Positions 1 to 64,000 of a stretch of 64,000 nucleotides of DNA are shown here, in pieces. Location: NCBI RefSeq assembly GCF_964194155.1, contig NC_135894.1:71982001-72046000 (forward strand). The letters are read 5' to 3'. The stretch comes from Cetorhinus maximus (taxonomy: Eukaryota). The notes under the pieces were generated by a model that was given only the letters and a program-made list of their open reading frames with translations, searched no databases and was not told the origin of the DNA. Each line of letters begins with the position of its first letter. Positions within the stretch are counted from its first letter, which is position 1. Made by a program: the position numbers and the translations under genes.

Positions 1-2964
1 TTGCCCTTTTAGGTGGTAGTGGTTATGGGTTTGGAAGGTGCTGTCGAAGGAGCCTTCGTCAATTCCTGCAGTGCACCTTGTAGATGGTACACACTGCTGC
101 TACTGTGCGTCGGTGGTGGAGGGAGTGAATTTTTGTGGATGTGGTGCTAATTAAGTGGACTGCTTGTCCTGGATGGTGTCCAGCTTCTTCAGTGTTGTAG
201 GAGCTGCACTCATCCACACAAGTGGGGAGTACTCCATCACATTCCTGACTTGTGCCTTGTAGATGGTGGACAGGCTTTGAGGAGTCGGGAGGTGAGTTAC
301 TCGTCGCATGATTCTTCGCCTCTGACCTGCTCTTGTAGCCACAGTGTTTATATGGCTAGTCCAGTTCAGTTTCTGGTCAATGGTAACCCCCAGGGTGTTG
401 ATAGTGGGGGAATTCTGTGATGGTAATGACATTGAACTTAAAGGGGCGATGGTTGGATTTTCTCTTGTTGGAGATGGTCATTGCCTGACACTTGTATGGC
501 GTGAATGTTACTTGCCACTTGTCAGCCCAAGCCTGGATATTGTCCAGGTCTTGCTGCATTTGGACATGGACTGCTTCAGTATCTGAGGATTCGTGAATGG
601 TGCTGAACATTGTGCAATCAAAAGCGAACATCCCCACTTCTGACCTTATGATGGAAGGAAGGTCATTGATGAAGCAGCTGAAGATGGTTGGGCCTAGGAC
701 ACTACCCTGAGGAACTCTTGCTGTGATGTCCTGAAGCTGAGATGACTGACCTCCAACAACCACAACCATCTTCCTTTGTGCTAGGAATGGCTCCAACCAG
801 TGGAGAGTTTTCTTCCTGATCCCCATTGACTCCAGTTTTGCTAGGGCTCCTTGATGCCACACTCGGGCAAGTGCTGCCTTGATGTCACCTCTTGAGTTCA
901 GCTCTTTTGTGCATGTTTGAACTAAGGCTGTAATGAGGTCAGGAGCTGAGCGACCCTGAAGGAACCCAAACTGGGCATCAGTGAGTAAGTTATTGCTAAG
1001 CAAGTGCTGTTTGATAACACTGTTGATGACCCCTTCCATTACTTTACTGATGACCAGGAGTAGACTGATGGGGGCGGTAATTGGCTGGGTTGGATTTCTC
1101 CTGCTTTTTGTGTACAGGACATACCTGGGCAATTTTCCACATAGCCGGGTAGATGCCAGTGTTATAGCTGTACTGGAACAGCTTGGCTAGGGACACAGCA
1201 TGTTCTGGAGCACAAGTCTTTAGTACTATTGCCGGAATATTGTCAGGGCCCATAGCCTTTGCAGTGTCCAGTACCTTCAGCTGTTTCTTGATATCACCCG
1301 GAGTGATTCGAATTGGCTGAAGACTGGCATCTGTGATGCTGGGACCTCCGGAGGAGGCAGAGATGCATCATCCACGCGGCACTTCTGGCTGAAGATTGTT
1401 GTGAATGCTTCAGCCTTATCTTTTGCACTGCTGTGCTGGGCTCCTCCATCATTGAGGATGGGGATATTTGAGGAGTCTCCTCCTCCAGTGAGTTGTTTAA
1501 TTGTCCACCACCATTCACGACTGGATGTGGCATGATTGCAGAGCTTAGATCTGATCCATTGGTTGTGGGATCGCTTAGCTCTGTCTGTTACTTGCTGCTT
1601 ATGCTGTTTGGCATGCAAGTAGTCCTGTTTTATAGCTTCACCAAGTTGGCACCTAATTTTTAGGTATGCCTGGTGCTGCTCATGGCATACGCTCCTGCAC
1701 TCTTCATTGAACTAGGGTTGACCCCGTGGCTTGATGGTAATGGTAGAGTGGGGGATATGCCAGGGCATGAGATTACAAATTGTGATCGAGTACAATTCTT
1801 CTGCTGCTGATGGCCCACAGTGCCTCATGGATGCCCAGTTTTAAGTTGCTAGATCTGTTCGAAATCTATCCCATTTAGCACGATGGTAGTGCCACACAAC
1901 ATGATGGAGGGTATCCCCAATATGAAGGCGGGACTTCGTCTCCACAATGACTGTGCGGTGGTCACTCCTATCGATACTGCCATGAACAGATGCATCTGTG
2001 GCAGGCAGTTTGGTGAGGATGAGGTCAAGTATATTTTTCCCTCTTGTTGGTTCCCTCATCACCTGCCGCAGACCCAGTCTAGCAGCTGTCATTTAGGATT
2101 CGGCCACCTTGGTCAGTAGCGGTGCTACTGAGCCACTCTTAGTGATGGACATTGATGTCCCCAACCCAGAGTACATCCTGTGCCCTTGTCACCCTCAGTG
2201 CTTCCTCCAAATGATGGAGGAGCACTGATTCATCAGCTGAGGGAGGGCGGTAGGTTTCCTTGTCCATTTTTGACCTGATGCCATGAGACTTCATGGGATC
2301 TGGAGCGGATGCTGAGGACTCCCATGGCAACTCCCTCCCGACTGTACACCACTGTGCTACCACCTCTGCTGGGTCTGTCCTGCCGGTGGGACAGGACATA
2401 TCCAGGGATGCTGGTGGTTGAGCCTGGGACATTATCTGTAAGGTATGGTTCTGTGAAGATGACCATGTCAGGCTGTTGCTTGACTAGTCTGTGAGACAGC
2501 TCTCCCAATTTTGGCATGTTAGTAAGGAGAACTTTGCAGGGTCGACAGGGCTGCGATTGCCGTTGCCGTTTCCAGTGCCTAGGTCGATGCCGGGTGGTCC
2601 GTCTGGTCTCATTCCTTTTTTGTGCCTTTGTAGCACAAAGGTTTGTTACAACTGAGTGGCTTGCTCGGCCATTTCAGTGGGCACTATGAGTCAACCACAT
2701 TGCTGTGGGTCTGGAGTCACATGTAGGCCAGACCAGGTAAGGACGACAGATTTCCTTCTCTGAAGGACATTAGTGAACCAAATGGGTTTTTAACAGCAAT
2801 CGACAATGGTTTCATGGTCATCGTTGGACTTTTAATTCCAGATTTTTATTGAATTCAAATTTCACCATCTGCTGTGGTGGGGTTCGAGCCCAGGTCCCCA
2901 GAGCATTATCCTGGGTCTCTGGATTACTCGTCCAGCAACAATACCACTATGCCATCACCTCCCC
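1..2964 (-). mobile_element. CR1-group LINE, family A: near full length, tRNA-like 5' head plus frameshifted APE-RT ORF; 3' end runs off the window
   Basis: Minus-strand fragments in order: APE (PKLGELSHRLVKQQPDMVIFTE; WVGDINVHH; NILDLILT; SDHRTV), linker (GPDNIPAIVLKTCAPE), RT (NYRP; QFGF; VPQGSVLGP; FAFD in place of FADD) and C-terminus (LGVTIDQKLNW; MEYSPLVW). Many frameshifts and stops. Confidence 0.93.
2865..2964 (-). promoter_or_regulatory. tRNA-derived head with Pol III type-2 A and B boxes at the 5' end of LINE family A
   Basis: On the minus strand: A-box TGGCATAGTGG (2954-2944), anticodon-like arm CTGGA-CGAGTAA-TCCAG, B-box GGCTCGAACCC (2890-2880). Confidence 0.8.
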
Positions 2965-5730
2965 ATTTGCCTCGCAAATCAAACGGGGGCAGTTAACCTC
3001 ATCTGTATCTATGCTTCAAAGCTGTGCTCCATAACAGAGGCAAAAGACCAGTTCTATGAGGAGCTTGACTCTTCTATCATCAGAATCCCTGAGTCAGAAC
3101 ATTTTTACCTACTTGGGGATTTCACTGCAAGAGTGGGTACAGACCACAAGGCATGGCCCTCCTGCCTTAGACATGATGGCCTGGGAAAGATATGAGAACA
3201 GACAGAGACTACTTAAGCTTTGATGCTACCACGAGTTTTGTGTAACTAACACCTTCTTTCAGACCAAACCATGCCACAAGGTGTCCTGGAGACATCCAAG
3301 ATCTGGGCATTGGCACCAGCTGGATCTGATCAACACCAGACATGACTCTCTGGGCAGCATTCTCAACACACACAGCTACCACAGTGCTGACTGTGATACA
3401 GATCACTCCCTGTGTGCACTAGGCTGAGGATACAATTCTTGAAGTTTTTAAATTCCAAACAGAAATGCTGTACTCATATTTCACCATCAGCTGTACTGTA
3501 TACCCAGATAAAAACCAACAGATCCTCGACTCGATTTAACAGGCACTGTCTGGCAGTCTAACTGTGCCGAAGCAAAATTGAACATACTTTGAGACACCAT
3601 CTATAATATTGCATTCTCAACATATGGGAAGCAAGAGCAGAAAAATGCTGCATGGTTCGAGGCTAATGTCACCATGATGGAACCTGTCATTGAAGCCAAG
3701 CAGTCCGCTCTCATTAATCACAAGAGATAATCCGAGTGGGAAGACTCTGAATACACTAAGAGCCACTTGAAGTAAAGTCCAATAGACTGCTAGGCAGTGC
3801 GCCAATGACTACTGGTTACAACTTTGCTAGAATATCAGATGCCCTTCGACACAGGGAATGCTAGGGGCAAATGTGTAGGGATCAAAAAGACAACAGATTT
3901 ATCAGCAAAGAAAACAGTTTCAACAAAGAAAACAGAGGCAGGGGAGGTCATTACCGGCTGCAATAAATAGTTGGAGAGATGGGTGGAACACTGCCTTCCC
4001 CTAAGGGAGAACACTGTCACCAAGGAAGCTCGAGGCACCATAGAAAGCCTGCCTGTCATGGCAGAGCTGGATATTGAACTCAGTGGAGGGACTTGGCAAA
4101 GCTATTGTCTTGCTTGTCATCTACATGAACTGCAGATGCTTATCTGCCTCTGCTGGAGGGAGGGGGCAGTGTCCCAGGATATGCATGATGCCAAGATAGT
4201 GACTCTGTACAAGAACAAGGGCAACTGCAATGATTGGAACAACTAACAAGGTATCTCCCTGCTGAGCGTCATGACAAAAGTATTTGCCCGTGTTGTCCTT
4301 ATCAGACTGTAGATATTAGCTGAACACATCTGCCTCAAATCCCAGTGTGGTTTCAGAACTGGAACATCTACAATTGATCTTCAGGCCAACAAATGCAAGA
4401 AAAATGGTGAGCACAAGAACCACTTGCCTTCATTAATCTCACCAAGGCATTCAACCATGTATCAGAGGCGGTTTATTTAAGCTGCTGGAGAAAATTGGCT
4501 GCCCGCTGAAGCTGCTCATTGTGACTTCCTCTTTCCATGACAACAGGATGGGCAAGGGTCAACTATGACTGGGCAACATGGGAACCATTCAAGATCTGCA
4601 GTGGGGGCAGACATATGTGTTCTGGCACTGACACACGTTTTGGCATATTCTTCACTTTGCTATCATATGCCTTCAGGTTATCTGTAGAGATAATTTCCAG
4701 ACCTTATGTGAAACTATTCAGCCTTGCTTGCCTGAGATCCAAGACAAAGGCGCGCCAAGCCCTCATCAGAAAGTTGCATTACATTGACAACATCACATTA
4801 ATATTCCATATTGAGGAACACCTTTAGTGGCAAATGGACACTGTTTCTCGTGCCTGTAAAGAGTTTAGTTTGACTAGCTTCAGGAAGACAAATGTCGTGC
4901 TCCAGGATGTTGCCAAACTGCCATCTGTCAGCATTGACTATGTAATGCTTAGGATTGTTGTTAGCTTCACATATGGAGGCTTCACAATCACCAGCAATCT
5001 TTTACTTGATGCTGAAATCCACATACACATTGCAAAAGCTGTAGCTGTTATGTCTAATCTGCATAAGAGGTTGTGGAACAACAACCTGACTGAGAACACC
5101 AAACTGCGAGTCTACCAAGCCTGTGTCCTTGGCACACTTATCTACAGCGGTGAGACCTGAACAACATATGCTAGTCATGACAAAAGGCTGAACTGTTTCC
5201 ACCTTTGCTAACTCAGACCTATCCTTGGCATTTCTTGGTAGGACAAGGCTACCAACTGAGGTCCTGGAGCATACAAATTCCATCAGCTCACACTCATATT
5301 ACTCAACCAACAACGTCTGCATTGGCTCAGCTGCGTTCATGGGATGGATGATGGCCGTATAACCAAAGACAATTCTGTACAGTGAACTGGCCACTGGGTC
5401 ACTGGACGACCATGCCTCGCCTACAAGGACACATGCAAGCGAGATATGAAGATGGTGAATATTGACACTGATACTGGGAAACTGTCACTGGAGGCTGATG
5501 ATTTGGAAGGGCATTGGAAGAAGCAAGCAGAAACAAATAGCTGGCCAAGAAGAGGGTCCAGAGAAAACATAGGCCAGCGAATCGTGCACCTTCCCAATCC
5601 ACACTCTTCATATGCAGTGGAGACTGTCATGCCGGAGTGGGGCTCCTGAGCCACACCAGGTGATGCTCAACACAGAGTTGATGACCACAGCGCAAACCAT
5701 AGCATTACAAGATGGAAGACCTGCCTGATT
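2965..5730 (+). mobile_element. RTE-clade LINE, decayed, starting mid-endonuclease
   Basis: LLGDFTARVG (~3108), TFFQTKPCHKVSWRHPRSGHWHQLDLI (~3251), DMHDAKIVTLYKNKG, SQCGFR, TKLRVYQACVLGTLIYSGET, and an RLHWL..VH-MDDGRI-like C-terminus; many stops. Confidence 0.9.
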
Positions 5731-5869
5731 GAAAGTGAACATTTCTGTGCCGTTGGCCTTTTGTTTGTGAACGAAAGTGTTTTGTTTGAGGTGGGAGTGT
5801 TTAGGAGGAAACTTTGTGAATGTTTTGCAAAAGCATCCAGCTTATACTTATAGGCAGAATTTTTTTTAA

Positions 5870-6235
5870 AATTCTTTCATGGGATGTAGGCGTTGCTGGC
5901 AAGGCCAGCATTTGTTGCCCTGGAGCAGAGTGGCTTGCTAGGCCATTTCAGAGGGCAGTTAAGAGTCAACCACATTATTGTGGTCCTGGAGTGACATGTA
6001 GGCCAGAACCGGTAAGGATGGCAGATTTCCTTCCCTAAAGGACATTAGTCAATCAGGTGAATTTTTATGACAATCAATGATAGTTTCATGGTCATCATTA
6101 CTGAGACTAGATTTCAATTCCAGGCTTTATTAATTGAATTTAAATTCCACTAGTTACCATGCTGGGATTTGAGCATCAACCTGAGCCTCTGGATTACTAG
6201 CCCAGTGACATTATTACTATTGCCACCATCTCCCT
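5870..6235 (-). mobile_element. SINE-like non-autonomous derivative of family A (head plus last ~50 bp of tail)
   Basis: 5928-6235 aligns with the head at 2654-2964; 5870-5920 matches the family A 3' tail (compare 22600-22660). Confidence 0.85.
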
Positions 6236-6339
6236 GGTCTACAGCCAGTTTACTGGAAAGCTAATGAACATGCAGTTCTTCAATTTCTGATTCTATCAAC
6301 ATAACGTTAATGTATTGTGAACACACGTGAAAGGATTTT

Positions 6340-7075
6340 TAAATTCATTGTACAGGATGTGTGTGTCGCCAGCTAGGCCAGCATTTATTGCCCATCACCT
6401 TCTCAAGGGCAATTAGGGGTGGTGAGCTGCCTTCTTGAACCGCTGCAGTGTAGGTGCTGTTAGGGAGGGAGTTCCAGGATTTTGACCGAGTGACAGTAAA
6501 GGAACGGCATCATGACGATGAGTGGCTTGGAGGGCAACTTCCAGGTGGTAGTATTCCCATCTGTCTGCTGCCCTTGTCCTTCTAGATGATAGTGGTTGTG
6601 CGTTTGTAAGGTGCTGCCTAAGGAGCCTTGGTGAGTTTTTGCAGTGCGTCTTGTAGATGGTACACACTGCTGCCACTGTTTGTCGTTAGTGGAGGGAGTG
6701 AATGTTTGTGGAAGTGGTGCCAATCAAGCGGGCTGCTTTGTCCTGGATGGTGTCAAGCTCCTTGCGTGTTGTGGGAGCTGCACTCATCCAGGCAAGTGAA
6801 GAGTATTCCACCACACTCCTGACTTGCGCCTTGTGGACAGGCTTTGTGGAGTCAAAGAACAAAGAAGAACAAAGAAAAGTACAGCACAGGAACAGGCCCT
6901 TCGGCCCTCCAAGCCTGCGCCGATCATATTGCCCGTCAACTAAAACATTTTGAAAGAACAAAGAAAAGTCAGGAGGTGAGTTACTTGCCACAGGATTCCC
7001 AGCCCCCCGACCTGCTCTTGTAGCCACTGTATTTATATGGCTAGTCCAGTTCAGTTTCTGGTCAATAGTAACCCA
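6340..7075 (-). mobile_element. Family A LINE, 5'-truncated 3' fragment
   Basis: VEYSSLAWMSAAPTT..LDTIQDKAARLIG, followed by the tail ending ..gtacaatgaat. Confidence 0.9.
6855..6966 (-). mobile_element. Short CR1 family B (HER1/HE1-like) 3' tail nested in the family A copy
   Basis: Tail ggagggccgaagggcctgttcctgtgctgtac plus ttctttg repeats on the minus strand; AGTCA duplicated at 6850-6854 and 6967-6971. Confidence 0.8.
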
Positions 7076-9894
7076 CGCTTAATGGATCAAAATTCTGGTA
7101 GATTTTGGATGAAATCGGAGGTTTAACTCGGCTCAGTTTTTTTCTTAAGTCTATACAGAACAAGCCTTTCTATTGAATTTATATTTGTACTGCAGAATTG
7201 TGTACTATAATTGTGTACTATAGAAAGAAACCTGTAAATGTCACCTAAATTTTGGGCACATGTCCGTAAATTACACATTGTAAACAGATCTGTGGAGCAG
7301 CGTTGACGCTGAGGTTATCTAAAGATGAACTCTGAAATCGAGTATTACTGGCTGACTGAAATTATACTGCATTCTAGCTGGCACAGTTCAACCATCCTGA
7401 GATGAACTGTTTGATCAAATTCATGTTAAATATTTTTTAAATCATCCTTAAATATAGAAAATCTGGAATAGTTACTCAAAGATGCTACTCCAAATTCTGA
7501 GGCATGTTTCACATTTACTGCTTTTTGGTGTACCTTTTAAATTAAATTCACCCAATGAATAGCTAATGAAAATTGACCGATTTAAGAACCTAGTAACTTC
7601 TAATCTTTTAAAAATTAGACTGGCTCTCGCATGCAATTTGTTTACATTTCAAAATCTAGTGTATGTAACAAACTTACATGCACTGGGCTAAATTTATTGA
7701 GATTGCCTCAGTAAGCTGATGTTAATTTTGGTTAACGTATACGATGTTCTTACTGTGTTTGTATACCAGTTCTGCTCCAAGTGGCTGATTGATTACAGTA
7801 GGATGGTCAAATGAATTTGCTGCACTCGATGTAAAAATATATTTTTAAATCATTTTCTATTGTGCTATTTTTGATTCTGTAGCTAGTGAAATTGGCCCAC
7901 CTTGTGTGTCTGTGTAACCCCCATCAGACTTCCACTGTTAATTGGCTATTGATCATGTGCTTTGACAGATTTCTTCAGTATTATTTGGTTGAGCAGATTA
8001 ATTTGTCTGTGATCAATGAACTATCTTTAAAAACTACGTGCAAACTTTATTTTACTGGAACTAGTCTGGTGCCTCAAAATTTTACGTAATATTTTTCCTC
8101 TGAAGTGGTCATCACCTCAGTCTGTGTTATGTTACATAGAATTACGTGGAGTATACAGCATAAAGGAACCATTTGGCCCAACTGCCCTACACAAGCCTGC
8201 TTCCTGCTTTCTTCATATTTTTCTATTCCTTTCTCCCTCGTGCTTACCCAGATTCCCTTTTAAATGTATACAACTTGTCAAAATCCATCTCCATGTTGCT
8301 GTGTGTTTCATCTAGATTTAACGTATACTTAAGGAATAGGTACTGATGACATAGGACTATAGGTTTGACTACAGTGAAAATGCATCTTTGAATACCAGTG
8401 GAAGAGTTTGGAAGCGTCTAGGTGTTGGCTCTCGTTGCCAGTGTGGTGAGATTTGTGAATTTAAAGTGGAATGAGAGTACGTTATGTAGCCGAACTTGAC
8501 AAAATTATATTCTCATTTACAAATGTGAGAGGAAGCTTACATTACATTTTATCCAGAGGCTTTTTGGTTTTGTTGAACAGCTTCAATTTTATGCTGATCT
8601 AAACCATAATAGGAGGAGTGGAGGAGGAGGAGGCTAATGATTTAATGCAGTTCTAATCTCTGATCAAACAAAATTCACTTAAAATAGGTCAACACTGTTG
8701 ATATATAAATTGATTTGTGGCAATTTTCTGTCCCATTTGGGTTTTTACATGGTCTAAGACCGACAGTAGTAAACCTGACTGTTGAGATGCAGAAAATGCA
8801 GTTGGATGGGAACCAGATATATTCTGTTAAGTGAATGGTATTAAAGCCCTAGCACATTTGGAAGCCACAGAAATTTAAACTCCAGTGCTTTTCTTAGTGG
8901 GAGAATAAATATTTTGGCTGATGAGAGATCCAGTGTCCTCTTTGGTCAGAATGGGTGTTGGTTTCTCATTTTTGGCTCCATGCCTCTTATAAAATGTCAC
9001 TTTGTCAAGATAGGAACTCAGTGCAGAGTTAAGCACTGAATCTTACGACTCTGGAAAGCACTATTGTGGTTTGTCCTATTACAGTTTTGCTCAGTATAAG
9101 TAAAGTGTGGAAATTTTGACAAGTGTTGGTTAAACAGTGTTGGTACAATATTACATGAATTCCTGTGGCATCATGAGATGTCTCAATGTTACATTGTGGG
9201 TTTCTATCTGTAACTGTGTTGTCACTTGGTGAAATCTTAAATGGAATATGTTAAGGTTGACTAATGTGACCTTTTGCTGTAAAATCATTTTGCTCTAATC
9301 TTATTGCTTTCTGGCAGAGCATCTTTCTGAAATGATTAGCTTTCATATCTGAAAAAATATGCATTTCTATTACTTTCTGTCCAATTTTTATTTAAAAAAT
9401 TCAATCAGTACCATTTCCCTTTATCAAAGTTTTTTTCGATGCTGAACTAACCCAAAACAAGAACAAAATAAATGAAATTTACTTGAGTGAATAATGCTGC
9501 CTTATTTATTTTGGGGCAGAAGAAAAAGGGGATCTCTTTATCGCGCTGTCACTTTCGTGCGTGCGCTCAGCCTCGCATACTCTCAGTCTGGCTTTACCCC
9601 GCATTATGTTGAGGGGTGTATCATGGGCTGTGGTGGTTCTTGTGTGGCTTGTCCTAGTGGCAGTTTTTCATGCATGAGCATGGTGTTTGCGTGGAGGCAT
9701 ATTATTTGTCGAAACAATAATTAAAGCCAAGCCTGTTGTAGCTCTTTTCTGATGACCACACATCGTATGTTTTTATCAGCGGTCTAATAATGAACAGGGA
9801 ATTGGGGAATGGACAACGTCTGCTTCTTTCCTTGGAGATGCCGAGACAAAATGAGATTAGCAAACTCTATTTAAAGCCAAGACCTTGCAGGTAG

Positions 9895-10215
9895 CAGGGA
9901 GATGTTGGTGTATGGTAATGTAGGCTAATGCTCCGGGGACAAATTCCACCATGGTAGCTGGCGGAATTAAAATTCAATTAATTAAAACATCTGGAATTGA
10001 AATCTAGTCTCAGTAATTGTAATCATAAAAACTATCATCAATTGTCGTAAAAACACATATGATTCACTAATGTCCTTTAGGGAAGGAAATCTGCCATCTT
10101 TACCTGGTCTGGACTACATATGATTCCAGACTAATAGCAATGTGGTTGACTCTTAATTGCTTTTAAGAGCAGGGCCTTGCCAGTGACACCCACACCCCAT
10201 GAATGAATAATAAAA
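9895..10215 (+). mobile_element. SINE-like derivative of family A (deleted head plus tail)
   Basis: Shares ttcactaatgtcctttagggaaggaaatctgcc..caatgtggttgactc with the other heads; ends cacaccccatgaatgaataataaaa. Confidence 0.85.
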
Positions 10216-10724
10216 CAAGACTGCTATTGTGATATACCATGGGCTATTTACTGAGCTATGGAGACAATGTTTTACAGCTGCTTTCTAAAAGGGTGAAATA
10301 TTGCACCAATGCTGAGTTAGAAATATTCAAAATTTGTTTGTACAGCTGTTAAAATATTGCATGTATAGCTGCAATAATGGGACACCAGAGAACACAATTA
10401 AGTAGGAATATTTCCTGGAAATGTAACATTTGCTTACAATAAATTTAGACTTTGTTCTGTTGACCAGTTCTGATTGTATGTTATGATCACAACTGGAGAG
10501 GAAATTCTAATGATTCCTTTGAGTTTTGAATATGGAAATACTTTTGTGTTGCATCTAGCAGTATTCTTGGCAAGGCTATTCAATTCAGAATTGAGAGAAA
10601 TGGTATCAAATACTGAATTTACACAAATACACGTAGCAGAAGTGAAAAGTAAATGAGTTAAAACACAAGTTCAGCTTAAAACATAAGATATAGTAGTCAT
10701 TACAGAGTATTGACTAAAATCTGG

Positions 10725-11413
10725 GTATCCTGGAGTTACCATTGACCAGAAACTGAACTGGACCAGCCATATAAATACTGTGGCTGTAAGAGCAGGTCAG
10801 AACCTAGGAACTCTGCATAGAATAACTCACCACCTGACTTCCTAAAGCCTGTCCACCATCTACAAGGCACAAGTCTGGAGTGTGATGAAATATTTTCCAC
10901 TTGCCTGGATGAGTGCAGCTCCCAACATCAAGAAGCTAGACACCACCCAGGATAAAGCAACCTGCTTGATTGGTACCACTTCCATCACCTTAAACATTCA
11001 CTGCATCCACCACTGTTACACAGTGGCAGCAGAGTTAAGCACTGAATCTTATGACTCTACATCTACAAAACGCACTGCAGCAACTCACCAAGGCTCCTTT
11101 GACAGCCTCTTCCAAACTTGCGATCTCTACCACCTAAAAGGAAAAGGACAATAGATGCATGGGAACCCCACCACCTGGAAGTTCTCCTTCAAGTCTCACA
11201 GCATCCTGACTTGGAAATATATCGCCATTCCTTCACTGTTGCTGGGTCAAAATCCTGGAACTCCTTCCCTAACAGCACTGTGGATGTATCTACACCACAG
11301 GGACTGCAGTGGCTCAAGAAGGCAGCTCACCACCACCTTCTCAAGGCCAATTAGGGATGGACAATAAATGCTGGCCTAGCCAACGACGCTCACATCCCAT
11401 AAATGAATAAAAA
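10725..11413 (+). mobile_element. Family A LINE, 5'-truncated 3' fragment
   Basis: gttaccattgaccagaaactgaactgg; MKYFPLAWMSAAP..KKLDTTQDKA; tail cacatcccataaatgaataaaaaa. Confidence 0.9.
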
Positions 11414-11417
11414 ACAA

Positions 11418-11660
11418 TTCTGGCAGGATGTAACCAGTGGCTTTACTCAGCAATCTGTACTGGGGTTTCAGCTTTTCACCTTGTCCAAGACTTAGATGAA
11501 GGAAGAGAAAGTTTATATTCAAGTTTGCAGATTATTCTAAGTTTGGAATCACAGCTAGTTGTTGCAGGTGCAGAAAATTACTAAGGGACATAGCATAAGC
11601 GAGTGGGCAAAGCTGTGGGCAAAGGAGTTTAATGTGGGGAAGCATGTGGTCCTCCACTTT
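11418..11660 (+). mobile_element. CR1 family B RT fragment, old
   Basis: Degenerate VTSG.PQ.SVLG and KFAD.. codons; resembles 42480-42735. Confidence 0.65.
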
Positions 11661-12254
11661 TTGATGAAACCCAGTGTTCCTGTTATGTGGTGTTTATAGA
11701 AACTGGGGGAGAAGCTTCATTTTCCCCCTCCCTTGAAAATAACTAATTCCAAGGGTGATAAGGCCACGCATCTTATGAAACTAGATCGCTTTCTATTGAA
11801 AATATTGGCAGTTTAGCATAACATCTGAAATAAAAGCATTATCATTGCACTCAAGATCAAAAACTTGCCTAAACTGAGCTAGTTGCCACGGAAACCGCGT
11901 TTCTACTATCAATACTTACCTGAAACTATACATTGCATGAAGCTGGGCTTGAGCCTTCTGCTCTTGCATAAAGTAAGTTACATTGCTGAGAAACTGGACA
12001 TAATGGCTCAAGATTATCTTTGATTAGCATATTTCAATTCTACATGAAATAAGAAAACCTTATTTGTAAGATGATGGTTGTTTGTGCACTGCCCTTTCTT
12101 GCTTTCTGTTAAAGGCAGTAATTTGTGCGAGGATACAATTCTGTGTTGGGTGACACCCTGTATTTCACCCGATTGATCACGAAACATTGTAAGCCAGCAC
12201 AGCACAAGCAGCCAGGCTGTTTGATTGTGGAGAACACTAAGCAAATTCTAATCT

Positions 12255-12420
12255 TTCCTTACTTATTCAACATTGATACATATTCACTTTTAATAAAACT
12301 TTTTGGATTGATCAGGAACAGCAATTCCAGCTAATTTTCTTTATCTCACTTCCCTCACTTTATGGTGCTGTAGCCGATTGTGCTGCCCTGGCTGATATTG
12401 GCTAATTTAGCACATACTAA
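12255..12420 (-). mobile_element. LF-SINE-like fragment
   Basis: gatcaggaacagcaattccagctaatttt..ccctggctgatattggctaatttagcaca resembles the recalled LF-SINE core (reverse complement). Confidence 0.5.
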
Positions 12421-12519
12421 AAGTTATTTGCGCTTTCAAATATATTGGCCAGAAGAAATCTCTTAATTTGTTATCCAGTGATTTCTTAGATTGGATTATA
12501 TTAGAATATAATAACATAC

Positions 12520-12612
12520 TTAAGAGTCATTAGACTCAAAACATTAACTCTGTTTTTCTCTCTCCACAGCTGCTGTCAGATCTGCTGAGTTTTTCCAGTA
12601 CTTTGCTTTTGT
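12520..12612 (+). mobile_element. Penelope-like terminal relic
   Basis: gactcaaaacattaactctg..gctgctgtcagatctgctgagtttttccag is homologous to 51498-51560. Confidence 0.75.
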
Positions 12613-13049
12613 AGTACTATACTTGACCTTTCTTCATATGAAGCAATATTCCAAACAACAAAGCTGATTTTGAAATATGTTGCATTAACCTTGAAAAAAA
12701 TGATCTTCACTAAGGTTTGTAAACTGTGGGGCATAGGTTAATGGAGCAACTAAGGGCTTTAACTTAGAGATATAAAAATACCGATATAATTAGGTTTCCC
12801 CACTTGTTGAGTTGCATCTGTTTGCAAAATGTCTGGGCCACCCTACTAGTTGAGGTGAGGTGAACTATTGTGTCCAGTCTTGCCAGGTATACTAGAGTGA
12901 ATGAAGTGTAGTATTTTTGGGAGTAAAGGAAAAATCTACTCTCAGCTTTCTTGAAAATTCCTCAAAATTTTGTTTGTGGGAAATGGTATATGTTTTAGTT
13001 CCCTGAATAATACAACTAGTTGCTCTGCCGTGGCACTGTGCTGTATGTG

Positions 13050-13490
13050 GGAAGTCAAGACCAAGCACTTGGATGAAGGGACTGAATGTATAGTTGCTAT
13101 ATTTGCTGGTGATACAAAGATGGGTAGGAAAGTAGGTTGTGAAGGAGACATAAGGAGCCTGCAAGGTGATATAGGTTAAGGATATTTTCCCCTTTTGGGA
13201 GAAGCTAAAACTAGGGGACACAGTTTAAAAATAAGACGTCTCCCATTTAATACGGAGATGAGAAGAAATTTTTTCTCTGAGGGTCGTAAGTCTTTGGAAC
13301 ACTTGTTCCTGGAGAGCAGTGGAGACCGGGTCATTGAATACTTTTAAGGCAGAGGTAGGTAGATTTTTGATTAACAAAGGTTATCAGGGGTCAGCAGAAT
13401 GTGGAGTTCAGGCCTCAATCGGATCAGCCACAATCATCTTGAATGGCGGAGTAAGCTTGAGGGGTCGAATGACCTACTCCTCCAAATTCA
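13050..13490 (+). mobile_element. CR1 family B, internally deleted 3' part
   Basis: LDEGTECIVAIFAGDTKMG..SLQGDI, then a jump to the 3' end homologous to 43180-43490. Confidence 0.85.
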
Positions 13491-14554
13491 TGTGTAAATG
13501 TGGCTTTTAGGTGAAGGGTGGTTCAATGCAGGGGATAACTGAGTTCCATTTTGAAACAAAATACAAAGTCCTTATTTTTGTATTTCCATTATAAATTGAC
13601 ATGTCTACATTTACAATGGAAGTTATGCTGAAATTATGTCTTCCTCTTTTCAGTGGTACACTGCAGTGTCTTCACTGGCAGAAGGAGCAATGTAGTTACA
13701 ACATTAGTTTCCATGAGCAGTTGCTATTATAGGTGTAAAGATAGGAGTTATAATGGACAAAAATATGACTAAGCACGTACAAATGTAAGATTTTTAATAT
13801 ATTACTGGTCAACCTTCTGCAGGTTTGCAAACAGCAACCTGCAGAAAATGTCTTCTCTCACTTACCTCTGCTGTGTTTGCGTTGCTGTTTCTTCATTTGC
13901 TTCCTTTAGCTTCTCTTCAGCTTCTTTCTCTTTTATCCTTTTTTTACTTCCCCTTTTTTCTGTTAGGTACCAGAACGTGGGTGGTATTTCCTGGTGTGGT
14001 AGAGAAATGGTTACAGGCTGCAGTGATGGTTATGAGGTAATTGTGGGCCTCATTGGCTCCCTTGCCATCCACTTGCTCCCTTGCCATCCACTTGCTCTCA
14101 TTATGTCCCTCTACTTTATTTCACTCCCTACTATATGTTCACTCAAATCACTGCCCCTACCTCTTCTCCTTTGAATTACCCACTCATCTCCTGTATCCTT
14201 CCCTCTCCCTTGTTCTGCTATCATTCACTGACCTATAATCCACAATGTAATTACCTCCTTTAAAGGTGTACCACAAGAGGCTAAAGACCATCTTCTTTTT
14301 CCCCCACCCCTCCCACTCACTCTTCTCATTTACTTCCTCAGAGGCTTTGTTTGTATTCAAAATTATTCTTGTGTTTTCTTTAATAAAATCAAATTGGAAT
14401 GAAGAAAGCAACTGCATGCCTGTCTTTCTCTTCTGTAGGTATGTATTCTGTCACATGGGGGTTAGAAATTAGAATATTCTTTTGCAAAGATGTAAGACAT
14501 TGGCAAGTGCCAGCCACAGCTAGCATTGATGCCTTTGTGTTGGAAGGTGATGTG

Positions 14555-14900
14555 TTTAGCCCCAGTTGAGAGATTTGAGCACATAATGTAGTTTGAAATT
14601 TCAGTGTAGTACTGAGAGAAAGCTACGTTGGCAGAATTGCTTTCTTTTCAATGGGTTGTTAAAACCAAGGATCTATCAGTTTGATCAAGTGGACTTCAAA
14701 GATCCTGTGGCACCATTCAAAGGAAAGCAGGAGTGTTCTCATGGCTAATGTTTACCCCTCAACCAATACCACTGAAACATTATCTGGTAATCTATCTCAT
14801 TTCTGTTTGTGGGATCTTGTATTGTGCAAATTGCCTGCACACACACTTTGGCTTAGGTGGCTTCTTTCGTCATTTCAAAAGTACTGTGAGCATAATGTGG
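14555..14900 (+). mobile_element. DeuSINE-like (SacSINE1/AmnSINE-related) copy
   Basis: Deu-domain-like aaagatcctgtggcaccattc..gcaggagtgttctc..tttacccctcaaccaa; reverse-complement homolog of 38105-38545. Confidence 0.75.
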
Positions 14901-15499
14901 CCAGTGATTGGAAAAAAAGTGATTTGTCATGAAGTCTGATTGGATTGTTATGAAGTCAATAGAAATTCTGATATTCCCTTGTAACTGGGGACTTTAATTA
15001 AGAATGGGGGTCATATTTACCCATTGCACCAGTGGATATATCCATCTGCTCCAAGACCATTTTTCTCCACGGTTAAACATCTCCTTAAATATATATCTCC
15101 ACATTCTTCCTCTGCCTTCATCTCCAAACAAAAGTGCCACACCCTTCACTTCCCTGCCATTACTCTGAATTCTTGCCAGGTTCCCAAGCATTCTAGCTTC
15201 AGTCTTGAACCACTGCAGTTTCTCTTCATTTTCTTTCACGTGCCTGTTTGAAGCTCATCTCTTCCTTGAGACACAGTTCTTGCGCTGCTTAATTTAGTTC
15301 TCCACTAGTCTCCTGATGACTCGAGTAACAGTTATGACCTTATCCTTGCTGGTTGACATAGAATCAAAGAATAGTACAGCACAGGAAGAGGCGAGTCAGC
15401 CCATTAAGGCTGTGGCAGTTCTTTTGAAGAGCAATCCCATTAGTTTCACCAGTCTTTCCCCATATCTCTCCATTTCTTTCTTCTTCAGTTATAGTTAAA

Positions 15500-15592
15500 C
15501 TGTGTTCTAATGAAAGATCATTGACCTGAAAAGTTAACTCTGTTTCTGTCTCCACCACCAGACCTGAGTATTTCCAGTTTTCTGCTTTTATT
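15500..15592 (+). mobile_element. Old Penelope-like terminal relic with degenerate hammerhead
   Basis: gttctaatgaaagatcattgacctgaaaagttaactc..cagacctgagtatttccag. Confidence 0.65.
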
Positions 15593-16549
15593 ATTATCAT
15601 CACTTACTCACTTTCCACAGGTAGCCTTCCTCTTCCTTTTTAAAGCACAATCAAAAGACCTCTTAAATTGAATCCCGACCCATTGGGCTTGGTGATGGTG
15701 TCCTTTACAGCAACTAGTCTGCCAATACTTCCTATTTAGTTTCACACATGAAGATTGATGTTGGTGCCTGAGGAACTATATTCAAATAAATGGGAAAACT
15801 ATTAGGGCAAGAGTGCTTTTTAAGGATGGTAACGTTTTTAGTTCCAAGTATTCTTAGATACTTTCTTTGAGTATTGATTGTGAACTTGTGAAGGGATGTT
15901 CTGAAATTAGACTGCAATATACAAGCATGGAGTAGATCCCTGATTTGAATCAAATTTGATGCATTATGGACGAGTGGGAAATTACAGGAGTGTTTATTTA
16001 GTTTCATATTGTCAATGTGACTTTTTAAAGTCCCTGATAACACTAAAAAGCAAAGCATTTTATTATTCATTCTTGGGAATGCGAAGCAATTTTGTGGAGA
16101 ATTTGCAACACAGTTGTAAAAGTGATGGGAGATTTAGTAATTCAGTTTTCAAATTAATATAGTCCCATTGGCTTTCCCTGGGATTTTTCTGCTGATGGGA
16201 AGCTGGAGATTGATTTGAATAACAAATTGCTGAAATAAAATACTGGCCATGTTGTATAATACCTTGTGATGTAAATATCTTGGGATATTATAGTCTGAAC
16301 CTCAACATTAGAAATCACATAACTAAAATTTTTATCCCTCAATGAGGGAAGGTCAAGATAATCATTATAGAAAATACAAACCGCGATTCATATTATTGAT
16401 CACCAGTATATCCCGGTGCCGATCTTTACATTATTACCATACCAGCAGTTTATTGTTATGATATTCCTTTAGAAACATATCTCAGGATAGAATAGACAGT
16501 AAATGAGATGAAGTGGAAAATAAATGGAGGGAAAATAAGTTTATCACCA

Positions 16550-19500
16550 TCATGATTTAGTGATAATGTCACTGGACTAATAATTCGGAGGCCCAGGTTA
16601 TTGCTTTGGGGACACAGGTTCAGATCCTACCAAGGCAGCTGGTGAAATTTCAATTCGATCAATAAATCTGGAATTGAAAGCTAGTAATTGTGACCATGAA
16701 ACTATCATTGATTGCCGTTACAACCCATCTGGTTCACAAATGTCCTTTAGGAAAGGAAATCTGCCATCCCTATCTAGTCTGACTTCAGACCCACAGTAAT
16801 ATGGTTGAATCTTAAATGGCCTAGCAAGCCACTCAGTTATATCAAAATGCTATGAAGCCTCAAAGGAATGAAACTGAATAGATATAGTCATACTCACAGA
16901 ATCATATCTCACAGACAATGTCCCAGACGCCACCACCACTATCCCTGGGTATGTCCTATCCCACCGGCAGAACACACCCACCAGAGGAGGCAGCACAGTA
17001 CTGCAGAGGGAGTTGCCCTGGAAGTCCTGAACGTTAACTATGGACCCCATGAAGCTCATGGCATCAGGTCAAACGTGAGCAGGGACTCCTGCTGCTGATT
17101 ATGACTTACTTGGTAACACCGCTATTGACTGAGCTGGCTGAGTTCTAGAGGACATAGCTGCTAGACTGGGTCTGCGGCAGTTGGTGAGGGAATGAACAAG
17201 AGGGAAAAACCTACTTGACCTCGGCCTCCCCAATCTACCTATTGCAGATGCATCTGCCATTGACATTATTGGTGGGAGAGACCACCGCAGAGCCCTTGTG
17301 GAGGCAAAGCTCCGTCTTCACATTGAGGATACCCTGCATTATGTTATGTGACACTACCACCGTGCTAAATGGGATAGATTTTGAACAGATCTTGCAACCC
17401 AAAACTGGGCATCCATGAGGCACTGTGGGCCATGAGCAGAGTTGTATTCAACCACGTTCTGAAACTTCATGGTCTGACATAACCCCCACTCAACTGTTAC
17501 CATCAAGGGGGTGATCAACCCCCATTCATTGAAGAGTGCAGGAGGGCATGCCAGGAGCAGCACCAGGCATACCTAAAAATGAGGTGTCAATCTGGTGAAG
17601 CTACAACACAGGACTATCAGTGTGCCAAACAGCGGAAGCAGCATGCAGTAGACAGCTAAGCGATCCTACAACCGATGGATGTCTGCCACATCCAGTCATG
17701 AATAGTGGTGGATGGAGGAGGAGGAGGCTCGACAAATATCCCCATCCTCAATGGGGGAGTCCAGTGCATCAGTGCAAAAAACGAGGCTGAAACATTTGGA
17801 GCCATCTTCAGTCAGAAGTGCTGTGTGGGTGATCTATGTCTGCTTCCTCCTGTGGTCCCCAGTATCACAGATACTAGTCTTCAGCCAATTTGATTCACTC
17901 CACGTAATATCAAGAAATGACTGAAGATACTGAATACTGCAAAAGCTATGGGACCTGACAACATTCCAGCAATAGTCTTGAAGACTTATATTCCAGAACT
18001 AGCTGCGTCCCTCACCAAGCTGTTCCAGTATAGCTACAACACTGGCATCTACCCGTCAATGTGGAAAATTGCCCAGCAAGTCCTGTCCCCCCTCTCAAAA
18101 AACAGCAGGACAAATCCAACCTGGCTAATTGCCACCCCACAAGTCTACTCTTGATCATCAGCAAAGTGATGGAAGGGATGGTCGAAAGGGCTATCAAGTG
18201 GCCTTTACTCAGCAATAATGTGCTCACTGACGTTCAGTTTGGGTTCGGCCAGGGCCGCTCAGTTCCTGACCTCATTACAGTCTTAGTCCAAACATGGACA
18301 AAGAGCTGAATTCAAGAGGTGAGGTGAGAGTGACTGCCCTTGACATCAAGGCAGCATTTGACTGAGTGTGGCGTCAAAGTCCCCTTGCAAAATTGTCAGT
18401 GGGAATCAGGGGGGAACTCTCCATTGGTTGGAGTCATAATTAGCACAGAGGAAGATGGTTGTGGTTGTTGAAGGTCAATCATCTCAGTCCCAGGACATCG
18501 CTGCAGGGGTTCCTCAGGGTAGTGTCCAAGGTCCAAGCATCTTCAGCTGCTTCATCAATGACTTTCCCTCCATCATAAGGTGGGGATGTTTACTGATGAT
18601 TGCACAATGTTCACCATTCTCAACCCCTGTTAGGAAATAGAGATAGTTTAAGTGAGTTATATTGATATTTGTAGGTGTTAGGAATCAGTTTTAGCTTTAA
18701 AGTTTAAGTTTGATTTGTATTTTTGTATGTGTGTTAAGAAAGATCAAATGGAGTTTTAGTTTCACTTTAAAAAGGTGCTTGCATTTCTCATGAAAGTTTA
18801 CGACTTAAGTTAAGCAAACATGAGTAGGAAAACAGTGCTGTTGCCTAGCATTGGAGGCCCAGAGAGGCAGGTCCCTCCCACAGATACACAAAAAGCGAGA
18901 AACAGCAGTTTGTTTTGGAAGCTGTTGGGAGTTCAGCTGGTTTGGAAGACAGCTGTCAAACAGAAGTTACTTAGAAGGGGCAGATAGACAGCTCCAAGCT
19001 AAAGTTGGTTGAAAATTAGCTGCCAGAGAGACTGGAGCAAGAGAGACAGACAGCCAGTCCCAAGCTAAGGGGAAAAACTCCAAAAATCCAGGGGAGTTGA
19101 AGAGGGAAAAATCCAAAGAAGACCTCCTAGTCAAAGGAAGGACAGAAAGCTGGGGAATGTCCTGTTAATTAAGTTGAGAGTGAGGGGCAGAGAGAGATGA
19201 TCCAAGCTTCAGATTTAAGCAGACCAAAGCTGTAGAAAGCAGATTTAAAGCGAGAAGAGGCAAGAAGGTCCAAAGAGAAAACTGAAGGTCTGTAACTCTG
19301 TGGGCATGTGAAGCAATGGTATTGTTGATGGTTGAGTCAGTGAGAGTGTGTGTGGAAGACAGCTTGAATACATGCAGTGACGCTGGGAAGAGGAATATCA
19401 GAAGGAGAGTTCAAAACCCTGGAGGTGAACCCTTGCAGAAGGCATCGGAGAGAAAGCATCGGTTTGGGAGAGGATTCCAAAGTGAGGTCTTTGAGAGTGG

Positions 19501-20710
19501 AGATTGGAAACCCTTGTGTGAAAGACATAGTTCAGTGAGACTGGTTGGCTCACAGTGTGACAAGTGTCTGGTGGGAAGTTGAGGAGAGATATAGCATTTG
19601 GTTGAGGTGGCACCTGTCACTTGGTTTCAGAGTGCAGTGTGTCTGACCGCAGGTCACCATAGGTTTACTTGGACTGTGTACTTCCTGTGGACAATAAAGT
19701 ATAAGATAGCTTTTGTAACTTGTTATCCTTACAAATCTGTATATATTTGTAAAGGTATAGTTGTGGTGTAGGAGTATTGTAATATAGTTCATCTTTTCTT
19801 GTTTAATATATGTTTTATTCTTGTGTTAAACGTTAATTAGCAGACTCCTGTGTCTGTTCAGTAGCTACTTTCTACATATCTAAATAAACAAAATTAAAGG
19901 TAGGTTTTATCAAGCTGGTTTCCACTCTGGGATCAAGCTTGTCCAGGGTAACCTCAGCAGGGATCATAACACTCCTCAGATACTGAAGCAGTCTGTGTCC
20001 ATATGCAGCGAGACCTGCACACCTCCCCATGACATTCAGTGGCATTACCATCACTGAATATCCCACTATTTATGTCCTGGGGGTTATCATTAGCCAGAAA
20101 CTGAACTGGTCCAGCCATATAAATACTGTGGCTACAAGAGCAGATCAAAGGCTGGGAATTCTGAGGTGAGTAACTCATCTCCTGACTCCCCAAAGCCGGT
20201 CCACCTTCTACATGTCTGGAGTATGATTGAATATTCTCCACTTGCCTGGATGAGTGCAGCTCCAACAACACCCAAGAAGCTCAACATCATCCAGGACAAA
20301 GCAGTCCTCATGATTGGCATCCCATCCACCACCTTCAACGTTCACTCCCTCCACCACCATTACACAGTGGCATCAGCGGGTACCATCTACAAGAAGCACT
20401 GCTGCAACTCGCCAAGGTTCCTTGACGGCACCTTCAAAAACTCTGACCACTACCACCTAGAAGGACAAGGGCAGCAGATGCATGGAAACACCACTACCGG
20501 CAAGTTCCCTTGCAAGTCATACACCATCCTGCCTTGGAACTATAGTGCTGTTCCTTCACTCTCTGGGTCAAAATCCTGGAACACTGTCCATAATAGCACT
20601 GTGGGAGGATTGTAGCGGTTCAAAAGGTTGGCTCACCACCATCTTCTCAAGGGATGGGCAATAAATGTTGACCTAGCCAGCGTCGCCCACATCCTGTGAA
20701 CAAATAAATT
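16550..20710 (+). mobile_element. Family A LINE, head-to-tail copy with internal deletions, interrupted by a solo LTR
   Basis: tRNA-like head from ~16555 (ctggactaataattcgg; B-box ggttcagatcc), APE fragments, GPDNIPAIVLKT, GVPQGSVQGP; resumes at 19972; tail cacatcctgtgaacaaataaa. Confidence 0.92.
18628..19971 (+). mobile_element. Solo LTR (1344 bp), gypsy- or ERV-type
   Basis: TGTTA...TAACA termini; 4-bp TSD cccc/ctcc (intact family A copies read gactcctcag); splits the LINE RT cleanly; AATAAA near 19693 and 19882; no gag/pol. Confidence 0.88.
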
Positions 20711-21299
20711 AAATGCTCATCCGTTTTAAGATTTTATGCTGAGCTGCGATAATTTTGGGCAGAAAACCCTAGCCTCTGATTTAAATTTTCACCAAGGCAC
20801 TGGAAAAGATTATTGTATTAAGGAAGTTGTTCATTGCCTGAAGTAAATTAGTCTGTTGCTAATTTATACATCAAAGTGAGACTGTGTTGGTGTAGGACAG
20901 GAAACCAGCCTGTAGAACTTTTAACCACTGAAGCTTTATCTTCAATCTGTAGTCCAGGCAAATAATTGTAAACGATCCAGATAACATAATGAGGTGATAC
21001 TTGCTCGTGGATACTCCTTTTGAGTTGTTCAGTAGGGATACTGGGCCTAGCTTTATGGAAGCTTTGGTATTGGGACAATCCCAACCAGCATCTAAATTAA
21101 TAAGTGTTCGGTACAGATGATTCTGCACTGTTTGTTCTTCCCTTTTCTCCATGCTCCATTGATTTGCATTCAGTCACTGAAATTTAAGCATATGTACAAA
21201 ATAGTAACTGGAACATTCCTTGTCTGTATAACTTAGCTGCAGCACAATTGTATTTTAACTTTGTTCTAATTATAGCCATTAGAAATTCAATAGCAGCAT

Positions 21300-22665
21300 C
21301 TTTGGATAAAGATACCGCAAAGGCTATGGGCCCTGACAATATTCCGGCAATAGTACTGAAGACTTGTGCTCCAGAACTTGCCGCACCCTTAGCCAAGATA
21401 TTCCAGGTACAGCTAGCACACTGGCATTTACCTGGCTAAGTTGAAAAAATACACAGGTATGTCCTGTACACACAAAGCAGGACAAATCCTACCCGGCCAA
21501 TTACTGCCCCATCAGCCCACTTTTGATCATCAATAAAGTAATGGAAGGGGTCCTCAACAGTGCTATCAAGTGACACTTGCTTAGCAAGAACCTGCTTACT
21601 GACGCCCAGTTTGGGTTCCGCCAGGGCCACTCAGCTCCTGACTTCATTACAGCTTTGTTGGAGGTCAGTCGTCTCAGCTCCAGGACATCAGCGCAGGAGT
21701 TCCCCAGGGTGGTGTCCTCGGCCCAACCATCTTCAATTGCTTCATCAATGACCTTCCTTCCATCATAAGGTCAGAAGTGGTTGCTGATGATTGCATGATG
21801 TTCAACAGCATTCGTGACTCCTCAGATACTGAAGCAGTCCACGTCCAAATGCAGCAAGACCTGGACAATATCCAGGCTTGGGCTGACAAGTAGCAAGTAA
21901 CATTCACGTCACGCAAGTGTCAGGCAATGACCATCTCCGGCAAGAGAGAATCCAACCATTGTCCCTTGATGTTCAATGGCATTACCATCACGGAATCCCC
22001 CACTACCAACATCCTGGGGGGGTTACCATTGACCAGAAACTGAACTTGACTAGCCATATAAATACTGTGGCTACAAGAGCAGGTCAGAGGCTAGGAATCA
22101 TGCGATGAGTAACCTGACTCCTCAAAGCCTGTCCACCATCTACAAGGCACAAGTCTGGAGTGTGATGGAATACTCCCCACTTGTCTGGATGAGTGCAGCT
22201 CCCACAACACTCAATAAGCTTTACACTGTCCAGGGCAAAGCCCGCTTGATTGGCACCACATCCACAAACATTCACTCCCTCCACCACCGACGCACAGTCG
22301 TAGCAGTGTGTACCATCTACAAGATGCACTGCATGAACTCACCAAGGCTCCTTCGACAGCACCTTCCAAATCCACGACCACCCCCATCTAGAAGGGCAAG
22401 GGCAGCAGATAGATGGGAACGTCACCACCTGGAAGTTCCCCTCCAAGTCACTCACCATCCTGACTTGGAAATATATTGCTGTTCCTTCACTGTCACTGGG
22501 TCAGAACCTTGGAACTCCCTTCCTAACAGCACTGTGGGTGTACCTACACCATGGACTGCAACGGTTGAAGGAGGCAGCTCACCACCTCCTAAAGGGCAAT
22601 TAGGGACGGGCAATAAATGCTGGCCCAGCCAGCAACACCCACATCCCGTGAATGAATATAAAAAC
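21300..22665 (+). mobile_element. Family A LINE, 5'-truncated, with internal deletion in RT
   Basis: AMGPDNIPAIVLKTCAPELAAPLAK; QFGFRQGHSAPD; MEYSPLVWMSAAP; tail cccgtgaatgaatataaaa. Confidence 0.92.
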
Positions 22666-23234
22666 ATGTTCTCCTAAATAGGGTTTTATTCATGAGGCTG
22701 TTAACCATCTCTTCTCCATAAAGCTTTTTTAAAAAAAAAACTTGTCCTTATTTCCTTTCTTTTAAAGATAAAGCCTTTTGTGCCAGTGCATGTGAGCCTC
22801 AAGGCTTTGAATAAGACTTGCTGAAACATGTTAGCTTCGACTCTACCTTTTGTCCTATGTATTTACTGAAAAATTTTGATATACTTGTGATTCTCTATTG
22901 GAAAGTTCGTGTGAAATACCACATTGAGGATTTTAATGTTCTTTCTTGTATTTTTTTTCTTGTTTAAATTTAGATGTTTGCTCTCGAGTAATAGTTTGTC
23001 ATTTCAAATTTTTAAAAAAACTTCTATCTACATAAGTTTTTGACTTCCCGGTTAAAACTTCGAGAGCATGCTTTCAGAACATGAACTTTGATGTTCAGCT
23101 TGCTCAAATTCTAGACCTGGCTTTTTTTTTTCACCTACCTGATAGACTCATAATGGCAAAAGGAATGCTTTGAACTGTTAATGTTGTGACTATTTTGAAA
23201 TTCCTTCAACTGTAGGTTGAGGTAAAGAAAGAAA

Positions 23235-23650
23235 TTACATAATGTCATTCAAGTCCTCAGGATTTCCCAAGGTGCTTTGTTTTATGTATCAAACAGATAC
23301 TTTAAAATGCCATTGTGTTTTAATGTAGGCAAGCTGTATGCACAGGGAGGGTCCAATAAACAGCAATGAAATATATGACCAAATAAAAGATTTTGGTGGT
23401 GTTGCTTGAAGGATATATGGTGGCCAGGACACTGGGACACTCCCATTTTCTTCTTTATTAATGCGATGGATTCTTTTCTGGCCACCTGAGCATTCAGAGA
23501 TCCTTGGTTTAACATCTCATCTGAAAGATGGCATCTTGAAGAGTGTAGAGTTCCCTGAAGCGCCACGCTGGATACTGTGCTCAAATCTATGGAGTGCCCT
23601 CCATGACTTTCTGAGGCGATCGCACTGCCACTTAGCCAAGGTTGATACCT
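23235..23650 (-). mobile_element. DeuSINE-like copy
   Basis: ggccaggacactggg..ggtttaacatctcatctgaaagatggcatc; homologous to 38105-38545. Confidence 0.75.
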
Positions 23651-24264
23651 TCATATTCTAGTGAATGGCCATTGCATTTGCAGTTTTTGATGTTTAGATT
23701 AGTAGCGTATGTTTCCGGCCTGCAATGTTAGCTCTCAAGCTAATAGTGCAGCAATTCCTTTTTCTGTTAGTACAGTCGATGGGAATCACAAAGTTGGTGT
23801 GACAATCGTGTTAGATATCAGCCTCTTCAGCACTGCATTAGCTAATGTTTGGGGAAGGGAAGAGATGAATGGCACCACTTAATATAGTCTTGAATAGGTA
23901 CTGACAACAACTAATATTTCATTAAAAATATTTAATTCTATAATATTCTCATTTGTTAGTTTATATCAAGTTTACAGTATTCATTGCCCATTTCTACACT
24001 GGCCAGTTTTGAAATCGAGTATCAGTCAGTGCCAGATGTTGAGCCCAATACTCCATGACCATGGTATCTATTTGCAATGAAGTATTATTCCAGGAATCTC
24101 CAATCCTCCTTCCCCCAAATGTACACATCAGTGACAGGTGTTGACTTTTCATTTCATCTTGGCCTAAAACCATAGCACTGAGCTCAAGGATACTGGACTT
24201 GGCATCTGCAACGGATGTGATATTAGGCTCTCTGTTTTGGAAGTTAGCAGTAGCCACCAGATGT

Positions 24265-25510
24265 GGCTTAAATGAATTGTCATTTGGAAAAGCATGGGGT
24301 AATAAGGAACAGCCAGCATGGTTTTGTTAAAAACAAATTGTGTCTGACTGATTGAGTTCTTTGGTGAAGTAACTGAGAGGGTTGATAAAGATAGTTCTGT
24401 AGATGCTGTTTATATGGACTTTCAAAAGGCATTTGGTAAAATGCCTCATAACAAACTTCTTTGGAAAATAGAAACACATGGTATTAAAGGGCTTGTGATA
24501 AATTGTGTACGGAATCGGTTAAAGGATAAGAGGGTAGTGGTGAATGGGTGTTTTTTTGACTGGAGAGAAGTGTGCAGTAAGGCGTCTAAGTCAGCATTTA
24601 GACCATTGCTTTTCTTAATGTATGTGAAACACTAGGACTTGGATATGGAAGTACAATTTCAGAATTTGTGGGAAATGCATAACTTGGCAGTGTTGTAAAT
24701 AACGGGCAGGATAGTAACAAACTTCAGGAGGATATAGACTGGTGAAATAGGCAGACACTTGGCAGATGCAATTTAGCATGGATAAGTATGAAGTGATGTA
24801 CTTTGGGAAAAGCAGTACAATCTAAAAGGTGCTATTTGTTGGGGGGCAAGAACAGAAGTACTTGGGGGTGCATATCTGCAAATCTTTGAAGTTGGTAGGG
24901 CTAGTTGATGAAGAAAGCACAGGACACTTGGCTTTGTAATTAAGGGCATTGAACACAAAAACAGGGAAGTCACGCAGATCTCTGGTCAGGCCTCAGCGGA
25001 GTATTGTGCATAATTCTAGGCATCACACTTTAGAGAGGATTTCAAAGCCTTTGAGAGGGTACAGAGGAGGTTTACCAGGGTGATGCCATGGATGAGGGAG
25101 TTCAGTTATGTGGAAAGATTGGAAAAGCTGGGATTGTTCTCCTTAGAGCAGAGAAGGTGAAGGGGAGATCCCACAGAGGTAGTCAAAATATGAAAGGTTT
25201 TGATAGAGCAAGTGTGAGAGACTATTTCTTCTGGCAAGTGGGTTGGTAATTGGAGGCCCTAGATTTAAAATAATCAGCAAAAGAACAGAAGGATAAATGT
25301 CCTCACAGTAACTTGTTAAGGTCTGGAGACTGCTACCTGAAAGGGTGGAGACATTAAGTTCCTTAGGAACTATTAAAAGGCATTTATTTGAAGAGGACTA
25401 ATTTGCAGAGTTAAGGGGAAAAGCTGGCTGTGGAACTAAACTGGACGGCTCTTTCCAACTGCTGGTACTGGTATGCCTGGCTGTATGGCTGCCTCCTGTA
25501 CTTTAGGATT
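24265..25510 (+). mobile_element. CR1 family B, decayed RT and 3' end
   Basis: QHGFVK..CLT; MDFQKAFGKMPHNKLL.KI..HGIKG; LERVQRRFTR-like codons; degenerate tail. Confidence 0.88.
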
Positions 25511-27054
25511 CTGTGTGCAAAGTAGTCATTGAAGAATTAATAAGCGAAAAACCCTAAAATAGGCAACTTCAAATTCAATTTAACATTTTAGTGGTCGCTG
25601 AAGCAAGACTGGCCATATAGCTTTAACTCTGGAGAGAATTCCTTCAAGTGAGGGTTTTGTATAAAGGGATGTTTATATGGCTGTTGATTTATTGTTCATC
25701 TTGCGTGGTTTGCTCATTGGAAGCAGTTAACTCAACAGGAATGAAATATGTAGGAATATTGTCATTTGCAAGACCTACAGGTTAACAATCAGGTTCCCTT
25801 TGAGTGAATGGTTACCACTTGCGAATTTGATCTTGATCATGTTGCTCTAAGTGTGCTTTAGTGTCTACTTAGCATTAGTAGAGCTCTGATTGATTTCAAG
25901 TGAAGTGCAGTCTGTTGGCTGTTCTGACCAATTGTTCTTGATTATTTTTGCTCAATTGTGGAAATGTTGCAAATAGTATTTACACTATAACTCAGTGTCT
26001 CATTTTTAAAAAATTAACTTTTCTAAATTGGGTGGGCAAATGTTTATGAAATTTTAAAGACATCTTAGAATAGTGAGCTATTAAAATATTGTAGAACTAG
26101 CCTCAAATGCTTCCAGTGGTCATTTGCAATGGTGTATTTTTATATCAAATTCTTCAGTGCCTTTTAACATTTTAGGCAGTTTATTTTTAATGCAACATTT
26201 TTATTTTTGCAGTTCTTTTAAACAGGTTTGTTCTGTCCAGAAAAAAAACACCTGTAAGACTTCATCATTTGAGCATACATCCCTCTAATTTTCAGTGTAA
26301 TGAAGGCCTTGAGGCTAATAGTTTTCCCCATCTTTTCAAAACTGTTTCCTGTTACAGCACAATTTAAGTATATCTACTGACAAAATCTTGACTGTGATTA
26401 TTCTTTTTTTATTATGGATGAAAGGATTTGATATAAACCACAGGCTGTTTTTAAAAAAAACCCAGGAAGCATGTTACAGCCTGGCTGCCAAATGGGTACC
26501 GTGGATTTCTGTAGCCTTTAGTTAAAGCAGTAATAACCACAAGCATGAGATCATTAAAATATGCAGCACGTGTAACTTAAATCAGTGGAAATGAAGATGC
26601 TTATATCTTCAAAGACTAGGCTGAAATAAAATTTGTTTTGAAATTCTCCATCTTAACTATCTAAATTTTCAACAATTGAATGTTATTTTCTTGCAAAGAA
26701 TATTTAATAAACTCTACATAGCAGAAAACCTAATTATTAGCCTCTATCAATTTGGGTGTGACTATTGTTTGTTGGCAAGTGGGTTCACACAAAGTCTAAA
26801 AATAAGGTAAGAGTGTTAGGAGAAAATGTTGAATGATCAAAATTACAATTATTGAGCCATTGCCATCTTAATGCCACTGTTAAGTATTTTACAGCTATGC
26901 CTTTAATACAATTGGTTACTGCCAACTTCAAAATCAATACATATTTTTGTTTCAATTGCTTTTGTTTTTAGAAACCCTTTGGGATACAGTGAATAATATG
27001 GTTTAGTAGCTGTCATGAGGGTAAACATTACTAATATAATTTTCTTTCACTGAA

Positions 27055-27300
27055 TCATAGAATGACCGAGCACAAAAAGAGGCCATTTGGCCCATTGTAC
27101 CTCTGCTGGTTCTTTGAAAGAGCAATTAAATTAGTGCCATAGCCCTGGAAAATTTTCCCTTCAAGCATATTTCCATCTCCCTTTTGAAAGTTATTATTGA
27201 ATTGGCTTCCACCACCCTTTCAGGCAGCGTGTTCCAGATCATATCAACTAGTGGCATAAAAAAATTCTGCACATATCTCCTCTAGTTCTTTTGCCTAATA
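27055..27300 (-). mobile_element. CR1 family B 3' tail fragment
   Basis: atcatagaat..gaggccatttggcccat..ccacccttttcaggcagcgtgttccagat. Confidence 0.7.
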
Positions 27301-27411
27301 GAATGTATTTGGTGAATTTAAAGTCATCTCTCACTATGACTTTAAGATGTATAGTTTTTCACCTCTTGATATTAAACTATGTTGTTTCTTGTGCCAGTTA
27401 CTCTGTTCAGT

Positions 27412-27490
27412 ACTAAAAACAGAAAATGCTGGAAACACTCAGGTCTGGCAGCATCTGAAGAGAGAAACAGAGCTAGTGTTTTCAAGTCAT
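27412..27490 (-). mobile_element. Penelope-like terminal relic
   Basis: aaaaacagaaaatgctggaaacactcaggtctggcagcatc. Confidence 0.7.
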
Positions 27491-28385
27491 TTATATGAAT
27501 TGTAAAAAAAATTGAGGCTCCAGCGCTGATCCCTGTGGCACACCACTTGTTACATCCCACCAACTAGAAAAAGACCCCCTGTTTCCTGTTATTAGTCAAT
27601 CTTCTATCCATGCCAATATGTTACCCCCTACACCATGAACTTTTATTTTCCGCAATAACCTTTCCTATGGCACCTAATTAAATGCCTTCTGGAAATTTAA
27701 GTACAGTACATCCACCAGTTTTGCTTGATCCACAGCACATGTGACTCCTTCAAAGAACTCCAGTAAATTGACTAAACATGATTTCCCTTTCACAAACCAT
27801 GTTGACTCTGCCTGATTGCCTTAAACTTTTCTAAGTGCCCTGCTGTAACATTAACAATAGCTTCTAACATTTTCCTTATGACACTCAACTGGCCAGCAGT
27901 TTCCTGCTTTCTGTCTTCCTCCCTTTTTTGAATAAAGGAGTTACATTTGCTATTTTTCAATCTAATGGAACCTTCTCTGAATCTAGAGAATTTTGAAAAA
28001 TTAAAACCAATGCATCAACTGTTTCACTAGCCACTTCGTTTAAGACTGTAGGATGAAGCCCATCAGGACCTGAGGATTTGTCAGCCCGCAGCTCCTACAA
28101 TTTGCTCAATACCACTTCTCTGATGATTATAATTTTCTGAGTTCCTTTCTCCCTTCCATTTCCTGATTTACAGCTATTTCTGGGATGTTACTTGTATCCT
28201 CTATAGTGAAAACTGATACAAAATACATGTTCAATTCATTTGCCATCTTCTTACTTTTCCGTTATTAGTTCCCCAGACTTACTTTCTATAGGACCAATGC
28301 TTACTTTGTTAACTCTTCTTATTTAAGTATCTATAGAAACTCTTATTATTCGTCTTTATATTTCCAGCTAGCTTTCTCTCGTACC
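27490..28385 (-). mobile_element. CR1 family B internal RT fragment
   Basis: Reverse complement gives GPDGLHP, HG.VKGKSCL, FQKAFN.VP and VTSGVPQGSALEP. Confidence 0.85.
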
Positions 28386-31067
28386 CTTCAGTATGACTTT
28401 CAACAGATTCTGCATGATTGGTATGGATGAAGATGTCTCCTTGGCCCATTTAGTATTTGGTAAATCTCATTGTTTAAAAAAACTACATTTAAGTTTCCCA
28501 ACTAAGTTTATTTATGAAAAACCTTGCAGCGCACATTCTTGATGTCCATCCACTGCTGCTCACATGAAACGCAATTTGTTTCTTCCCCACTAATCCATCA
28601 AATAAGATTGAGGAAAAGAAGCCTGCCATGGGGGCTTGAACTGGATACCAGATAGAGGGATTGTGAATTAGATGCTGGGGCCAACAGTGGACAGCATATT
28701 GCTATGACTCTGTCCTTGGATCCTTACACTAAGAAGGGTGGGAGTGGGGCAAGAAAGAGATGGATGCTATCTATATTTCTGCTGTTTTTTGCTGTCAGCA
28801 CTTAAGCTCGAGGTTGTTGGATGTTTGTGTTGTTCCGTGTTACATTGGACATCACAGAACTTTGAAAAGGACTGCAGTCAGCTTTGACCCATTCATCCCA
28901 AGATGTATGAGAATTTGAAGGCTTACTAATAGAAGCTTCCTAGTGGATTCCTGTAATAATATCTTCAGTGTTCAAAAGAAAAATACAAGAAACCAATGGG
29001 CAAGTTTGTTTTGAATACGGGTTTAAAAATATGACAACTTTTGTTGCCCTTTTTGTTCTGGATAGTTTATTTTTTGATGCTGTAAATCCACCAAGAATTT
29101 GTTCTTAATTTTTACTGATGAGGTACTTAAATGTTTGGTTCACTGGGTAACAGATGGGGTCTGCCTTTTGTTCTTGAAATCCACTGAGAGTTCAGCTACA
29201 GCTCTGTTTCCCTAGATAGTGATTTGAGTTTTCAGAGAAGTTCGCACAGGGCTTATAGGACATGACTGAGGTCCCACAAGAAGTTATGAAAATAATTTTC
29301 AGAGAGCAACTGGCTACTTTGGCTTATTTTATCTCTGGAGTGTTCTGAGTAGATTTTCATTAAATTTAAGGTTTGATAATGTTTTGAAATCACTTGACAA
29401 GTTCCATAATTGGTAGTCAGTGCGGTCATACAATTTCTGACCTGTGACAATTGTACTGATTACTGTTTTTACATATTTTAAGATACAGTGGCCTAATGCC
29501 ATTAATCTGGAAATATTTGCAGTGATATATAATTTAAAAAATTCAGTTATTTTAAATTCCTGTTCAATTGCAAATAATCTCTGTATTTTACCAGTTTTTT
29601 AGGGAAAGGCTGCTGAAGCTTGAAAAACATGGCAAGCTTATGTTTAGCTTTTTTGAATTGATTCTATTTTCCTCTAATTATTTTTCCTTTAATTATTCTT
29701 ATCCCCAGTTAAACCACCAATCGTGTTACTGCACTGTTACTTAATGACTGACAGTCTTATTGCCCTAACATTTTATCAACATACTACAGCTGAAGATGAG
29801 TGGCAAGTGTTGAGAAGTGTACTATCAGTGTAAGAGGAAATGCTGAACTGCAGTTATAATTGTGGTTCTCAACTGTTTAGTTAAAACTCCAAAATGTGTT
29901 GACCTTACCAGTCTTAGCAGACCACTTCACCTAAATTTGTCAAGCAGAAATTGTTTACTCAGCATTTCTCTACTAATCCAGCCATTTTGAAGCTATGTAA
30001 ATGTTTCCCATGATACATAGAAAGTAACTTTAGAGTTTTAGCAGATACAAAACTGTTTTGGCAATTGTTAGATGTAGTAAACTTGGATTGAAGGCATATT
30101 AAAATTTGTGAGTTCTTTTGTATTCATTTGAGTTCATTTCGTATTTATTAATTTGGGTTCAGACCTGAGAGTTGAACAAAAGCTTAATCCAGGAAAACAC
30201 AAACCTGTGTACCTTTGTGATTCTTTTCATGCTGCATTGGTGGTTTTTGGGGGGAAGGATGGGTGTGGGGAGTGCAGGGGTGGAGAGGAGAAACCATGTT
30301 TTTAACACCTCTCTTCCCCTGTGCAAAAAAATCTGTCACACTCGATTCATTCCCAACCATTGTTGATGAATAAATTATAACAATACATATTCGCTTTCCA
30401 TACGAGCTTGAACTGGATCGCTGTGTTTGTTGTTTAAAAAAATAACAATCAAGCTTTGCCTTTTGAATTATGATTGTGTGTTGCACTGAAAACACATTTT
30501 TCCACACCATCAGTTCAATAGTAAATTCTAAAGGTTGAAATCAATTTTGTAAAGGAGAACTGAATCTTTTGCAATGTATGTCAAACTGTATTCAAAATGC
30601 TTGAACCTGCACCACCTAACTTGCATTTTGGACAATATGAACTAATTTTCTTAGAATTTTACTGGCCTTGATAACTAAAGATATAGCCAGTTTACTGTCT
30701 CACAAAGGCTGGTTGTTGACTTGCAAGAGTTCTCCATATTACACAATCAGCATTTAAGAACCTTAACCACAGTCAAGAGTTTAACCTCTGGGATGCAGGA
30801 CATTATACCTTATAAATTGAAATTGTTTCAGTTTTTCATTTCCTAGTAGTTGCTTGCTTTTACTCAGGATGTACCTCAAGACTGCATTTCCCCTTCTTAG
30901 CAACATGTTCCTGAAGCTGGTTAACTAATTTAGAAGCACTTGTTTCTCTTGGTACTTTGTTCAAAGCGTACAGAGAGATGAAAAGAAATGTCTAGATCAA
31001 TGATGCATTTGTTGCCTTGTTTCACAGCAAACACAGAATTAATTTGAACCGGACTAATATTATAATT

Positions 31068-31318
31068 ATAAAAACAAAAAACTACTGCGGATGCTGGAAA
31101 TCCAAAACAAAAACAGAATTACCTGGAAAAACTCAGCAGGTCTGGCAGCATCGGTGGAGAAGAAAAGAGTCGACGTTTCGAGTCCACTTGACCCTTCAAC
31201 AGAACTGAGTATAGTTAGGAGAGGGGTGAAATATAAGCTGGTTTAAGGTGGGGGGCGGGGGGAGAGAAGTTGAGGGTGGGGTGGTTGTAGGGACAAGCAA
31301 GCAGTGATAGGAGCAGAT
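31068..31318 (-). mobile_element. Young Penelope-like 3' terminus with hammerhead motif
   Basis: Homologous to 50227-50450 and 51460-51620; hammerhead-like AGTT-CTGTTGA-A-GGGTC-aagtg-GACTC-GAAACGTC-GACT at 31206-31168. Confidence 0.85.
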
Positions 31319-32249
31319 TATTATATTAATTACATGCTCAGATGGATGGTTAAATGGCTCTTGGGGGATTTTGTTTTCATCCTGTTTTCAGTGGGCCATC
31401 AAAAATGGAACTTGCTTTAACAGTTTAAAAAAAAACTGAGATTGATTGGTGGATACAAAGGTTTGGCTGTAAATGTTTGTTCTTGCCATCTGGAATTATG
31501 CATGCGGAGGATATGGCCAAGCTATCACAGCTACTATCTCTCTGCCTACTTGTTAGATCAGTGAGTTGTGATTCTTTGTGCAACTCCCCTCGATGGCTGA
31601 TACATGAAGATGTAATATCTGATGGAAAGGGCTCTTGATTGTTAATTGACACAATGGTTCTGCTAACAGTTTACTGTACTTTGCAAACAGTTTTTCTTCC
31701 AGCAACTAAACTAAAAGGTTACAGAGTGTAATGCTGAATGTTTTTACTGTAGGAGTAAAGTACATAACTTGTCATCCTGATAAATGGAATAAAAATAATT
31801 TAATTTATTTCTACTTTTAAGTAGAAATTCCTTTCATGCTTTGTATTTTGTGCAATGAAGAGAAATATTTCTCCCTGTATAAGAGCCATATCATGTGGAT
31901 AGTGTGCCAGAGTTACCCTGTTTGAGGGCTGGACACAAATCTCACTATCTGTTCGTGGAGGAACTCTGCCAATTTCCTGACAAATTCACTCTTGAGTCTA
32001 CAGCTTTCTTTTTACCTCCAGCTGTCACAATATTTGTGCTACCGTCAACCTGCTTGATTGTCCTCTTGTCTCTGTCTTCAACACCTTGTCTCCAGCAAGC
32101 CTATCATTTCCTCCCACTTTGTCACTGCTACCGACATAACACCCATCTTCATTCTCTCAAGTTACAAGGCCGCAAACCCCAAATTAAATGGTTCATAGCT
32201 AGCCTAGTCATGAGTCATCAGGCCTTGTTTGAAGGGTTCAGACAAACTT

Positions 32250-33370
32250 AGACTTCCTTTTTCATGACCACCTTTTCCCACCTCAGACACCAAACCTGAG
32301 GAGCTTAACTCCAAGGTCAAAACCATCCATATTGCAGCTTCCTCTCCTCCTCCTGCTCAAAATTCTAACCTCTTTTAATTCTTCTTAGCCACCTTATTCT
32401 AGCCCAGCACTCCAGTCCTTTCAAAGCTGATCACATCCATGAGAACAGCATCTTGATCCCTGATTTTCATTCCGAGCTGTGATGCTAACTGACTGTAATT
32501 GGTTTCTTTCCCTCATCCACCATCTGACTCTTTCAAAGCCATCACCATTGCCATATTTGACCCATCTGTCATCTCCAGTTAGTCCCTTTTTTCCTGATCA
32601 TGTCACAGCTTCCCTGTTCCATGCCTGTGCCTCTCAAAACACTTTAGAATCCTTGCAATCTGGCTTTTACCATTCTCAGAGCACTGAAAGGACACAGTTA
32701 AGTCGTGCCATCCTTGGTGACTGTGGTGCTTAATCTCTCCTTTACTTTTTTGCAAGAATGCCACCCTCCAATATCTCTCCTAGCTCCATGGGACTACCCA
32801 TATATAGTTCCACTTTACATCCAAATACAGCCAATAAAAGTGGAACTAGCTACTCTTCCCTCTACTATGTCATCAATGCCAAGAATCCTTTGTTCCCTCC
32901 TGTATCTTGCCTATATGTTGCCACTTGACATCATCATCCACACTGACTTAGCATGCATGTGCAAGTTGACTATACGCTGCTGTACCTGGCCACTTCTCAA
33001 CCCCTTTACTGCTTCTCTATTGAAAGACTACCTGTGTAGCATCAAATTTTAGATGAATCACATCTCCAATAGCTCCACATTATGCAGATTTCTACCAGGA
33101 AGACTGAAACCACTAACCTCAGTCCCTGCCTATCTATTCCAGCTCCTTGCCCCCAAAGCATCACATTGAAACCCCTTATCTTGATCAATGAGTCCCTCCG
33201 TTGCCTTGACGCACCCTATCTCAACAATCTCTTTCAGCCCTATATGTCCATCTGAAAGCTTCAATCTGATCTCTGGACCTTTTAAGTAACCTCCCCTCAA
33301 TTTCTCTACCTCAGTTGGTGGCAGAACATTCAGCTGCCTTAAAGTTCAATGCTGGAATGCCTTGCCCAAA
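32250..33370 (+). mobile_element. Highly decayed L2-like LINE fragment
   Basis: LESLQSGFYHSQSTE motif (L2-type QSGFR..HSTETAL), pyrimidine-rich composition, tail-like ggtggcagaacattcagc..tggaatgccttgccc. Confidence 0.65.
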
Positions 33371-33384
33371 CGTCTGCACATCTT

Positions 33385-33500
33385 GGTCTCTCTCTCCGTG
33401 TCTCTCTCGCTCTCTCTATTTCTGGCTGTATCTCTCTATGTGCCTGTATTCCTTTGTGTGCCCTTTATTTCTCCCTGTCTCTCTCTCTCTCTCTCTCTCC
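33385..33500. repeat. Degenerate (CT)n microsatellite
   Basis: Direct reading; pure run at ~33478-33499. Confidence 0.85.
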
Positions 33501-36500
33501 CTTTCAAACACTTCATTTCCTATTTTGAATCTTTTCTCGTAAAGGCGCTATGTGAATTTGTGTTGATGGGCAATGAGTGTCTCCTGGCTGCTGATTGTCA
33601 CATTTAGCTGTGCATGTGTGGTCACCAGACATTGCTGCCTGATTTACATTAATAACAGTGAGTGTTGAGGGCTTCGTCATTTTTTACCACGAAATTTGGG
33701 CCATTAATTTGCGGTTGGAGTAATGTTGCCCTGTACCCCCACCTCACTTATGAGAGTCATGAAATCAGTTGCTATTTAATTGCTGATTTTTTTCCTTCCC
33801 CTTCCCACCTCAAAAATATACTTTATTCTTAAAAGTTGTTGCAACTCGTCCAGCAATAGCTGTGTGACAGTTGTAAATGAGACAGGTTCCCTGCTGAGTT
33901 ACCTCTTTCTGGTGGTTGCTTGACAATATTTGGTTCTAGCACTGCTGGGTTATAGAGGGGAAGAATCAATTGTCAATATAAAGTTGCAAGCATTTTTAAA
34001 AAAAAACTAAGGCTTGTTCATTAAATCTGTTTTAACCCAAAAGTAGCATATGGTTTTGAAATCATGGAAATGATGCAAAAAAAAAGAGGAAAGTGTAATA
34101 GTGCACCCTTAAAATAATGATGTAACTGCCTTTTAAAGTGAGAAATATTACAAGTTATAAAGGAAATGCAAAGTGTAGAGATGGTTAGGTTTCTTGTTCC
34201 TTTCTGTTTGGTACTTTCAATTTATAATTTAATATTAATTGACTTGAGTAATGGCTTCATTGTCTCTTATCCTAAGGAAGAATCAGCTGTAAGCGCTAGC
34301 GCAGCCTGCTAATGGCATGTCAAGATGACTAGTTTTGAAGCAATTCAAGTTCCTCTTGCAAACATTAGTAATGGCAGCTAATTCCTCCCCATTTGCACCC
34401 TGAATCGCTTATCAGTTGAGTAATGTTGGCTGGTGAGGGAAGTCTGCTATGTGGGAGAATGCTTGAAATGACTCTTCCATTACAACATGTTTGTGGTTTG
34501 CTCACAACATGAAAGTGAGCACTGTGCTGCTTTCTCCAGAATGGAAGCTGTATATTCATAAAATAATCCTTTCCAGTGGTATTAATATCTTCAATTATTG
34601 TCACTGTACAGTATCACAGTACAATGGGCTAATGGTTTGGAAGTGCTGGCATGCAAGTTATATTTAGAATATTTACAATAAGAAATTTTGTTGTACCTAC
34701 ATTAATTCAATTTGTGTAGTTGCATTGACATTGGCCCTAGTCAACACTGTTTCATATCAGATGTGATCTTAAGCCAGTCATATACATGCCACATGTTTTG
34801 GGTAATGTGGCTAGGTGCCTCCTGTCCTGTTCTTAGCTCACCCATGTTGAAGATATTTTGTAATAATGTGGTATTTGCACTTCTCCGCAGAGTATGTTTT
34901 CCAATTTGCTGATAGTTAGTGATTGAATGTTGTACTGGCAGTTCTACTATCCAGTTCATATTTGGCGCATCTCCAGTTAAGCTGCTGTCTCTTTTAAGCT
35001 GTTAGCTATGACCTGCAATGAAAAGCTATTCATTAGAGATCTGTTAATTTAAATAATAGAAGCATTGTGAGTTTGAAAGCAAAGGGTTAAGCTCTGTATG
35101 GAATTGTGGCCTTAAAGTCAGTAAAAACAGTCAATGGGGACAATTGCAAACTGCTGCTTGCCTAGACTAATGAGCTCAGAAGTCTTTAATGGGTTTTCCA
35201 GTTTACCCTGTTTCTCCAAATTTCCTTTACATTAGCTGAAAAGATACACAATATAGTACTCTCAAGCACCAGAGATCCTCCAGTAGCAGAAGGATGGTTA
35301 TTTTGATGATCCGATGCAGCAGTTTCAAATGGGATCATTTGTTGCTGGCTGTTGAGGTATTTATTTCCTTGGTGTTGGAAATGTATGTTGAGAACTACAA
35401 AACCATATTGGAAAAACATTCACTAAATAGTAGACGGTTGCCTGTATCTTCCCTGTCTCCTTTGTCAGCTGGTGAGGCTGACACTTGTTTACATTGACCA
35501 CACTCAGTGTAGCCTGTAACCCTGCTTGTTTCTAAACTAAAATCATTGCATGTGGTGAAAGCCTATGAATAAATGAATTACGATATCCAGTTTCTAAAAA
35601 TGCTCCCAGGAGGCACTGTGGCGAACATGTTGATTCCTCCATGTGTCACTTGAGAACAATTAATGTAGGATAAATGCCCTACTTTTTCATTCCTTCTTCC
35701 ACAAACTTGTTTCACAAAGCTATGTTGTGAGTTGAGCTACCTGAACTAAGCAGCTTTTAGAAACATTTTGGCAATTAACAAAGGTGATGCCACAAATGTT
35801 GCTGAAGTTGGTGCATCATTATTGGCAATACCAATGCTCAACCCCCAAATCATTGACCTTTCCAGCACCAAAGTGAAAACTTGGCTATAATATCATCTGC
35901 TTTGAGAGAGATTTGGTTTAAACCATCTCTCTGCATGGAATGATGGTATTGTGCAGAGAATTAGTAAAATGACTGAGCTCATTTTCCCATTATTTGAGGG
36001 GTGTTTGAAACCTGAGATGTAGACTCTGAAAGTTTAATTTTAAAAGCATGTTTATACCAGCACTGTAACCTGTGCTGAACAACAGTTATACATCAACTTA
36101 TTAGCAGGAAATTTTATATTTGCAATACCAATTGCATCTTTCTATATCAGATGGCTGACCACAACTGGTATGGTAAACAAAATGTCATCTTTTTTCCTTG
36201 GTATTACAAATGGCAAGTGATTAACACACTGTGACCAACCTGTGTCATCTAGACAGATTGAGAGCCAATTGCCAATGTGTGTTGGTGGAAGCAGGGAGTT
36301 CAGGAGCCACGCTGTTTAATGCTATTAATACTTTCAAAGAATATTCACATTTTCGGAATATCCAAGCTCTGTTCATAATATTTGGTTCCTCCCACTAACT
36401 CAGCTCATGTTTATGTGGGAAGAAAGTTGCAACCAGTTTTATAGAAGCCTTTGAAGAGGCATAGCTTCTGTAATTTGATTGTACATCTTTTGAGATTTAA

Positions 36501-38104
36501 CAGCAAACTTTGATCTGAATTCCCATGTTTTTGCTTTTACCCCACGTGACTGACTATAAATGTTTTGCAGTGTATGGTTTTAAAAATCCAGTTCCTCCAC
36601 TTCCTTGTCAGCTCAGTGTTCATGTTTGACTTTTTCTATGAGTTTGGCATAATTGTCAACATGCCTCGTGTCTCATTGGCATGGAACAGAAGGATCACAT
36701 TCAGACACAAAATTCTGACACGTGTCAAGCTACATCAGGTCTGCGGTGTTTGAAAGCCAATTTGATTTTCTTTTGTTTGTCCGCTGCTATCTGTGAGGGC
36801 TATAAACATTGTGGCCTTCTATTACTGCCACTCCATAACGGCATACTACTACAGAAATTGCTGTGGGGGCAAACAAATGCAGTTAATTTTCCCTATCATA
36901 TCTTCTCTCTCCCTTTTTAATTCAACATTTTATTGTAATGAATGTGCCCTGTAACTCTGAGAACGAGTGCCACGGGGGTGAATCTGACTATGAATTCAAA
37001 TGTGGGCCTCTAAACAGGATTGAGAACTACAGAATGACATGTTTGTAAGAAATTTTAAAACCCTTACAGAGCAGTAATTGTTGAAAATGGATTGGGGCTT
37101 GCCAGAACACACTACAATATTCTTAGCAGTCTGATCATGGGGTCAGATCATTCACTTTCTGGGTCCAGGGGTTTCGATGATTACTTTGCTACAGATATTA
37201 TGGTGTAATGAAAAGTTTAAAATAAATTTCCCTTGTATGCTTGATTCGTTTCCATTATAAGCCAAAAGGAAATATTTCAGCTATTAAAAACTTGCAGAAA
37301 ACACAGTAATGCAAAATAGATGACCAGTAGGCTATGTCTGTTTGTGGCTGTAACTTTTATTAATACAAATAGTTTAGTAACCATCACTTTTTCACAATTT
37401 ATTATTTAGTTTATTTTGGCTCAAAGGTCTTTTTTTCTTTTGTTATCTCATCTTGTTCCTGAAAGATTTTCATTTGGCATTGTTACCTCCCTTCCCAGCT
37501 GAAAGTATACACAATTAATCTGCAGATAGTTGAGAGCAAAGGAATGTGTGATGAATGGATGCTTAAATGGGCTTGATTACTCAGTGAAAGCCAGAATGTG
37601 AATTAAGATTCAACATAAGTGGCAAGTAACTTTTGTAACTGACTAAAATAAACACAGAATTGCAAGAGTTCTGAGTTGCATTGGTAAATTGCTAGATTAG
37701 GGCAATTTACTCAGAAATTATTTTCTTCAGAGGTTACAGTATTAACTCATTTATCATCTTGGGACTAATGTATGAATTTTCAGGTGAATTGCAAAACTTG
37801 AGGGAAATGGGCCAAAGTATAGCTAAGACTGAATTCTGTGCTTCTGAAAAGCATTGAGTTAAGTTATTCCAAGTAGCCTATTCCCAGTGGGTGTAAATTA
37901 ATAGTGTGAAAAAACACACAATGTTTTTAAATGTACAATTGCATTCAGATACAATGATTTTTACTGTTAGTAAATTCACTATTTTGTGAAGATTGGCCAT
38001 CCTTTGTTTGAGTTGGAAGTGACTAAAACCTGTGGGAAACTGCAATCTGTAATCAGCAGCTGAATTGATGGCAGGCCTGGAAAAAACACTGAAAAGAAAA
38101 GGAA

Positions 38105-38545
38105 AGATTTGCATTTCTATAGCACTTTCATGACCACAGGATTTTCACAAATGCTTTATAGCCAATGAAGTACTTTTGAAATGTAGTCACTGTTGTAATG
38201 TAGGAAACGTGGCAGCCAATTTGCTCACAGCAACTCCCAAAAACAGTCATGTGATAATGGCCAAATAATCTCTCTCTCTGATGTTGATTGACCAGTACAG
38301 TGGGTATAACACCTACTCTTTTCAAAGTAGTGCCATGGGACCTTTTACTTCTACCTGAGAGGGCAGACAAGACTTTGATTTAGCATTTCATCCAAAAGGC
38401 AGCACTTCTGACAGTGCAGAACTCTCACAGTACTGCACTAGAATGTCAGCTTTTGATTGTTGTGCTCATGTCCTGGAGTGGAACTTGAACCCGCAACATT
38501 CTGACTCAGGCTAGAGTGCTACCAACTGAGTTGTGGCCTGACACA
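38105..38545 (-). mobile_element. DeuSINE-like, near full length
   Basis: tRNA-like head (ctcagttggtagcactct..gggttcaagttcc on the minus strand), Deu-domain (gtcccatggcactactttgaa), tail ..tgctatagaaatgcaaa. Confidence 0.85.
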
Positions 38546-40949
38546 CAGGATTGGTGAAAGGTTTAGCTACCTACTGGTCTTGTTGGCAGCCCTGTAGAAT
38601 TTTTCTGTGGCCGAAATCACAATCTCTCTTTTAATGTTGATTTCCCTAGACCACTTGAAAATAAAATTGGAGTTTCTCAAGTGGAACATGTTTGGGTCAG
38701 ATATGAGGCCTATTATAGTATCCATGTAATAAAACGTTGGTCATTTTAAGTTTTTGATACCTTGAGGTCTACGCCTCCTGTGTTTCTTCTGTGCCAAGAT
38801 CTATTAACCAAGAAAAATGTTTTTCAATGTAAAAACACTGTAGAGCTGTTATAGTATTACATCACAGTCCACAGTGATAGATAGTTAATGAAACTGACAT
38901 TATCTTCCAGTAATTAAAAGGTGGGAAGTGATATCTAACCAGAAGTACTCTGTTTCCCTGATATAAATGCAAATAGTGTTGTAAAATAAAAAAGAATTAA
39001 CTTGAAAGAAAAATTAGTGTTTCGTATTTGTTACTGCTGGAATTATGACAGCTATTTTTCTGTAATAAAGTCCTTTTTGCAGACATAAAACAACAAAATA
39101 TAATTTAAGCTACAACAATTGTTTTACTGAACAGTACCATTTGTGCTTGGGGTACTTCTTATGATTCTTGCCTCTGCTGCACCCTTTTCTGATGCTGCTT
39201 CAAAGTATATTTTGCTCACATTGCTCTTTTGGATTTAGTATAATGTTCAGATTTGCCTGCATCTTCTTCCCTCCTTTTTCAATTTAAAAAAAATCTTCCA
39301 TTGGTGCTATTTATTTTGAAAGCTATTTAACTGGCCATATTATGGCATTATGATTGAAAATCAGTAAAGTAGCAAAGTTTATGCCTTCATTTCCCAATGG
39401 GAAGTCTCATGCACCAGCATGATGATTTTCAGATTTACTAAATACTTCTGCCTTCACATATACTTCATACTAATGCTAAATGTACCATATCAAGTGCATT
39501 ATGTCATTTTCTTTAACAATGCCAAAGCTTCACAGAGCAAAGGTTCACTTTTGTTTTGCCTTATTTTGTTCTGACAATTCTGTTCACATTTTAAAAGGTC
39601 AACCTTTGGTGAGCTTGCTTGTTCTTTACTATAAATATACTAGTGTATTTGCATGTTGGTGAGATTGGGGCAAAAGTTAATACAAATGTACTTATGTATG
39701 CTACCAATAATACTGTTATTTAAGGCGCATGTTTTGTTACAAAGCCTAATTTTTTTTACAAATATGGTCTTGGGATGTGAGCATCACTGGCAAATTGCCC
39801 ATCCCTAATGGCCCTTGAGAAGTAGGTGGGGAGCAAATTAGCAAATTTTTGAAACTCTGAAACCCTAACCTGTTGAGGCTGGTGTTGGAATAAGATTTGA
39901 AAGTCTAAAGGCCAATACACTAATGAAAAATATACTTATGGTAAGAAATTTATACACAAGTAGTGCCTTTCACATCCTTAGGATGTCTCCAAGTGTTTCA
40001 CAGCTAATTAGTTACTTTTGAGGTGTAAGCACAGTTGATTTTAGTGAAACATGGCATCCAACTTTATTTTGTAAATTGAGGGAAAAATTGACTTTAATTG
40101 TCCTTGCCCCTATGTTGTCCAGGCACAGCTGTCATGGTAGCGTTGAAAGATTAATGATTATGATATTGTCACTGCAATTTTTCTCAAATCAACACATGCT
40201 CACTGGGAAAGCCCAGCAGTCCAATTAAATTCTGTTCTTAATAATTTAATGCATTGTACAAGAAGTATCATGACTGATACAATATGTCTGTAAAATATTA
40301 CTAAGATGGTTGGTTGTAATTGTGTGTTTAAAATTGAGTGTTATTATGTGAAATTATAATTGGAAAAGGAAATATGGGTGAATTGTGGAACTGTATTGAA
40401 TCTTGGTCTGCATACATTTAGTTTTTTTTGGATATTGGTGGTAACGTTAGACTGCTAACATTTTAGTTGCACATTGATATTTAACATACCTCCTTATTGT
40501 TTCCTGTTTAGAATGGTCATGAATTACAGGTGACCATAAGATTTCATGGCCAAAAGATTTTTTTTGCTTTATCTTTCTCTTCCTGTTACCAGCATGTCTT
40601 GTAAACAAATAATGTGTAGAGAATCTCATTTATATAGTTAGTGACCAAAGTAAAAGAAATATAGGCTTGGTTGAGTTAAGCTTCACACAGAATTGTAGAA
40701 ATTACAGCAGAGTTGAAGGCCATTCAGTACGTTTGGAGTATTGCTTACAGTTTTTGGCATCTCATTATTTGGAAGGATCTTAGAAATATGCAAAATGTGC
40801 AGCAAAGATTCACCAGAATGATACAGGGAATGTGATATTATAATTAAGAAAGAACAATTTTCTGAGCCTATTTCACTCGAATGGAAGCAAGAAAATTCAA
40901 GAGAAAATCTAACAAATTTTTACAATGATGAAAAGTTTCTTTGTATTAA

Positions 40950-41432
40950 TTTTTGGGATATAAATGTTTATTGCCTGTCCTTAGTTACCCTTGAGCAGGT
41001 GATGGTGAGTTGCCACTTTGAACCACTGCAGCCCTTGTGGTGTAGGCACACCTGCAATGTTATTAGGGAGAGAGAACCAAGATTTTGACCCAGCGACCAA
41101 AGGAATGGCAATATAGTTCCAAGTCAGGATGGTGTGTGGCTTGGTGGGGAACTTGCACAGAGCAGTGTCCCCACTTGTCTGCTGCTCTTGTCCTTCTAGG
41201 TGAGAGTTTGGAAGTTGGTGTTGAAGGCAAGTTGCTGCAATGCATCTTGTAGACGGTACACGCTTCTGCCACTGGTGAAGGGAAAAAATGTTTTAAGGTG
41301 GTGGAAGAGGTGCTGGTTTTGAGAAGGTAGATAGTCCACAATTGTTTGACCACCAACACCCTTTCAAAGGAAACTAAGGGTGGATAATAAATGCTAGCCT
41401 TACCAGCAATGTCCATATCCAGAGAATGAATA
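40950..41432. mobile_element. Two family A 3' tails in opposite orientation
   Basis: 40950-41320 is a minus-strand 3' end (CTVYKMHCSNLP); 41350-41432 is a plus-strand tail ending gagaatgaata. Confidence 0.75.
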
Positions 41433-41452
41433 TATATTTTTTAAAAAGGCAT

Positions 41453-42235
41453 TGTTACAGACAGGAGGGGGATTAATTTGACAGCCCTCATTTCTCCTCG
41501 CACTACCTGCCCATAAACAGAAAGGTGTTTTTAAAATCTCTGATTTCCTCCCTTTATAAGTGGTGGCATGTTTTCCCAACCCTTCAGTTTAGAGTGATCC
41601 AGTCCTCTATTAATAACCCCACTGCAAACTCAAGGTAAGGTAGAATAAGAGGTTTGGTTTATTTTACACATCCACAAAACCTGGGAAAGGGATGTTGCAA
41701 TATCTGCCCCTTTTTGCACTCATACAATAAAAGAGGGATAAGAGAAAGAAAGGGTTACAGGGCAAGCCACAATAAAAATAAGTGTTATGGTTCCATGAGA
41801 GCCCAGAGTCAAAAGTCCAGTGGGGTATTCCTCCAGAGGTCAGCAGGCTGAAAATGTTGCAGGGTGACCCGACTTTACAGAAGCAAGGGCTTCCACGATG
41901 GGAGAAGGCAGGTAGAGATGAATTAGTCTTGAAGGCACAGATACAGAAGTTCCAATGTTCCAGTGGTTCACAGTGTAGATGAGGGCCAGGCACTTCACCC
42001 GGACAGAGCTCTTTCTGCTACTACCTGTAAGATGATAAAGTGGTAGACTGTCTGGGTTCAGTTCCACACGGCAATATTGCAGGTTCTAACAGCTTGGGGG
42101 AGATCATGTGACATATCTCCCACCACTTCTCCTGGGTCTTGGTCAAAGAATGTATTTCCCCAGGTCTGGAATCTCGATGCGTTTAATAGAGGAGTCCGGG
42201 TCCTATTTGCCCTTTGCAGACATACCATCTGCAAA
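41453..42235 (-). repeat. LTR-like repeat, copy 1 (interrupted by CR1; may continue after 43505)
   Basis: Begins TGTTACAG; colinear blocks shared with 44782-45250. Confidence 0.5.
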
Positions 42236-42239
42236 GGCG

Positions 42240-43503
42240 TTATGCCATGTCTAACAAATTTATTAGAATTCTTTGAGGAGATGACGAGCAGGATAGATAA
42301 AGGGGAACCAGTAGATATTATATAGTTGGATTTCCAGAAGGTATTCCATAAGGTACCGCACATAAGGCTACTTAATAACACGAGAGCCCATGGTGTTGGG
42401 GTAGTATATTAGCATGGATAGACGATTGGCTAATTAATAGAAGACAGAGTTGGGATAAGGGGGAGATTTTCAGGATGGCAACCTGTAACTAGTGGAGTGG
42501 CACAAGGCTTAGTGCTGGGGCCTAAATTATTTACAATGTATATTAATGACTTAGATGGAGGAAGTGAATGTACTATCAGCAAGTTTGCAGGTGACACAAA
42601 AATAGGTGGGAAGGCAAGCAGTGAGGATGACGGATGACATGAGGAGTCTACAGATGGATATAGACAGGTTAAATGAGTGGGCAAAAACTTCGCAGATGGA
42701 ATATAACGTGGGAAAATGTGAGGTTATGCACTTTGGCAAGGAGAATAAAGGAGCTGAATGTTATTTAAATGGAGAAAGGCTGCAGCACAGAGGGATTCGG
42801 GAGTCCTTGTGCATGAATCCCAAAAAGCTAACATACAAGTTCAAACGGTAATAGGGAAGGCAAATGAAATGTTAGCCTTTATTTCAAAGGGAATGGAGTA
42901 TAAAAATAGGGAAAGTCTTCCTAAAACTATACAAGGCACTAGTTAGACCACACCTAGAATGCTGTGAACAATTTTGATCCCCTTATCTAAGGAAAAATAT
43001 ACTGACATTGGAAGACAGTTCAGAGAAGGTTCACTAGGTTGATCCTGGGTTTGGAGGGATTTTCTTATGAGGAGAGGTTGAGTATGTTGGGCCTGTACTC
43101 ATTGGAGGTTAGAAGAATGAGAGGTGACCTTATTGAAACAAAAGACTCTTAGGAGGCTTGACAGGGTAGATGCTGAGAAGCTGTCTCCCCTTGTGGGAGA
43201 GTCTAGGACCAGAGGGCATAATCTCAGAGTAAGGGGGCGCCCATTTAAAACATAGGTGAGGAGGAATTTCTTCTTTCAGAGGGTAGTCAATCTGTGGAAT
43301 TCTTTACCATAGAGGGCTGTGTGGCTGGGTTGTTAAGTATAGTCAAGGCTGAGATAGACAGATTTTTAATCAGTAAGGGAATTGAGGGTTATGGGGAGAA
43401 GGAGAAGTGGAGTTGAGGATTATTAGATCAGCCATGGTCTCATTGAATAGCGGAGCAGACTTGATGGGCCGAATGGCTTACTTCTGCTCCTACATCTTAT
43501 GGC
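42240..43503 (+). mobile_element. CR1 family B (HER1-like), 5'-truncated
   Basis: CLTNLLEFFEEMTSRIDKGEPVDII; VTSGVAQGLVLGP; KFAGDTKIG; YNVGKCEVMHFG; tail gatgggccgaatggcttacttctgctcc. Confidence 0.93.
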
Positions 43504-44334
43504 CTTCATTGGTTGGAGCTCTGCCTTTGAAATGCAAAGTGGGTTGGTGCATTTCTTTGGAATTTGATTGTCAGCAATCACAGAAGGCATTCATACCTCT
43601 TTAAAGATAGCAGCGATATCCCTACTGGTCTTCTGAAGGTTAGAAATTCCTCTGGTATGGGCCATCGCTATGGCCAAGACAGCACCCTAATTGTCAAATA
43701 CTTGAGTATCACAAGTGCCATTTAAGGATTGCAAAAACATGGTTGGCTATTGAAATACAGTTAATTATATTGCAATGTTTTAATGAAATCTGGGAAAATT
43801 TTGATATTGTTAGTAATAAAGCTATTATGTCCTTTTGGTTGTCTAATTTGTCCAAATGAAGGCCGATGGCTGACACACACCTACCTCTGATTGTTGGCAT
43901 AATTGTAATAAGGAATTGGAAGATGAGCTCAAAAACTGATGTAGCTTTCTGGGAAGACTATAAACCACTATTCCATTTGGAATGTGCTAAATTAATTATA
44001 TTGATACAAGCTATATGTTTTGAGATCTCTGTACTCCGTCATGGAGTATGTAGTTGCCATCACCATGTGTAATACTTTCCAGTGGATAGACATGACTTTG
44101 TGACATTTTACTGACATTTATACTTCATCAGAGGAGATGGCTGAACTGATTGTTCTGTTTCTTTTGCATGTGAATAATATTAATAAGTAAAAGAATAAGG
44201 TTATTTGTGCAATGTGATGGTATTGAGCATGTACTGACTGGTCTGCAATTAGTATTATGCCTGTCAAGGGTGGAAGATGGGAGTGATTAGCATATCTATA
44301 TTGACGGCTTAGTTGGCATAGCCGGTTCTTTTCT

Positions 44335-44432
44335 GGGTGCTGACAGAAGATGTACACCCGAAATGTTTAACTCATCTATCCTTGCCGCAGCTGCTGATGC
44401 ACTGTGTTTATAGCATTTTCTGTTTTTGTTCC
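44335..44432 (+). mobile_element. Old Penelope-like terminal relic
   Basis: ctgacagaag..cccgaaatgtttaactc..gctgctg..agcattttctgtttttgtt. Confidence 0.55.
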
Positions 44433-44781
44433 TCATTTCCACTATCATCACCAGCCTGACTGGAAATGCATTATGTGACATTTAAAATGTGATTAAGCAT
44501 AATACACTTGCTATGTATAGATTTTTTGTAATGGGAATGTGTGCATAGCCATTGTAATCCAAATCATTCAGAGAAATGTAGGCCCCATGAATTTGAGTTA
44601 AACTATAAAATTTAAAGGAAATCAAATGAAAGTTCAGTTTGCAATATCAAGTTGGCCACTAATTTTAGCTTCTAATTTGCATTTTCTTCTGGTTGTATTT
44701 TCTATTCCACCATTTTGTTCGCTTGCTTCTGATCTGTATCTCAGCTGCATTTACTTGGCATGTCTCCATATCATTTGACAC

Positions 44782-45500
44782 TGTTTCGGACAGGAGGGGG
44801 TGTCCGTTCAAACAGCACTACTTTTTCCCTCTCATCACCCGCCTGTAAAGAGAAAGGTGTTTTGAATAAAAAGTGTTTCCTTTTTAATAAGCAGTGACAT
44901 ATTTCCCAACGCCTCGGTTTGTGTGTGACCCAGTTCCTACTAATAGCCCCATAGCAAACTCAATGTGGGATGAGCTCAAAATGTTTATTGCACATATTCA
45001 AAAATCGTGAAAAGGAAGGTCCTCGACATCCCCTTCCGCATACATACAGGAAAGAGAGGGATAGAGAAAAGAAAGTTTTACAGTACAGAGACCACAGAGA
45101 AAATTGGTTCACATGAGTCCAGAATCAAAGCCCCATGAGGAATTCCTTCACGGAAGTCGGTGGGCTCAAAACCAGTGGTGTAAGAATCACTTTTCCAGTG
45201 GTGTTGACTTCACAGGCAGAGATGAATCAGTTTGTCGGTGATAGTACAGAACTTTCAGCAGAGGCAGGGTAGATGGGGCCAGTTGTCTTGAGACTGCTAC
45301 CAATTTTTATGAAAGTTAACAGAGCATTTTCCCAAGATGAACCACCTAGCAGCCTTGGGAAGTCTCTCACTGATCAATGAATGCACTTTGGCTGCTCAAG
45401 CCAAAAAGCACTCATGTAGGACATTTATTCTTGTGCTCCTAGTAAAAATGCAAAGCAGAAGAGACCTTTTCCAGACTGAAGCTTTGGTTATGGTTGTAAT
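44782..45500 (-). repeat. LTR-like repeat, copy 2 (right boundary uncertain)
   Basis: Begins TGTTTCGGACAGGAGGGGG; diverged homolog of the repeat starting at 41453. Confidence 0.5.
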
Positions 45501-45540
45501 AATGTGAACCAGTGTGTTCTGATTTATATTGTAAGTCTGT

Positions 45541-46209
45541 GGCCTGAATTTTCAGCTTGGCAGGCAGGCGCGATCGGCGGGCCCGGGAGCAGTCGTGAAA
45601 TGGACAGCCGACTGCGATTTCATGCTGGCTGGCCAGTTAAAGGCCAGCCAGCATGAAGCGTGCACTGAAAATCTCAGTGCTACTGGGGTGGTGGCAGGAG
45701 GAGGGCAGGCGATGATGTTTCCACGGACGTGGGTGAGCGCTGAAAGAAAGCTCCCTGAAGGCAGAAAGCTGCCTCGGAGCTGCAGACCCAAAAATCATGA
45801 AACAAAATTTTGAAATTCAGGAAAAAAAATGTCCAAGCATCACAATCAGGCACCTGAACATATAGATGATAAAAATGCTGTCCACAGATTTTTATTTTTA
45901 TTTTATTCATTAACTGAAACCTCATCCCGCCCTTGGATCAGGTTTGATGAAAAATGCAAAGTCCGCCTGGCTGACTCGCCCGTCCACCAACCGTAAGGTT
46001 GGACGGACCACGAAAAATCGGAGATAATTGCACCGTTAATGAGCTTAATTGCCATCTTAATTGTCGGCGGGCGCACTTCTGCAGGCGCCCACTGAGCGAA
46101 ATATCGCGTGAGCGCAGGATGACGTCAGGACGCTCACCTGACGTCTCCTCGGGATTTTACACCCGACCGGGTCGGGCGCGTGCCCTTCTGCAGGATGTAA
46201 AATTCTGCC
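45541..46209. mobile_element. CpG-rich MITE / non-autonomous DNA transposon, possibly PIF/Harbinger-like
   Basis: Imperfect TIRs GGCCTGAATTTT / AAAATTCTGCC, GC- and CpG-rich subtermini, AT-rich centre, sharp composition edges; TSD unclear. Confidence 0.7.
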
Positions 46210-46468
46210 TTGTATCTTTTTTATGGGTCTTATGTATGCATTTATGCTTAGGTTCGTAACTGCTAGACACAAATCTAGAAGCTGCATTGCGATGCGATTA
46301 TTTTGATAAACACACGGCACTATTCCAAACTTTGGTGAAAGAGAAAAATTGCTACGTTTCAAGCTGTTTGGAGATTTTTGCTAAGGATGCATTCACATGA
46401 AGTACTGCCTGTGTTGTGTCTAAAGCATTTTCACCTGTGGCTAGTCAGCCAATTTCTATTTGCCAGTG

Positions 46469-46680
46469 ATAAAAACAAAAAACTGCGGATGCTGGAAATC
46501 CAAAACAAAAACAGAATTACCTGGAAAAAAACTCAGTGGGTCTGGCAGCATCGACAGAGAAGAAAAGAGTAGACGTTTCGAGTTCTGTTGAAGTGTCATG
46601 AGGACTCGAAACGTCAACTCTTTTCTTCTCCGCCGATGCTGCCAGACCTGCTGAGTTTTTCCAGGTAATTCTGTTTTTGT
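46469..46680. mobile_element. 212-bp fold-back Penelope-like mini-element with hammerhead
   Basis: Inverted pair of termini; TTTCTATTTGCCAGTG duplicated at 46453-46468 and 46681-46696; hammerhead motif at 46580-46620 (+). Confidence 0.9.
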
Positions 46681-46696
46681 TTTCTATTTGCCAGTG

Positions 46697-46945
46697 CTGG
46701 GCTAAAGTCTCATGTCAGCCAGACAGATGGAGGTGACAGAATTCCTTCCCTGAAAGACATTAGTGAATCAGATGACTTGTTTATAACTATTTAGCAACTT
46801 GCATAGTTATTTTATTTACTTTGGTGCTGGACCAAAATGTTTCAGATTTAATTAATTCAGCTTCACAACTTGCCATGCTGGATTTTAAACTCTCAGCTTC
46901 TGAATTTCTAATGGAGTACCATAGCCATTACACTCCCATACCTGT
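46697..46945 (-). mobile_element. Old SINE related to the family A head
   Basis: attccttccctgaaagacattagtgaatcagatg..ttgccatgctggatttt; homologous to 6020-6170. Confidence 0.7.
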
Positions 46946-47551
46946 AATTGTATACTTCCACCCTCCTCAACTCTATTTTGAGTTGGCAGTAACCACACAT
47001 AAAGTAACCATTTCAGATCACATGGAAGGGTATCAAGTGGTCCAGTGGCCTGCATGTTTTCTGCTATTTATTTCTCCCTTTTATTTGTTGAAACTGCTTT
47101 GTAATTTGAAAAGGGGGTTATTTCTTGGGGATGAGGAGAATTCTACTGCAGAGCTGTGTTAGCTACAGGGATGTGACACCTAACAACTAGCATGTTTTTT
47201 GCTAGCCGTTGAACCGGGTAAATGTTTTGTTATGGAACAACTATTATTGGCAAATATTTTATTCCTCTTAATCTAAAATGTGCACATATTACCTCCCCAA
47301 GCCACCACCTCCCAGCCATCCCTCTAGATTGTGGGCAGCCTCTACAAAGGAAGAATTATAAATTTAGTAACTTTAAGCCTGAATTTCTTTAAGCTGTGAG
47401 GAAATGTGTGAAAGTGGTTTACTGTGTGACAATTACCTTGTATTAGTGAGTAACAGCTGAATGAGCTTGCATTTAGCTTCTAAGCAACACAGTTGCAGCA
47501 AAAGCTGTACTGTAGATAACTCAATAATACTGTAGATAACACAAGATATAA

Positions 47552-47682
47552 CACAAAAGCAAAATACACCAGATGCTTGAAATCTGAAATAAAAATTGAA
47601 AATGCTGGAAACACTCAATAGGTTAGTCAACAATATTGGAGAGAGAAACAGAGCTAACATTTCAGATCAATGAACTTTCAAG
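47552..47682 (-). mobile_element. Old Penelope-like terminal relic
   Basis: aaaagcaaaatacaccagatgcttgaaatctgaaataaaa..gctggaaacactca. Confidence 0.7.
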
Positions 47683-48289
47683 ATAAGATGCACGTCTTGC
47701 TTTCTTGCCACTGGCACTGAGAAACAAAATTGATGTCAATAAATGGCTGCCGTGGACCAACTGCCTCTGTCATCACACTGCTACTTACTTGCACTGTATG
47801 TCGGTACCTTAGCTCTTGTGTGGGCTAATCATATTTTAGGTGAAAGAATTATATATCTAGGTAACTGGTGGTTTTATTAAGTTCATTAAAATGTATAATG
47901 TAACATGGATATTTTACATCAACATTATATTCTAAACAACTAGTAGTTTTAATTTTTTTTAAATGTCTAGAATGAAAATCTTGCCTGCATTTTCTGTTGT
48001 CTAATGCTTGCTTCCTGTATCTGATTTTTTTTTACTGTCAGTCATTTTTTTGTTGGTTTTCTGAAAGCAACAAACCATAACTGCAGAAGCATGGAATATA
48101 TGAATTAAAAATTAATAATGGTGTGGAGACCACCAGTGAATAGGTACTAAAAGATTTATGAAATAGCCATTCTGAATGATTAGTCAGAAGAGCCCATCTG
48201 TTAAAGAAAAGTAAAGTGGAATCTCCGTGCTTTTTATTAAAAAAAACCTAATTCAAATTTTATGAATACAAACCAAAATTGTGCAAATC

Positions 48290-48610
48290 GCTTGAACTTG
48301 GAAGATTGAGGGGTGATCTAATTAAGATACATTATGATGAAGGGATTAAAGGGGCTCTGTATGGCAGAAACAAGTAATCCTGAACAAGAAGACATAATAA
48401 AATTAGAGTTTGGCCATTTAGGAATGAAATCAAGAAGCACCTTTTCACACAAAGGTATTAAAAATCTGCTGGAACTCCATCCCCCAAATGGCTATGGATC
48501 GTAGCTCAGTTGAAACTTTCAAGACTGTATTTGACATATGTATTTGGCCAGGAAATGAAGGGATATAGAATTAAAATTGAAAGATGGTGTTGAGGTACAG
48601 ATCAACCAGA
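48290..48610 (+). mobile_element. CR1 family B 3' fragment
   Basis: gaagattgaggggtgatctaatt..aagcaccttttcacacaaagg..tggaactc. Confidence 0.7.
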
Positions 48611-50284
48611 TTACTGTCCAGGTGAAGACAAAATTTGCCCCATTAAATTTCTTGTCCTGCAATGGTCCCTGAAGACTTAGGCCCCGTTTTAGCCTGACAC
48701 ATCCAGTTGGAATGGGTGGGTTTGGGGCAAATTCCTGCTTTGCACTCCAGCCTAAGCACACCCCATTACAGCAAGCGGCTTAGACTGAAATGGGGTATTT
48801 ATGTTTGCGGTGGCTCTCCATATTCGTAATATAATTTGATGACTTTTTTCAATAGTGCTGTCAATCTTGAAAGAATATCTTGTCATTGGCTGTTTGCTCT
48901 TTATATACTAATGAAGCTTTTTTACCGTAATATTGGGCTATGATTAATTTACATTTCAAAATGAGTGGGTATATTTTGCATTATTTTGTGAGGTGCCTGG
49001 TTTTGTGAATTTCTCAATTAGATTAAAATGTGATTGTTTTATTTGCAAATTCTAAAATGGGGATGCGCTTTTGTAATGATCACTTATTTTAGTGACTTGG
49101 GGGGGAAACCAGTTTTGCAGCTGGTATATTAAACTATTTGGTCTGTTGAACAGAGGGGATTTTGCGTTAAATTTTTGATTCCCTTTCATGACTTATGCCC
49201 TGTATTGTCTTCTATTATACTTTTCTCTCCAGATCTCCTCTTACTTCAAAATAAATTTTGTTTCACTAAATATAAAATTACAAATTTGTTCTCAATAATT
49301 AAAAATTCAGATATGAAAAATACATTTTTTACTGAAATGTATTTTTTTTTTAAGTGCTTGGCAATTACTTGCTTCTTGATTAGAAGCTGCATTACTGAGG
49401 CAGGGTCCTTTAATACAGTGTTTCAATGCATAGGATTGAACTCCCAGTGCACATTTGCTCAAAAATTAGTAGTGTTGTACATAGTGTGACTTTTTAACCT
49501 AGTTTCATGATGAAAATAAATGTGTTAAATCTATACTTTTGTAGGAAATCTTTGAAGTAGATTTATAAATAGCATGCACTGTTTTTAAAAATGCCTCAGT
49601 GATTGGAAAAAAAACCTCAGGAGAATATTTGTGAATCTGAAAGTAACATTATAAAAGGAGTCCCCATTTTGGGGATTCCCTAAAGGGGTTGGAGTGTAAT
49701 GTGACCTGTATTTTAAGCATTTGTGTAGGCACTTTTTAGCTAACTGACAGATGCAAGGTTCTCACAACCCATTTAAATATAGCCTGCTGGAAGAATATAC
49801 TTGCATTTTTTTAAACACTGAAGTAAACCTTGGGTGAAGTTCTCCTTGTTTCTATTTAGTGCCTGGGTTTTTCCATTTCTGTTGACTCAAAAAAGCTGTT
49901 GAATTTGTATAAAGTAATCTTTTGCCTGACTACAAACTTTGAATAACTACTGTTTACATTTAATACTTAGATTTTTCTAAATTTTGACATTACAGCTGAG
50001 TTTTATTTTACAATTCACACCTGTATCTCAGTACTCTGTAAAAGCCAATTGTTCTATTAGGGTTTCCTGTTACTAGGGGTATATAAATGGAAACCAGTTT
50101 GAGGTATTTGTAACTGAGAGTGAAACTTTTTCCAAATATAAAAGGGCTACAAAAGCACATTACCAGTCATTAATACATCCTCAGAGTTGTAATACATGCT
50201 GGATTTGACCTGTTCCTTAAACATATCAAAAACAAAATTACCTGGAAAAACTCAGCAGGTCTGGCAGCATCGGCGGAGAAGAAA

Positions 50285-50327
50285 TCAGTTAACGTTTCGA
50301 GCCTTCATGGCCCTTCGGCAGAACTGA
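50285..50327 (-). ncRNA. Minimal type I hammerhead ribozyme motif (variant core)
   Basis: TCAGTT-CTGCCGA-A-GGGCC-atgaa-GGCTC-GAAA-CGT-T-AACTGA on the minus strand. Confidence 0.7.
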
Positions 50328-50711
50328 AGCATAGTTAGAAGAAGGGAGAAATATAAATTGGTTTAAGGTGGTTGGGGGGGGGCGGGGGGGCGGAGAGAGA
50401 GAGAGAGAGAGAGAGAGACATTGAGGGTGTGGTGATTGTGGAGATGAGCAGATAATCAAAAGATGTCACAGACAAAAGGGTCAAAGAGGTGTTTTGTCTG
50501 AGAAAAGTGCCAATTAAGAATGGAGGACAGGATATTCAAAGTACAGCTCTAGTGGGGGTGGGGTGGAAAGGCTAACAAGGTTTTAGTTTTAGATTTAAAA
50601 ATAATGGAAATAGGTGGGGAAAGAAGAATCTATATAAATTATTGAAAAAAAAGGTGGGGGTGGTGGGGAGGGGGGGGGAAGAAACGGGGTGGGGATGGGG
50701 GGAGGGGGAGT

Positions 50712-51449
50712 TTAAGATCTAAAGCTGTTGAATTCAATATTCAGCCCGGAAGGCTGTAAAGTGCCTAGTCGGAAGATGAGGTGCTGTTCCTCCAGTTTGC
50801 GTTGGGCTTCACTGGAACAATGCAGCAAGCCAAGGACAGACATGTGGGCAAGAGAACAGGGTGGAGTGTTAAAATGGCAAGCGACAGGGAGGTTTGGGTT
50901 TTTCTTGCGGACAGACCGCAGGTGTTCCGCAAAACGGTCGCCCAGTTTGCGTTTGGTCTCTCCAATGTAGAGGAGACCGCATTGGGAGCAACGAATGCAG
51001 TAGACTAAGTTAGGGGAAATGCAAGTGAAATGCTGCTTCACTTGAAAGGAGTGTTTGGGCCCTTGGACGGTGAGGAGAGAGGAAGTGAAGGGGCAGGTGT
51101 TGCATCTTCTGCGTGGGCATGGGGAGGTGCCATAAGTGGGGGTTGAGGAGTAGGGGGTGATGGAGGAGTGGACCAGGGTGACCCGGAGGGAACGATCCCT
51201 ACGGAATGCCGTCGGGGGGGGTGAAGGGAAGATGTGTTTGGTGGTGGCATCATGCTGGAGTTGGCGGAAATGGCGGAGGATGATCCTTTGAATGCGGAGG
51301 CTGGTGGGGTGATAAGTGAGGACAAGGGGGACCCTATCATGTTTCTGGGAAGGAGGAGAAGGCGTGAGGGCGGATGCGCGGGATATGGGCCGGACACGGT
51401 TGAGGGCCCTGTCAACGACCGTGGATGGAAAACCTCGGTTAAGGAAGAA
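50712..51449 (-). CDS. C-terminal part of PLE polyprotein: RT thumb, Cys-rich linker and GIY-YIG endonuclease (5'-truncated)
   Basis: By my reading the frame is open from FLNRGFP through VPLVLTYHP, AFRRDRSLR, CPRRRCNTC, NLVYCIRCSQCGLLYIGETKR..RFAEH, HFN and GLN to TAA at 50712 (~245 codons). Confidence 0.88.
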   Translation of the reverse strand, partial: FFLNRGFPSTVVDRALNRVRPISRASALTPSPPSQKHDRVPLVLTYHPTSLRIQRIILRHFRQLQHDATTKHIFPSPPPTAFRRDRSLRVTLVHSSITPYSSTPTYGTSPCPRRRCNTCPFTSSLLTVQGPKHSFQVKQHFTCISPNLVYCIRCSQCGLLYIGETKRKLGDRFAEHLRSVRKKNPNLPVACHFNTPPCSLAHMSVLGLLHCSSEAQRKLEEQHLIFRLGTLQPSGLNIEFNSFRS

Positions 51450-51473
51450 GGAGCTATGCTTCTTAACTATGCT

Positions 51474-51516
51474 TCAGTTCTGCCGAAGGGCCATGAAGGC
51501 TCGAAACGTTAACTGA
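51474..51516 (+). ncRNA. Minimal type I hammerhead ribozyme motif (variant core)
   Basis: Stem I TCAGTT/AACTGA, core CTGCCGA, stem II GGGCC/GGCTC, GAAA, palindromic ACGT stem III. Confidence 0.7.
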
Positions 51517-51949
51517 TTTCTTCTCCGCCAATGCTGCCAGACCTGCTGAGTTTTTCCAGGTAATTTTGTTTTTGTTTTGGATTTCCAGCATCCGCAGTAG
51601 CTTTTAGCTTTTTGTTTTTATCCTTAAACATATGTTGGCTTGGAGGTATAGTCTCAATTAAATGCCTTTTGACTGTTCTACGCTAGTTTGAAAAGGATCC
51701 CTAAAACTTAGACTTTACTATTAGTTTGTCTGCCTCTTTTCCCTCTAAAAGAATTTGTGCACTTGAAAAAATAAAAAGTTGCGATCAAATCTTGTACATT
51801 TATAGGCAATGTGTGCTTATATTGGGAATTATAACCAGCAGACCAATTCAGTCAATGGGTTATCGTACAAGCAGAATATTGGTTTGCTTTTTTAAAGATG
51901 TCTTTCACAGTTATCTGTGCACCATTGGTTTTTGATTGTGTTGCATTTT

Positions 51950-52320
51950 TCTTCATCAGCATTTTGTGCGCTCTGCCCGAAGGCAGGTCCTTAGCTCAGT
52001 CTTCTGCATGTCTCTCTGTCATGTACCATTCTTCTCATTTGCCAGTAACTGAATTCAATTTTCAAGGCATCTAGCATTCTCTGCCTTCCTCTTCCTCTTT
52101 TTTTTCTTGAAACCTTCCCTCCATAATGTTTCTTTCTTGTCTGTTTCCTCTTGAGATATGCCCTGCATTTCTTTGTTTGTTCACACTCCTCCTGAGATGG
52201 CTTAAATGCTTTAGTAGCAGTCAGTGACAAACAAAGAATGTGTCCAAGAGTGAAATAATAAAAATACACCATTAACGGTCTTAAATTTCTGTTTAAGAAT
52301 AGGATATGCGGTTCTCCCAT
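51950..52320 (-). mobile_element. RTE-clade LINE 3' fragment (second family)
   Basis: GKVSRKKRGRGRQR..MVHDRETCR resembles the RTE C-terminal GK..G.R.RGR.R..DR..WR motif; tail acctgccttcgggcagagcgc. Confidence 0.7.
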
Positions 52321-54391
52321 TAAATTGAGTTGTTAATTATCTTAATTATTAATGTTTTAATTTTCTATTGCTCATGCTGCCACTTTTTCAGTTAACAAAA
52401 GCCTTCAGCAGTAAATGCTGAAGGTAAAACCATAGCAGTATTTCCTAGTTTCACCTTCTGTTGTCAATGTCTGTTATTTGAAACAAACGAGCACTCGAGC
52501 ACCATTTTGTGTCAGTATCTTAATCCTCATTCTTTCATGTCAGTTTTTACCAGTTTTCAGAGTGGCTTTGATAGCACAGCCCCCTTTCTGAAATCACACT
52601 TTTGACCTTGATTTGTCTATGTGCATGAAATTTATTTTCATTTTAAGATATGGACAAAATGACAGTGAAATCCGAACACTGAAAACCAAAATGGCTTCCA
52701 AGGCCATGCATATATGTACAGTATGCAGACTTTATTTTTGTTCATGCTTGATGAACAAAAAGATTTCGAGATCAGATTGTTCTGATACTTTGATCTGTAC
52801 AAGAATAGAGCTGAATGGAATAAGACAGGATATTGTGAGACTGAGGTTTGAAACTTACTTAAATTCTAATGGATTTTACCATTTTTCAGATTTGTCCTTT
52901 GCATGGATGAGATTGTTACAAAGAACACATATGTTAATGAAATCTGAAACTATTTATACTGCATTGTCATCTAGCTTATATTTAGTTATGGAGAACACTG
53001 TCATTTTGGAGAACACCGGTAAAGCTCTGACTTGGACTAGTTGTTTTCTAAAGGCTGGTTTGTGCAATAAAAATGGAGCATTATGGTTAACCTACTTCTG
53101 TTGCATTAAATTTCATTTAAGAGAAGCTTTTTTAAAGAATCTTCATTTTTCATTCGTAATTTTTAATATTCGCAATTACTGCATAATCTGGCCAAAGTTA
53201 AGTGCAGAATTTTTTCTCTCTCATTTAGTCATGTGCCTACAAGACTGGGAAAAATCTTTGTATTTTAGAAGTAAGAAAAGTTGATTCAACAAAGAACTTT
53301 TGGTAGCATTTTAAGCCAAAAATTAAAGTAAGCACTGCCAAATATTGCCATACTGTCCTGAAGCATACTAAAAATATTTTTCAAAATCTATTTTTAAATA
53401 GTTATTTTTCAAATGGAGCCTATCTGGCATATTTCACATGGAAAATGTACTGTGTTCCTGGGCGAACAGTATCCCCAGAAGTGTCCCTGATTCAAGAAAC
53501 TCATCATCAAATGAATACCTTAATAATTAACTCTGCGCAGATTCAAATCAAGAGCCATGTGACCCCGAACTGCCCTGCAATAAATAAATAAAATGTGTGA
53601 CTGTGTAGTGAAGTGGTTTCTGATTGGTGGCAGCAATGACAATCTCCTATCTTCAACCACTAGAAAACCACTGAGTGATTTTAATTTATGCAGAGATTGT
53701 GCTCTGTGACTGCAATTTGGTGAAGGGAACACAGCTTCAGGGCCAAAATGCCTAAGTAATGTGGAACTAATGATGGTGGCTGGAGTTGGGCAGTGTGGAT
53801 GTCCCAGGAGCTAAATCAGAGCATGCTCCATAGTCTCAGATGGCGCGAGTGCATTTTGGGCTGTCCCCCCCTCCTGGTTTTGAAAGTATGGTCGCCCCAA
53901 TTTAGCAATCACTTAGAAATTCACAGATGACTATACAAACCACCTTGTACATATTACTGTTGATCTAAATTGTATTTGAAACACATTTACCTGAACATAT
54001 ATATTTTCCCTCAGTATGGTGATTATTTCAAACGTTGCTTACATTAACATCCCATGAGTATTCAGCTTTATCCTCGTAGCAGACTCTTGACCAATGGAAA
54101 ATTCGGGCTGTGTGAGTCCACTAACAGGAAGAAGGAACCGAATTTAGCTGTGCAAGTTTAGTGGTTGTCTCGCATAACCTGGTCTTCTAGAAACGCCAGT
54201 TGCTGAATAGTTAACCATCTAACCAAATTTCACACCCACTCAGCCAATCGTGATCATATAGCTATTCTAAGTGAGCGGTTAATGAATATATTAACAAGAC
54301 CAATGAGATGGATTCCTATGTGCACACATTTTTACATTGGTATAAACAACACTATAAAGGGGTATGGGGAGAAAGAGTAGGTAAAATGCAT

Positions 54392-54428
54392 AACAAAAAC
54401 AGAATTACCTGGAAAAACTCAGCAGAAC
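54392..54428 (-). mobile_element. 37-bp Penelope-like micro-insertion
   Basis: aacaaaaacagaattacctggaaaaactcagcagaac flanked by TAAAATGCAT at 54382-54391 and 54429-54438. Confidence 0.85.
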
Positions 54429-56687
54429 TAAAATGCATGTTTGTATTAAAGTTTTTATGGAGATAAAGTATAATCCTCGATAGATGTACTTCCCATAACC
54501 GAATTGAATGGTCAGCTATTTAAAATAACTTGCTATAAAATTCTGAAAACCAGCGCCAAAAGCAGTTGCACTATCTTGTTATATTGAAAATGTGGATTCC
54601 ATTTCCTTCAAGGTTTGCAATATTATTTTAAAGGGCACAGCAAATTGAAATACCAACAGTGTCCTTATGAGTGAATTGATGTCTGAATTTCCCCCATTTC
54701 AGAATTCTTAATTTAAATCATGTTGCTGTTTTGAGCAGAAGCCACATGTTTTTGGGGAGGAAAGAAGGATAGAAATAATGGGAGTAATCTCAGGCCTCAC
54801 ATCTGCATTCAGAAAGCTGGCCTAGACTGGCATAACCAGAGTCCTGGGCTCAAGTCATTACAGCCACAATGACCTAAAAAGACCCAAGGATTGAGGCAAA
54901 GAAAACATCTTGCCCTGTATAGTAAGGGTATTTGTTAGTTCTATTGCTAAACCCATTCATTCACAGAATAAACCGAAAAGAACTCAACAAAGCTCAATTT
55001 TCAGCACAAGTGATTGGCAATGACTAACCGCAAAGTTACAATCAAAAGAGATTGAAACTCTGATCAGAGTTACGATCAGAGTCTTCATGTTGATGAGTTT
55101 TGTTTTAAAAAGGTCAATGGTTATTAAATTTGGGAATAAGAATATGCAAGCAGCAGTGCACCCCTCCTCGGCGTTGTCTCCACAACATTCCCCCCACATC
55201 CCCACCCCCAGAAAGAAATTGAAAGCTTTGGACATAAAATGAAGCTACAAGATTATGCAGTCGCCTGTCCTGGATGACTGCGCACACATTTTAAAGTTAC
55301 TTCAAATTCATTTCAATGCAAAATAAGGTCATTCTGTGTCATGCAATTAAGTGTAGGCATCTGGTAAAGTTGTAAAAGCTTTGAAGGGCTAGCGAAAAAA
55401 ACTACAGCTTCAATCTTGGATCACTAAATTAATTGGAAACATGGCAATTTGTAAACTGCAACAGAACATAAAATCTTTTTCATGAACTTCAGAGATGCCA
55501 GATGCCATAATATAGGCTTTTGAAGGGGCAAAATAAGTCTTTGAAGACATTTTGGACAAGATTTAGTAGTGTAGAAGTGAGTGGGTTTGGAGTGAGTTAA
55601 AATCTCTCCCATTGTTTCTTCCTCATCAGCTAAAAAGCCATAATCTAGTGATATTGATCATTTCTCTGTTCCTAATGATATGAAGCTTCAACATAATTTT
55701 CATCTCTCTGGGATTTGGCAGAACTTTGCAAATCCCAGCACTGCACTTAATACGAATGTAATTTTCTTTGATAGGATAGACGTCGACTCCATGTTTAGTG
55801 CATATTCTTCCTTAACTCTTCTTAAGAAGGGGAAGTCTGGATTTACCTGAATTTCTGGATATGCAAGAGAAAAAAATGGCATGCAGCATTCAGCAGTTTG
55901 CTTGTGCAAATAAATCCCAAAAGAATAAACCTAGTGAAAACAGAAATCACTTCTGCACATTGGAATTGTCAGGCGAATATAGTCACATGCTGGTTAGGCT
56001 TCAAGCTGAAATCATTATGTTCTGTAGAACAGTCAAAGTGTCATTGATGAGGTGATCTTTGGAAATCAAAGTAAAATTGGGTAACAATGTGAATGCTATA
56101 TGTTTCACATAACTATCTCCCCAATACCACAACGTGGCAAGAAGGGCATTTTATTTTAATAAGCCATCTAGATGCTAAGATGTTCCTTTGTTATTACCTG
56201 AATTCTTTAGGTTGCCAGTAAGCCTGGGTTATGTTACTGAGAGTGCTCCTTGCAGTTCTTTCAGTATGCAGAGAAATAACTCTCTTGCACACTCCACATT
56301 TCCCATAATGTTTCCCATTTTGAGGGCCCCAGCAAGCATGTACGGAGTTAACTCTCTTTTACTATATGTTAAATATTGTTAGTTGTGTGTGATTTAATTT
56401 TTCCAATGATTTTTTTCCAACAATTTCCTTTATCTTTTGGCCAGGTAGTTTAGAAGCACTCCATAGCAAAGTATTTAATGCTGCATTTTGAGCATACCAT
56501 ATCAGAATCTGTGACACTCCTCTTCAGCTGAGCAATAAGGTCTTGAGAATGGTTTGAAATGAAATTAACCTCTATCTGAGACAAGTAGATCTCATTATGT
56601 CAAAGATCTCAATCCCCAATTTACAAAATCCACTTCTGCAAATTGCAACTCATATTGCATCCCTTTATGCCTGAATTTAAAAAAGAT

Positions 56688-56820
56688 GAAACAAAAAACA
56701 AGAAATGTTGGAGATATACAGCAAGGGTAGCTGGCATCTGAAAGAAAACAGGTTTCCAATGTAATGTTGACCTTTTTCTGTTTCAGATGCTGGCTAACCC
56801 ACTGTGAATTTCCTGTGCAT
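56688..56820. mobile_element. Old fold-back Penelope-like relic
   Basis: tagctggcatctgaaa..agg..cct..tttcagatgctggcta inverted arms; left end resembles PLE termini. Confidence 0.55.
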
Positions 56821-57589
56821 TATTTGCATTTGGAGTTTTCATAAGTTTTTACTAGTTAGAAAGGACAGTATCATATTCAGTTGCGCAAATTCAGCACATA
56901 GTTCACAGAAAGTAATTAGGTCAGCCAAATTGACCTGCGCAATTTAAATAAAATTCTCTTAGTTTTTATAGTGTTATCAGTGGTTCTGCAAGGTACAAAT
57001 GTTACAAAGTCTGAATTATTTATTTCCTTTACTTAAAAGATCAAAATATAATTGGGGGAAAGATGAGTTTGTTCATTGCATAGTTTTGTCCAATTGATGC
57101 AAACATTAGAAACGGCAATGTCTACTGAGGATCTGCATCGTAAGTTGCTTTTATATTTTGGGAGCCCCGTGTGTGGGAGGCAACGCGCAGCTTTGGTGCT
57201 CCTAAAACAATTTCTCATAGATTTAAGTTAGGTCTATGCGTAGTTGGTTGGCTTTTGAAAGTGACTAATGATTAAATGCTGGATTAATCTGAATTAAAAG
57301 GACAATATGAAAGCAGCAATTTAAACTTTCAATATTGGTTTCTCTATTGTTAATTACAATTATTAGGTAAGTAGGATTGTGAACATCACTTACTTGGAAC
57401 TGTGTACCTGTAGATCACATAATGTAATAAAATGTCCTTCAAATATGATAGACCATTCACTAGAGAGTTCAGAAGAACTGGTTGAAGGAGCAGTCAAAAA
57501 ATTAGGTTTTCAGAACCTTTTTTGAAAGGGATGAATGTGTTATGAATTAAAGGCTGTAATATCTTCTCCAGTTTAGTTGCATTATATAT

Positions 57590-57990
57590 ATACACAGCCA
57601 GTGAAGTACTTCTGAAGTGTAGTCACTGTTGCAATGTAGGAATGCAGCAGTCACTTTGCACACAGCAAGCTCCCACAAACAATAATGTGATAATGACCAG
57701 ATCACTGCTTTTATGATTTTGATAAATATTTTCCAGGACACCAGGGAGGAAGCCCCTACTCTTCTTCAAAATAGTATCATGTGATCTTTTACATCCACCT
57801 GAGAAAGTAGACTGGGCCTCTATTTTAGAGGAGACATTAAAGATAAACCTCCAACAATGCAGCATTCTCTCAGTATTGCACTGAAATGTCAGTCTGAACT
57901 TTTGTGCTCAAGTCACTGGAGTTTAACTTGAACCCGCAACCTTCTGACACAGGCAAGAGTGCTACCACTTGAACCATGGCTGATACTGAC
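57590..57990 (-). mobile_element. DeuSINE-like copy
   Basis: Colinear with 38157-38545; tRNA head tggttcaagtggtagcactcttgcc..gggttcaagtt on the minus strand. Confidence 0.85.
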
Positions 57991-58154
57991 AATATATTGT
58001 ATATAATGTGCCTTAGTATATATGCCATATGCATAATATCTCTAACTTCGGCATGTGTATTCCCGCGATCTCTCTACAGGTGGACATTAGTCAACACTGG
58101 GTTCAAATCATTAAATTGCATTATTCCACAAGAAAGCTAATGTACTAATTAATA

Positions 58155-58477
58155 CAGGTACAGTGTCTCAAAACCGGCAACCTTGGGACCAGGGTCGTGC
58201 CAGACTTCGGATCTTGCCGTATTTTGGGTCGGGCATTCGGGCCAAGCCAGGTTGGGTGAGGTCAAGGGTCTCTTGGAGTGCTAGAATAGACCAGTGTGCA
58301 TGCAGTGAGGCAGATAACGAGTCCAGCATCTCACCGCACCAATGCACTGCCAAGCTGAATTGTCCGTGTAAGTTTTTTTTATTTCACTCGATTAAGATTT
58401 ATGCAAGGCATATTGTAAAAATCCAGTTTTTGGATAACTCCGGTTTTTAGACAGCTGGATTTGAGACATTGTACCTG
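58155..58477. mobile_element. Tc1/mariner-superfamily (pogo/Tigger-like) MITE, 323 bp
   Basis: TIR CAGGTACAGTGTCTCAAAACCGGC versus reverse complement CAGGTACAATGTCTCAAATCCAGC (21/24), TA on both sides. Confidence 0.9.
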
Positions 58478-58559
58478 TATCAGCCTGTGTGGCATTCTGT
58501 TTCTAAAAACTAGACTACTCTTTTGGGTGTCTGGCCTTTTGCATAATTTCCTGGCACTT

Positions 58560-59260
58560 CACAGTCAGGAATAGATTAAGATCCTCCAACATGATGGATG
58601 TGAAGTGTTCTTCAATTAAGACAACCAACCACTGTATTGCTTGTATTGACTGCACTTGCAGTCCAAGAAAACAACAATCTTAGCTCATTAGCTTCTTTTA
58701 GCCACCAGCCATGTAGGCAGCAGCATTTTGGAGAAATTGTGTAGGGAGAATACATGGAATCAACAATGGTGAGTTGAAGCAATTGGGTTCCGAGGATTAT
58801 GGATAAGGGTTTTAGCAATAGAAGGAGTGAGATATTGTTGAAGGCAGGGCAGTCTTCTAGAGGTGTAACCATGCTCTCTTTGTGAAGGATGGAATATGGG
58901 TTTTATATCTCGATTCAAATTCTAACGATACTGATTGCACGTTGTTTGGTTTAGCCTCGTTGAGCATTTAGGATGAGTTGGGATGATTGAGTTGGGAGCT
59001 GGGGTATAGAGTTTTTGGTAGGAGTTGAATAACTTGGCTTTGGATTTCCAAGTATTCAGCTGGAGAAGTTCCGGCTCACACGACCTGATGTCGAATAGAC
59101 AATTCCAACGAGCAATTGGTGATGGATAAGTGGATTTGGGTGTCAGAGGCAATATAATTACTCGATGATATGTAAATGAGGAAAAGGAAGGATCCTAAGG
59201 AAGCTTCGGGTAAATGTAGAAACGACAATGTGGGAAGGGGAGTAGTATTTTGGATTGCCA
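58560..59260 (-). mobile_element. Decayed L2-like fragment
   Basis: SLGSFLFLIYI..ASDTQIHL (degenerate LGP.LF.IY..YADDTQ.Y) and LQLN..KS on the minus strand. Confidence 0.65.
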
Positions 59261-59329
59261 TGACAATTTGAACCCCCTCTACCTTGGTCCATCAGTTAAC
59301 AGCTTAAAAAGCTAACCCAAAACTATCTA

Positions 59330-59635
59330 TTTGGCCATGTCCTGGCTGAGCTTTCAAAGAAGTCAAGCAGTTGGTTATTTCTCCGGAAGAGATGTCACGG
59401 CTGTACTGGTCCTCAGCTGAAGCTCATGTGCGTACCTTTCGACTAAGTCACCAGATAGTGGTGAGGAGTGAAAACTGACAGATTTTTGTTCTTCTTTAGC
59501 TCAAGAAAAAAACAATTCTAGTATCTTCACAATTGTCCACTGAGATCAGTAGATTCACTAAATGCCATTCATGGAACCGGAGACTCATATAATCTATCTA
59601 GTTCACTATCGTCCATGCAGTGAGCTTGTCAACTG
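59330..59635 (-). mobile_element. LF-SINE-like copy
   Basis: Colinear resemblance to the recalled LF-SINE reverse complement: tggccat..gtcacggc..gtcctca..gtcaccagatagt..aggagtg..gattttt..ctgagatcag. Confidence 0.55.
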
Positions 59636-62600
59636 AACAATAAAGAGAGCTCTAAATTGGACATTTTAAATCAAATTGAAATTAAGTCCATTTTTCTGGG
59701 CGTGTAGTTCATGCTGGACACCTCATGGATTACTACCTGTGTCTCTCTTTCTCCCTTCAATGCCCATCCTTCTTAAGGGACACAACAAAGGTTTCATTAG
59801 TAGATTAAAGATGCATTAAGATGAAAAAAACTGCCACTAAACTAATTCAGTTTGGAGAGGCACTGAATACTGATACATCAACTATTATTTCTCAATGTTT
59901 TCTATTATTTTTATGCAGTTTTTCTCAAAAATTACTGTACACCTAACTGGAGGAATTCCTATTTGGAAAGAAAACATAGAATTATTAATACCAGAACCAT
60001 CGAAAGAAAACTGATGGAAAATTAATTTGGACGGATAGTCTAGTCAGTTTTATGACCAAAATGTTGTTGTTAGTAATGTCGGATTTCAGAAAACACAATG
60101 CAAAGAAAGTAAAGAGCATGCCTGTTTTGAAGTATGTTTTATAAGCCATTGGGAAAGAAATTGTCGTCTTTAGTGGTACAGAAATGATGTAGTACAATCC
60201 AAGGTTAGTTGCAAATATAGTTGGCTGTTCAGTTAACATTGGTCAAACTTTCAAACCTAGTAAACCCCTCTGTTTAGTTGTCTATCATCTGCTACAGTTA
60301 TTGATTTCCTTATTAGTGAATAACTGACAACATGAGTTGAATCTAAAAAAAAAAGTAGGCCTGCTGCTGGCAAACAGGAAATACTAAACACATTAACTGT
60401 GCTGTGCTGCCTTCATCATGATTGTGGTGAAGAGATAAATGTGGCTACAGCCTTTGAAAGGCCACACTAACTATTCAGGAGGCACTGGGGCCGCAGCAGG
60501 GAAAGAAAATATGACCTGAAACCTTGTCAGAAGCACTGTCCTCAAGTGAATGTGAAAAAAAAAATTCATGTGTAATGCCTTTACTTCCCCTCCAAATATT
60601 TATTTTTGCACCATTTCTTCCCTGACCCTCTCTGGCCAAATATGAAACGACTTGAGTTTATCAGTGCATGGATGAATGCAAAATGCTTTTCTTAAAAGTT
60701 TGTTTCAAATAATTTTGTGAATTTTAAGAACTCTACAAGGATTCTAAATGACTCCCACATCCTGTTTTGAGTTGCCTGCTTAGAGTAAACTCTGCAATTA
60801 AAGTTCCCCCTTTAAACATGAGCATGTGGATAATTCTATAATTGTTTAAATGTAACCACATTAATTGTTGAATTTGATATAATGGACACTAGAGGATGTA
60901 AGTGAAAATTTACAGCGCATGTTTGGCCGTGGAGTTTACATTTTGAATAGATTGGCTCAACCTTTTCCACTCTGCAGAATGTTGTAGGGTTTGAAGAGAG
61001 ATTTTCATGTCATTTGTTGGCGAAGGAGTTACATATTTCACACCACCTGGTGTGTAGATTTCAGAAGTAGGGCCAGTAAAGCATGTTTCAAGGCTAAAGT
61101 TTTGAATAACTGAGGGGAAGTTTGTTGTGTGGGTGTTAAAAGCTTCAACAGCTTACAGTAGGGCGCATGGAACAGATATTTTTGGGAGTTGTTGGCTCTG
61201 AAATTAGTGACTATAATTTTTAAATTACCATTCTTAAACTGTACAGTAATTCAGTTATCACAAACACAATTTCCATATTTAATAAGACTCTGGCTTACAA
61301 CCCAGCTTATTCTGTACTATTCAAATCCTAATTCTGAAATCTCAGTATATAAAAGCAGAATGTGATTGATTCTGTGCATTGCCTTGTGCAACATGTAAAT
61401 GATGTCAGTATCACATGTCCACTGGAGGAACATTGGCACTATCCATATCTTTAACAGAATGCACACCTTACTTTCATAATTCTATCCCCAGGGTGTTTGT
61501 TTTAAACATGCATGGCCTTACTGTAAAAAAATTTGGTGATCCTTTTATTTATTTGAAATTTTTTTGGAATGTGTTTTTTGTTAACCTTTTTATAATGTCC
61601 ACTCTTGACCCTTGAATATAAAAACTGGTATATAATAACTACATGTATAAATATGTGTTAACAGGATTACGAGGTTAATTTCAAAAATATGTTTAAAACC
61701 CTTTCCTGAGGGTTCCAGAAACATTTTTTTGAGTGTCAGTGTTGTATGACATTGACTTTGACGCTGATGCTATGCAAAACTTGCTCCATATGCAAAAATC
61801 TCATGAAAATCCTATGAGGGCATATCCTGTCTCTAGGGCTGATCAAGCTCTGCTTTACATATGTATGAAGCAAATTAATAATTGGTTACAAGGTTTCAAT
61901 TATATCCAGCATTCTTATCATTATACACAATAGTTTTCAGTGTGCTTTTTGTCGGTACCTGCATTGTTCCCAATAATTATGTTGTGTAGTTTGCAGCAAA
62001 CTGCATTGGTAAATGGTATCAAACTAAGGTATAAATCTAAATGTTGTGTTTGGAGGATTCTCTTGGGTTTAAATGCTAATTCTGACTAAATTACATTTTG
62101 TTAATATCATTTAAGCAAACACTTCTTCAGTATTTGCATTAATCTTGTAAAATGAATTACCTTACTACAAAAATATTGTCACATAATTTCAGCGAACATT
62201 TGAAACCTCTAGTTCAAAATCAACCTGTTCTTTGATTAGGTTTAAGATGCAGACCAGCATTTTTTTCCCCAGAAAATCAAATTATTTTATTATAGAAAGG
62301 TTAAAATTGGGTCATCTTATACGTCTGGCCTGCTATGCTGTGATTTACAGTAATTCCCACCAGCTACAGTAAATTCCACCAGCATTTTTTTAATGCCTGA
62401 TTTCTGGACACGCCGGAACAAACATTTTAGTGCACATTGTATCACTTTTTGAATAGTTAATATAAAAATGGTTACTAAGCAACAATGAAATGTTGTGTGT
62501 CCAGCCATTGCATAGTGTGTCAGGGTGAAAAGAAAACAACCATGCCCTGTTTTAAGTAGTCCTAAATTGAATAGTTTTGTCATTATTACCTATTGTTACA

Positions 62601-62693
62601 AAGTAGTTGGGAACTGGGTGCAACTTTTTTTTATATAAATGCCTGCATAGCTATCAGCTATGTGAATCAGTGAAGAGGCTGTTTTGCCTAGTC

Positions 62694-62770
62694 AAAAACA
62701 AAAACAGAAATACCTGGAAAAACTCAGCAGATCTGGCAGCATCGGCGGAGAAGAGCAAAGTTGACGTTTC
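62694..62770 (-). mobile_element. Young Penelope-like terminal fragment
   Basis: caaaaacaaaaacagaaatacctggaaaaactcagcagatctggcagcatcggcggagaag..gttgacgtttc; truncated inside the hammerhead. Confidence 0.85.
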
Positions 62771-64000
62771 TAACGTCTAGAAGTATTTTAACTGAAATGT
62801 TGATTAAATCTGTCGGGTAACAGGTTTATTCAAGTTTTGAGACATGTTACTAATGGTCTGCCTTGCTATCTTTATCAAAATTTTTCTGTTACATATTTCT
62901 TAACCAAGAGACTATTTCTGGGAATTTGCCAACGTTGCTCTTGAACAGGCCGAGGATGATTTTCTCTTGCAATTCTTTATATCCCCAAACCAACATACAA
63001 TGTTTTTTTTAGATCATCTCAGTCCAATAATGTTGCCCTCCAAGTTAAGGTCTGTATAAAGCAATGTTTGGGTATTATGTGTACACAAAGTCAATGCACT
63101 ATCACACCATCAGCCAGAAGGCTCATTCCAACTTGAGTTGCAAGAACAAATAGTCTACCATGCTTATTATACTGTAAAGATATTGTACCACTGAATGAAA
63201 TTGATCAGGCATGGAGCTGTCAGTACAATAATCCCACAGTAATTAACCAGTTATTTCCACAGTGCTCACCAACCTGATCAAGGGTATTCTGAGTATCCCA
63301 AAATAATTGAATTTGTTGAATTCATTGACGTTTTTTTTTATAATGACCTTTTTAATTTGGTTTTCTTGGTGCAGAATAAAAATAAATTAGCCATTTCCAG
63401 GGATTAAAAAAGCAGAAAGTTTGACTTGGGTTTTCCAGAGATAATTGGGCTTTAATATCAAACTCATCAATGGCTGTTTGTCATGGATATCTTAGTTCAG
63501 TGTGCTCCCAAGCATAAAGGAACCAGCCACTTATTTTTCTTGGACTTCACTGGGAGTATTTCTCCATGTGAGGTTTCACTGGGCCAAGCACTTCTAGCAG
63601 TGGTTGTTAGCTTACATCTCCTCAGTTCCACTTAATGGAGCGAGGGAGTGACTGCCCCTATAAACACTGTACATTGAGTTGACTTCCTCCTTTAGGCAAG
63701 AGGTCTCTCCTCCACTTGGCACCTTCCCACCCAGCACGATGAAATATTGCAGTATGTTGTCTGAAGGATTTCAGAATTGTCTTGTACTTGTATGACTCAA
63801 TGGAGCACTGTATAAATATAATAAAGTCCTAATATCAAAAGAAAAATTACCAACATTTACCTACGTGTACAAACTTATTAACTCCTAGTACAATAAGAGT
63901 CATATGCTTTTGAAAAACCTGCTTTTTAAAGAAATCTAAATGAAAGCTGTAATTCTACCTATACCAGTTTCAAAGCAGGCCGTCTATACATTGCACTGAA

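Follow-up and report, generated by a model that had tools for sequence, protein, structure and literature searches.

Minimal type I hammerheads occur in the pseudo-LTRs (pLTRs) of metazoan Penelope-like elements (PLEs), in the sense of the ORF; their activity as dimers is low, and a circle model has been proposed for them (Cervera and De la Pena 2014, PMC4209133). That report also describes a D. virilis intron that ends at helix I. Among EN+ PLEs (Neptune/Nematis), a single ORF codes for a reverse transcriptase (RT), a CX2-5CxxC linker and, at its C-terminus, an endonuclease of the GIY-YIG type, and partial tandems, an inverted 5'-truncated copy and a tail at one end are found (PMC8557442). 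According to the latter source, canonical hammerheads are universal outside Naiad/Chlamys, Naiads proliferate without them and Craig et al. consider that hammerheads may simply parasitise PLEs. The hammerhead of an anole PLE (Anolis Poseidon PAc; Frangieh 2024, PMC11167929) cleaves only with protein; in vitro, cleavage was not needed for insertion, templates cut back past the C3/G8 core were still inserted and core mutants had no effect. Rate effects of A6 changes come from other hammerhead scaffolds: the phage Bcep176 hammerhead has a natural A6C and a rate under 0.1 per min (PMC3088659), a C6 hammerhead cleaves poorly in Mg2+ and well in Mn2+, at 0.3 per min with 1 mM Mn2+ (PMC7151607), and single changes in CUGA lead to low activity (PMC9901934). 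Drosophila Penelope has an internal promoter (PMC2377424). No report of position-6 variants in PLEs was found in the full-text literature, mostly without subscription papers; an earlier notice is possible.

The window analysed here, the whole 64,000-nt stretch of Cetorhinus maximus DNA, contains at 50214..51633 an element whose hammerhead-like motifs share with those of PMC4209133 the location in the pLTR, the ORF sense, a bulged base after A9, the G10.1-C11.1 pair, palindromic 15.2/16.2, a monomer without helix III and a GUC or GUU cleavage triplet. They differ at position 6, which is C or U in the shark; the core change named in the main text of that report is U3-A8. The canonical hammerheads described as universal in PMC8557442 likewise contrast with a shark lineage without A6. 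C6 is the same CUGA-turn substitution as in Bcep176 (PMC3088659, PMC7151607); the latter is a single phage sequence, whereas the shark motif is present in thousands of copies on a minimal, dimer-dependent scaffold, also takes U6 and is known from sequence alone. The element resembles EN+ PLEs (PMC8557442) both in its ORF and in its tandem, inverted and one-tailed copies. With PAc (PMC11167929) it appears to share two internal regions where RT starts, both downstream of the hammerhead, as well as an uncleaved RNA template and an AT-rich target; judged by the linker, PAc belongs to another clade.

Layout of the insertion and its surroundings

The 13-bp direct repeat TCCTTAAACATAT, recorded in the preliminary description as a target-site duplication, is present at 50214..50226 (left) and 51621..51633 (right). 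Between the two, the minus strand carries the 3' pLTR (50227..50341), which is the short-tail end, its terminus lying 90 nt before the position that the ATG has in intact copies. This pLTR includes a hammerhead-like motif of minimal type I in ORF sense (50285..50327; core CUGCCGA from 50321), the fold of which is supported by covariation. It is adjoined by a 3' UTR (50342..50711, minus) that contains runs of G as well as a GA microsatellite and aligns with the 3' UTR of intact copies, and by a 5'-truncated ORF (50712..51455, minus) with the last 247 residues of a 917-residue protein, including the Cys linker and GIY-YIG. On the plus strand, an inverted pLTR arm (51464..51620) forms the long-tail end; it stops 36 nt before the ATG position and is 5'-truncated about 16 nt before C3. 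The arms 50222-50337 and 51464-51579 (116 nt) are 97% complementary, in keeping with the near-identical inverted pLTRs reported earlier.

A second hammerhead-like motif lies in the inverted arm (51474..51516, plus). Its helix I is formed by 51474-79 and 51511-16, and the core CUGCCGA, also reported earlier, occupies 51480-86 and is followed by a bulged A, a 5-bp helix II (GGGCC/GGCUC), GAAA, a palindromic ACGU and U17 at 51510. The motif of the other arm has these elements too. Cuts are predicted after 51510 for the plus motif and after 50291 for the minus motif. As they lie on opposite strands, the motifs point away from one another. A cis dimer at the locus was ruled out because each strand carries a single motif. 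In a read-through RNA the two arms would pair, with a duplex energy of about -215 kcal/mol.

The frame described as uninterrupted was recovered as 253 residues without stops (50712-51473, minus), with a GIY-YIG Pfam match above the cut-off (E 2.6e-5) and a C-X4-C-X2-C linker; the ORF fragment has five amino-acid differences from an intact young copy. The frame has neither RT nor ATG and its initial six codons derive from the inverted arm and the junction; the copy was therefore dead on arrival. The locus is identified as a 5'-truncated, head-to-head insertion of a young Neptune-type PLE; by itself it is an ordinary dead insertion.

The sister copies noted earlier carry CUGUUGA at 31162-31210 (minus) and 46577-46625 (plus). 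The U6 class is also represented by an older insertion at 46468-46694, which consists of head-to-head pLTRs alone and is bracketed by a direct repeat about 13 bp long. Other pLTR fragments, from the same family or from related ones, are found at 12532-12612, 27415-27467, 31070-31262, 47550-47663, 54384-54425 and 62692-62770. Two relics were said to keep A at position 6. Both do (15506 and 44340), and both are decayed, one with G5 changed and one with an extra base; that at 15506 matches a different, older A6 helix II class and that at 44340 is too decayed to place. The window also contains a decayed non-LTR retrotransposon (377-2673; RVT_1 match, E 5e-26) and relics like it at 6686-7078, 20094-20615 and 22054-22677.

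The family, its fold and position 6 of the core

Genome counts cover the whole assembly (4.0 Gb). With the window protein as the query, 149 of the 150 matches listed were 97-98% identical; with the N-terminus of a sister copy, 125 of the 150 listed were in frames of at least 900 residues (counted by eye). The full-length RT-endonuclease copies that the preliminary description called for thus exist: the intact ORF of 917 residues comprises RT, the C-X4-C-X2-C linker at residues 783-791 and, at its C-terminus, an endonuclease of the GIY-YIG type. In the 917-residue ORF of the sister copy, the DKG and YIDD motifs are present and the RVT_1 (E 8e-7) and GIY-YIG (E 4e-4) matches are both slightly below the Pfam cut-off. 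Every complete motif on copies with frames of at least 900 residues (12 loci) has C6. The tandem unit is 3,291 nt; inverted partners are frequent among the mapped copies, and partial tandems and a one-sided tail are present. On its single RT/GIY-YIG ORF, pLTR-forming partial tandems and inverted truncated copies, the family is classified as an EN+ PLE, and its assignment as Neptune-type comes from the CX2-5CxxC linker between RT and endonuclease, a feature common to Nematis too. Among homologues with a name, the nearest belong to the bamboo shark Chiloscyllium (65-69% identity); others are unnamed or 'uncharacterized'. One locus (L070:1263-5501) has a 1,412-residue open frame with an apparent internal duplication of the C-terminal region. 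pLTR sequence related to L062:6400-6700 was found in public contigs of four organisms, from runs presumed to be RNA; alignment to such contigs showed neither RNA ends nor a splice joint and did not cover position 6.

The window motifs have the minimal type I layout, with helices I and II around the core and a palindromic helix III seed. Read against C3 U4 G5 A6 N7 G8 A9, G12 A13 A14, A15.1-U16.1 and H17, the core deviates at A6 only. The cleavage triplet is GUU, also known in published minimal hammerheads (PMC4209133). An Rfam search gave no hammerhead match for the window motifs at E<=5. The isolated 43-nt motif folded modestly better than shuffled sequences (z -1.77; 12 of 200 shuffles as good), and the fold is supported by covariation, not by energy. 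Across 18 hand-picked copies, pairing was 97.5% in helix II and 77% in helix I, two helix II pairs were altered on both sides and covariation exceeded that of 500/500 shuffles, in which relatedness is not taken into account. At -23.3 kcal/mol, the hammerhead fold of the dimer was not favoured over two monomers (-25.6 kcal/mol) or the dimer minimum (-28.2 kcal/mol). In position and predicted fold the motif is like a PLE minimal hammerhead, with A6 absent.

Searched as an exact pattern in the whole assembly, the helix II class of the window had C6 in 8,542 of 8,575 copies, the other 33 being 27 U, three A and three G. The sister class comprised 14,430 copies, 34 of them with A6; positions 6/7 of the first 100 listed were 78 UU, 18 CU and four CC (by eye). 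An older helix II class had 6,751 copies (69 U6, 24 A6, five G6 and two C6 among the first 100 listed, by eye), and a looser canonical pattern returned 3,426 A6 copies, chiefly of older types. The best 30 pLTR matches had C6 in 29 and U6 in one, with no A6. A sample independent of the motif was drawn with a downstream anchor (94,546 matches), for which 98 of the first 100 listed matches were fetched, giving 102 anchor copies, of which 83 could be scored and the other 19 were truncated or decayed. Among the 83, U stood at position 6 in 36, C in 26, A in 18 and G in three; one C row (L259) is a short A-type copy that was mis-registered. The remaining core positions were invariant in 74-83 of the 83 copies, a constancy somewhat inflated by a scoring filter that required a partial core match. 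Exceptions at G12 were G12-to-A in single copies, at a CpG. The minority G6 form (L229, L230 and L258; 3/83, 5/100) falls in a transitional class and is possibly a short-lived sub-lineage.

Post-insertion decay as the origin of C6 and U6 was ruled out by the whole-genome counts, and CpG decay cannot yield a majority of U6U7 where the pattern holds two CpGs intact. Canonical CUGANGA in the subfamilies, named earlier as the outcome that would refute the variant reading, was not what these showed. The counts identify C6 and U6 as states of the source elements, fixed in the family, and not as decay.

The tree was built from 48 copies with at least 150 residues of endonuclease attached, with positions 6 and 7 masked. 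It is a ladder, with terminal branches of 0.05-0.06 for A6, 0.03-0.04 for U6 and 0.025 down to 0.003 for C6; the root was placed by hand on an A6 copy and the direction comes from the branch lengths. Some A6 copies, chosen by the A6 pattern, are nested among U6/C6 and are best read as sporadic mutations. Because of the ladder shape and the branch lengths, we conclude that one lineage passed from A6 to U6 to C6, with A6 lost once, before the largest amplification waves counted. While C6 was in place, one U-A pair of helix II was replaced by C-G, and L190 has the U.G intermediate. Constraint was estimated from column differences between seven old and 13 young real copies. Fixed differences were found at 0/13 core-associated sites, 16/44 flanking unpaired pLTR sites, 49/281 UTR sites and 9/105 fourfold sites. 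These figures suggest, without proving it, that the other core positions are constrained, as the core value is significant solely against the flanking unpaired sites (P 0.007; 0.09 against the 3' UTR and 0.34 against fourfold sites).

Copy ends and tandem repeats

Efficient cutting of linear RNA should make 5' ends cluster at the predicted cut, 153 nt before the ATG. Ends were mapped for 123 ATG-bearing copies from 99 loci, with three duplicate loci and a single row that stayed unresolved set aside; long frames had been the reason for choosing 12 of the loci, and each head-to-head partner was counted. Of these copies, 27 end downstream of the upstream cut site, two end within 3 nt of it and 94 run through; ten contain a full extra unit. 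No pile-up was seen at the predicted cut (3/97 in a 9-nt window, with 1.1 expected; P 0.095; 9% as the upper 95% bound). None of the 102 anchor-picked copies ends within 3 nt of it, and one young copy does so among the first 100 listed (by eye). The missing footprint is uninformative on A6 versus C6/U6, since the anchor sample includes older A6 classes that also lack cut-site ends.

Thirty loci were used for the 3' ends, the thirtieth of which continued into the ORF. The 29 mapped ends form two groups, 33-39 nt (12/29) and 78-97 nt (17/29) before the ATG, and all lie beyond the predicted cut, by 56-120 nt. Both groups are in the 5' leader, whereas RT starts inside the ORF in PAc (PMC11167929). 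All eight head-to-head pairs among the 30 loci (L284-L309), as well as the window copy (50227/51620), have one long-tail and one short-tail arm, as if the two target strands had been primed at different RT start sites.

Tandem repeats of the same locus had ten differences in 15,082 nt, compared with 0.40% between loci, and minor alleles were common to both repeats 22 times as against two (18 pairs); two discordant minor alleles were present in L108. From this near-identity and allele sharing, the repeat seems to be remade from one template in each cycle, via a circle or strand transfer.

The 5' ends cluster near the 5' edge of helix I, in about 16 of the 102 anchor copies (same lineage, by eye; some apparent ends belong to other families without a matching reference) and in about ten of the first 100 young copies listed (by eye). 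Among 94 ATG-bearing copies, 4.4 would be expected to end inside the motif and eight do so, a weak excess (P 0.08). This edge (51460-51479 in the window, and equivalents) has a branch-point-like motif, a pyrimidine tract and YAG, the tract and YAG being present in most subfamilies, and we take it to resemble an initiator. It may be an RNA start, a splice acceptor or an RT pause.

Competing explanations and significance

We lean towards a weakened hammerhead, in which A6 was lost to U and then to C in the source elements of a very abundant, recently active family for which cleavage is largely dispensable. Under this proposal the C6/U6 motif likely cuts far more slowly than a canonical hammerhead, the family likely transposes from RNA uncut at the predicted site, reverse transcription would begin downstream of the motif, at two sites 56-120 nt from it, and copy through it, and selection would still maintain the fold, either for a structural role or for residual cleavage that is slow or assisted by protein. 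The lineage kept multiplying after the A6 change; fast cutting was therefore probably not needed for its spread. The preliminary description had left a choice between a variant ribozyme and a relaxed fold. The relaxed reading fits better, because U, C and, in a minority of copies, G have replaced A at position 6, and because published A6 changes strongly lower cleavage in Mg2+ (PMC3088659, PMC7151607, PMC9901934); a single adapted variant fits less well. Against the weakened motif it has to be said that read-through is also expected from a cut-and-religated circle, which the near-identical tandem repeats fit as well as they fit strand transfer. It is rather unlikely, in our estimate, that the motif is a working variant ribozyme, with the C6/U6 motifs of a tandem transcript cutting and rejoining with the element protein or Mn2+ to give a 3.3-kb circular template that yields partial tandems by internal priming. 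The unchanged catalytic G8 and G12 and other core bases across subfamilies (save the single-copy G12-to-A at a CpG), the repeats apparently regenerated from one template and the full extra unit in 10/123 copies agree with such a ribozyme, as do the Mn2+ rate of the natural C6 phage hammerhead (PMC7151607), the protein-assisted anole hammerhead and the circle model already proposed (PMC11167929, PMC4209133). Three different non-A bases at position 6 speak against it, as do the unfavoured dimer fold and the discordant alleles of L108, which fit a linear or switched template; leaky ligation should moreover leave linear cut-site ends, of which no excess was seen (3/97). A conditional hammerhead, in which A6 loss would silence cutting during transcription and the protein of the element (or Mn2+) would trigger cutting and circularization of the 3.3-kb RNA templating the partial tandems, is unlikely; protein rescue is plausible since the anole ribozyme required its protein to cleave.

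The clustered 5' ends at the edge of the motif, the tract and YAG found there in most subfamilies and the D. virilis intron that terminates at helix I (PMC4209133) would suit a catalytically dead motif, kept as an RT pause or strand-transfer point, as a protein-binding fold or because a transcription start or a splice acceptor coincides with the 5' edge of helix I. The excess of such ends is weak in ATG-bearing copies, some of those in the anchor sample stem from other families, and the core was dispensable for anole insertion, where core-deleted templates and core mutants alike were inserted (PMC11167929), which also lends no support to the earlier idea of a fold retained for RT recognition; we regard a dead motif as unlikely. 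It is very improbable that the motif is passive cargo, free of selection and conserved-looking merely through the youth of the lineage. Zero fixed changes in ten core sites are compatible with the fourfold-site rate (P 0.41), and the parasitism suggested by Craig et al. (PMC8557442) would accommodate such cargo, but compensatory, pairing-preserving changes in helix II followed the loss of A6, and 16/44 flanking unpaired sites changed.

A6C in one phage hammerhead was known and the PLE layout is textbook; it is the scale and the ordered A-U-C series that make the role of these hammerheads testable. As 65 of the 83 scoreable copies are without A6, searches that demand CUGANGA miss most motifs in this genome, so that it may be worth searching 'hammerhead-less' PLE families again with a relaxed pattern. 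Here one lineage offers a natural A6, U6 and C6 series, with ordered waves and many intact copies, so that cleavage rate could be compared directly with transposition success.
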